Part shown: piece after piece, positions 1 to 64,000 of the stretch
Layout of the letters: every line of letters begins with the position of its first letter
Position numbering within the stretch: position 1 is the first letter of the stretch
From: Eledone cirrhosa
Lineage: Eukaryota
Reading direction: 5' to 3'
DNA: 64,000 nt
NCBI GenBank assembly: GCA_964016885.1
Contig: OZ024747.1
Coordinates: 9,920,001 to 9,984,000 of the forward strand
Made by a program: the position numbers and the translations under genes
The notes under the pieces: model-generated
What the model was told of the DNA's origin: nothing
Databases searched by the model: none
Seen by the model: the letters and a program-made list of their open reading frames with translations, nothing else

Positions 1-308
1 AAGTGACATCTTGCTTTCACACCTTCCAGCTTTGGCATCATTTCTACAGCTGGATGTCTTTCCTGTCACTAACTACTTTACAAAGTGTACTGCATACATT
101 TTACCCACACCTGGGAAGTTGTCATGTCCTTGATTCAACTGAAAAGTCCTCTCAAATATATATATATATATAAGTAGAAGGGGTATTTAATTTGTTGGAA
201 GTTCGACAAATATAAATGTTTATAACTGATTTAGAGCACTCAACAAGTTACTGGAGTAAATATTCAATGATATTAAATAAATGGAAACTATATTTATAAA
301 ACCATATT

Positions 309-372
309 TATTTTATTATATATATTTCAAGGATACCAAGACAACATTGGTACGCTTTCATCAGATAAAATA
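309..372 (-). ncRNA. Minimal type I hammerhead ribozyme motif (left arm)
   Basis: Reverse complement reads TATTTTAT CTGATGA AAGCGTACCAA TGTTGTC TTGGTATCCTT GAAA TATATA TA ATAAAATA: 8-bp stem I, stem II and a palindromic stem III. Confidence 0.75.
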
Positions 373-456
373 CAGAGTTTGTTTTATAAATAGAGACATA
401 CCCATGAAAATCATACCTTATCGGTTGGAAATTCACTATTTATAAAACAAACTTTG

Positions 457-520
457 TATTTTATCTGATGAAAGCATACCAATGTTGTCTTGGTACCCTT
501 GAAATATATATAATAAAATA
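457..520 (+). ncRNA. Minimal type I hammerhead ribozyme motif (right arm)
   Basis: Stem I TATTTTAT 457-464 pairs with ATAAAATA 513-520. CTGATGA at 465-471, stem II TACCAA/TTGGTA, GAAA at 501-504, palindromic TATATA, then UH site TA at 511-512. Confidence 0.75.
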
Positions 521-965
521 AATATGGTTTTATAAATATAGTTTCCATTTATTTAATATCATTGTGTATATATATATATATATTATTTGTTTTTGTTTTG
601 CATTGTTTTTGAAAAGGAGGTTATGTTGAAATATACTGGGTGAGAAAGACATTGCTTTGTTTTGTTTTATCATCCTTTGCCCTATATATACATTTCTACC
701 GCATTGTACCAGCTTTCTGAAATACTTATTAGTCATATAAATATATATATATATAAATATATATAAATATATATATATATATATAATCAATACTTGTAGT
801 AATAGTAGTGGTAGCAGCAATAGTCGACTTGTATTTGCTACCACAAAAAACTATTTATGCAAGTTGTAGTATATAGAGTGTTTCTTAGGTAATTGTTGGG
901 GGCAGAGCAGTGGGATTAGTTGGTGCGAGGTGGACCCCACCCCCCCCACCCCACCCCACCCCCCA

Positions 966-1235
966 CTAACATCCTTGAAAGGATACCAGCTTCTATTGTA
1001 TCTAACATTCGCAATTACTATTGAATATCTCCCACCCACTACTTAGGGTGATCTTTGTAAAAGAGGGAAGGAACCCCCTTAACATCCTTGATAAGATACC
1101 AGCTTCTATTGTATCTAACATTCACAATTGCTATTGAATATCTCCCACCCACTACCTAGGGTCATCTTTGTAAAAGAGGGAACCCCCTTAACATCCTTGA
1201 TCACATACCAGCTTCTGTTGTATCTAACATTCACA
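966..1235. repeat. ~113-bp tandem repeat, ~2.5 copies
   Basis: TAACATCCTTGA...ATACCAGCTTCTATTGTATCTAACATTC recurs at about 967, 1080 and 1189. Confidence 0.8.
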
Positions 1236-2167
1236 ACTAGGGTTATCCTTGTGAAATACAGAACTATAACACAACATCAGACTATCAAGGGCATGAAACT
1301 ATCCCAGTGGTCTAGCAATAGGGGACATACTAATATGTAATAAGGATTTGCTTGAGAGATATTCAGATATATGGTTAGAATATCTCAGGAAAGAATCACT
1401 GGACAGATTTTACAGACAAACCAAATGATGATGATGATGATGATGTATGTTATTATTTAGTTCAGGTGAGCCTTAGATGAGGAGAGCTGACTAAAGGCTT
1501 TTCTGTTATAACTATACCATCATTCTTCTCTCTGGCATTACATATCAAGGATTACATTATCAAATGTGTCTTCTCATTTTTCAAGATGGTCATGTATAAT
1601 TTGAAGGTGCCATTTGACTGGTAGTTATAACAGATTAAGTAACTATGAATTGGCTTGTCATATGTATATGTGTATTATATTAATGTGTCTATTCATGTTT
1701 ATGTTTCTAGGTGTTTGAGTGATACACATAGAAACACTTTCTTTGGCTTTGAAAATATACACTCATGCATACATAAATACATACATAAATACATTAAAAT
1801 AGTACTCTCGATTAAATCATGCAAAACCATTTTGCTGGTCTGAGAGCTGATGAGGGTGAAGATGTGTGTGTAAACTTCTCTTGTATATTGCCTTTCTTTA
1901 TTTCCTTCACTTCTATGTGCTAATATGCTTTTCCTTGCCCTACTCCCTTCTCAATCTTTTCTATATTTCATCTGCTTGTCACCCACCTCGTGGATTGACT
2001 CTCTGCTGACCACTGGCCACTGTCCTGAGGCATAGTTGCCCATTGTTGTCTTTGACAGCATTTAACTGTTTTAACAGCTGTTCTAGCATTGGGTTTTCTG
2101 ATTTTTTTATGAATAAATATGTGGATATGTATCATAGTTTAACATCCATTTGTCATGCTTGCATGGG

Positions 2168-2212
<45 letters not shown>

Positions 2213-2390
2213 TTGTACATACACATATATGTACATCTGTGAGCGTATATACATACATATACACACACTTAACTATATTTCTTGAAAGATTTTTATATAT
2301 TTCATATGGCTATTGTTATTCATTTGTCTATATATAATTTTTTTTTTGCTTTTCTTGATGAGACTTTCCAAGTATTTAGCCATGTTTTAT

Positions 2391-2468
2391 ATTGCCTCAT
2401 CTGACGAACGAATGAAGACGTTTCTTTCGTATTCACCTCATTCGGGAAACCTCTGGTAATGAGGTAAT
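2391..2468 (+). ncRNA. Type I hammerhead ribozyme with intact catalytic core
   Basis: Stem I ATTGCCTCAT 2391-2400 pairs with ATGAGGTAAT 2459-2468. CTGACGA at 2401-2407, stem II CGAATGA/TCATTCG, then GAAA, stem III ACC-TCT-GGT and a GUA cleavage triplet. Confidence 0.85.
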
Positions 2469-2497
2469 TATATTGTATTGATTTTTATACATTAAAT

Positions 2498-2519
2498 TAT
2501 ATATATATATATATATATA

Positions 2520-2558
<39 letters not shown>

Positions 2559-2795
2559 CAATATATATATATATGTCAATATATATGTCAATATATATAT
2601 ATGTCAATATATATATATATGTCAATATATATATATATATGTTAATATATATATATATATGTTAATATATATATATATGTCAATATATATATATATGTTA
2701 ATATATATATATATATATGTTAATATATATATATATATGTCAATATATATATATATATATATATATGTCAATATATATATATATATATCAATATA
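2498..2795. repeat. (TA)n microsatellite with GTCAA/GTTAA interruptions
   Basis: Read directly from the sequence. Confidence 0.95.
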
Positions 2796-3351
2796 TGTCT
2801 GTGTGTACGTATAATAATGTGTATGTGTGATACTTGATTGAAGAGGCCGTCAGTTGAACTGGCTGGCTGTTGATTTGATGATGTTCCACTGACCATCAGA
2901 TATATCCACCACACCCTTAATAAGCACACAGATACAATGAAAGTCCAATATGTGATTCATCATTATCCATTATTTTTCCAGTCACGTGTCACACATCACT
3001 ATAGGAGTTGAGATATAGAAGAGAAAGGCAAAACAAACATTACACAAATGACAGTAATATAGTGTCTATACATTCTACAATTGCACTGCTTCACTGTCAG
3101 TTAGATGTCCACATGGCAAGCAATAATGCAAGTTGATTGAGCCAACAGGAAACTGCAGAGAGAGCTATTTGGTTTCTGCTTTATTTGAGCCTATCTAATG
3201 CACACTCACAATCAGTGCAAACAAGATTATTTATTCTTTTCATTACCATATTTCTAATAAAATATACGGCCTATGCTTTTCAAATAATTTTGAAACTAAT
3301 CAAGAACTTTAGAGGGAATTAGTAGTGTAACTAACATTCTCATTATTAAGA

Positions 3352-3862
3352 AGGCGATGGATTGGCAGTATTGGTAGAGGGTCGATAAAATAAAGTACCA
3401 GTAATGCACTGGATAATTGCTGGCCTTGTGCCTAAAGTAGAAACAATTAAGTTGGTGTTGTTTATGGCGGTAGATTAGCAGTATCGGGAGAGCGTCGGAC
3501 AACATTCTTTGCAGCATAGAGTTATGGCTCTTTACATTCTGAGTTCAAATCCTGTCAAGATTAGCTTTGCTTTTCATACTTACAGGGCCGATAAAATAAA
3601 GTACCAGTAATGCACTGAGGTTGATATAATCGACTTTCCCCTCCCCCAAAAATTGTTGGCCTAATGCCTAAAGCAGTGGATTGGCAGTATCAGTAGAGGG
3701 TCGGACGCCATGCTTTGACGCAGAGTTACGGCCCTTGCCATTCTGAGTTCAAATCCCGCCGAGGTTAACTTTGCCTTTCATCCTTACGGGGTCGATAACA
3801 TAAAGTACCAGTAATGCACTGGGATAATTGCTGGCCTTGTGCCAAAAGTAGAAACAATTATT
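3352..3862 (+). mobile_element. Cluster of three tandem tRNA-derived SINEs (Nin/Deu-like central domain)
   Basis: A-box TTGGCAGTATCGG, B-box GAGTTCAAATCC, body GCCTTTCATCCTTACGGGGTCGATAAAATAAAGTACCAG and tail GCTGGCCTTGTGCC..AAAGTAGAAACAATTATT. The same family recurs more than 12 times in the window. Confidence 0.85.
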
Positions 3863-4087
3863 AATCTGCTTATTGGAACATAACTTAACAAAGGTTCTTA
3901 TGTGAAATCATGATGGCAGATTCACTTTACAGCACGCAATTGTTTTATTGTAGAATCAGGAGTGGTTTCGGGTGTCTTGCTGTTAAAAGGGTTAAAGATC
4001 TTCTAGATATGACCATCCTTTCATCATTGTAGGTCAGCTGACAATACATCACACAATCATGTTCACATGAACACATACCTATAAGCA

Positions 4088-7000
4088 CTACATACACACA
4101 CACACTCACACATACATACATATCACTACATATATGCACAGACTCACAGATACATACATATCACTACATATACACACACACTCACACATACATACATATC
4201 ACTACATATACATACATATCACTACATATATGCACAGACTCACAGATACATACATATCACTACATATATATACAGACTCACACATACATACATATCACTA
4301 CATATACACACACACTCACACATACATACATATCACTACATATATATACAGACTCACACATACATACATATCACTACATATATATACAGACTCACACATA
4401 CATACATATCACTACATATACACACACACTCACACATACATACATATCACTACATATACACACACACTCACACATACATACATATCACTACATACACACA
4501 GACTCACACATACATACATATCACTACATATACACACACACTCACACATACATACATATCACTACATATACATATACTCACACATACATACATATCACTA
4601 CATATACACACACTCACACATACATACATATCACTACATATACACACAGACTCACACATACATACATATCACTACATATACACACACACTCACACATACA
4701 TACATATCACTACATATACACACACTCACACATACATACATATCACTACATATACACACACTCACACATACATACATATCACTACATATACACACAGACT
4801 CACACATACATACATATCACTACATATACACACACTCACACATACATACATATCACTACATATACACACACACTCACACATACTTACATATCACTACATA
4901 CACACAGACTCACACATACATACATATCACTACATATACACACACACTCACACATACATACATATCACTACATATATATACAGACTCACACATACATACA
5001 TATCACTATATATACACACACACTCACACATACATACATATCACTACATATACACACACACTCACACATACATACATATCACTACATATACACACACACT
5101 CACACATACATACATATCACTACATACACACAGACTCACACATACATACATATCACTACATATACACACACACTCACACATACATACATATCACTACATA
5201 TACACACACTCACACATACATACATATCACTACATATACACACACTCACACATACATACATATCACTACATATACACACAGACTCACACATACATACATA
5301 TCACTACATATACACACACACTCACACATACATACATATCACTACATATACACACACACTCACACATACATACATATCACTACATACACACAGACTCACA
5401 CATACATACATATCACTACATATACACACACACTCACACATACATATCACTACATATACACACACACTCACACATACATACATATCACTACATACACACA
5501 GACTCACACATACATACATATCACTACATATACACACACACTCACACATACATACATATCACTACATATATATACAGACTCACACATACATACATATCAC
5601 TACATATATACACACACTCACACATACATACATATCACTACATATACACACACACTCACACATACATACATATCACTACATATACACACACACTCACACA
5701 TACATACATATCACTACATATATACAGACTCACACATACATACATATCACTACATATACACACACACTCACACATACATACATATCACTACATATATATA
5801 TACAGACTCACACATACATACATATCACTACATACACACACACTCACACATACATACATATCACTACATATACACACACTCACACATACATACATATCAC
5901 TACATATATACACAGACTCACACATACATACATATCACTACATACACACACTCACACATACATACATATCACTACATACACACACACTCACACATACATA
6001 CATATCACTACATATACACACACACACTCACACATACATACATATCACTACATATACACACACACTCACACATACATACATATCACTACATATACACAGA
6101 CACTCACACATACATACATATCACTACATATACACACACACTCACACATACATACATATCACTACATATACACACACACTCACACATACATACATATCAC
6201 TACATATACACAGACTCACACATACATACATATCACTACATATACACACACACTCACACATACATACATATCACTACATATACACACACACTCACACATA
6301 CATACATATCACTACATATACACACACTCACACATACATACATATCACTACATATACACACACACTCACACATACATACATATCACTACATATATACACA
6401 CACTCACACATACATACATATCACTACATATATACACACACTCACACATACATACATATCACTACATATATACACACACTCACACATACATATCACTACA
6501 TATATACACAGACTCACACATACATACATATCACTACATACACACACACTCACACATACATACATATCACTACATATACACACACACTCACACATACATA
6601 CATATCACTACATATACACACACTCACACATACATACATATCACTACATATACACACACACTCACACATACATACATATCACTACATATATACACAGACT
6701 CACACATACATACATATCACTACATATACACACACACACTCACACATACATACATATCACTACATATACACACACACTCACACATACATACATATCACTA
6801 CATATATATACAGACTCACACATACATACATATCACTACATACACACACACACTCACACATACATACATATCACTACATACACACACACTCACACATACA
6901 TACAACTCACTACATATATACACAGACTCACACATACATACATATCACTACATATACACACACACTCACACATACATACATATCACTACATATACACAGA

Positions 7001-8705
7001 CACTCACACATACATACATATCATTACATATACACACACACTCACACATACATACATATCACTACATATACACACACACTCACACATACATACATATCAC
7101 TACATATACACACACACTCACACATACATACATATCACTACATATATATACAGACTCACACATACATACATATCACTACATATACACACACACTCACACA
7201 TACATACATATCACTACATATACACACACACTCACACATACATACATATCACTACATATATACACAGACTCACACATACATACATATCACTACATATACA
7301 CACACACACTCACACATACATACATATCACTACATATACACACACTCACACATACATACATATCACTACATATACACACACACTCACACATACATACATA
7401 TCACTACATATATACACACACTCACACATACATACATATCACTACATACACACACACTCACACATACATACATATCACTACATATATACACAGACTCACA
7501 CATACATACATATCACTACATATACACACACACACTCACACATACATACATATCACTACATATACACACACACTCACACATACATACATATCACTACATA
7601 TATATACAGACTCACACATACATACATATCACTACATACACACACACTCACACATACATACATATCACTACATATACACACACACTCACACATACATACA
7701 ACTCACTACATATATACACAGACTCACACATACATACATATCACTACATACACACACACTCACACATACATACATATCACTACATATATACACAGACTCA
7801 CACATACATACATATCACTACATATACACACACACACTCACACATACATACATATCACTACATATACACACACACTCACACATACATACATATCACTACA
7901 TATATACACAGACTCACACATACATACATATCACTACATATACACACACACACTCACACATACATACATATCACTACATATACACACACACTCACACATA
8001 CATACATATCACTACATATATATACAGACTCACACATACATACATATCACTACATACACACACACTCACACATACATACATATCACTACATATACACACA
8101 CACTCACACATACATACATATCACTACATACACACACACTCACACATACATACATATCACTACATACACACACACTCACACATACATACATATCACTACA
8201 TATACACACACTCACACATACATACATATCACTACATATACACACACACTCACACATACATACATATCACTACATATACACACACTCACACATACATACA
8301 TATCACTACATATATACACACACTCACACATACATACATATCACTACATACACACACACTCACACATACATACATATCACTACATATACACACACACTCA
8401 CACATACATACAACTCACTACATATATACACAGACTCACACATACATACATATCACTACATACACACACACACTCACACATACATACATATCACTACATA
8501 CACACACACACTCACACATACATACATATCACTACATACACACACTCACACATACATACATATCACTACATACACACACACTCACACATACATACATATC
8601 ACTACATATATACACACACTCACACATACATACATATCACTACATATACACACACACTCACACATACATACATTTCACTACATACACACACTCACACATA
8701 CATAC
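4088..8705. repeat. 4.6-kb minisatellite of ~30-36-bp units (CTCACACATACATACATATCACTACA + variable TA/CA tract)
   Basis: Well over 100 near-identical units. The 1524-aa H/T/Y/I ORF arises because the unit lacks stop codons on this strand. Confidence 0.97.
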
Positions 8706-8719
8706 TAGTTATTTTGGGG

Positions 8720-9005
8720 TCAGAGTGTCTGTGGTAGTGTTAAATATATGGTAGTGGTCATTTAGTGGCTGGAGTATCTATGTGATAGTAAAACATATGG
8801 TAGTGGTCATTTAAGTGGCTGGAGTATCTGTGATAGTGTAAAACATATGGTAGTGGTCAATTAGTGGTTAGGGTCTCTGTGTGATAGTAAGGCTATATAG
8901 TGGTGGTCATTTATTGGTCAGAATGTCTGTGACTGTAAAACATATGAGAGTAGTCATTTAGTGGAGCTGGAGTGTCTGTGATAGTGGTCAACTAGTGGCT
9001 AGAGT
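8720..9005. repeat. Degenerate ~47-50-bp tandem repeat
   Basis: GGTAGTGGTCATTTAGTGGCTGGAGTATCTGTGATAGT recurs about 5-6 times. Confidence 0.75.
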
Positions 9006-9049
9006 GAGTAAATATGTAATGGGTGAATAGACCAGCTTGATGAGTCTCC

Positions 9050-9210
9050 GAGCACAAGACATACTTTAGACTTTTTACGGCCCTTTATGGTCTGAGTTCA
9101 AATCCTGCCAAGGTTGACTTTGCCTTTCATCCTTACGGGGTCGATAAAATAAAGTACCAGTTATACACTGGGATAATTGCTGGCCTTGTGCCAAAAGTAG
9201 AAACAATTAT
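9050..9210 (+). mobile_element. tRNA-derived SINE (same family as 3352-3862)
   Basis: GAGTTCAAATCC B-box plus the shared body and tail. Confidence 0.8.
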
Positions 9211-10026
9211 TTGGTCAGTTTGTAATCCATATACAAATGTTATACAGTGTGACAATAAAAGATGACCAAGGCAGAAGACCTATAGTAAAATTGAGGATAA
9301 GAAACTATTGTCCTCTACTGGACAACGGGAAATTGAAAGTAGAATTGCAAAAGAACTTTTTTTAAAAGAAGCAAATATAGGAAGGAAATACTGGTTGTTT
9401 TGATGTCTGCGAGAGGGAGACAAAGAGTGAGGGGGGGTCCTTTTTATATTGTGTAGGGTGTGGCAATGTGTCATGCTTCTGTAGTAGAGGTTACACCAAA
9501 AAGTAAGTTGGTCAAGAAGAACTTGATGTAGAGTCAAAAGGTCAGTATTTGAGGACGTAAAAATGTTCACTGAAGATGACTCACGGCCTAGTAAATTGTA
9601 GATTTGTAAACCACTTCTATATAAAAAGCTTTCAGAGAAAAGATTAATAAATAATTATGGTGTGTTCTTCTGCAGTCAAAATACCATTCAGATCCCGGAT
9701 GTTTTACAGGGGTTTTGGGGTTTTAAATTGATCCCAGGATTTACATGATACTTTATGTTATTATACCTCCTCAGAATGGAAACATAAGAATTAAAGTTAA
9801 CTGAGAGGGATTCTACATCAGAATTTAAATGGTTGTAATTGAATAACGCAAGGTATTTTGTTTGATATTCTAACTATTTTACCAAATCACGGTTATGATG
9901 TATGTGTGCGTTCATTTATACTTACACATATACACACATATATATATATATTTATATAGTAAAAGAGTGAAGAATAACATGGTCAACAGTACAATAGAGA
10001 TTACCTTAAACGATATCTTGTTATCT

Positions 10027-10451
<425 letters not shown>

Positions 10452-10651
10452 NNNNNNNNNNNNNNNNNNNNNNNNNNNNNNNNNNNNNNNNNNNNNNNNN
10501 NNNNNNNNNNNNNNNNNNNNNNNNNNNNNNNNNNNNNNNNNNNNNNNNNNNNNNNNNNNNNNNNNNNNNNNNNNNNNNNNNNNNNNNNNNNNNNNNNNNN
10601 NNNNNNNNNNNNNNNNNNNNNNNNNNNNNNNNNNNNNNNNNNNNNNNNNNN
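10452..10651. other. Assembly gap (200 N)
   Basis: Run of N. Confidence 0.99.
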
Positions 10652-13600
10652 GATAATGACAGCAACATCATCGATGACAACACCAAAAAGACAACTGGTG
10701 TGCTAGATTCAACAGATATGGAAAAACTCCAAAGGAATCACAAGAACTCACACAAACTTCAGAACAACTCGCTATTGACTTGTCAAGCTTGCTTTCAGTT
10801 GACAGTTCGGAGATTTCTAATGAACTGTCACATGACTATGTTGCTAAGCGACCAAAATCTCCAGAAGATCATTCGGAGTCATCTCAGGAAACATCTTCAT
10901 CTGATTCTGATGGAGACTATCCATCAAATCAACATCTAATTCTAGAATTTGGTGTAGAAAATGATGTGAACAATAAGTGTGCCGAGGTTCTGTTGGCGGA
11001 CATTTCATCAGATGAGGTCCAACTACATTCTGAAGAGGTTCGAGAGGAGACAGATAAGGTAGCATTAATTGAACCAAATCTCTCTAAAACAATTGTTTCA
11101 GCTCATCCTATCACAGCTGAAGAACAAATCCCCACTGAAGAATTTCCAGAACATTCTCAGTGTCTCACTTTCCAAGCAACTGAAGAAATCTCTGAAGAGA
11201 ATTCCATCATAGAAACTGGAGTTGATTTCACCGAAGGTCTTCATGACAAAATGTTTGATGATGTTTCAGGATTTGTTGACAGAAAAGAAAATTTCTTTGG
11301 AATTACTCGTCAACAGATTAATAGACCTTTACTTAAGTACAGTCTTCCCATTAGCATCAGCCAGGCTGAATCTAGTCCCTCTTTACAAGAAGGGTCTCGT
11401 TGTGAAACGTCTCCAGAAACTCTAAGTTCTTATGTGGATATTTGCCAGATGAAGCTAACTGATAGTCTACTAGAGAGTGAAAATAAAGAAATATTTGCAG
11501 ACTTGTGTAAAAGCAAGGAGTGTAATGTGAACCAGCCTGTAGATTTGAGTGAATCCCAACAGGTAGATAAGAAAGTAGATAATGTCAATGTTTTGGAATC
11601 CATTGAGAAAGAATTTGATATTACTTCAGTTAGCTCTTTTGAAGAAAGTAGCGTAATAATTTCAGACAATTCTTTAAATGAGAAATCAATGTCTGACAAA
11701 TACGATTCTGAAGAGAAAACAACACCAATTACTCTTGATGAAGTGAAATCGAACATTACGGAAGATATCTTGAAAAAACAGTCAGAAGATAACTTGTCCG
11801 ATACTGAGATAAAGTTGAAACAAGAAAAACCTTGTGAAACTACTCAGACATTGTCAGAAGAATTTTACAAAGAATGTTCTGGAAGTGAATCAAGTGAAGT
11901 TGTGGCTGAGCTACCAGAAGAACTAAAGAAACAAGAAGATCAATTTACTCTTTCAGAGAAACAATGGGCAACATTAGATGAAGACCAAAGACAGGAAGCA
12001 GACATGTGTGGAAATTACAGTACCGAGAAAGAGACTGATACTGGTATAAAGAATACAGGAACCAAGAATAAAAAGAAAAAGAAACAGAAGAGAAAACCAA
12101 AGTTCTTTGCTCTTGATAATGAAATGTTAATGCAGTTTGTTGAAACAACAGCAGAATTATCCAAGGAATCTGAATTCGAATGTTCAGGCATAGATCCAAA
12201 CATATCTTCAATGGAGGAAAATGATAGTGCTATATCTAAAGACCAAATCAAAGTTCAACCTTTGGCTGATCAACAAATGGAACAATCTTTGGAAGAATTA
12301 GCATCAACTAACTTAGAAGCTGAAGACAAACTTCAAATATCTGAAGATTTGGATACTTTAAGGCAGAATAAGATCAGTTCAGAGGAAACAGAAGAACGTG
12401 ATGTGTCACATGATGCTGTCTTTGTGAATGCCATTGCTGAACAGATGTCTTCAGACGAACTGCTGGAGTCTGAGCTTACTGCAAATGTGATAGAAGAAAA
12501 TGCTGAAATAGAAGAGGTGAAGCAAGTTGTAGATAAATTAGCTGTGAGTCCTTGTAAGGAAATGCTTACTCATGAAACTGAGATCTCCTCAAGTATAGAA
12601 TTGAAGGTCAGTGAAATTATTAGTGAAGCAATCAAAGACAACACGATCAACGTTAAGTGTATAGATGAAGTCAACTTTGATTCAGCTTCAGTCCAACAAC
12701 ATGAAACATTTGTGAATGAAGCTTACACTGAGTCTTGTCAGCTTCCCAAGGAACAAACAGACATAGAGGTCGTTCAACATATTTCCGTTGACCAATTGGA
12801 GAAGAAAGGTGGACAGAAGAAGAAAAAGATTGATTTTGTAAAATGTGCCAAGATTTCAGATGTTGAGGAAACATTTACAATGTCATCCAATGTTAATTTA
12901 ACTGGTGAGTGGAACAAAGTAACTCAGCTGGAGATAGAATACAGTTCATGTCTATTGAAGACAGCAGAAGATCCAGTTCAGTTGGAGATTGACAGCATCA
13001 CTGCTCCACTGGAAACAAAGGAAAGTACGGAGATAGAAGATGACAGTACAGTTCTATTGAAGACTGAGGATAGTACAGGCTTGATGGAAACTCAAGACAG
13101 TACAGTTCTGTTGAAGACTGAGGACAGTTCAGGCTTGTTAGAGAGTGGTGATAGTACAGTTCTGTTGAAGACTGAGGACAGTACAGGCTTGATGGAAACT
13201 CAAGACAGTACAGTTCTGTTGAAGACTGAGGATAGTTCAGGCTTGATAGAGAGTGAGGACAGTACAGTTCTGTTGAAGACTGATGATAGTACATCTCAGT
13301 TGGAAACTTGGGACAGTAGTACAGTTCTGTTGGAGACAGAAACATCCAGAAAACCAGCTTTGATTTCAGAAAAAATAGATCTGGAATCAAAGATTACAGA
13401 AATTGAGCCAAAAAAGCAGTTAGAACATAAATGTGATGGTGAAACTATCGTTGCCACCAATACCACGTTGCCTGTTCAGTCAGCTGTAACAGGAGGTGAT
13501 TTAAATGTACCAGAGGAGGAAAAACCAAAGAAGAAACGAAAGAAAAGGAGATCTCCATTCTTGTATGGTGAAGACGCAATCAGTTCATCTGTTATTATAG

Positions 13601-29293: not shown

Positions 29294-29854
29294 GAAACAC
29301 ATCTCATAAACCTTCCATACACACATATATAATCACACACACACACATATACAAGCACTTCTCATATACACACACAGTTTTTGACAAATATTAAGAATCA
29401 TTAATAAAAGTAATAAAGGTTTTATTAGAAAGGTTTAGAAAACAAAAGCAAAATTTATAAAAACAAAAGTATATATATATATACATATATACATATATAT
29501 ATATAAATATATATATACATAAATATATATATTATACAGAAAATTGTTTGTTTGTTTGTTTTTTTAATGTATAATGACTGAAGTGAAATAAAAAAAACAG
29601 ACTAAATAAATCAATAAAACAAATATCAATACATGTTGGGCTTTTGTTTCAATTTTCTGATTAAAGCTACAATTTTTACTGCTAAAAATGACCAATTTTT
29701 GCTGGATATTTGCCATGTCACTCCTTTTCCATCTACAAGGATTATGCTTAGTACATGTCAACAATTGCTACAGTAATAAATATTTTTGCAGTGTAATCAT
29801 TTCTGTTGTCTTTATTTTCTTTGTTGTTTCTCTTCTTTGTTTGTTTTTAATTTT

Positions 29855-30290
29855 TCTTCTTCTTCGCCCACTTACTCCTGAGAGGGTCATTGGGGGGCAG
29901 AGTCCTCAAACACTCCTTCCAGCAGGTCCAGTCAGAAGCAACTGATCCAGCTGATCCAGCTAGATCCCCAAGCGAGACCAGCTGACCTCATGAATGTTAG
30001 CCAACCATTTTGCTCAGTGTCTACCCCTGGGTCTCCAACTGGTTGGTTTTGTCCATAAAATCTGTCCAGCGATTCTTTCCTAAGACATTTTAGCCATATG
30101 CCGATAGTATCAGAGCTGTGATCTCTCAATTTGAAGAAATAGTGGTGTGACACCCTGATCTCCAAGTTATTCACTCTATGAATTGATGTTACTCCAAAGA
30201 CCCATGGCTGCTTGTATTCACGATCATATTCTTTCAGGCATTACCCAAGATTCTTGACCACAGATAAGGGTTGAGACAAATACCAACAAT
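29855..30290 (-). mobile_element. 3' fragment of an RTE-type LINE with (GAA)n tail
   Basis: Shares the 3' end (ACCCTCTCAGGA.TAAGT..GAAGAAGAA) with 39015-39460, 46200-46325 and 54190-54430. Confidence 0.6.
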
Positions 30291-30414
30291 GAGTTTATTA
30301 AAGATCTATGTGTCACATAATCTATTGGGTTATTGAGTCTACACTGAAGATTTCACCTTTATGTAATGTCCCATTACATGAAATTCCAGCAGTAGAGTTT
30401 GAACTTAGGTCGCT

Positions 30415-30600
30415 CAGCTGATAAAACTCCACCAATGTTATAAAACTTAAGTCTCTGAGCTGATTAAACCCCACCAATGTTACAAAACTATAAAACTTAA
30501 GTCACTGAGCTGATAAAACCCCATCAATGTTACAAAACTATAAAACTTAAGTCACTGAGCTGATAAAACCCCATCAATGTTACAAAACTATAAAACCTAT
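30415..30600. repeat. ~45-50-bp tandem repeat, 3-4 copies
   Basis: GAGCTGATAAAACCCCATCAATGTTACAAAACTATAAAACTTAAGTCACT recurs. Confidence 0.85.
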
Positions 30601-31399
30601 CTGTAAGATTCGTTTCATCGGAGGACTTGAGACAAAATTAAAGTGAAATATTGCAGCAAATTCATTATAAAATAATGGAGTAATCAGCAAAAGGCACAAC
30701 TGGCTGTGGCTATCAGTACATGATGTGGGTCCCTATCAAGGGTTACAGACTGTACCCACCCACCCCACCCACCACATTACTAGTATTCAGAGACTACTGA
30801 GTTCAAATTCCGCTAGGTCAACATTGCCCATCGTCATTTCGGGGCTCAATAAAATAAAGGACCAATCGATGGATGGTGGACTAACAGAATCGTTAGTGTT
30901 GAATAAAATGTCATTGCAGTGTTTGCTTACAGCTCTTTACATTTTGAGTTCAAAAACGCAGATGTCAGCTTTGCCTTTCACTTTCATAGCCGTCAATAAA
31001 ATATAGTACCAGTCCAGGGACGGTGGACTGGTGGAATTGTTAAAGAGTATTATAGGATATATTGCAGTATCCTACCCAGTTCCCTGTGTTCTGAGTTCAA
31101 ATCTCACCTCCTTCTGGCAGGAGTTACAACAGGCAGATAGTATCAACAAGGAAAAGACCAAAAGAAACACAGTTTCCTTGGCACGATTTAATAAATGCTG
31201 TTTTCCTTTTACATTCTATGTTACAAGCCTTCTGGTACAAAGGGGCTTTGGAGTCTTAAACCCCTCCAATAATATGGAAACTTGTTGAATGATCTTAAAG
31301 TGTTATTAGTTAAAACTCCGTCGGTTCTAAATATGTTAGTATAATCATGTTTTTAATTTCATTTTTAGTCTCGTATTGGCGATAAACAAGTGTGAGCTA

Positions 31400-31700
31400 A
31401 TAATGGTTTCTGATTTAAGCACAAGGCCAACAATTTTGGGGTAGGAGAAAGTCGATTAGATCGACTCCAGTGTATTACTGGTACTTTATTTTATCAACCA
31501 TAAAGATGAAAGGCAAAGCCAACCTCAGCTAATAATTGTTTCTACTTTAGGCACAAGGCCAGCAATTACCCAGTACATTACTGGTACTTTATTTTATCGA
31601 CCCCGTAAAGATGAAAGGCAAAGTAAACCTCGGCGGGATTTGAACTCAGACCGTAAAGGGACGTAACTTTGCTGGAAAGCATGGCGTCCGACTCTCTAAT
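31400..31700 (-). mobile_element. Two tandem tRNA-derived SINEs (reverse orientation)
   Basis: GGATTTGAACTC (reverse B-box) and family body. Confidence 0.85.
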
Positions 31701-33545
31701 AATAATAATACAGATGCACAGTATATATATTTAAGCCCCTCCAATCCCAAAACTGTAACGGAAGCCCTGTGTTAAAATGCCACACGAGTTAGTTTTATCT
31801 TTCACCTTTCCTGGAAGTAACAGTCAACTACTGAGGTTAAATTTAAAGAAGCTACACTCCCACAATTGTTGGGAACTTGTACTTACTTTAAAATGCAGTT
31901 CTGTATGAAAAGAGATGCGGTTTAAATTCCTATTTTAATATATTTCCCATCATAAACATCACAACTACCGAACTTCACACACTGCTAAAATTATACTCGA
32001 CTCAAACCAATATTTTGTTACAAGTGAGATCACTCAAACAGACTTATCTCCCTTAGTTGTTGTTTTTTTTTTGTTGCAGAATTATTTCCCTTATATACAC
32101 TCCTTTTTTTAAATCCAAATTGCATCCCTTGTTTAACAACTATTTTAAGTACAACTTACACTGCAGAACGAAGACATTGGAGATCGCAACAATTTTACCA
32201 CTATCTGGCAATATCGCTGTATATGGTACTGAACAGCATTGATGGCACCAGGAAATGTATTATTTCTCTTGGCCCACAGTAGCACGTCTTTTTTTCTTAC
32301 ATCCACCACACTAAACCATTTGGAGTCGCAATTGTTCGAGCCCTGCCACAACTATTTTGATTTACAACTCACTGAAGATTCATTATTTGTTCTTCCTCTC
32401 ATATACATCTGCCTTATTTATTGTAAAGTATTTTCTCCTTCCGTTCTTAAGTCCAATGCCAGCTAGGTAGAACATAGTAAATCTAGCTACAAATCCACCT
32501 CTGACTGCTACAAGAAGCACTAAACACTATTATCATTGTACTTCACGGTTTCCTTCGTCCTTCGTATTTTAGGCCCCTCCTTTCATTTGCCTCCCCAGGG
32601 CGCCCTCAACTCAACAATCACGATTTGGTTTTTCTTGCTTTTATTTTGTTAAGTCAGACTATACCACAATGTCACAGCTTTGCTTTGATATTACAATATG
32701 GCTGGGGAACATCAACATATCCAAACTCCCCAACACTTCATCTTCCAGTAATTAGCATCATACAGAAGTCTGAGAATTGGTTTTCCTTTATATTACTGAG
32801 CTGTCTTTTCTTACAACCTCTTATGGAATATAACAGAGTGCAACTTGCTGTTGATTTTTCATTGCATCAATGTTGATATATCGTTGTTTTAGTGCATGAG
32901 CAAGAACAAACTCTCTCTTTAGACTCTATTATGCAGCCAGAACTATTTTGCAATGGATAACTTGCATGTAGAACTAATATATCTTTCTCACTGAGGCCAC
33001 CAATACATAACTTCCTCATCAAAACCAACTCAACTATGTTTGTAATAACATGTATTTGATTAAGGCAGTGACTGGTGAACTGCTGACACAGGTAAATATT
33101 ATCAACATGACATTGACATGAGAATGAAGAAGAAATCATCCTTTCACCCAGTTGTTTTGATGGGACCTCTTAGAAGATATAATAACAGAACTGTACTTTG
33201 ATGCAGTGCACTCACATACAAAACATGTTCCTTTATATCAACGCTGTTTGGCATCATAAAAGACTGTCTGACAGTGCTAAAATTATTGATATTCAGACAA
33301 AAGGAAGCAAATATCTTAGCTAAATATTGGCATATAACATTGAAAATGAGAGGTGTCAACTGTCTTAACCGTTTCATTACTACATTATATGAAATTATCA
33401 TTAGTATTGCAACATCACTGAAGACTGGGTCTTTGGATTGATTCAAACCACATAACTGTTCCACTCCACTACCAACATCTGGTAACAATCTACAGAAAAG
33501 ATTAGTGCCAAATGTATGAATTAAACATTATGTGGTGTCTGAATT

Positions 33546-33930
33546 AATAATTGTTTCTATTTTTGGCACAAGGCCAGCAATTACCCCAGTGCATTACTGG
33601 TACTTTATTTTATCGACCCCGGAAGGATGAAAGGCAAAGTTAACCTCGGCGGGATTTGAACTCAGATCATACAGGGAGATAACTCTATGCTTCAAAGCAT
33701 GGCGTCCGACCCTCTACCGATACTGCCAATCCACTGCCTGAATTAATAATTGTTTCTACTTTAGGCACAAGGCCAGCAATTACCCAGTGCATTACTGGTA
33801 CTTTATTTTATCGACCCCGTAAGGATGAAAGGCAAAGTCAACCTCGGCGGGATTTGAACTCAGATCGTAAAGGGACGTAACTATGCTGGAAAGCATGGCG
33901 CCCGACCCTCAACCGATACTGCCAATCCAA
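33546..33930 (-). mobile_element. Two tandem near-identical tRNA-derived SINEs
   Basis: Two ~190-bp copies head-to-tail, each preceded by CTGAATTAATAATTGTTTCTA. Confidence 0.88.
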
Positions 33931-35094
33931 ATGGTTCCTAATTTAGACACACGACCAACAATTTAGAGGGAAGGTCAATTATATAGACCCCCAGTATTAC
34001 ATCTTAGTTGTCAGTAACTGGAATTTCCATGGATCCAGCTTATCATTAATTACATTATATTAAACTATTTGTGTACATATTAACTTCTTTTGTACACTGG
34101 AAGCTACGGAGTAGGTAGACCCAGAAAAACCTGGGACGATTTGATAAATTCCGATCTTACACACTTGCACCTCTCTAAGACAATGTCACTGGACCGAGAT
34201 CTTTGGCGCCACGCAGTAATACAGATCTGCCTTGCCTATGTACAAAGCGAAACCTAGTCAGTAGGCACCTCTTAACCAAATATACACCCCTATCCTCCCA
34301 CTCCCACCAACACCACCATTTCTCTGAAAAGTTATGTTGGTACCACAACATCCAGTCCAAACTAATGAGGTTGTGTAGGTGTCACAACCTCATTAGTTTG
34401 TGTATCTAGAAGAGATCAGCTGTGTTTAGACCTGGAGAGAGATGGGGTCTGCCAGGTTTAAAATGTCACTATGGGACACTATGACTCCAAACAAGAGTTA
34501 CAAGTCAAGATAAATAAAAAATATATACATAGTGTTATGTAGAACAGAAATATATTTACTAGTTATGAAAGGTAAAAATGAAATAGCAGTGATGAAACTT
34601 CTGGGCAACTTGTTTAATTTTTGAAAGCTGTTAAGAATAGCTGGCTGTAAACAGAGCTCTCTATATCTGGAATTAAATCCAACAGCAACGAAATGTAAAA
34701 GCAAAATTTAACAATACACATCTAGTATGTACCACATTCCCCTTTCATACACCTCCTATATTCTAACACCCCACCCTTCACCCACGTCCCTACCTGATAA
34801 GTGCCCCACCCCTTCCCCCAGTACACACTGTAAAGTGGTTGTTTTAGTGTCACAACAAAAAGCACCCAGTACACACAGTAAATGTGATTGACGTTAGGAA
34901 GGGCATACAGCTGTAGAAACCAAGCAAAAATCAAGTTCTGTATGAGCAAGAGTCATCTGATCTGACTTGTCTCTCAATGAGACAACTCTTCAAACCCATG
35001 CTGGTATGTATGGAAAAATGAATGTTAAATGGTGATAATGATGACATAAATAAATAAATGACTAACACAGATATTTTCGATCATTTACTCTCGT

Positions 35095-35100
35095 TTTATT
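35095..35100 (-). terminator. Putative polyadenylation signal of the ATP synthase e gene
   Basis: AATAAA on the minus strand 80 nt after the stop codon. Confidence 0.6.
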
Positions 35101-35180
35101 ATCTTTTAATGTCTATACATAACAAAAAGCAAAAAAAAAATCAGTGAAACATAAGATGGACATCAATTTGGCTGCCATAT

Positions 35181-35230
35181 CTATTTAGCTCTTACAATTC
35201 CAAACTCTTTTCCTAAAGCATCCATTTCAA
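35181..35230 (-). CDS. ATP5ME: ATP synthase subunit e, exon 4 ((V)EMDALGKEFGIVRAK*)
   Basis: Acceptor ttctatttttcag, phase matches exon 3 (G+TT), TAG stop, followed by AATAAA. Confidence 0.8.
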
Positions 35231-35540
35231 CTGAAAAATAGAATTGGGAAATTTTATATCATTTAAATATATATATACAAATACACATACATATATCTTC
35301 CCCAATATTCAACAGTGCTCCATCTGGCTTCAGCCTCAATCTCTGATGATTTTTCGCTGTAATCACACACAGCCATAGTACACTACAAGACTAAACCTCT
35401 CTTAAAGAACCATGATGACTGTAGCCCTTATGTACATACTACAATCCACATCCTACAACACTGACCAAAGGAGTGTTATATAGATACTATATCTCACTAA
35501 ACAAATGGAGATATTCATGGTTAGAGACCCTTTCATTAGA

Positions 35541-35900
35541 AGTCAACTGTACTAGAGATCACCTGATACTAAATAACAGTACTATCAGTAACTATTTCAC
35601 CAATATACTAATACCATATTAGTCAACTGTACTAGAAATCACCTGATACTAAATAACAGTACTAACAGTAACTATTTCACCAATATACTAATACCATATT
35701 AGTCAACTGTACTAGAGCTGACCTGATACTAAATAACAGTACTAACAGTAACTATTTCACTAATATACTAATACCATATTAGTCAACTGTACTGGAGCTA
35801 ACCTGATACTAAATAACAGTAACTATTTCACTAATATACTAATACCATATTAGTCAACTTTACTGGAGCTGACCTGATACTAAACAATACTAACAGCAAC
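35541..35900. repeat. ~79-bp minisatellite x ~4.5 in ATP synthase e intron 3
   Basis: AGTCAACTGTACTAGAG..ACCTGATACTAAATAACAGT... recurs. Confidence 0.9.
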
Positions 35901-35954
35901 TACTTCCCCAAATACCATGAAGTTTTTTCACCATCCTCCTCAGACCAAATCATT

Positions 35955-36635
35955 TAAACCCTTTTGTTACTGTATTTCTAATGAAATGTCTTCTATTTCA
36001 ATTCGTTAACCCTTTAGCATTTACATTATATATACTATTATATTTTCATGGTAAACACTTTACCTCACATAATATCGAATCTACAAGATTTTGATGTTAT
36101 TTATTTTGAGAACAATACCTTAACATCACTAGGAGCAGCCAGTCATAGCCGGTTTGAACAGAAAGAGGTGAGAGAATTCTGGCCAGATACGGACGATTTA
36201 AATGAATAATTTTGAGAGTTTTACTAAAAAAATATTTGAGAGATTTACTATAAGTAACTTGACAGATGATTTACATAAATATATAATTATATTTAAACAG
36301 GAACACTATAAAATTGGTATTTCTATTTCATAGAACCAGGGATGGTTTTGCACAGGTCTCAGTATCAAAAGGGTTAAATAGTTTGTAAAGACCATTAAAT
36401 ATGAAAGTCAACAAATAATTTAACTCTTTACCATTTACTTTACTCTATATTTACTATTGTATTTTCATGGTAAACACTTTATCTCACGTAATATCAAATC
36501 TACGAGATTTTGATATTATTTATTTTGAGAACAATACCTTAACATAAGTATGAGTGGCCGGTTATGGCTGGTTTGAACAGAAAGAGATGGGAGAATTCTG
36601 GCCAAATATGGGCAGTTTAAATGTTAAAGGGCTAA
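35955..36635. mobile_element. Nested/adjacent piggyBac-type MITEs
   Basis: TTAA-CCCTTT...AAAGGG-TTAA termini at about 35955, 36006, 36378, 36420 and 36635. Internal sequence is shared with 55702-55908. Confidence 0.65.
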
Positions 36636-36653
36636 ACAAGGAAATAAACCAAC

Positions 36654-36755
36654 CTGCAGTTGCTCGGGCAGTCTCTTTCTTCAACTGACAATCTCGGAGA
36701 GCTCGATATACCTGCTCCTCTTTCTGAATTACAACTTCTTTGGCAGAAAGAGACT
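36654..36755 (-). CDS. ATP5ME: ATP synthase subunit e, exon 3 ((K)SLSAKEVVIQKEEQVYRALRDCQLKKETARATA)
   Basis: Acceptor ttgttatcctcag, donor gttggt, 102 nt, phase 1-1. Encodes a charged coiled-coil-like segment as in subunit e. Confidence 0.88.
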
Positions 36756-37517
36756 CTGAGGATAACAAGAAAAACAAGTTTACCATCTGTAATAATTACA
36801 CTGCAATGTCCTCAATAAATTAACAAAGACTTGATAAAAAAAATGTAAAGGGGTCATACATACACACAGTATGGCAGAAATAAATATTTCATAATGTCAG
36901 ATTGAATACTTTGCATTATTTGTTCCAGAGTTCAAATCCTGCAGAAGTCAAGGTTGATAACAAAAAGTACCAGTTCACTACTGGGGTAAATTCTTCTTCT
37001 CTATCTCTTTCTCAATCACTCTCCTTCTCTGGAAGAAATCAGTTGTGTTCAAAACTGGAGAGGGGATGTGTTCTACCAGGTTTAAAATACCCCAAAAAAT
37101 GTCATATGTCACTATGGCACCTCTATGACCCCACTGGGAGTTACAGGTCTACAAACTGTGTAAACACTAAGTTGATGTATTAAATACTAGTTTATTTCTA
37201 CATTAAATATGTAGAAATTTATCAGATACAAAGGTATGACTTATTCATCATTTAACATCCATTTTCCACATTTGCATGAGTTAGATGGGTTGTCTCGTTA
37301 TGAGAGAAGTCAGGTCAGACCATGTCTTGCTCATATGGATCTATATTTTGGCTTGGTTTCTATGGCTGGATGCCCTTCCTAACACCACCACATTACAGTG
37401 AGGACTGAGTGTTTTTATCTAACAAATTCCAACCTGGATTATTAAGACTAAAATAATCCCCAATAATTCATTCTTCAAGGAAATACTGCTTTGTTCTGTG
37501 AACAAAATTTGATGACA

Positions 37518-37956
37518 CATCATCATCATTATACGTCCACTTTTCCCAGCTTGCAAGGGCAGGACGGGTCCTATTCAGCACAGCATCTCTCCACTTGTCA
37601 CGGTCCTTTGTCATCTCCTCCGTGAGCTTCAACAATCTGAGGTCTGCTCTCACAACCTCTGCCCATGATTTTCATGGTCTTCCTTCTACTGGGATTTCTT
37701 GGCACTTCTTTACCCAGCAGTTATCCTCCATGCGCATCACATGTCCATACCATCTCAGTCTTCTCTCCTGCACACCACAACTTATCCCTCTTATACCCCG
37801 TTTCTTTCTCAACTCATCTATGCTTGGTCGTTCACGCACATTGACATTGCACATCCAACGGAGCATGCTTGCTTCATTTCTCTCCATCCGTCGCATATCC
37901 TCTGCAGTTACTGCTCATGTCTCACTACCATGCAGCATCGCGCATCTCACACAGGC
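37518..37956 (-). mobile_element. 5'-truncated RTE-clade LINE with (GAT)n tail and probable 16-bp TSD
   Basis: Encodes MLHGSET...ERNEASMLRWMC...RRLRWYGHVMRM. GAACAAAATTTGATGA occurs at 37500-37515 and 37965-37980. Confidence 0.88.
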
Positions 37957-38744
37957 ATTTTGGCGAACAAAATTTGATGAATCTAAGACAGGCTTACAAT
38001 ATTTGGCAACAAAATTTGATGAATCACAGACAGGCTCACAATATTTGGCTGGATGAAAAGAACAAGTTCTATGATCAAAAGGAGCCTCAAGTAAAAAATG
38101 TATTAAAAAACTTTTTTGTTTCAATATTTTCTGAGAGAAGCCCCACCACCACCTTTTTGTTATGGCTGACCAGGGGTTTACATTGAGTGTTAAATTTGCT
38201 AGTTTACCTACTGGGCATGAGTTTAGTCCATGGGTTAGAGTATCTGTTGAGGAGGAGGCAACCCCTTTCAGATGTCTGACCATAGATTTGCACCAAGAAA
38301 GTTTCTCCCCTGAGCAAGACGTTTTGTGGAGGACCAGCAGTTTCCCATACATACCAGTCTCCTTCCTCCATGCCACCAATGTTGTCAAAGGAACTTGTAA
38401 AGGCTGGTACAGGTTGGCATCAGTGACGTCACAACATATATATATACATTATATTTATACCATATACACACTACATATACAATCTTATATATACATTATA
38501 TATGATGGTATCCAAAGGAAACGTAAAGTACCAGCCTAGTGTTGGTGTAGCCCTCTCTCCCTCCAGCTGTCATACCCTGGAGGTTCTGGACCGAGAGGAT
38601 GTCTGCTTGCAACTGCATGGGCACCTTTACATAAAGCATGGTAAATACTACCAAGTCATACTCCATTGTGAGTGATGGCTGTAGTTAGTTGGATGATATG
38701 AAATATTGGTAAGTGTAAAAAAATGATATTATTTTGTTGTTTTA

Positions 38745-38932
38745 TGGCGGCGAATTGGCAGTATCGGTAGAGGGTTGGACACCATGCTTTCTAGCATAGT
38801 TACGTCCCTTTAGGGTCTGAGTTCAAATCCCGTCGAGGTTAACTTTGCCTTTCATCCTTACGGGGTCGATAAAATAAAGTACCAGTAATACTGAGTAATT
38901 GCTGGTCTTGTGCAAAAAGTAGAAACAATTAT
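38745..38932 (+). mobile_element. tRNA-derived SINE
   Basis: Full A/B box, body and tail. Confidence 0.85.
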
Positions 38933-39014
38933 TTTGTTGTTTTCTAAATATCAAATTTAGTTACTGGAAGGAGCCTAATTTAAGTGCAAGAATTGCGGGT
39001 GTTGGTGCAGTAAT

Positions 39015-39460
39015 GTGCCAGCTTCAACATTCGATAATCAGAAGAAGGAATGGGTAAAAGCCAAACTTGCTATCTTCAATTCAGTATTGAAGCCAACCCT
39101 TACCTATGGTAAGAATATGATCGCGAATACAAGTGGCCAAAGCGTAATTAGAGTAACATTACTTGATAGGGTGCATAGCACAGAGATGAGAGAGAGTCGC
39201 TCCAGGTAGAGTTGCTATTTCTCTGCATCAATAAATCACAGCTCCAATACTACAGACATGGTTAGAAAGTCTAAGGAAAGGATTGCTGGACAGATCTTAT
39301 GGGTGAAGCCAACCAGCAGGAGACCCAAAGGTAGACCACAAGCAAGATGGTTGGATAACATCCTTAAGCTAAGTTGCTCCTGATAGGACCTTCTAGAAGG
39401 CATGTCTGAGTACTCTGCCCCCACGACCCTCTCAGGAATAAGTTAAAAAGAAGAAGAAAT
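39015..39460 (+). mobile_element. Degraded RTE-type LINE 3' fragment
   Basis: AKLAIFNSVLKPTLTYG, RVTLLDRV and RPKGRPQARWLDNI remnants, with a (GAA)n tail. Confidence 0.7.
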
Positions 39461-39468
39461 TTACTTAC

Positions 39469-39523
39469 TGTATCTGAAGTGACCATAGGCTAGCCCACTT
39501 AACAAAGCAGCATATCTGCAGAA
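39469..39523 (-). CDS. ATP5ME: ATP synthase subunit e, exon 2 (FCRYAALLSGLAYGHFRY)
   Basis: Acceptor tctttctatttgtag, donor gtaagt, 55 nt. Matches the subunit e transmembrane motif RYSALxxGxxYG, including the GxxxG. Confidence 0.93.
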
Positions 39524-39557
39524 CTACAAATAGAAAGATATACAATCAAGAATAACA

Positions 39558-39843
39558 AATACATCTGGTGTTATAGTTCAACTTTTAGAATACATCTGGT
39601 GTTATAGTTCAACCTTTAAAATACATCTGGTGTTAAAGTTCAACTTTTAGAATACATCTGGTGTTATAGTTCAACTTTTAGAATACATCTGGTGTTATAG
39701 TTCAAATTTTAGAATACATCTGGTGTTATAGTTCAGCTTTTAGAATACATCTGGTGTTATAGTTCAGCTTTTAGAATACATCTGGTGTTATAGTTCAGCT
39801 TTTAGAATACATCTGGTGTTATAGTTCAGCTTTTAGAATACAT
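39558..39843. repeat. ~31-bp minisatellite x ~9 (AATACATCTGGTGTTATAGTTCARCTTTTAG)
   Basis: Head-to-tail units with no unique spacers. Confidence 0.92.
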
Positions 39844-40789
39844 ACAGTGATGATAATGATGGCTTTCAGAATAAAATTATAATTTTTGTAAATCCTTCCC
39901 AAATTCTTCATGAGTTAATTAAAATACGAAGTAACTCATTAGAAATATGCTAATTTAAGCCATGACTGCCATTTTTTCAGTCACTCTACATTATCCAACA
40001 TAGTCTTCCCTTTTCTTTCACTATGTATAGTTTAAAGGAGATTTAGCTGCTATATCAAGCAGATCAACTGTATCATGTAAAGCAATGATGACAACCCTTT
40101 CTTGTCCAACACAGAAATTTAACCTTGCCTCGAGTGCCAGACAGTCTGGCACCAGCCCTGAGCACAGGATGTTAAGCATTAAGATAAAAGACATGTTCAA
40201 GGTAATGGATAAGGTTGTCTCCACATTTGAGATGATGGAAGTATGAGAGAACATTTGGCAGGGTCAGAAAAGTTGCCTATCTCCAGAATAGAGTTATACT
40301 GTAATGTTTCCAAAAGATTGGGATATATACCTATAGAGGGAGACAGAGAGATTGAAGAGTTTGACCTAGTATGTCCTAGCTCTGGGATGCATAATTTAAG
40401 GTTAATAGGACATTGTCAGGGTCAGTGGTCTTGTTAGTTGGAAGTAACCTGGTATTCTTTTTTATATTTAGCTCAGAACTGCCTTATTCTGACCAATGGT
40501 CAACAGCCTTCTAGCTATGACTACATTATCTTATTTTTAGACATAGCGTATCTAAGACTACATTATATGTCTTGTCTTGTTCAAGACAGTAAGGCGTGAT
40601 TAAAGAGGGATCTGGCTGCTATTTCTAGCAGATTGAACAACCACTCAGAGGCCTCTCTTTCCGTTCATCACGTGTCTGTCTGTGTTAGTGGCGATGAATG
40701 TGGTTGAGTGGAAAAGCATAGTTTCGGAGAAAATGTGATAGATCGATGCAATAGGCACCAGATTAAATATTGAGATTGATACAATTGAG

Positions 40790-40955
40790 AAACTCTTGAA
40801 GTAGTTAACACATTCTAATTAATGACTGAAGCTAGTAAAATAATAACTCTTGAAGTAGTTAACACATCCTAATTAATGACTGAAGCTAGTAAAATAATAA
40901 CTCTTGAAGTAGTTAACACATTCTAATTAATGACTGAAGCTAGTAAAATAATAAC
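40790..40955. repeat. ~54-bp tandem repeat x3
   Basis: AACTCTTGAAGTAGTTAACACATTCTAATTAATGACTGAAGCTAGTAAAATAAT occurs three times. Confidence 0.9.
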
Positions 40956-41542
40956 ACCAGTGAAACGGGAAGAAAATATAATATTCTACAAGAATTTTTC
41001 AATATACAATTATTAGTTGTGTTTAATGAGGGAAATGTGGTACTAATGACATTTGTCGGGGATCTCCGGTACGAGTGGAAGAAATTTACCCCTACGACTG
41101 ACCCGATTGGTTGTTACAGAGAAATAAACTCCGAGGAAATCTCCCGAGGGTCGAGTGATTCCGTTAAACCAAGTCATGGAACAATGAATGTTAAAGACAA
41201 TACTTTACGTCAATACATAAATATATCTAACGGAATTGAAACCAAGAATATATATATATATATATTATGTGTGTGTGTTAGGTAAATTGCAAAGGAAAAG
41301 CAATGGAAAAAGAGTGCTCTATGTATAGAACAGAGCTATTTAATTAGAAAGTGAACAACACAAAGTTATATTGTGTTGTTCATGTTCTAATTAAATATAT
41401 ATATATATGCAGAGGTTATATTTAATTCATTGGGATTCAACAAGCTTAAAAATGTTTATAACTTATATAAAGCACTCAACAGAAAAGTGGAGTAAATACA
41501 CAATATATTAATAAATGGAAACTATATTTATAAAACCATATT

Positions 41543-41608
41543 TATTTTATTATATATATTTCAAGGGCGACCAAGGCAAATTATGGTGCGCTTTCATCAG
41601 ATAAAATA
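41543..41608 (-). ncRNA. Minimal type I hammerhead motif, sense to the ATP synthase e pre-mRNA
   Basis: Reverse complement reads TATTTTAT CTGATGA AAGCGCACC...GGTCGCCCTT GAAA TATATA TA ATAAAATA. Confidence 0.72.
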
Positions 41609-41620
41609 CAGATTTGTTTT

Positions 41621-43493
41621 CATCATCACCGTTTTACGTCCATTCTTCCATGCTAGCATGGGTTAGATGGGTTGTCCTGTTGTGGGCAGTGTCTGGTCGG
41701 CTGACCATGCCTTGCTCATACAGGAACTGATTTTGGCTTGGTTTCTACAGCTGGATGCCCTTCCTAACACCAACCTCATTTACAGTGAGTGCTGGGTGCT
41801 TTTTTCCGCGGCGCCTGCATGTCCACTTTAGTGTGGGCTGGGTGCTTTTTTGCCGTGGCACCTCCACGACCACTTTGCAGTGGGAGGGTGTGGGGGCATA
41901 TTGTCTATATGCTTCAGCTTGTACCCATGGGAGGTTGGGTACTCTGTATTACTGCGTGACGCCAGAGGTCACGGTCGTGTGTCTTTTATCACCTCATCCC
42001 AGGTCTTCTTGGGTCTCCCCACTCCGCGGTTTCCATTGACTTCAAGTGCTCTGCACCTTTTCATGCAGCTGTCATCCTTCATACGCATCACATGTCCATA
42101 CCAACACAACCGCCTCTCTTGCACACAGCATTTGATTCCTCCTATGCTCAGTCTCTCTCTCAATTCATTTATGCTTTGCCGTTTGCGTATATTACTATTA
42201 CACATCCATCGGAGCATGAGGCTTCGTTTCTTTCTAATCTACGCAAGTCTTCCACGGACAGCGCCCAGGTCTCACTACCATGTAACATTGCGGTTCGTAA
42301 ACACACATCATACAGCCTGCCTTTTATTTTGAGGGAGAAGCCTTTTGCAGCTAGCAGTGGCAATAGTTCCCTGAACTTCTTCCATCCCGTTCTTACCCTA
42401 GTTATTGTACTTTCTGAATACCCACCTCCGCTGCTAATTCGGTCACCTAGGTAGGAGAAGCTGTCTACTGTTTCTACAGAGCCCTCCCAGAGATTGGTGG
42501 TACTTGTTTCCTGTGGCTGTTTGCTGCCCCAGCACAGCTGCTACATTCTTAATTAAGCTTCCTGAGATCCCGCTACATCTCTTGTGTTTGCATTTGGGGC
42601 AGAGAATAGAGTTCCTACCTACACCTTTCCTACATACTGAGCAAGGCCATTTCCCTGAGGGGATCTGGGTTCTGTTTTCTCGTCTACTTACAAGGACCTT
42701 AGTCTTTGTCATGTTGACTTTGAGACCCTTTCTTTCTAGTCCCTGCTTCTAAGTTTGGAATTTCTTCTCTAGTTCTACCATAGATTCATCTATAAGTGCG
42801 AGGTCATCTGCATACAGGAGTTCCCATGGGCATCCGGTCTTAAACTCCTCCGCTATTGCCTGCAGAACTATGATGAACAGGAGAGGGCTAAGAACAGAGC
42901 CCTGGTGGACACCAACCTGTACGCTAAATTCCTCGCTATACTCATTGCTAATCCTAACTTTGCTGACTGCTCCCCTATACATGGCTTGTACAGCTTTCAC
43001 AAGCCATTCATCTACTCCTAATTTTCTAAGAGCCCACCAGATTATAACACATGGAACTCTGTCAAAGGCTTTCTCGAGATCGACGAATGCCAGGTAGAGT
43101 GGCTTACTTTTAGCTAGGTACTTTTCCTGTAACTGCCTCACAAGGAAGAGGGCATCAGTGGTGCCTCTTCCTGGTACAAACCCAAATTGCATCTCATCTA
43201 ATTTCACCCGGTCCCTAATCAACTGTGCTATTATTCTTTCTGTTACTTTCATGACCTGGTCCATCAGCTTTATACCTCTATAGTTTCCTCTATCTAGTGC
43301 ATCACCTTTACCTTTGTAGCAGTTGACAATGATGCTACTGCACCAATCATTTGGTATGACACCTTCTAGTATTACCTGGTTAACAATACGTGTGGTTATA
43401 GTGTGACCTACAGACCCAGATGCCTTCAGCATCTCGGCAGCTATACCCGATGGACCGGTTGCCTTCCCCATCTTCATATCTTTGATTACCTTC
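41621..43493 (-). mobile_element. 5'-truncated, inactivated RTE-clade non-LTR retrotransposon
   Basis: RT motifs KATGPSG, NYRGIKL, FVDLEKAFD, GVHQGSVLSP and YADD (42749-43495), then a premature TAG and frameshifts. Followed by a KWPCSVC Cys-rich segment, MLHGSETW, RLCWYGHVMRM, a 3' UTR and a (GAT)n end. Confidence 0.93.
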
Positions 43494-43634
43494 ATAAATA
43501 AATTTTTACATACCCAGATAAAAAGACAACCTTAACGGTTGGAGCTTCCTGGATAGTGACTATCCAGGAAGCTCCAACCGTTAAGGTTGTCTTTTTTTCC
43601 GGGTATGTCAATATTTATTTATAAAACAAATCTG

Positions 43635-43700
43635 TATTTTATCTGATGAAAGCGCACCATAATTTGCCTTGGTTGCCCTTGAAATATATATAATAAAATA
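43635..43700 (+). ncRNA. Minimal type I hammerhead motif (right arm of copy 2)
   Basis: TATTTTAT 43635-43642, CTGATGA 43643-43649, stem II, GAAA 43681-43684, TATATA TA, ATAAAATA. Confidence 0.72.
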
Positions 43701-43749
43701 AATATGGTTTTATAAATATAGTTTCCATTTATTAATAGATTGTGAATAT

Positions 43750-43803
<54 letters not shown>

Positions 43804-43902
43804 CAGGGTGTCCCAAAAAATGTATACACACTTTGATTACCTATACAGGCAATATTTATTAGAATGCTGTTGAAGTGAGTATACATTTTTTTGGACACCC
43901 TG
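43804..43902. mobile_element. ~100-bp Tc1/mariner MITE
   Basis: TIRs CAGGGTGTCCCAAAAAATGTATACACACTT / AAGTGAGTATACATTTTTTTGGACACCCTG, inserted in a TA tract. Confidence 0.85.
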
Positions 43903-44370
43903 TGTATATATATATATAAACAGGTTTCGCCCAGTATTAGTCCAGGCCATAGCAAAGGTAAAACTATATATACAATTACATTTGCTATGTGAACGAGTGG
44001 ACTTGAGATGTCCCCACCTCCTGTGTAAGGTCGTATCTGAATTTCGGGTATATTCTGCTTCTGGTTAATGTTTTTTAAACCTCCGAAGATGGTTGAAGTA
44101 TAATATATCTATATATATAATTTTGTATGCATAGATCTTGATTATATGAATTTTTACCTAACATTATTCGAATAATTTGATGTTCAACTCACTTCAAACG
44201 TGTAAGGAATTAAAAAAATGATTTAAAAGCTAATTTCTCCATCTGTATATTTCATCTTATATATATATACATGGCGTTGTATTGTAGGATGGTAGTTTAC
44301 TTTTGCTTGGGCTCGTGGTTGTCTTTGATTTAATCTGGATGTATTTACGTTAGAGTGAAGGCAATTGATG

Positions 44371-44415
<45 letters not shown>

Positions 44416-44805
44416 GGGAAAACAATATTGCGTTCGATCTCAACTTAACCAATTCAAATAAGTTGTTGGTTGGCTCAGTATGAACTAAGAACACACTGAA
44501 ATTACTAACCTCTGTTGTACAAATTATTAAGAAAATAGACTTCTCAGGAAGTTTTCTTTAAAAGATGTAATACTGCTATTGAAATAAATAAATCCATCGA
44601 GATATTCTAAGGAAAACATTTGAACTTGAAAATAAAGACACGGGTTCAAGATCACCTTGGCTATATTAATGAGGAAATATAAGATATATTAATGAAGGGA
44701 TAAGATATCTTTTTAAATATTATAATATTAAAAACACAAATGTTTGTTATTATAGAAATGAAGACAATATCTTATGTTGGTAAATTAAATCTAAATAAAT
44801 CTTAC

Positions 44806-44850
44806 TTTGATCAAAGGAGAAACAGCGAGAGGTGCAGCGGCGGCAGCCAT
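44806..44850 (-). CDS. ATP5ME: ATP synthase subunit e, exon 1 (MAAAAAPLAVSPLIK)
   Basis: Start context caacATGG, the conserved VSPLIK N-terminal motif of subunit e, and a phase-0 donor gtaaga. The spliced CDS is 252 nt (83 aa plus stop). Confidence 0.93.
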
Positions 44851-45039
44851 GTTGACAGGAGAGTGGATCTGTGTTCGGGTTTAGAAACTGCTATTCTGTT
44901 ATCTATTGACAATGCACTACATCTGTATTCCGTTTCATAAACTGTTATTCTGTAATCTATCGACAGAATAGAATTATGGGATAATAGAATACTCACCCAG
45001 ATGTGTGTGCGCACGCGTGTGTGTGTATATGTATGTGAA

Positions 45040-45305
45040 GCCGAGTGGCTTAGAGGTTAGGGTATTCGGCTCACGGTCGTAATATCGTGAGTTCAACAAC
45101 CACCGAGGCGTTGTGTTCTTCAGCAAGACACTTTATTTCACATTGCTCCAGTCTATTCAGCTGACAACAATGAGTTGTGCCTGTTATTCGAACGGCTAGC
45201 CGTGTCACGTTGAATTTCCCTGAGAACTACGTTAATGGTACGCGTGTCTGTGGAATGCTCAACCACTTGCACTTTAATTTCATGAACTGTTCCATTGAGT
45301 GAACA
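45040..45305 (+). mobile_element. tRNA-derived CORE-like SINE just upstream of the ATP synthase e gene
   Basis: TGGCTTAGAGGTTAGGG A-box, GAGTTCAA B-box and GCAAGACACTTTATTTCACATTGCTCCAGTC core-like motif. Confidence 0.65.
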
Positions 45306-45981
45306 AGTAAAAGTCCTTTTTGAAACCAAACGCGGTTCACCGTCCCATATGTAAATGGAACCAATATTTGTGTTTATCAATAACATTATATTTGTAATGT
45401 TCTTTGGAAAGAATTGCGAGCAATTTATAATGTTATTTATGCATTTGTAATGGTATTTATACATCTGTGAATAACATTTTATATGAAAGTACAACGTCTT
45501 ATCTACATATGTATGGCCGTAGTGTAACTGTTGTGTAGCTATTTTTAAAATCAAATTTATACTCCAAACATGTGCTTTAACGTAACACAAAACATCAGCT
45601 ACTCTCAGGTCAGGTTATCTAAGCTTAGTTTAGTTCAGATTATTTGCTGTGCTGCATAAGGTTTGTATTTCTTCTGTATGACTTACTATAGCAGTCTGTT
45701 ACTCATGATGAAGATAAATTAATCTTAGCTGGTGGTGGTACTTACGAAATTGTATATTTCTTAGTGATACAGAAGAGGTGTGATCCTGCAGTTGAGATTG
45801 CTGTATGAAACATCTGTGGTGACACTGAAAGAAAGGAACCAAGTTGTAGACCTCCTTGCAGTGTGTCCTGGAAACTGATTACTGACCTCAATTAGGTGAA
45901 TGACAACACTCTGAGACAGCCACTGTGTCATATACAAGAAAGAAGAAGAAGCAGCTATTGAAATGTTAACATCAATAACAA

Positions 45982-46325
45982 TAATTGTTTCTACTTTTGG
46001 CACAAGGCCAGCAATTACCCAGTGTATTACTGGTACTTTATTTTATCGACCCCGTAAGGATGAAAGGCAAAGTTAACCTCGGCGGGATTATAACAATAAT
46101 AATAATAATAATTGTTTCTATTATAGACACAATGCCAGCATTTTGGGGGAGGGGAAAGTCGATTAAATCAACCCCAGTGCATTACTGGTACTTTATTTTA
46201 TGGGATCAGTTAGAGACGGTTGCTTCCAACAGGACCCGCTGGAAGGAGTGTTTGAGGACTCTGCCTCCACAACCCTCTCAGGAATAAGTGGGTGAAGAAG
46301 GAGAAGAAGAAGAAGAATAAGAAGT
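45982..46325. mobile_element. SINE fragments (-) followed by an RTE 3' end with (GAA)n tail (+)
   Basis: Same family motifs as seen elsewhere in the window. Confidence 0.7.
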
Positions 46326-46934
46326 TATTAAAAGTTTCCGTCCTCCGACAATACCATTATTTGGTACCAGATATGTGACGTAATAAGACATGTTGAGATG
46401 TAAGATGTTATTAAAACTAAAATGTTGATCCATTAAATTGCTAATCAATTGGATGAGTCAACCGGTGTTTCTTGTTTGCGTTCAGTTAATTTAATTAGGA
46501 AATGGTGAATTAGCAGACTCATTAGAACAACATCAGTCGGAATGTTTTGTGCTGTTTGTTCCAGCTCTCAGTGCTCTGAGCTCAAATAGCGCCAAGGTCA
46601 ACTTTGCGTTTCATCCTTTCAAGGTCAATCAATAAAAAAAAAAGTACCAGTCTAGTACTGGGGTCAATTATTTCTCTCTCTCTCTCTGGAAGAAATCAGC
46701 TGTGTTCAGACTTGGAAAGGGATGGGCTCCACCAAGTTTAAAATACCCAAGAAATACATATGTCACTATGATGCCACCACTATGACTCCACCAGGAGTTA
46801 TAGGTCCATACATATTTGATGGTGTCAAAGTCTATTTTGAGCAGATGTCACCTTCAGTTCTTGACCACATATCTCACTACTGCACCTCTACAACTCCACC
46901 AGGAGTTATACGTCCATACATATAATCTGCTTAG

Positions 46935-47460
46935 ATTGCTGATGATGGGCTGACAGATGAGTTCTGGTTCAGCATTCCAGTTGAAACAACAACAACCATG
47001 ACACAAGACATTATTGTTATGGCAACAACCTACTTTACAAAGCTGTGGAATCTAGTGGGGGAAGACAAGGAACTAGTTGTACAGATGAAGCACAGGCAAT
47101 GCTTGGTGTAAAACCTGATTGTGTTGTATTGTCAAAAACAATTATGTCATGCCAAACCAATGGTGTGTGAGCACTGAACATTAATTTGTTCATAGAGTTG
47201 TGTGAAGAATTTGGCCTTGAACAGATGGAACTGTTTTGGCACATTTAGGGGAGATGGTTGTCCTGCTACAAGGGTTTTGATTGAGTTTTTTTTAACTATT
47301 ATGAGAAATAGCAGACTTTCTTGTGGAAACAGTACACCAGGAAAACACTGACTGAAAAGCGTACAAGTTTTGTAATGTCAACAAACATAAAAAACTTGGA
47401 TTCTGATTATCACAAATTTTCTGTTGAGATTTTTTGGTTCAAAGTATGGAAGGCAATTAT
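46935..47460 (+). pseudogene. Degraded hAT (Charlie/Buster-type) transposase fragment
   Basis: Broken-frame remnants SCTDEAQAMLG, LFIELCEEFG..ELFWHI*GRWLS and EIADFL resemble the CTDGAxAMxG and LLxHTEVRWLSRG motifs. Confidence 0.65.
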
Positions 47461-47899
47461 ATATCTACTGGATCTTACACTCTTTGGAGTATCATGACTA
47501 AAAAGAATCTATGTTAATAAATACATATAAAGAATATATAAGCAGCCTATACAAATCGACGGGGAAACTTTTATCTATTTGTTTTAACCTGTTAGAAATG
47601 ACAGCTAAATCTCCTTTAAACCATACCCTACTGTCTTAAAATAGGAAGGACACATTAGATAATATAGTCTTAAATTTTTCAACAGATGCAAAACTGGGAT
47701 CATCATCACCGTTTAACGTCCATTTTCCCACGTTAGCATGGGCTAGACGAGTTGTCCTATTGTGAGACAAGCCAGGTCAGATTTATTGAAGATAATTAAA
47801 AAAGGTTAGTCATAAAACATACATCTTAAGAATATTCCTGAAAAAGGGAGACAACTCTTTACTCAACTGGAGAATATGAAAGTTATAGATGCTTTCAAC

Positions 47900-48405
47900 A
47901 AACGTTTGTGGGAGCTGGGAAGCTGGCTGTGAAATTCTTGTCATCATTAGCCTTTCCATGCCCATGAGGGTACTTGGTTGTTTCAACACCTTAGCCTCGC
48001 CATCACCCGATCTTACTGAAGTGTCAGGTGATCGATGTGAGGGTGCTCGGTTGTTTCAGAGTCAACAATGACAAGAACTTTGTTGTCAGCGGTCCAGCTT
48101 ACCCCACTCATCGAAAACGACTCAAATACCATGGGTTAAAAAATATTTGTTGCCGATAATTCGTTATTTTAGAATTTTATTCCGTTCAGCTACGGATGCA
48201 ATAACTTTCACCACAGTGTTGGGGGCGCGAGCAAAAGAGTCGCTAAATCTGGTGTCCCAAATTAGACAGCTACCTCTTACCCAAAGGCAAAAAATGTCAA
48301 GGCCATCTGGCCTCTCCCCAACAAATCTGGACAATCCAGCTGGCTTCTGACTTGAAGGGTTGTAGACTCGAGTCCGGACCCTCTTAATATATCTCAGCTC
48401 CAATG
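47900..48405 (-). pseudogene. Relic restriction-like endonuclease domain of a CRE-type non-LTR retrotransposon
   Basis: KPAGLSRFVGERPDG...LIWDTRFSDSFA...AERNKILK, then frame-shifted PMVFES..WG. This matches the EPxGL..RPDG..WDxT..D..AE..K..KY..FxPxAxE..GxWG pattern. Confidence 0.7.
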
Positions 48406-48874
48406 CGAGACGGGTGTAAAGGTTAAAAAAAACTATGAGGATGACTCAACCCACCTCTCTTCCTCCCGTTTCTGAAGGGTTTAAACGTCAGGTTTATTAA
48501 AAACACTTTAAAACCCATAGGAAAAACATTAATTTCTAGCTCGGCCTGAGAGGAGTCTAATAGTAAATAATTACTAAGACAGCAGCCAAATAGCCATAAT
48601 AAAAGACCTTAACATCTTTTTTAAAAAGTTAAGACATTAGCTAATGTATATAAGTTCCTTATATACAAAAACAGGAAGCTCGTAGTTTGAATGTTTTTGA
48701 TCAAACAACTTTGACCATAAGTGTGCGTAGTCAGGAATAACCTAGGGCTAAACAGCAGTTGTTATTATTCAACTCAGATGAGCCCGATCGATTAGACGTA
48801 TTTTTTTTAAAGTGTGTGTACTTTAATTTATCTGGGGTCAGGATTTCAAGAGACGTCGATAAACCGGACAGCTA

Positions 48875-48910
<36 letters not shown>

Positions 48911-49537
48911 GCAGCTATTGTTCCTTCAACACTATTTGAACTCAGAACGGTGTTGTATTTATAATGAAATACTATAGCAAGGTGCTGAAAAACTAGTTTA
49001 GCCGGTGGTACCAACAAAATAAAAGCTACTACAGCGACGAGGTCGCCTACACCACTCATACCATTATTCTGTGCTAGCCGTATTAAATAACGAACAGGTT
49101 CTACTCTCGAAGAAACGTTTATAATTAACAAACATTCTGTTGGATTCTTAACGGGATTTTCGTAGCAGATTCAATCTTCCTTTATATTTATATATTGTCT
49201 TTCTTTTAAAAATGAACCTTTATTAATTCATTTATTTCCCCCCCAAAAAAAAACATTTTAATTCTGTATATATATTCAAGAAAAAAAAAAATATTATGAA
49301 ATAGAATTTTTTATTTAAAAAAGTTTAAATTTCATAAAAGACGAAAAAAAAACCCCCAAATATTGTCTTACAGAAGCAGGTTCCAAATTTCGAAAGAAAA
49401 TAAGTGAAATAAAATCTAAGAAGGAGAAATAGAAAAGACCTTGACTTTGCGAGTAGAAATTCATCGCTAGGTGTTGTGGTGATAGTGTTGTTGTTGTGGT
49501 GTTGTTGAGGACATTTCACTTTACACACGGATCCCCT

Positions 49538-49687
49538 ATGGAGCAGGAACATTTACTGTTGGCCGTTCTATCTGTCCTTGTTCTGCCTATGATATTTATC
49601 TTATTTACTGTTATAGTACTTGCTTCTCTCGGTAAATCCCTTGGCGTCAGGAAAAGATATGTGAAGCTACTACTGAAAATATTTCAG
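49538..49687 (+). CDS. GPAT4: Glycerol-3-phosphate acyltransferase 3/4-like, first coding exon (no further exons identified in the window)
   Basis: MEQEHLLLAVLSVLVLPMIFILFTVIVLASLGKSLGVRKRYVKLLLKIFQ has an N-terminal transmembrane segment plus the GxSxGxRxxYxKxLxKIF motif of GPAT3/4. Phase-0 donor CAG|gtaagt at 49688. Confidence 0.85.
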
Positions 49688-51183
49688 GTAAGTAAACTTA
49701 GTTTTGTCGTGTTTTTTTGTCTGTATTTTCTTTTTGTGGGGTGCTGGGGGTTTCACCTTTCAGGTCCCTCCAGCAACTTCTTAGTTAAGTAACATGAGCA
49801 GACGATATTATTTCTCTTTCTCACTGCTACCATTCATCTCAACTTTCGGTTTTCTTTTTGTATATATATATATTTGTATATGTGTGGATATAATCTTGGT
49901 AATATTGTATAGGGAGACTTCTTGTGATTATAACATGTGTATATACCCTCCCACTTCTAGCTTTCGTCTTTCACAACGAAATACTTGATATATATTATTT
50001 ATGTACAAGACATTAGCTAACTCTATAGACATTTTATTGTATATTTTACTATAATAAACCCCGAGCAATATACTTCATACGATAAGGGTTTTAGTATTCT
50101 TAGGACTTGTCTGGTGATTTCATAGGAAGGAAACAGTCCTTCTCCTGTAGAAGTCATTTTTATATAAAATAAAGAATGCCTATACTCTACCAATGTATTG
50201 AGTACCTTTTTTAACTGTGGTTACCCCCTGACACAACTCGGGAATCTACATATGTGTGTGTGTGTATAATATGTATGTATATAGCCAAGCAATATATTTT
50301 CTACGGCACTACTTTGAATGTATTTATAATATACACTATATGTTATATAGGTAATTACTATATACACAAGCAATATATTGATACTATACAGAATAAAAAG
50401 GTTTTTGTTGGTTTTTCTGGGGTGGTTTCTGGACGACTAATAAGGGTTGACATTTATTATTTCCATCCTTATATCCAACAAAAGAATATTTTTAAAAACT
50501 TTTATTTTAAAACCCTGTCTTCTAGTTAGGATTATTGCCGGGAATACGGACCAAAAATGACACCAAAATCTAAATATTTAGTGACACGGGGAGAGTTTCA
50601 TCACTAAGGTTTATTTACTCAAGTAATTCTAGAAATTTACTCTAGTTCCGTTCATTTACTTCTAGGGACCGAGTTCAAATTCCATTGAGGGCGACTTTGA
50701 CTTTCACCCTTCTGACGGGGGTTGATAAAATAAAATACTAGTCAAGTATTGAGGTCTGAGGTTAATTTAATCGACTTTATCGAAAGATCGGTGAATGTGT
50801 GTCTATGTTTGCATCAATTTAAAGACTGGGTCTTTTAATTTACTTAACCACATTGCCATAAAGTAACATATATCAATTCATTGACACCAGAAACTTCATT
50901 ATCACTATTTAAGGTAGAATATCTTTGGGTAAAATTAAAGGCTTTTATTGTCAGAATATACAGAAGACACTGTTGGTGTGTGGAGTATCAGTCGTCTTAA
51001 CTGATCTAACGTATTTATTATAACCTCAGTTACTAAACCAAACTTATTAGAACCGATTATTATAGCCACTCTAAGGCGTTTATTATTCCTTTCACACTGA
51101 AGCCCCTAATTTTTGGAAGGTATTGATAAAGATTAGTGATAAGCTAATTCCTGAAACCAGTCTACAACAACGTAACGGTTAAT

Positions 51184-51305
51184 AATAATTGTTTTTACTT
51201 TTGGCACAAGGCCAGCAAACACCCAGTACATTACTGGTACTTTATTTTATCGACAGCATAAGGATGAAAGGCAAAGTTAACCTCGGCGGGATTTGAACTC
51301 AGACC
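51184..51305 (-). mobile_element. Truncated tRNA-derived SINE
   Basis: Family tail, body and reverse B-box. Confidence 0.8.
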
Positions 51306-54300
51306 AATAATAATGATTTTGGCACTACACCACATATATGACTGGTACTTGTATGTTAGATTGTGGTGGAAAATAGTGCTTAACGATCACCACAAAAGCT
51401 ACTCATATTCCGGCGAGGTATGTTAGTCTATTATAGCGAACTAGTAACTATTTGTTGTTGTTTAGCCCCAAATTAATACTGAATGAACAGAATTGTAATC
51501 AAGATCCTTCCAGTCATGACCATGTCTTTGTTCCTATGTACAGATAACACAATATCACATAATTCCATCGTGTCCATTTATTCTAGACTTTAAGGTGTGA
51601 TTTGAAGAAAAATTGTTATTTCAACAAGACGGGAGACCACGAAGATGATCCCTTGTAATGTCTTGTTTTCTAGGTCCCTGGTAAAATAAGACAGCCACTC
51701 CCTACGGAATTTGAATTAAATTAAATTAAAAAAACCTAATGATGATGATGATAATAATTATGCCTTTATACCGAATAATTAAAGCTACCCCTAGGTATTT
51801 GATACCCAGGCCTTATTTATATCTGAACTCACAGCGGTTTATGGTAAATGTTAAGTTTTCCAGACAAAGCAGAGAAGCTGGCGCGAGGAATGGTACAAGA
51901 TGAAGAAACCTTTAATATTTCTTAATGGAAATAAATGAGATAGAATATTGGCATAAAATATTCAGGAAGAATTATTTTCTTAGAGATAGGTAAATTGTTG
52001 GAATACTCTACCAGAAAATGTGGTGGATTTTAGCAAAAATTGTGATAAACTGTAAATTCTGAAATATATAATATTTAACTTGCGAATGAGCAACGAAGCG
52101 TCACTTGATTTGGATTTAGTTTCGGTTATTATTAGCGAGTGTTTTTATCTCTGGGGAGGTTGGGATATATATTTATCTTTTAACTATATAAAACAGCACT
52201 TAAAGAAAAAGTAATAATTTACTGGGGTTATCATATCTGTCCATTCGACAAACGAACCCTTGCGAAATAGCATCAAAATCTCATTTAATTTACATCGTTG
52301 GGGACGGAAAGGGACAGACATATGATTGCTACGGGGATGATTTCCCATCATAAATTGGTCCAGTCGGGGCAGAGCTGGAGTTTTAAACAAGAATAACAAA
52401 AGAGTTCATTGAATAATGTAGTCTTGGATCAACTATGAATAATAAAGCTGAAGTAATCACAGCTGACATGTGGTTAAATCGATATATAGGAAGTTTATTA
52501 CACATCATACACCTACTTGCTTTATATATTTCATATAAAAGGGGTCATCTTTGAACATCTACACAGGATAGATACTACTCAGGAAGTACTATGTGGTCCA
52601 ATGAAGCTGTTACTGGGTTACACGACCTGCTAAACATAATAGCCAAAACCTACTTCAAAATCAAATTTCCTGTCTTTAAAAAAAAGGAATGCTACACAGT
52701 CTGGAAATATAAACAGACGCGATGGTCATGACTGGAATGTCGTTGATCAAAGCTGTTCCAACAGGGCTGACATAGGGCTAAACAAAACTAATATATAACT
52801 AGATTCCACAGCGAATACATTAATAATAAGAATATATATAGTATATTTATGTCTGTTTATAAAGAGGAGGACGTCACATTGGTTAACTCTAAAAAAACGA
52901 GATAGTCATGGCTCGATTGACCTGGGACTAAACAACTGGACCAACATTTGCTAACACATTTATTAACTGTAGATGCGGACTTTTCCTAAATATATTTCTC
53001 TAATCACGTATACTGCTTATTTGATCGATATATGTTTAAAGAATATATCGTAGGCTCCTAACTGAATTTCCAATCTATAATTTATTACAGCTAAAATACT
53101 ATAAAATAAAAATGATAATAATTGTCTGTGTTCTGCTTCACGTACAATGTGAAGTCTGCACCGTTAAATTAATAATTCTTCACTTTAATTTAAAACTGTC
53201 CCACAAACCAAATGGGACATCCTTTAGACAGTCACTTTCCCTGCTAGAAATAACAGCCAAATTTTGCCCAAATTACACCTTATCGTCTTAAATAAATGAA
53301 GAAGAAGAAAAAGACATTTTGTCTTAGATGTCATTATAAAATCTAGGATGGTTACAACTGAACTAACTGTCCTACATTTTGTTGTTTTGATATATCTCTC
53401 TAGTATAAAAAATACTTAATTGTCGGCACACCTTGAATCACTGAAGTGGCAACATAATATAACTTCTGTTACGTATTTTAAACAATTTCTTCCTTCCTCT
53501 AACGTGTTTCGTTTCTCCTTATAATATTTGTACCGAAACCATCATTCAGCTGTATAGGGAAAACAAATCTACACTGGCTTAACATTATTGGAATTGTTCG
53601 GTCTGCTAAAAATAGTAACCAAATCGCACCTACCGCGAGTATCTCTAAACCTTGACTCCTTATCCACCTCAGGCATGTTAAAAAATAAATAAATAAATGA
53701 GCGCCTACCCGACCAATATATATATAGATATAGATATATTCGTATGTGGTTGACACGGTTGAGAGAAAACTCCAGAGTAACAAGACTCACTATTTAGCCT
53801 TATAAATACACACACGCGCGCGTCAGGTTTTGGCCCCAAAATTCAATCAACCCCTGGGGATCGATATTGACCACTTTATTGACACCTTTCCATCTCAGAT
53901 GTCGTCAAGGGTTCACTGTACATTTACAGGTTCTGATATACATAAATATGAGGTAATTATTGTTGGAAGGTTTTAGTTTAAATAGGAACCCTTAAAAATG
54001 GGTTGTTTTGTTTCATAGAACCAGAGGGGGCTTTGAACGAGTTGATATCAAAATGGTTAAAATCCTTGATTAAACCTTTTCAATAAAAATAATAATAATA
54101 ATCTTCCATTCATTGGGGTGTTGCCATGCTGGGGCACCACATTAATATGAAATTTTCAAAATTTCAGTTTTTTTCTCCTTTGTACACATATCTTCTTCAC
54201 CCATTCATTCCTGTGAGGGTTGTGAGAGCAGAGTCCTCAGACTTGTCTACTAGAGGATCCTCTCAGAAGCAACTGTCTGGATCCCTAATCAAGACCAACC

Positions 54301-54499
54301 AAGCTTATAGATGTTATACAACCATCTTATTCCTGGTCTACCTCTGGGTCTCCTGTAAAATCTGAATCTGGATCCTGTGATTCTTTCCTTAAACATTAGT
54401 TCTTTAGACTGTTATCTCTCACAACACAGTGGTGTAGTTATGACAAGGTGAGTAAAGGACACCTCTAAAAAAGCCTCGTATTCATGGGTCTTAGAAAAT

Positions 54500-55480
54500 T
54501 ACCAAGTTGGTTACTGGTACAAATAACTCCACCAGAAACTGTAATATGGTCAGATGCAATAAAAGCAATCATACTGCATATTTCTTCATGCAGGATAACA
54601 AGTAACACCTTTGCACTTTAGATAGAGGGACCCATGTCAAAAATATATTGCAGTCTCCAATCTACTGCCTGTGATGGGAGTCATGGGGTAGATGCACAAA
54701 GATTGCATATCCTGAGACCCCAATGAGAGTCCAGAAGGGAGCAGATTCTTTGTTTCAAAAATATGATTATTATAAAATATGGAACAAAATAGGAATGTAA
54801 GAGCTTTGTTAAATGACAGGTTAGTTTCAGGCTGAATATGATGAATAAACATTTGGTCTTTGCTTATAAAAACTTTGTTTAACCATCACAGAGGCTAATT
54901 TCAGGCTATTTATTTCCTGTACACCAAAGTGACCAGATAACAATATACTTCTTTATACAAAGCAATGATAAACCTTATTGTCTAATGAAATGATCTTTTC
55001 TGGCTGTTTTTATCTGCAAAATTCTAATAACTTTATCTAAATCAATTTCTCTGGCAAGGCATGATTCAAAACTGTCTTTATTAAAGTGAAAGCGAGGTGA
55101 TTTTTTTTTTCTACAGACCTCAATGACAACTACTGCACCTCAGTGACCTTACTAACCACTACTGCACCTCAATCTCCATTTTAATGGACAAAAGACGGTT
55201 ATTTATTATAGAAATCTATGATTTTGGTTTCATGACTTGAATGTATGAGCTGTAGCATGATTTTGGTTTCATAACCTTGTAAGTTGAGCTGCAGCATCTG
55301 TTGTTTGTGTTGCAAGAGTTGCCGTTGAATGTTTGAATAACCATTCCATAGTATTTAGAGAGTGTAAAACATGAAGACTGAGGAGCATTCCTTCTTTCAT
55401 TTAAGTTGGAGTTATTCCATGTTGCACATATTCATCATGATAAAGGTGTTCTTGTACACATATGTCTATATTTAACGTGG
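54500..55480 (-). pseudogene. Possible highly degraded hAT transposase N-terminal half
   Basis: Faint remnants YHDEYVQHG..PQSSC, KIISLDNKV and FIHHIQPET occur in the order expected for Charlie-type transposases, with many stops. Confidence 0.35.
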
Positions 55481-55701
55481 TTGTTGGTGCTACTAATTCA
55501 GAAAATTGGTAAATGGAATCTCAAGTAGGCACACTCAATGTTGAGATTATGGATGTGCATTTACACTTTGGTATTGAAGAGTGTTTAGTTTGGCAGTGTA
55601 GCTACACGGGGTCATTAACACAGGGTCATAGCTTGGGACCACAGCAGAATATACCCCTTGATTATTCATGTGATGGGCAATGAAGATCTGGTTTTTGCCA
55701 T

Positions 55702-55908
55702 TTACCCCTTTAGCAGTTAAACCGGCTGTATCCAACCAGAATTCTCTCACTCTGTTCAAACTGGCCATAACCGGCTGCACATACTTATGTTAAGGTATTG
55801 TTCTCAAAATAAATATTATCAAAATCTTGTAGATTTGATATTATGTGAGATAAAGTGTTTACCATTAAAATACATTAGTAAATATAATGTAAATGCCAAA
55901 GGGTTAAA
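55702..55908. mobile_element. piggyBac-type MITE
   Basis: CCCTTTAGCA...TGCCAAAGGG-TTAA termini; reverse-complement homologue of 36420-36635. Confidence 0.7.
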
Positions 55909-56664
55909 TCTTTCATTATCTTAATTACATTTATGATTGCTGAATCTATGAATGTTAGCAGTAATATAATTCAGGAATTTAGTGATCCTGGCCATTGACC
56001 TCAAACTGGTTCCTTTACCTAAAAGTTGTCTGTGTCGCCTTCAATCAATGGTTGTCTCTTTAACCCTAGGCTAGATGACTGCTAAGTGATGCACCTTGTC
56101 TCATGACAAGGTACATCTTACTTGTTTCTATATTCAATAAGCCCTATATCAAGGGGTCATTTCTTTTTGTACATGTTGGGTAGGAGCTCTCCTGATCCTA
56201 TCACAAGTCACACCCAGTAAACATTAGAAACACTGATTTGAGACAGAAAAAGCAGCAACATATCCACTAATAACACACATACACACACACGTCTATAGCT
56301 TTCTCTGTCATCACACTACATATCGTTCCTTCTTTTTAAATTATTTTCTGGTTCCATGGCAAAAACACCCAGTCCACTCTGTAAATTGGTAGTGCCAGTG
56401 CCATGACAAAAAATCACCCAGGCCACTCTGTAAATTGGTAGTGCTGGTACCATGACAAAAACTACTTAATTCACAGTATAAGGTGATAGGGCCAGTCAGG
56501 ATAAAATACTGTAAAAGGGCTGGCATTAGGAAGGGTTTCCATCTGTAGATATCAAGCTAAAGATATGATGTGCAATGAGCATGGTGGACACTTGACCAGT
56601 CTGGTCTCAGTACATGTCAGCCTGTTTAACTCAATTTAAGCATGGAAAATAGACATGAAACAGT

Positions 56665-57005
56665 GAGGTTAGCTTAGCCTTTCATCATTATGGGGCCCAA
56701 TAAAATAAAGCACCTGTAATGCATTGGGGTCGATTTAATCGAATTTTCCCTCTCCCCCAAAAAATTGCTGGCCTTGTGCCTAAATCAGAAACCATTATTA
56801 TTATTATTAATAGGGCGGTGGATTGGCAGAATCGGTAGAGGGTCAGACGCCATGCTTTCCAGGATAGTTACGTCCCTTTACGATCTGAGTTCAAATCCCG
56901 CCAAGGTTGACTTTGCCTTTCATCCTTACGAGGTCGATAAAATAAAGTACCAGTAATGCACTGGGTATTTGCTGGCCTTGTGCCTAAAGTAGAAACAATT
57001 ATTAT
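56665..57005 (+). mobile_element. Two tandem tRNA-derived SINEs
   Basis: A truncated copy followed by a full copy with A/B boxes and an (ATT)n tail. Confidence 0.85.
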
Positions 57006-57556
57006 TATTAATAATAATAATACACTGGTGCTTAAATGCTTTACAGTATGTATTTACTTTTATTTAAAATCAACTATGCCTTTCATCTTTCCAGTGTATG
57101 TAAACATTTGTGTTGGTTTCTATAAAGCAGTCATTCCAATTGATTAGGTGTGTGTATATTATTGTTATTATTAGGACAAGGTAAAATAGAGAAAGTTGCT
57201 TGTCCTTGACCTAAAATCTATCAAGATAGAAATATATCAACTCTCTCCCTCTATCATCATAATCATAGTTTTTATGTCTACCTTTCCCTGCTGGAATGAC
57301 TTGGACAAACCTTCGGTAAATATTACTTTCTAAACTATTGTACAGTACAAAGATTAAATGTAAAATATGATTACAATGAATCATTAATGCTATGAAATCT
57401 TTTGTTAATAATTCTTGACACTTCAAATACCATTCTCTACCAGTCTGTTATGGGAAGGAAACAACTACATTGAAAAGCTTGGACAGAGAAGCTCTAAGGA
57501 TTCTTTATATTTAAACAACTTTATTGCATGCAAGAAATTATAATATCTGACATGTG

Positions 57557-57588
<32 letters not shown>

Positions 57589-57593
57589 GCCTG
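57557..57593. repeat. (GTCT)n microsatellite, 5' flank of the Tx1-like element
   Basis: Read directly from the sequence. Confidence 0.95.
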
Positions 57594-57768
57594 AGGATAG
57601 TAGACGTGTTTCATATCGCTCTGTGATTTGGAATTTTACCTGCTATATTTGTGAGTGAATTTTTTTGAATTCTTTTGTATCATTAACTCTAACCCCTAGT
57701 CTGGGACTATAGACGTAGGGTAAATATATTTTCACCCCTTTTGGGGTGAAAAAATAAATATTTCAGAA

Positions 57769-59523
57769 ATGTTTATCGATATCGTTGATAACGTTATCGT
57801 CGAAAACGATATCGCCATATTGGAAGCGAACGCCACGCCGACCAAAAAAACAAGCGGGAAAGAGGGAACAACAGTTCAAACTGTTGAACAGCCCCTCCTC
57901 TCCAATGAAAAAAAAAAGAATTTTAATTCAAATGAAAAAATTAATTTTCAAGAAAAAAATAACACCACAAATAAGGAAACCAACAACATTACAACAACAA
58001 ACACAGACAACAAAATTTCTTTTGCCCAAACACTCAGGAAAGCCACGGAATACAAACCCATTGACATCACGAACGCTAAGGAAAATTTGCTAGAGGCTAG
58101 AAAATACGTATCTTTTGGGGAGGATGGTTCTTTTACGATCAACTCCCCAGAAGAAGTGCGTCAACAGATTTACAAGAATACCGTAACCTACAGAACCATA
58201 ACCAACGAAACGAGAAAGCCAGCGCAATTGACCGAAAGTCAAATTGAGCTGGTTCTGAAAGAAATTAAAGACGACATACTCTTTATTCAAAGAGGAAGGC
58301 TGTATGCCAGCATTATGGTCCGAATGAAGGATGAAATGCTGGCTCAGAAATATTCGGTGGCACCTATAGTGTCACCACAATACACCTTCTTCCCCACATA
58401 TAAAGGAAGAAGAACACAAAGGATAAGAATGTGGAGCCCTACGCCAGAAATTAACATCTGGTCCGTCCTAACAGGATTTACCGACCTAGATAAGGACATA
58501 CTCATTTCAGCAGGGGAGTCCACCAGTGGACTGTTCGGGGGGAAAAGTCTGGAGGTTCTCTTACAGATGACACCTGAGAGAATCTCCGGAATACCCGACC
58601 GAGTGCTACTGGATGGGCGAACCTTCATAAATATCACAGTGGAAGGCAGGAGACCCTCATGTTACCACTGCGCTGGCAGAGGTCACCTGAGGACGGCCTG
58701 CCCTCTACTAACAACAAAAAAACCACTGCTACAAACACCACAACAACAAAAACAACCAGCACCACCATCACAAAAACAACAAAATACACTACCATCACCA
58801 CCAGAACGACAACAAAAACCAACACCACCACCACCACCACCACAACATCATCAACAACAGCTCAAGAAAACAACCCAAAACACGGTCCCACCCAGCCCCA
58901 CCCCACAGAACACAAATACAAAAACAGTTCATACACAACCCGGAGATATACCCCTCCCCTCCAATACGGAAGAGGAGCTCATATCGTCGGAAGACGAGGG
59001 GGCTCCCTTCCAAAAAGTGAAAAGAAAAAAACGTACACACACCACACAAACAAAAATAACCCCCCCTGACAACACAACACAGACAATAAAACGCAAACTC
59101 ACTCAACAACAACAAGCAAAAACAAACACAACAACACAAAAACTCTACACATACATAAACAAAAACAATGAAAACCTAACTTTAAAAATAGAAACCAACC
59201 CTTCGCTACAAACCGAAGGGCCGAATTTCGTAACGGCAATGGGGCTCCCTAACCTGAAAATGGTGAAAATCCCACTTGAGATTTTCAAAACTTTGAAAGA
59301 CATTTACCCTGAGGACGTGGGCCCACCCTGTACCAGGCCACTCAACCGCGTCCTCCTGAAAGGTTTTCCCCTCCCCTCCTCAAACACCCACACAACTCCA
59401 AAGATCCCAATCCCTCCACACACTAATACCCCCACACCACCACAAACCACCACCCCACCCATCAACCCCTCCACCAGCCCCATGGAAACTGAGCGACCCG
59501 AACCCCGGGACGCAGAGAGGTAA
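57769..59523 (+). CDS. Retrotransposon ORF1 (584 aa, gag-like CCHC knuckle CYHCAGRGHLRTAC, Pro/Gln/Thr-rich tail)
   Basis: Uninterrupted ORF with a CX2CX4HX4C motif, positioned upstream of pol. Confidence 0.9.
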   Translation: MFIDIVDNVIVENDIAILEANATPTKKTSGKEGTTVQTVEQPLLSNEKKKNFNSNEKINFQEKNNTTNKETNNITTTNTDNKISFAQTLRKATEYKPIDITNAKENLLEARKYVSFGEDGSFTINSPEEVRQQIYKNTVTYRTITNETRKPAQLTESQIELVLKEIKDDILFIQRGRLYASIMVRMKDEMLAQKYSVAPIVSPQYTFFPTYKGRRTQRIRMWSPTPEINIWSVLTGFTDLDKDILISAGESTSGLFGGKSLEVLLQMTPERISGIPDRVLLDGRTFINITVEGRRPSCYHCAGRGHLRTACPLLTTKKPLLQTPQQQKQPAPPSQKQQNTLPSPPERQQKPTPPPPPPQHHQQQLKKTTQNTVPPSPTPQNTNTKTVHTQPGDIPLPSNTEEELISSEDEGAPFQKVKRKKRTHTTQTKITPPDNTTQTIKRKLTQQQQAKTNTTTQKLYTYINKNNENLTLKIETNPSLQTEGPNFVTAMGLPNLKMVKIPLEIFKTLKDIYPEDVGPPCTRPLNRVLLKGFPLPSSNTHTTPKIPIPPHTNTPTPPQTTTPPINPSTSPMETERPEPRDAER

Positions 59524-59546
59524 GTGCCTCTTTCTTTGCCACCAAC

Positions 59547-62500
59547 ATGGCTGTCTTAAGAGTAGGTTGTCTAAATGCGCGTGGCCTGGGCTCACCTTGG
59601 AAGCAAGCTAAACTTCTAAGTGACCTCAGGTCACAATGTGTAAATGTGATGGTTATTTGCGAGGCCCGGATCAGCAACATGCGACAGCTAACCCCCACCT
59701 TTGATGACTTTGAGATGCACGCATCTCTCTGTCAGCCTGGAGGTGGGGGTGGGGTTGTCGTTCTGCTGCAAAAACATCTGGGTCTCGCTACACAGACGGT
59801 ACACTTGGACCCGGAGGGTCGACTCGTGGTTCTGGACCTTGGCAATGGCGAAGGCGAAGCTTTTAGGCTTGTCGCCGTATACGCCCCTTTTGGGGCAATG
59901 CGGTCGGACTTCTTCCATCGTCTGGAGACTTTTCTAGGGACGTCCCGCTCCTTGCTTTTAGTGGGGGGACTGGAATGGTATCCTAGATGCACGTTGGGAC
60001 TATGTAGGGGCATGTCCCGATAGAGGGGGGTGTAACAGCCTTAAGGGGTTAATCGGCCGATTCGACCTGGCCGATAGATACCGACTAGATTTTCCGACTG
60101 TACCAACCTGGACCTGGTCAAATAACAGTGATCAATCTAGATCGTACCTAGATAGGTTCTTAGTTAGAATTAAGGATAGGGACTTTTTAAGTTGTCCAGA
60201 AATGCTCATGGTGGGCTATTCAGACCACAAGTTAGTGACCTGCGTAGTCCACCTTGATAGAACGCATAGGCAGGGGCCCGGTTACTGGAAGCTCAACTTG
60301 TCCTTACCGGCAAGTAGAGCTTACAGGGACCGGATTAGAACCTTAGTTAAGGAGCGGTTGACGGGCGCCATCGTCAACAACAGGTGGTGGGGCTCTCTAA
60401 AAAGAGAGATTAGAGTAGTTTCAATAGGAGTTAGTAAGGAGTTAGCCTCAGATAGAAATAGGAAGGAAAGGGAGTTGGTAGTTAATGTTGAAGAGGCAAT
60501 GAGAAGCAGCAATGTGGCTAGAGTGCAAGCGTCGAGAACGGTCTTGAACCAGTTCTTCGACACGAAACACGAAGGCTGCGTTGTCCGAAGTAAAATACGT
60601 GCTATGGGAAACGAGGGGACCAAAGCTGTTAGCTGGGCCCGCGTGACAGAAGCGAAAAGTGGGATTAAATCCACTATCCGGTCTTTGCGAGACCAGGATG
60701 GACGGGTGATCCTTGAACCTAAGCAAATGTGCGAGGCCTTTCAAAGGCACTTTGCCCAATTGTTCGGGAGGGGCGGGGAGCCGGTTGGAGATGTGGATTT
60801 CGGTCCATACCTCGACGGCCTGCCGCGTCTTTCGGACAGGGAGGCGAGGTCCTGCGACGGGCCGATCTCAGCTGCTGAAATAGGGGACGTGCTGAGCCTA
60901 TGCGGCAAACGCAAATCTCCAGGACTCGATGGTCTGCCCTACGAACTATATATTAATATGCCGGACTTGTTCCCCGATCTCCTCGAGGCGGTCTACTGCA
61001 ACTGGCAACAGAACGGGAGAATTCCCTGTTCTGTGACCAAGGGCGTAGTCTCGCTAGTGAGGAAGGACGAGAACAAGGGGGATGACATTAGTAATTTTAG
61101 GCCCATAACTCTGCTAAATGCAGAGTTAAAGATTTTGGCGAAGGTGTTAGCGAAGAGGTTGGCGCTTGTCGTGGGGGGGCCTGGTGGGAGATGCGCAGAC
61201 ATGCGCTATCCCGTCCAGGTCCATCCACGACAACCTCCACCTCATGCGATACATCATAGAGAGGGTTGGGAACGAACCCGGCTTTGGTGGGGCCCTGATA
61301 AATTTAGATCAGTCTAAAGCGTTCGATAGGGTGGACCATGGTTACCTGGATGCGGTGCTAGCGGCGGCTGGGTTCGGACCCGTTTTCAGGGGCTGGATCA
61401 CTGCCATGCACAGCAGCTGCATCTGCTCTAGAGTCAAGGTGAACGGCTACCTTTCGGAGCCGTTCGAAATCACACGCTCCATCCGACAGGGATGCCCTCT
61501 CTCCTCCCTTCTGTATGTATTGGCTCTCGAGCCACTACTGCGGAAGTTGGAGTTGTTGCAGGGCATCCCTTTGGAACCGGGATTGCGCAAAGCGGTGTCG
61601 GCCTATGCCGATGACGTAACAGTAATGGTGTCGACCACCTCGGAAATCGAGGCAATCGGCACCTTACTGGAGGAGTACGAAAGGTTGACAGGGGCTAAGC
61701 TGAACCGGGACACGTCAGTCGCTTTGCAACTCGGCGAGTGGAGGGGCAAAGCGATGTCGTGCGACGGTATCGTCGGACATGGACGGAGGGCCCGGTGAAG
61801 TTGCTTGGGGTGTGGTTCGGACCGGACCTCCAGGTGGAGAAAAACTGGGGTGAGGTGACGAATAGGGTGTTTGCACTGACCCAGAAGTGGGCCGAGTGCA
61901 AACTATCCCTGAAAGGTCGGGCGGAGGTGGCGAACGCTTACATAGCGTCCGTCATCTATTACCGCTTGACTGTCGTGCCTTGCCCGGGTGAGATCCTCGC
62001 CAAAATGGAGCGCGCCCTCTTTTATTTCCTTTGGAAGAAGAGGTCTCCTCTGGTGAGGAGATCCATCTGCTGTCAACACCCTCTGAAAGGAGGGCTGGGG
62101 ATGCCGTGGCTAAAAATGCGTAAACACGCATTGAGGCTAAGGTACCTCCAGGTATTCCTCACCGGTCAACCGGTGTGGGCCCCGTTTGTGAGGCGAGCCT
62201 TCCCGAGGCTCGTCTCGCTCACCGAGCTGCAGTCCTGGGTGAAGCAAAGACCGAGAAAACTGGGCGACTGGCACATCGAGTGTGCCCAGGCGCTCACGGC
62301 TCTCTGGCAGGCGGACCCGGCTATCGACGGAGACTCCACCTCGTCATTCTATAGAGGGCTGGTGGTTAGCGGGTGCGACGACGCCCTTGGAGAAGCCCTA
62401 GGCATGGAGGAGGACGAACTGGCCAGTCTATTCGGTAGGACTTTCGGCCCGGGACCTATGGACAACTTCCAGAAGTCCTTGGCCTGGCAGTGCTACCGAG

Positions 62501-62985
62501 GGGCTCTGCCCGTTCGGGATAAGCTCTACAGACACGGGCGCCCGGGTAGGGACCCCTCGAAAAAGATCTGTCCCAGATGCGTGCGCGATGAGGAAACCGT
62601 CGCGCACGCATTGGTGCACTGCCCGGGCGTTGCCGATCTGTGGGGCTATGTCGAACAACTGCTGTCACGGGTGGGACCAATTAGGTTGACCACCGAGTCC
62701 ATAGTAACGATCAAGCCGCCTCCCCCCTTCAAAAATGAAGGAGAGGCGGTCTTCCTCTGTGTAATAGCCATGGTAAAAGAGGCTATATGGTGGACGCGTC
62801 TGAAAGGGCTGAGGTCGGACACCTTTCTCTCCGGCCAACAACTGGTCCTTTTCTTCCGATACCATTTCGGAAGAAGGATCAGGATGGAGAGAGAGGTGCT
62901 CCACTCCAGCCAGTTTTATGAAAGGTGGGTGAAAGTTGCGAGAATGGACCGTGTGAATGGGCCTTCTCTCTACCTCAGCCTGTAG
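59547..62985 (+). CDS. Retrotransposon ORF2 (APE + RT + Cys-rich domain), with three 1-nt frameshifts at about 59965, 61175 and 61779
   Basis: Motifs NARGL, VYAP, GDWN, YLDRF, SDH, GYWKLN, KSPGLDG, FRPITLLN, DQSKAFDRV, RQGCPLS, YADD, LLGVWF and CPRC..HALVHC. No in-frame stops once the shifts are corrected. Confidence 0.9.
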
Positions 62986-63204
62986 GTGGAACAGAAAGAA
63001 GGGAGCACCCTCTCTTTGTGCTCCCGTGGAGAAGGGTCACACACTTTTTTTCGGGGGTGTGTGTGACCCCAAAACGATCCCCCCCTATTGAGGACCTTCT
63101 TGTTATTTTGTTTGTTATATTTTTCTTACTCGATTTTTATGTAAACTCCCCCCACCCATGTACATGTCCCTTTCTTTTGTGCCCTAGTGGCAAATAAACA
63201 GAAA

Positions 63205-63237
<33 letters not shown>

Positions 63238-63242
63238 TTGTG

Positions 63243-63297
<55 letters not shown>

Positions 63298-63606
63298 GTT
63301 TGTGTGTCTGTCTGTCTGTTTGTCTGTCTGTTTGTTTGTGTGTCTGTCTGTCTGTTTGTCTGTCTGTTTGTGTGTCTGTCTGTCTGTCTGTTTGTGTGTC
63401 TGTCTGCTTGTTTGTGTGTTTGTCTGTTTGTGTCTGTCTGTGTGTATGTCTGTCTGTCTGTTTGTGTGTCTGTCTGTTTGTGTGTCTGTCTGTCTGTCTG
63501 TTTGTGTGTCTGTCTGTCTGTCTGTTTGGGTGTCTGTCTGTCTGTTTGTTTGTGTGTGTGTCTGTCTGCGTGTGTGAGTCTGTGTGTGCGTCTGTCTGTG
63601 TCTGTT
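63205..63606. repeat. Degenerate (TCTG/TTTG/TGTG)n microsatellite, 3' flank of the Tx1-like element
   Basis: Read directly; source of the C/L/S/V pseudo-ORFs. Confidence 0.95.
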
Positions 63607-63640
63607 CAGCAGATGATGATTAATGGAATAAGTACCATAC

Positions 63641-63871
63641 TTAACCCTTTTGTTACCAACCCAGCCAAAAGCCTTGGTTCTATGGAATAAAATCACCCAT
63701 TTTAAAGGTTTCCTATTCAAATTAAAATCTTCCAACATAAATTTATATAAGAACCTTACATTGAGTTACTGTCATAGGAATGAAATAACACTTTTAGTAA
63801 ATCCCTCAAAATTCTTCATTAATTAATGGAAATAGTGTATTTCATTAGAAATATGGCCATGAAAGGGTTAA
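63641..63871. mobile_element. piggyBac-type MITE
   Basis: TTAA-CCCTTT...AAAGGG-TTAA termini. Confidence 0.7.
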
Positions 63872-64000
63872 GTCTTAGGGTTGAAATCTGGCTGTAGAAT
63901 ATCACTTCAAATAAGTCATTTCTGCCCCATGCCAGTATACTAAAGAGGATGTAAAAATAGTGATGATTGCCCTCAAATTACACCCTACACATTGAGTAAT

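What the first reader, a model, noticed from the sequence alone, without database searches (positions are those of the whole stretch)
2391..2468. Stand-alone type I hammerhead with a fully intact core
Seen: 10-bp stem I (one G-U pair), CUGACGA, 7-bp stem II with a long loop, GAAAC, a short stem III ACC-UCU-GGU and a GUA cleavage triplet, about 30 nt before a (TA)n tract. The sequence is unrelated to the fold-back family, so this is a second ribozyme-bearing family. Inference: the best candidate in the window for an active self-cleaving RNA, on the same strand as the giant-exon gene about 8 kb downstream.
Basis: partly seen in the sequence, partly recalled or inferred. Interest (0 to 1): 0.72.

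Follow-up and report, generated by a model that had tools for sequence, protein, structure and literature searches.

The report
Hammerhead end of Penelope-like retrotransposon
This hammerhead ribozyme motif is real but is not stand-alone: it is the tail end of a cut-short copy of a known kind of jumping gene, one of about 15,000 related motifs in this animal genome, and it lacks a normally conserved base pair, so it likely cuts itself only weakly, if at all.

Summary
It lies about 30 nt from the 3' end of a 5'-truncated, roughly 300-bp copy of a Hydra-clade Penelope-like retroelement inserted in (TA)n. Longer copies carry the RT/GIY-YIG-type ORF with the Hydra motifs. The subfamily has 1,025 copies and the wider lineage 15,341 motifs, against 18 for the control. 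Single-stranded core bases are intact, and stems I and II covary between families. The G10.1-C11.1 pair is replaced by A·G, and G-C sits two steps further up. Published Hydra hammerheads show the same layout, mostly with U·U; A·G, C·A and A·A are not in that table. This copy has no tandem partner, folds mainly into competing hairpins, and has no RNA data. A weak excess of copies starting at the cut site (16 vs 6 and 3) hints at some in vivo cleavage. The scan noted Hydra-clade hammerheads in this genome before, on other DNA. Verdict: new member of a known kind; low interest.

The parts
2200..2498 (+). 5'-truncated 3' end of a Hydra-clade Penelope-like element (last ~300 bp of the 3' UTR / pseudo-LTR); the 5' edge is blurred by TA microhomology
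   Evidence: 93-95% match over 330-380 aligned bases to three long ORF-bearing copies L032, L033, L038; shared boundaries
2391..2400 (+). Stem I, 5' arm. A2399 is the minority state; most close copies have G (G-U pair)
   Evidence: G2399 in 26 of 29 other top copies
2401..2407 (+). Core C3-U4-G5-A6-C7-G8-A9
   Evidence: G5 mutants only 309 vs 8,991 intact
2408..2408 (+). Position 10.1 (A), facing G2445: mismatch in place of G10.1-C11.1
   Evidence: kept in 29 of 29 other top copies and in 1,025 subfamily copies
2409..2444 (+). Stem II: 7 bp (C-G at 10.2, G-C at 10.3), irregular upper stem and loop; the rare A2435 breaks an upper C-G pair
   Evidence: G2435 in 24 of 29; A2435 in 2 of the 100 copies listed
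2445..2445 (+). Position 11.1 (G, not C)
   Evidence: C at this place in only 162 of 15,341 lineage motifs
2446..2449 (+). Core G12-A13-A14-A15.1
2449..2457 (+). Stem III, 3 bp with a non-palindromic UCU loop
2458..2459 (+). Predicted cleavage site, 3' of A17 (GUA)
   Evidence: hammerhead numbering (established knowledge); weak excess of 5' junctions here
2459..2468 (+). Stem I, 3' arm
2408..2465 (+). Predicted competing fold: hairpin 2408-2430 plus hairpin 2435-2465, which hides the cut site
   Evidence: ViennaRNA; not conserved across families (p=0.25)
2469..2498 (+). 3' terminus of the 'short' class (ends ~36-40 nt after the cut site, without the ~75-nt tail)
   Evidence: 13 of 30 top copies short, 17 of 30 with tail
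2168..2209 (.). (TA)n target, 5' side
2498..2796 (.). (TA)n target, 3' side

Best explanation
The motif is the type I hammerhead in the terminal repeat (pLTR) of a Hydra-clade Penelope-like retrotransposon, and this locus is a 5'-truncated ~300-bp copy in a (TA)n tract that is likely a passive leftover. SHOWN: in longer copies the motif lies 1.3-1.4 kb after the stop of an RT/endonuclease ORF, and in tandem copies the cut site lies 229 nt before the next ATG. The core and stems are kept across diverged families, while the 10.1-11.1 pair is free to mismatch. INFERRED (about 0.6): in tandem transcripts of intact parents the ribozyme cuts slowly or conditionally, probably helped by the element's own protein as reported for an anole Penelope element. 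It would trim a minority of RNAs at the start of the 5' UTR, while most cDNA is made from uncut RNA. INFERRED (about 0.85): this copy was made by target-primed reverse transcription that stopped after ~300 nt, and it has no function of its own.
For: Copies: 1,266 candidates, 41 matches at 97-100%; 1,025 exact-pattern subfamily copies. ORF link. Hydra motifs RWK, DKT, CxCx5C, CxxC and CxH present; GxKF/Y and Cx2-5CxxC absent (against the definition). By eye close to Hydra-1_Obim. Tandem and inverted arrangements. Two 3' end classes, as for the anole element's two RT starts. Selection on the RNA: own-family arms pair better than cross-family arms, stem I p=0.0014 and stem II p=0.0001 over 9 families, p=0.006 and 0.0026 over 6 lineages; a paired U-A insertion at the base of stem I in three families; G5 mutants 3.4% and scattered. 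Uncut template: 7 of 30 ORF-centred loci read through the ribozyme, 1 starts at the cut site. Some cutting: 16 independent 5' junctions at the cut site vs 6 and 3 at two control positions, binomial p=0.002. Precedent for protein-assisted, dispensable cleavage: PMC11167929.
Against: No cleavage assay. Pfam gives no hit on the 719-aa frame, so the protein is filed by motifs and by-eye comparison, not by a tree. The junction excess is small (16 events against more than 1,500 copies in two subfamilies); 9 of the 16 are inverted or fold-back joins that can use AT-rich microhomology, and with joins to unrelated flank alone it is about 7 vs 3 vs 1 (p=0.04). The families share ancestry and were grouped by me by hand, so the permutation p-values are optimistic. 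A Hydra-type ORF was linked to families A, A2, B and F only; none was found in the right place for C, D and E. ViennaRNA ignores tertiary contacts, so the ~1% figure may understate the active fold.
Confidence: 0.8

Rival explanations
1. The ribozyme is robustly active as a monomer. The long stem II and 3-bp stem III make up for the missing G10.1-C11.1 pair, and cleavage routinely sets the 5' end of the element's mRNA.
For: Core and stems under selection across families. The 3-bp stem III has a non-palindromic loop, a poor fit for dimers. A natural U10.1-U11.1 mismatch was reported among tested variants (PMC3088659). Junction excess at the cut site.
Against: 7 of 30 ORF-centred loci read through the motif and 1 starts at the cut site. 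The competing fold dominates in this family. The same paper, citing earlier work, says U-U supports more activity than any other mispair. Metazoan PLE hammerheads were weak in vitro.
Confidence: 0.2
2. The fold is kept as a binding or folding element for the element's RT/endonuclease (template recognition near the internal RT start sites), and cleavage is vestigial.
For: The pair next to the core varies freely (0 of 61 G-C; eight different combinations), while G-C at 10.3 and A-U at 10.4 are nearly fixed. Both 3' end classes lie 36 and 111 nt downstream. Cleavage was dispensable for insertion in vitro in the anole element.
Against: Catalytic G5 is kept in all amplified families seen, the cleavage triplet is GUA in 59 of 61, and 5' junctions are enriched at the cut site.
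Confidence: 0.15
3. This copy has been co-opted by the host and cleaves the pre-mRNA of the large gene downstream.
For: Same strand as the 2,087-codon ORF at 10678-16941; single-stranded core intact.
Against: It differs from the family majority by only two changes in 146 nt, so it is young. One change strengthens the inactive fold. Copies are evenly split by strand. No upstream exon was recognised in 20 kb before the window, and a run of N separates the copy from the ORF.
Confidence: 0.03

Closest known systems
Hydra-clade Penelope-like elements and their hammerheads, especially Hydra-1_Obim (Craig et al. 2021, PMC8557442; seen: passages, section 11, supplement parts 1-2 of 59 and search hits)
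   Same: RWK, DKT, CxCx5C, CxxC and CxH motifs; C-terminal endonuclease; (TA)n targets; 3' hammerhead with a 3-bp stem III and 3-nt loop (ACC/GGU also in Hydra-1_Obim). By my count of File S2, positions 10.1/11.1 in 25 families are U·U 14, U·C 1, G·U 3 and G-C 7, usually followed by a Y-R pair and then G-C: the same displaced G-C.
   Different: Unit about 3.8 kb with a 1.3-1.4-kb 3' UTR (published: generally under 3 kb). Stem II is longer. A·G, C·A and A·A at 10.1/11.1 are not in that table. Copy number is high.
Minimal hammerheads of metazoan PLE pLTRs (Cervera and De la Pena 2014, PMC4209133; seen: parts 1-2 of 4)
   Same: Type I motif in pLTRs; long helix II; mostly dispersed single copies from truncated elements; inverted pairs.
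   Different: They have an extra nucleotide between 9 and 10.1, a conserved G10.1-C11.1 pair and a palindromic or absent helix III. Here there is no G10.1-C11.1, stem I is longer, and stem III is non-palindromic.
Poseidon PLE of Anolis (Frangieh et al. 2024, PMC11167929; seen: parts 1-2 of 4)
   Same: pLTR hammerhead; two 3' end classes (optional tail).
   Different: Different clade; its ORF starts inside the ribozyme, whereas here the ATG is 229 nt past the cut site. Protein assistance was not tested here.
Non-LTR retrozymes (bioRxiv 10.64898/2026.07.22.740005, part 1 of 5; PMC7229834, search listing only)
   Same: Type I hammerhead, PLE-related.
   Different: Retrozymes are short non-coding tandem repeats. 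This is a single truncated end of a coding element.

Membership tests
Type I hammerhead ribozyme | Core CUGANGA ... GAAA ... UH with three helices and open stem I | tested here: met
Type I hammerhead ribozyme | Covarying stems I and II | tested here: met
   family-level permutation test; pair table for 61 motifs
Type I hammerhead ribozyme | G10.1-C11.1 (or R-Y) pair closing stem II | tested here: not met
   A·G here; C11.1 in 162 of 15,341; G-C in 0 of 61. Also unmet in 18 of 25 published Hydra motifs, so it marks a known variant rather than exclusion.
Type I hammerhead ribozyme | Rfam hammerhead model match | tested here: not met
Type I hammerhead ribozyme | Stem I / stem II tertiary contact | not tested
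   no search for a loop-loop contact or pseudoknot was run
Type I hammerhead ribozyme | Site-specific self-cleavage | not testable with these tools
   only an indirect junction excess, 16 vs 6 and 3
Penelope-like element (EN+) | Single ORF with RT and C-terminal GIY-YIG-type endonuclease | tested here: met
   natural 719-residue open frame in L061 with YRDD at 353 and YVG at 601; 1,214 homologues at E<=1e-30, one carrying PF01541 (that this accession is GIY-YIG is recalled); no direct Pfam hit
Penelope-like element (EN+) | Partial tandems (pLTR), inverted 5'-truncated copies, optional tail | tested here: met
Hydra clade | RWK present, DKG changed to DKT, no GxKF/Y | tested here: met
Hydra clade | CxCx5C linker; CxxC and CxH around the conserved E and N; no Cx2-5CxxC finger | tested here: met
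   (absence of CCHH judged only by reading the sequence)
Hydra clade | Insertion into (TA)n | tested here: met
Hydra clade | Length generally under 3 kb | tested here: not met
   about 3.8 kb, summed; a described tendency, not a strict criterion
Hydra clade | Phylogenetic placement of the RT | not tested
   reference proteins seen only as supplement text; no tree built
Neptune clade (considered first) | Cx2-5CxxC linker, DKG, GxKF/Y | tested here: not met
Non-LTR retrozyme | Short non-coding tandem units, each with a hammerhead | tested here: not met
   one copy in the window and the 20 kb upstream; the parent encodes a protein

The most novel reading that the evidence does not exclude
This lineage of thousands of Hydra-clade hammerheads cuts in vivo although the pair next to the catalytic core has drifted to purine-containing mismatches (A·G, C·A, A·A) thought to cripple the enzyme. 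A G-C pair two steps up stem II, or the element's own protein, would take over its role, and genomic copies starting at the cut site would record the cleavage. It would be a natural mutational series for the 10.1-11.1 position and a switchable, protein-gated ribozyme.
Probability: 0.35. Interest if true: 0.45.

Novelty: new member of a known kind. Interest (0 to 1): 0.22.

Why it matters
As a locus it is ordinary: one dead stub among about a thousand near-identical copies. The lineage has modest value. The function of hammerheads in Penelope-like elements is stated to be unclear (PMC8557442). Here young families differ naturally at the 10.1-11.1 position, an intact natural ORF exists, and there is a countable footprint at the cut site, so protein-assisted cleavage could be tested directly. 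It also shows that Rfam misses these motifs, so 'no Rfam match' is a poor refutation test.

Tried and rejected
Rfam at two thresholds: no hammerhead; only spurious miRNA-type hits on TA repeats and the fold-back. Neptune filing: my first reading, dropped after an earlier scan note pointed to Hydra and the motifs were checked. 'The displaced G-C is a new variant': dropped, because it is visible in the published Hydra table. A conserved conformational switch: the competing hairpin is strong only in this family (p=0.25 and 0.17). CpG decay as the cause of the lost C11.1: cannot give A or G there, and neighbouring CpGs persist; it may explain G·U and A-U states in older families. Expression: no RNA holder listed; four contig sets of unknown kind, from one study, gave no start or end information. 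Host gene: no Pfam hit, no homologue for residues 1-600 among same-length candidates, no recognisable upstream exon. Own ORF for the fold-back family: none shared within 1.5 kb in 25 loci. ORF link for families C, D, E: none in the right orientation; of the 20 stretches, two B loci had ORF pieces and only L235 had them upstream in the motif's orientation. One search had a one-letter slip and counted the sister subfamily (537); one search counted the intended one. The MAFFT alignment A1 misregisters stem I, so covariation was computed on core-anchored arms; model R1 has no stem I pairs. Dropped rows: overlapping or other CUGAAGA-starting matches; loci picked for C11.1; a deletion copy and a few loci not assigned to a family. 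Of one search's loci, 40 of 70 were hand-picked for diversity. The paper on small dimeric PLE hammerheads (Lünse et al., recalled) was not held and may already list such variants. No paper describing these mismatches in a cephalopod or Hydra element turned up; subscription papers, Repbase, the supplements of PMC4209133 and PMC3088659 (not opened) and bioRxiv supplements (closed) were not seen.

Full report
Observation. My descriptor found 5 hammerhead-like sites in the window against 0.04 per shuffle, and 0 of 100 shuffles gave a site as good as this one. One point was missed: stem II is separated from the core by A2408 facing G2445, so G10.1-C11.1 is absent. Rfam reports no hammerhead.

It is not stand-alone. 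A 146-nt query gave 1,266 candidates in the 3.0-Gb own genome; 40 were scored, giving 41 matches at 97-100%. An exact pattern counts 1,025 copies of this subfamily and 537 of a sister subfamily. Copies share a 3' end and differ in 5' extent. The window copy runs from about 2200 to 2498 between two (TA)n tracts. Longer copies lead upstream, through 1,313-1,384 nt of UTR, to an ORF, and one copy holds a natural 719-residue open frame. Of 30 loci centred on the ORF, 7 have the hammerhead directly 5' of the ORF start, i.e. partial tandems, with 229 nt from cut site to ATG. Head-to-head inverted copies are common. Of 30 top copies, 13 end about 36 nt after the cut site, like this one, and 17 carry a tail to about +111 (one of these reads on in tandem). 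These are the hallmarks of Penelope-like elements as described in PMC8557442 and PMC11167929.

Clade. I first read the protein as Neptune. Earlier scan notes on this genome named the Hydra clade, so I tested the published definition. RWK (residue 44), DKT (121), CxCx5C (562), CxxC (665) and CxH (696) are present; GxKF/Y and Cx2-5CxxC are absent; 117-119 of 120 database homologues share each of four motifs. By eye the protein follows Hydra-1_Obim closely. No tree was built, and Pfam gave no hit.

The wider lineage. A relaxed pattern finds 15,341 motifs against 18 for the reversed control. They fall by eye into about nine related families; Hydra-type ORF pieces were linked to four of them. Stems I and II pair better within than between families (p=0.0014 and 0.0001 for nine families; 0.006 and 0.0026 for six lineages; shared ancestry makes these optimistic). 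Three families carry a paired U-A insertion at the base of stem I. G5 mutants number 309 against 8,991 intact and are scattered, about 1.1% per substitution. C at 11.1 occurs in 162 of 15,341 motifs, 1.1%, so near decay level, though small families with it are visible in the list. Among 61 motifs, positions 10.1/11.1 were C·A 15, A·A 11, U-A 10, A-U 10, A·G 8, C·U 5, G·A 1, G·U 1 and G-C 0, while 10.3/11.3 was G-C in 47 and 10.4/11.4 was paired in 61. The core is therefore under selection and the adjoining pair is not.

How new is that? Little. In File S2 of PMC8557442 I count 14 U·U, 1 U·C, 3 G·U and 7 G-C at this position among 25 Hydra families, usually followed by Y-R and G-C, with the same short stem III. 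A natural U·U case is also in PMC3088659. Only the purine-containing mismatches are absent from what I could read.

Does it cut? Not testable here. Against strong activity at this locus: the hammerhead fold is about 0.9% of the predicted ensemble for 100 nt and 4e-5 for 160 nt, because two competing hairpins form (tertiary contacts are not modelled). The rare A2435 lengthens one of them. There is no tandem partner in the window or the 20 kb upstream. For the family: read-through copies outnumber a copy starting at the cut site 7 to 1, so uncut RNA is probably the usual template, as in the anole element. A pattern test for 5' junctions, prompted by an earlier scan note, gave 26 hits at the cut site: 16 independent junctions, 3 duplicates and 7 internal deletions. 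Controls 14 nt upstream and 5 nt downstream gave 6 junctions (15 of 16 hits examined) and 3 (16 of 16); p=0.002, or 0.04 for joins to unrelated flank only. AT-rich microhomology or RT pausing could give the same excess, so this is a hint.

The host gene. The 2,087-codon ORF is on the same strand, but it has no Pfam hit or homologue, its upstream exons were not found, and subfamily copies are split evenly between strands. Nothing ties the motif to it.

Verdict. A genuine hammerhead motif at the end of a truncated Hydra-clade Penelope-like element: a new family of a known kind. The identity is well supported. Slow or protein-assisted cleavage in the parent element is the likeliest mechanism, and this copy is probably inert. 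Interest 0.22.

Noticed in passing
window 265-565; also 41543-41608 (-) and 43635-43700 (+): Fold-back family: head-to-head pairs of another hammerhead (A-U, A-U, then G-C at the base of stem II; palindromic AU stem III) ending in (TA)n; 1,199 candidates genome-wide. No ORF of its own within 1.5 kb in 25 loci; a weak match to this lineage's model.
   Followed up: partly
window 10678-16941 (+): 2,087-codon open frame, acidic and low-complexity with 27-nt repeats; no Pfam hit, no homologue for residues 1-600.
   Followed up: partly
window 4071-8705: 38-nt tandem array of about 123 copies with extreme C-over-G skew.
   Followed up: no
window 42749-43531 (-) and 57724-62985 (+): Non-LTR retrotransposon remains: RVT_1 hit in the first; several long frames with a zf-RVT hit in the second.
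   Followed up: no
window 3375-3863: Two diverged copies of a short repeat that recurs in many unrelated loci; SINE-like by appearance.
   Followed up: no
L181/L182 (G000:C3:224107575-224107651): A fold-back copy in which both arms begin exactly at the base after the predicted cut site, joined by an unrelated short palindrome.
   Followed up: partly
L239 (G000:C2:401572500-401580500): Three 3.1-kb repeats, each with a head-to-head hammerhead pair in which one member has a G5 mutation; probably a segmental tandem duplication.
   Followed up: no
L176, L180, L194-L196; L217, L218, L220, L223, L229, L231, L232: Recurrent deletions inside the ribozyme between short direct repeats; one type removes most of stem II, the second core half and stem III, the other removes the cut site.
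   Followed up: no
L031, L035, L155, L161, L168, L172: More distant Hydra-like ORF fragments (about 33-45% identity where aligned) lie next to unrelated hammerhead copies, consistent with nesting in shared (TA)n targets.
   Followed up: no
L168:2258-2995 (oriented): Intron-less open frame that looks like a Ras-family small GTPase, judged by eye.
   Followed up: no

What the first reader, a model, noticed from the sequence alone, without database searches (positions are those of the whole stretch)
41499..43745. Sense-strand hammerhead and long dsRNA stem inside an essential gene's first intron
Seen: the minus-strand hammerhead (41543-41608) is sense to the ATP synthase e pre-mRNA. Its antisense arm (43635-43700) is transcribed first, about 2 kb earlier, along with a perfect 38-bp hairpin (43520-43596). 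Established: long dsRNA is an ADAR substrate and coleoid cephalopods edit RNA extensively; minimal hammerheads are weak as monomers. Inference: the antisense arm and the need for dimerisation neutralise the ribozyme, explaining why it is tolerated. A-to-I editing or the RTE spacer could modulate this, making it a candidate intronic self-cleavage switch.
Basis: partly seen in the sequence, partly recalled or inferred. Interest (0 to 1): 0.7.

Follow-up and report, generated by a model that had tools for sequence, protein, structure and literature searches.

The report
Split Penelope stump in an intron
The hammerhead motif, its mirror copy and the hairpin in this ATP synthase subunit e intron are all parts of one mirror-image end of a Penelope-type jumping gene that has thousands of copies in the genome and was later split by a second jumping gene, so it is likely a harmless passenger and not a gene switch.

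Summary
A type I hammerhead (41543-41608, minus) lies sense in intron 1 of ATP synthase e, with a 97% antisense arm and a perfect 38-bp hairpin. The switch reading is not supported. All three pieces are one head-to-head pair of ends (pLTRs) of a Hydra-type Penelope-like retrotransposon, inserted in (TA)n; a dead RTE LINE later split one arm. The genome holds 2,345 exact copies of a 30-base core and 7,259 intact hammerheads. Among the first 100 exact copies, 13 close pairs point outwards as here and none inwards. In that geometry any transcript reads the antisense arm first, so the order needs no selection. The monomer is predicted to reach its active fold less than 1 time in 10,000 even without the arm, and the pre-mRNA has no second sense copy to dimerise with. 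Editing of the duplex is plausible but would hardly open it. No RNA data could be tested. Inverted pLTRs and opposite-strand hammerheads are in print, and this scan noted the same kind of insert in at least seven other windows.

The parts
44806..44850 (-). ATP synthase subunit e, coding part of exon 1
   Evidence: start codon, GT donor at 44805
39524..44805 (-). intron 1 (5,282 nt), host of the insertion
   Evidence: GT..AG ends, frame kept across four exons
39469..39523 (-). exon 2
   Evidence: PF05680, E 2.4e-4, just under cut-off
36654..36755 (-). exon 3
35181..35230 (-). exon 4, coding part to the stop codon
41408..41619 (-). Penelope-like pLTR, 3' part of the tail-bearing arm (sense to the host gene); ends in (TA)n
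   Evidence: colinear with family copy L032 through the tail
41543..41608 (-). type I hammerhead motif, sense in the pre-mRNA; predicted cut 41551/41550
41408..41492 (-). one-sided tail of about 87 nt, absent from the other arm
   Evidence: family ends cluster at +107 and +194 from the core
41620..43492 (-). 5'-truncated RTE-type LINE with (TGA)n end, premature stop and frameshifts, inserted into the left arm
   Evidence: (RVT_1 E 2e-25)
43493..43558 (-). 5' part of the tail-bearing arm, cut off from the rest by the RTE
43520..43596 (.). perfect 38-bp hairpin = centre of the original palindrome
43559..43750 (+). inverted pLTR arm without tail (antisense in the pre-mRNA); ends in (TA)n
43635..43700 (+). 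second hammerhead motif, antisense to the host gene

Best explanation
The hammerhead, its antisense arm and the hairpin are one head-to-head pair of ends of an abundant Penelope-like retrotransposon, split by a decayed RTE LINE, and it likely sits in the intron as a neutral passenger whose ribozyme is predicted not to cut. Shown: the element inserted into a (TA)n tract as a palindrome with 192-bp arms and a tail on one side; the RTE lies inside one arm with no family bases missing; the same layout recurs across the genome; longer copies join this end to an RT plus GIY-YIG-type frame with Hydra-clade motifs. Inferred: in the pre-mRNA the centre folds at once into a 65-bp stem, the outer arms pair across the 1.9-kb RTE loop, the ribozyme stays off first because its 2-bp helix III needs a partner or the element's protein and second because of the duplex, and the intron is spliced out normally. 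Some A-to-I editing of the duplex is likely but without effect on the gene.
For: Copy number: 2,345 exact 30-mers, reversed control 0; 7,259 intact cores with helix III and the 3' strand of helix I; 39 other copies at 97-99% among the 40 scored of 704 candidates. Geometry: among the first 100 listed exact copies, 14 neighbours lie within 5 kb (0.24 expected): 13 point outwards, 1 tandem, 0 inwards. 19 of 30 position-ordered loci have an inverted family piece upstream within 1.5 kb, 8 of 30 covering the whole hammerhead, 0 of 30 downstream (L072 and L073 are one insertion). A second such palindrome is at 257-572 of this window. Link to the coding element on the same strand: L035, L063, L087, L088, L092; L092 shows inverted pLTR + pLTR + ORF + 3' UTR + pLTR. 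Order of events: both halves of the left arm are contiguous in family copies. Drift: arms differ at 4 of 127 and 5 of 65 bases, like the RTE's 2-3% from its nearest copies. Weak monomer: active fold -4.8 against -10.5 kcal/mol for the best fold; predicted share of the active fold 9e-5 alone and 2e-10 in 391 nt of context without the antisense arm. No second true sense hammerhead in the pre-mRNA. Literature: single minimal PLE hammerheads showed no detectable cleavage and opposite-strand pairs 100-700 bp apart were noted (PMC4209133); inverted 5' copies and tails are typical (PMC8557442, PMC3846280).
Against: No RNA was examined, so cleavage, editing and splicing are untested. The core of the sense copy is intact. 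The PAc hammerhead cuts when the element's protein is added (PMC11167929), so a helper could act in trans. A preprint reports that hammerhead retrozymes are depleted in Xenopus introns (10.64898/2026.07.22.740005, passages), which hints at some cost of intronic copies. Pfam did not recognise RT or GIY-YIG in the family's frames; that assignment rests on motifs read by eye. Presence of the insertion in other individuals or species could not be determined. Folding energies are 37 C models without tertiary contacts.
Confidence: 0.9

Rival explanations
1. Passive protection under selection: lone sense copies in introns do cut now and then (as dimers in trans or with the element's protein) and are purged, while palindromic copies like this one survive because the antisense arm locks them. 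No switch, but the arm matters.
For: Duplex of -178.5 kcal/mol; intact core; protein-assisted cleavage of a PLE hammerhead in vitro (PMC11167929, main text); intron depletion of retrozymes in Xenopus (preprint passages).
Against: The pairing arises without selection. The monomer is predicted inactive without the arm. The intermolecular helix III is worth only -3.2 kcal/mol. None of the 32 arms in 16 position-ordered pairs starts at the cut site, which suggests that cut RNA is not a usual template. Slow hammerheads leave splicing intact (PMC2995048, PMC10919898, passages citing Dye 2006 and Fong 2009, which I did not read).
Confidence: 0.07
2. Regulated intronic self-cleavage switch: A-to-I editing or the RTE spacer loosens the duplex, frees the hammerhead and lowers ATP synthase e mRNA.
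For: Intronic ribozymes can tune splicing (CPEB3, PMC10919898). Squid editing outside the nervous system falls mainly on repeats in introns and 3' UTRs (PMC9068888, passages). The 1.9-kb spacer would delay pairing compared with an unbroken hairpin (inference).
Against: Turning half of all A's into G's in silico still leaves -153 kcal/mol (G-U overstates I-U stability), while five core A's would be hit too. A freed monomer is predicted inactive. The insertion is young and drifting and is one of thousands. CPEB3 is a conserved single-copy fast ribozyme; this is not shown to be any of these.
Confidence: 0.02
3. A DNA-transposon MITE with terminal inverted repeats, or an assembly artefact, rather than a retroelement end.
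For: The arms look like terminal inverted repeats around a spacer. Junction-spanning contigs were not visible in the listed rows.
Against: Arms are of unequal length with a one-sided tail, junction points vary between copies, and the same end is joined to an RT/endonuclease frame. The arms differ at 9 of 192 bases, which a mis-assembled duplicate would not.
Confidence: 0.01

Closest known systems
Insertion units of endonuclease-bearing Penelope-like elements: inverted 5'-truncated pLTR next to a pLTR, with a one-sided tail (PMC8557442 Fig. 2 legend; PMC3846280; PMC11167929)
   Same: Head-to-head arms, palindrome at the junction, tail on one arm only, hammerhead in the pLTR, AT-rich target.
   Different: The tail is about 87 nt, not 30-40. 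This copy has no body, only two ends. One arm is split by an RTE LINE.
Hydra clade of PLEs, including Hydra-1_Obim (PMC8557442 section 11 and supplement)
   Same: C-terminal endonuclease, CxCX5C linker, CxxC and CxH motifs near the end, (TA)n target, hammerhead near the 3' end, and similar RT motifs by eye.
   Different: The hammerhead listed for Hydra-1_oBim has another sequence and a longer helix III; a 10-base core motif of this family was not found in that supplement. This family has a 1.5-kb AT-rich 3' UTR. No tree was built.
Minimal / short-helix-III type I hammerheads of metazoan PLEs (PMC4209133)
   Same: Intact core, palindromic 2-bp helix III, long helix II, mass occurrence as stumps, pairs on opposite strands.
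   Different: Helix II closes with A-U where G10.1-C11.1 is reported as highly conserved; helix I is 8 bp.
Intronic regulatory ribozyme CPEB3 (PMC10919898) and conserved amniote intronic hammerheads (title seen in a reference list only)
   Same: Sense ribozyme motif inside an intron.
   Different: Those are conserved and active as single units; this is a young multicopy repeat, predicted inactive alone and paired with its own antisense copy.

Membership tests
EN+ Penelope-like element | pLTR joined to an ORF with RT and C-terminal GIY-YIG-type endonuclease | tested here: met
   Same-strand link in L035, L063, L087, L088, L092. RT and endonuclease motifs read by eye; Pfam found neither. The window copy itself has no ORF.
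EN+ Penelope-like element | Inverted, truncated copy adjacent at the 5' end | tested here: met
   Window arms meet at 43558; 19 of 30 loci upstream, 0 of 30 downstream; 16 of 29 abut within 25 nt.
EN+ Penelope-like element | Tail on one end only | tested here: met
   Left arm ends near +194, right arm at +107; 11 of 16 position-ordered pairs have one end of each kind.
EN+ Penelope-like element | Hammerhead motif in the pLTR | tested here: met
EN+ Penelope-like element | Target-site duplication | tested here: inconclusive
   Both ends merge into (TA)n, so none can be read.
Hydra clade | CxCX5C linker, CxxC and CxH motifs around the end of the endonuclease | tested here: met
   Seen in the L084 frame and, for the linker, in L035 and L032 against the definition.
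Hydra clade | Insertion into (TA)n | tested here: met
   Window flanks and most copy ends.
Hydra clade | N-terminal RWK and DKT motifs; placement in the RT tree | not tested
   The frames retrieved lack the N-terminus; no tree was built.
Active monomeric hammerhead ribozyme | Conserved core and NUH cut triplet | tested here: met
   CUGAUGA, GAAA, AUA triplet.
Active monomeric hammerhead ribozyme | Stable helix III and a dominant active fold | tested here: not met
   2-bp helix III; predicted share of active fold 9e-5 or less.
Active monomeric hammerhead ribozyme | Measured self-cleavage | not testable with these tools
   Needs in vitro transcription or nascent RNA ends.
Regulatory intronic ribozyme (CPEB3 type) | Locus-specific, distinct from a mobile family | tested here: not met
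   2,345 exact 30-mers; 97-99% identity to other copies.
Regulatory intronic ribozyme (CPEB3 type) | Conserved at the orthologous site; effect on mRNA level | not testable with these tools
   No relatives held for this genome; no RNA run listed.
RTE-type LINE (spacer) | RT frame, (TGA)n end, 5' truncation, many copies | tested here: met
   RVT_1 E 2e-25; 39 other copies at 97-98%; a 75%-alike relative in L036 has endonuclease + RT + PHD-like domains. The label RTE is from recalled features of the clade; no tree.

The most novel reading that the evidence does not exclude
The RTE turned an instantly zipped hairpin into a slow 2-kb loop. This opens a short window in which the sense hammerhead can be folded by the element's own protein or by a partner copy in trans, so that bursts of Penelope expression cut ATP synthase e pre-mRNA, and in the same way many other introns among thousands of intact copies, with ADAR tuning the lock.
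Probability: 0.03. Interest if true: 0.75.

Novelty: new member of a known kind. Interest (0 to 1): 0.12.

Why it matters
As it stands it matters little: it is one more stump of a known kind of insertion. It does show that 'antisense arm first' is built into head-to-head Penelope inserts and is no sign of regulation. The family is a useful test bed. With over 7,000 intact hammerheads, an annotation-based count of sense versus antisense and paired versus lone intronic copies would show directly whether PLE hammerheads ever cost the host anything, which is an open question about their function. If the switch reading were true it would link retrotransposon activity and RNA editing to host pre-mRNA cleavage.

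Tried and rejected
Rfam scan of the whole window: 0 matches at gathering score. Public runs: no RNA holder listed; this says nothing on expression or editing. Laying contigs and RAD reads: output was swamped by other copies of both repeats; no junction-spanning piece and no empty allele could be read from the rows shown, so fixation, polymorphism and assembly support stay open. A>G differences come from other repeat copies in DNA-like runs and are not editing. Summed depths there are not copy numbers and were not used. A join 41346-43858 in one run (24 letters on the short side, depth 280) was rejected as repeat-derived. Pfam on eight frames from fetched loci did not name the PLE domains of this family. 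A second loose core at 35943 has no helix II and was rejected. A T-to-C change in helix II of the sense copy was absent from 30 of 30 sampled copies, but occurs in other copies listed and falls at a predicted bulge, so it was rejected as a sign of tuning. My first label 'Neptune-type' was dropped for Hydra-type. PMC3737548 passages gave nothing useful. Look-ups of earlier findings by place and by sequence were blank. Four-term search hammerhead + octopus + intron + Penelope listed 3 of 4 papers, none about this locus by title and abstract start.

Full report
Observation. On the minus strand, 41543-41608 has the layout of a type I hammerhead: 8-bp helix I, CUGAUGA, a 31-nt helix II region, GAAA, a 2-bp helix III with a palindromic loop, and a predicted cut between 41551 and 41550. 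A near-identical copy lies on the plus strand at 43635-43700. The arms are 97% complementary over 128 nt. The hairpin is perfect over 38 bp at 43520-43596 and runs on to 65 bp with 5 mismatches. Rfam gave no match at gathering score.

Host gene. Four minus-strand exons (44850-44806, 39523-39469, 36755-36654, 35230-35181) with GT-AG introns give an open frame of 83 codons. Exon 2 matches PF05680 at E 2.4e-4, just under the cut-off. The only other genome match over the cut-off is full of stops. So the motif is sense in a 5,282-nt intron, 3,254 nt from the donor and 2,027 nt from the acceptor. 'Essential' was not tested; the start of one abstract describes CRISPR loss of the human subunit in living cancer cells (PMC13179060, search listing only). 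That the animal is an octopus comes from earlier notes of this scan on the same genome, not from a test of mine.

What the pieces are. Hairpin and arms are one palindrome centred on 43558. The right arm is 43559-43750. The left arm is 43558-43493 plus 41619 to about 41408, and its two halves are contiguous in other copies of the family. Between them lies a 1,873-nt LINE: RVT_1 at E 2e-25, (TGA)n end, 5' truncation at 43492, a premature stop and frameshifts, and 39 other copies at 97-98% among 40 scored of 3,894 candidates. The RTE therefore came second. Both outer ends merge into (TA)n. The left arm has about 87 extra bases, a one-sided tail.

The family. A search with the right arm gave 704 candidates; of the 40 scored, 39 other copies are 97-99% identical. 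A 30-base core has 2,345 exact matches, reversed control 0. A gapped pattern for intact core, helix III and 3' strand of helix I has 7,259. Longer copies join this end, through a 1.5-kb AT-rich UTR, to a same-strand frame with RT-like and C-terminal endonuclease-like motifs (L035; L063; L087, L088, L092). L092 shows the full textbook unit: inverted pLTR, pLTR, ORF, UTR, pLTR. The linker is CxCX5C, with CxxC and CxH motifs near the end, which matches the definition of the Hydra clade (PMC8557442 section 11). That paper lists a (TA)n-targeting Hydra family from an octopus with a different hammerhead (supplement rows). Pfam did not name these domains and I built no tree, so Hydra membership rests on motifs.

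Why the antisense arm comes first. Among the first 100 listed exact copies, 14 neighbours lie within 5 kb, where 0.24 are expected; 13 point outwards as in the window, 1 is tandem, none points inwards. Of 30 position-ordered loci, 19 have an inverted family piece upstream within 1.5 kb, 8 of them covering the whole hammerhead, and 0 have one downstream (two of the 30 are one insertion). A second palindrome of a sister subfamily sits at 257-572 of this window. In an outward-pointing pair, a polymerase crossing from either side reads the first arm antisense and the second sense. The order is geometry, not evidence of selection. Spacers of 1-4 kb also occur elsewhere: in 4 of 6 fetched cases mostly the element's own body, in 2 of 6 largely other sequence that I did not identify. 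The literature describes this layout: inverted 5' copies and tails (PMC8557442, passages and Fig. 2 legend), palindromes at head-to-head junctions (PMC3846280, passages), and hammerhead pairs on opposite strands 100-700 bp apart (PMC4209133, parts 1-2 of 4).

Would the ribozyme cut? The active monomer fold is -4.8 kcal/mol against -10.5 for the best fold. Its predicted share is 9e-5 for the bare motif and 2e-10 in 391 nt of context without the antisense arm. The pre-mRNA has no second true sense copy, and the intermolecular helix III is worth -3.2 kcal/mol. Single minimal PLE hammerheads showed no detectable cleavage in vitro (PMC4209133). The PAc hammerhead cut only when the element's protein was added, was not needed for insertion, and left no read ends in RNA-seq (PMC11167929, parts 1-2 of 4). 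None of 32 arms in 16 position-ordered pairs begins at the cut site; half of these arms were chosen to contain the core and could not, so this is weak. The arm duplex is -178.5 kcal/mol, a second lock on a motif that is probably off already. Even a cut might not matter: slow intronic hammerheads left splicing intact while a fast HDV ribozyme did not (passages of PMC2995048 and PMC10919898; the primary papers were not read).

Editing. Squid editing of the ubiquitous type falls mainly on repeats in introns and 3' UTRs (PMC9068888, passages), so editing here is plausible. It is untested, as no RNA run was available. Random A-to-G changes at 50% of A's leave the duplex at -153 kcal/mol; this overstates stability because I-U is weaker than G-U (recalled). 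The same editing would hit five core A's; all five stay unedited with chance 0.17 at 30% editing. Editing is more likely to spoil the ribozyme than to free it (inference).

Age and selection. The arms, presumably near-identical at insertion, differ at 4 of 127 and 5 of 65 bases, about the same drift per copy as the RTE. Nothing marks this copy as preserved beyond its family. Conservation across species could not be tested.

Results against my reading. The core is intact; protein help in trans is documented for a relative; and a preprint finds hammerhead retrozymes depleted in Xenopus introns, although 42-44% of them still overlap introns (10.64898/2026.07.22.740005, passages; its supplements were not seen). 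These keep a small chance that pairing protects the host (0.07) or that the locus is regulated (0.02).

Verdict. A real structure with an ordinary origin: a head-to-head Hydra-type Penelope stump split by a dead RTE. Earlier notes of this scan reached the same reading for other windows; they are unreviewed and not independent support. Interest 0.12; new member of a known kind.

Noticed in passing
family loci L045-L074, L044; window 43558: 5' ends of the arms cluster 80-85 bases upstream of the hammerhead core in 7 of 16 position-ordered pairs, just after an AT-rich stretch in long copies. This may be the pLTR's transcription start, so many stumps could be copies of a short transcript and not random truncations.
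   Followed up: partly
family loci: Two fixed 3' ends (+107 and +194 from the core); 11 of 16 pairs have one of each. The tail of about 87 nt is longer than the 30-40 nt described for other PLEs and fits two reverse-transcription start sites.
   Followed up: partly
window 257-572: Second head-to-head hammerhead palindrome of a sister subfamily; helix II keeps its pairing with a different loop.
   Followed up: partly
window 39496-39905: 31-bp tandem array (about ten to twelve units) ending close upstream of the exon 2 acceptor.
   Followed up: no
window 41337-41397: 61-bp imperfect palindrome just outside the left end of the insertion.
   Followed up: no
window 43788-43918: Small element with 46-nt inverted ends between (TA)n tracts, MITE-like; the Tc1/mariner likeness is recalled, not tested.
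   Followed up: no
window 40791-40955: Three tandem copies of a 54-bp unit in intron 1.
   Followed up: no
window 10678-16938: A 2,087-codon open frame on the plus strand, rich in S, E and K, with an internal short repeat near 13800-14200.
   Followed up: no
window 57724-62982: Large frames of another LINE-like element (ORF1-like, endonuclease, RT, with frameshifts) on the plus strand.
   Followed up: no
G000:C11:12029736-12029912: A PF05680 match with five stops; possibly a decayed retrocopy of subunit e or a chance hit.
   Followed up: no
L090, L091: Outward-pointing arm pairs separated by about 1 kb that matches neither the element's ORF nor this RTE.
   Followed up: no

Follow-up and report, generated by a model that had tools for sequence, protein, structure and literature searches.

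LINE retrotransposons of the Tx1 clade are known to insert in microsatellites, with Kibi in (TC)n and Koshi in (TTC)n of teleosts, and crocodilian families in (TTCC)n or (TTTC)n (PMC4494074). The microsatellite targets reviewed for LINEs are ACAY, AC, TC, TTC and TAA, and the basis of the repeat preference of APE-type LINEs is described as poorly understood (PMC3812793). The insect elements Waldo (ACAY, with tolerance for one variable base) and Mino (AC) resemble the family described here as APE-type elements in short microsatellites, but they have other targets and belong to the R1 clade, according to the title of a reference cited in that review (PMC3812793). SART1/TRAS1 and R1Bm of Bombyx are likewise repeat-targeting APE elements, in which a short RNA-target pairing improves accurate priming and of which R1Bm requires downstream target sequence. 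In contrast to the present family, they are members of the R1 clade with telomeric or rDNA targets, and SART1 retains poly(A) at its junction (PMC7265360). Human L1 shares its ORF2 layout and endonuclease fold with the present family, and its insertion profile is shaped jointly by nicking and primer-RNA pairing (PMC8565326, PMC1950540, PMC3649969). However, human L1 uses a TTTT/AA site and carries a poly(A) tail, whereas in the present family the pairing part of the RNA would be a repeat taken over from the target. In Octopus vulgaris 13 recently active L1-Tx1 families have been annotated, and the available passages of that annotation do not contain the word 'target' (PMC13282606).

We analysed an element in a stretch of 64,000 nucleotides of the Eledone cirrhosa genome (the window). 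Like Kibi, Koshi and the crocodilian families, its family is APE-type, Tx1-like and found in a pyrimidine-rich microsatellite, which is a tetranucleotide in the crocodilian case as well. Its target is TCTG (GACA), and that of its sister families TCTA (GATA). The original prediction spoke of a new site-specific integration system, which was overstated, since Tx1-clade targeting of microsatellites, including tetranucleotides, has already been published. The family is of this known kind, and the apparently new part is the TCTG target: we found no GACA or GATA target of a Tx1 element in the open literature searched, which included neither Repbase nor the supplements and the list of known Tx1 targets (Figure 3) of PMC4494074.

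Structure and classification of the window copy

The features of the window copy are as follows, all on the + strand.

57594-63206, +: Tx1-like LINE copy, full length, 5.6 kb, flanked by repeats on both sides
57557..57593, +: 5′ flank (GTCT)8 GCCT G, target repeat (TRF 9.2 copies, 96% match)
57594..57768, +: 5′ UTR with the head AGGATAG, a start common to full-length copies
57769..59523, +: ORF1, 584 aa, open, with a single CCHC knuckle (58660-58701)
59547..60267, +: APE endonuclease part of ORF2, with a frameshift near 59968 (Exo_endo_phos in the intact copy P0001)
59547..62985, +: ORF2 (APE, RT and zf-RVT), 1145 aa in intact copies, broken here
62986..63206, +: 3′ UTR with AATAAA at 63193-63198; GAAA ends at 63204 and is followed by TC
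63207..63606, +: 3′ flank, degenerate (TGTC)n target array, first bases TGTCTG

The locus had been described as a complete element, which is correct for its length but not for its coding capacity, as ORF2 contains three frameshifts. Compared with an intact copy, one base has been inserted near 59968 and another near 61179, each within a run of G, and one base is missing near 61779. The flank reported as (GTCT)9 in front of the element is, exactly, (GTCT)8 GCCT G. This flank probably includes the target duplication and the last base or bases of the element's 5′ end. Older family copies have the head TGATAG instead of AGGATAG. At the 3′ end, the predicted passage from the element into a TCTG array without poly(A) was confirmed: GAAA extends to 63204, and the array at 63205-63606 (TRF 100 copies, 82%) directly abuts the element end. 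The nick would have been made between 63206 and 63207.

In the intact copy P0001, ORF2 matched the Pfam domains Exo_endo_phos, RVT_1 and zf-RVT, and its closest solved structure was human L1 ORF2p (E 3e-50). ORF1 had no Pfam match, and a search with residues 80-320 of an intact copy's ORF1, confined to proteins of near length, found no homologue. The endonuclease residues N10, E39, Y112, D141, N143, D202 and H227 align to N14, E43, Y115, D145, N147, D205 and H230 of L1; E39, D141 and D202 were invariant across 40 endonuclease sequences. An alignment-based model of the endonuclease (pLDDT 92) matched the fold of L1 EN with a TM of 0.84.

The layout of the element is that of the L1 group, with an ORF1, an ORF2 consisting of an N-terminal APE, an RT and a C-terminal zinc-binding motif, and no LTRs; its 5′ and 3′ ends are unique. 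The closest named protein was from Argonauta hians (68% identical). Identity of the RT was 35-40% with TX1-named vertebrate proteins and 27-29% with named plant L1s. In an RT tree built without Repbase references or a named animal L1, it grouped with four database-named YTX2/TX1 proteins (support 80/93). The family occupies its own branch relative to the TX1-named vertebrate proteins in this tree, which holds no Kibi or Koshi sequences. By this RT grouping, the element appears to be a Tx1-like LINE of the L1 group.

Several other features were observed in the window. A short interspersed repeat with ATT units at its end lies upstream of the element at 56855-57003; family copy L115 carries a 93% identical repeat as an insertion in its 5′ UTR, and in copies L141 and L183 the 5′ end is missing from roughly the position of that insertion. 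A 2087-codon open frame at 10678-16938 (+), rich in S, E and D, contains internal repeats of 27 and 54 bp; it had no Pfam match and probably represents a very large host exon. An RT fragment from another LINE, with an RVT_1 match, lies at 42752-43531 (-). A 4.6-kb minisatellite at 4071-8705 is built of 38-bp units and has an extreme strand skew.

Junctions of the family with TCTG repeats

An exact 26-nt pattern of the 3′ end gave 208 matches in the 3.0-Gb genome, and a one-base variant of this pattern gave 46 further matches. We analysed 102 copies at 73 loci, consisting of 97 of the 100 places listed among the 208 matches (two of these places were not retrieved and one was at an assembly gap) and five full-length copies on other contigs, which were selected by their 5′ end. 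Several copies were present at 14 of the 73 loci. In total, 86 of the 102 copies were full length, including a third entry for L131 that was chained to its neighbour's head; apart from the five copies picked by their 5′ end, sampling by an exact 3′ end favours young copies, not long ones. Such a share of full-length copies is unusual for an L1-group element. Among 84 near-full-length sequences, 33 had the 1145-aa ORF2, and in 31 of these ORF1 was open as well. Young copies differed at a median of 31 sites, and the nearest sampled relative of the window copy was 65 sites away.

The check proposed with the original prediction, inspection of the flanks of genomic copies, revealed TCTG enrichment and a fixed phase in these 102 copies. 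After GAAA, the first base was T in 101 of the 102 copies, and the second was T in 83 or C in 16. Bases 3-8 read TGTCTG exactly in 66 copies and with at most one mismatch in 100. When one copy was counted per locus, this stretch was TGTCTG-like at 71 of the 73 loci, with G at base 4 in 70. As a background, TGTCTG occurred exactly at 0.04%, and with at most one mismatch at 1.2%, of 114,988 position-strands in the rest of the window. On the other side, the 5′ flank ended in phase in all 86 full-length copies (TCTG in 64, TCTT in 14, TCTC in 6 and others in two). The 14-mer TGTCTGTCTGTCTG was matched 43,855 times across the 3.0 Gb of the genome, or 7.3e-6 per position-strand; it ended 34 of the 86 5′ flanks and began 21 of the 102 3′ flanks. 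In TCAG-rich arrays, AGTCTG was located exactly at base 3. The distance from AATAAA to the junction was 8 nt in all 102 copies, and a run of six A within 30 nt was found in one of them. A target-specific family has been defined as one with more than 20% of its flanks of one sequence type (PMC4494074); here this applied to 100 of the 102 3′ junctions and to all 86 full-length 5′ junctions. The family is real, young and target-specific. Whether the TCTC variant of the leader is an inherited clade mark was also considered, and rejected: among young copies its carriers did not form a clade, at low resolution.

Some copies have only one or two repeat units downstream, and one lies inside the coding sequence of another LINE. 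Hence, the target is the short motif C^TGTCTG and not a long array. The latter copy, L179 (L179:6305-6445), measures 98 bp and interrupts the endonuclease gene of an unrelated LINE, which we take to be RTE-like by its motifs. It has a 16-nt duplication, and the duplicated word is present once in the uninterrupted paralogues at L352:7006 and L371:1504. A TCTA-family copy, L211, was inserted independently in the same C^TATCTG site with a 7-nt duplication. The two terminal bases of L211 mismatch the target, and this would fix the nick at C^T.

A TCTG-like junction would also be expected if the element itself made the repeats, as a microsatellite tail and a repeat leader, at otherwise random sites. 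We compared the flanks of 49 lone full-length copies, leaving aside the 22 nt adjacent to the junction. The distal flanks on the two sides agreed in their variant tetramers (cosine 0.41 versus 0.18 ± 0.03 in shuffled pairs; 0 of 2000 shuffles reached this value). Both sides thus share locus-specific repeat variants, which argues against element-made repeats, as do the empty paralogues of L179 and the presence of informative duplications. In 19 of the 102 copies, some of which are array copies made by exchange, the duplication contained two or more net informative bases, compared with 0-2 copies in 12 shuffles. Any informative duplication was present in 27 copies, of which six started directly after a neighbour's end. 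In the remaining 21, the base before the duplication was C in 20, and the base three positions before the nick was G in 12 and A in 8.

The 5′ ends were less uniform. Lone full-length copies were mostly without a long duplication. A fixed 18-nt duplication was rejected, because 9 of 160 downstream variants in lone copies recurred in that register (null 4.6). The last 8 nt of the 5′ flank were 97% pure, versus 75-90% in the matching downstream stretch. These two facts imply that part of the 5′ TCTG may derive from the element, and that the 5′ end is probably joined via short TCTG homology, with a duplication that is often shortened. Of 16 apparent 5′ truncations, five were internal deletions or later insertions. 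Among the other 11, a TCTG-type 5′ flank or a duplication was present in six, contrary to an origin of the repeats in the element; L113, L140, L164 and L179 are 5′-truncated with duplications of 12-18 nt. The remaining five (L070, L078, L130, L141 and L183) had no TCTG 5′ flank, no duplication and no 5′ remnant within 10 kb. These five, the 5′-junction bases that are purer than duplication predicts, and the base before the head, which varies by subfamily, are in line with element-made repeats. Weighed against the shared variants, duplications and empty paralogues, we consider that explanation very unlikely. The junctions, shared flank variants and duplications bear out what had been predicted: the TCTG-type repeats were there first, and the family inserts into them in phase.

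Empty alleles were sought in six runs, three from one sample and three RAD-seq. No joint skipping the element was present among the matches listed for the window's 5′ junction and for L110, where masked repeats make the result uninformative either way. For two copies on small contigs, the assembly contained no allelic match to the flanks.

Arrays of copies and a proposed route of insertion

Of 19 direct neighbours, 12 differed at 22-106 sites, like unrelated copies, and seven were near-identical or mosaic. These numbers imply sequential insertion plus unequal exchange. In a train of nine copies at G000:C3:358.73-358.78 Mb near-identical members alternate, a sign of unequal exchange atop sequential insertion. 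Five loci (L050, L058, L096, L165 and L193) are compound (TCTA)n(TCTG)n arrays that hold TCTA- and TCTG-family copies together, in the same orientation.

The multiple occupancy of 14 of the 73 loci and the seven near-identical or mosaic neighbours would also be compatible with random insertion, followed by persistence or multiplication in repeat-rich regions through selection and unequal exchange. However, that explanation is contradicted by the single-base phase at 71 of the 73 loci. Moreover, the 12 divergent neighbours are as different as unrelated young copies, and the sister families choose the other repeat in the same compound arrays. We give random insertion almost no credence.

The leading array copies L098, L160, L142 and L128 had duplications of 123, 112, 58 and 74 nt, respectively, with 0-1 mismatch; those of 123 and 112 nt were not periodic. 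The 58-123 nt duplications span exactly the distance from the nick to the 5′ end of the resident copy. They would fit annealing of the cDNA end at the TCTG junction of the resident copy. Copying of the neighbour's 5′ end was rejected as their cause, because the neighbours differ from position 20 or 56 on.

Judged from sequence comparisons, we consider it quite likely that the whole is explained by a recently active family in TCTG phase with TCTA ancestry, which would insert by TPRT at C^TGTCTG and in which endonuclease and RNA together would bring about the switch between G and A. In this route the APE endonuclease would nick the purine-rich strand at 5′-CAGACA/GA-3′. Messenger RNAs are cleaved 10-30 nt after AATAAA. 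With only 8 nt between this signal and the junction, cleavage would fall within the repeat that follows the element, so that a few UGUC units would become part of the mRNA. These units would pair with the freed primer end, and reverse transcription would start upstream of the poly(A), which would explain why the copies are tail-less. A nick at this site combined with UGUC priming would explain the fixed phase, the lack of poly(A) and the position of AATAAA. In L1, RNA-primer pairing adds to nicking (PMC3649969), and short RNA-target pairing aids accurate priming in SART1 and R1Bm (PMC7265360). To join the 5′ end, the cDNA end would anneal with a TCTG unit on the other strand, yielding duplications of ~6-18 nt at lone sites and of up to 123 nt where a resident copy lies downstream. 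Each insertion would leave a fresh target, leading to head-to-tail stacks, some of which would be expanded by unequal exchange.

Sister families and the base that separates their targets

Related 3′ ends were found 9,876 times in the genome for families D-F, 3,676 times for B and 748 times for B2. In the first 30 copies of each of these sets, G was present at base 4 in 0 of 90 and TATCTA was exact in 68 of 90, compared with base-4 G at 70 of the 73 TCTG-family loci. One of the first 30 D-F copies was inserted in (ATT)n. Family B contains intact 1145-aa ORF2s, with an endonuclease 89% identical to that of the TCTG family. At 30 loci with the one-base variant of the 3′ end, base 4 was G in 25 and A in three. 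Two of these three, L324 and L345, combine the family 3′ end with an 85%-identical, sister-type body and pure TATC flanks. A more distant relative (L229/L278, G000:C1:17.0 Mb), with an endonuclease 58% identical, resides in (ATT)n.

Endonuclease and RT trees were constructed from single natural copies, with the ATT copy as root. The TCTG clade nested within the TCTA families as the sister of B2 (EN 0.96, RT 0.98); support for the TCTG clade itself was 0.73 and 0.86, respectively. The topology indicates that the TCTG family arose from TCTA-targeting ancestors, and the pair of families probably reflects a recent switch of the landing site by a single letter.

Ten endonuclease changes map to the stem of the TCTG clade: M22K, G104E, G113A, S117A, P120S, S164N, R/A191T, K218E, M233V and N235H. 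The endonuclease changed at 10 of 240 positions, versus 17 of 420 in the RT, in a count that excluded L208, whose entry in the RT tree carried the RT of a neighbouring element. Hence, the endonuclease shows no excess of change on the stem. Two loops clamp the cleaved strand in L1 EN (PMC8565326). In the alignment to L1 EN, G113A, S117A, P120S and R191T are in or beside these loops, with residue 191 in the hairpin and 113-120 flanking the second clamping loop; the loop windows were selected after the stem changes had been seen. No hairpin residue was diagnostic of TCTG versus TCTA targets, as H193, Q196 and S/T191 occurred in both target classes. A candidate hairpin code, S191/N193/Q196 versus A/R/S, was undone by families B2, B3, C and F. 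Grafts of loops between distant endonucleases have not transferred specificity cleanly (PMC1950540, PMC8565326).

Specificity had been attributed to the APE endonuclease. That it would be the only determinant finds no support here: the discriminating G is on the primer side of the putative nick, where read-through RNA could pair, and the TCTG and TCTA families cannot be told apart by any hairpin residue. The mRNA-borne copy of the element's own downstream repeat, and not the endonuclease, might instead select TCTG over TCTA, a reading that we regard as doubtful. If true, target identity would be a self-copying guide that a single landing event could switch. Less probable still, in our view, is a scenario in which both endonucleases nick either repeat, the read-through RNA tail alone passes on G or A, and a source copy that had landed in TCTG founded the family.

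This scenario agrees with the primer-side position of the discriminating bases, with G at base 4 at 70 of 73 loci and A at both bases 4 and 8 in none of the 102 copies, but in L1 EN the shape of the strand upstream of the nick is recognised as well (PMC8565326). The TCTG family takes A at base 4 in 10 of 102 copies, as a G-T wobble would allow, and the sisters never take G (0 of 90). However, the wobble pattern could equally arise if TCTA arrays are commoner, and in matched sets the asymmetry was not significant (13/15 versus 9/15, Fisher p 0.21). Also in favour of the scenario, both families used the hybrid site C^TATCTG, and the third base before the nick can be G or A (12 and 8 of 21); conversely, the target has been kept by lineage across all sampled subfamilies. 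Finally, the lack of a stem excess and of a diagnostic hairpin residue is in favour of the RNA tail, whereas in site-specific APE elements the endonuclease is reported to be the main determinant. Most likely, the replacement of A by G would depend both on RNA pairing and on changes in the endonuclease next to its DNA-binding cleft.

In this genome, GACA and GATA microsatellites become landing pads for stacks of LINEs. The main value of the finding is a matched pair of families that differ by one target base: one genome holds two ORF-bearing groups with endonucleases 88-90% identical, targets one base apart and a direction of the switch that can be read from the tree. With such a pair, some ten substitutions and a pair of RNA tails would suffice for a direct test of endonuclease versus RNA pairing.
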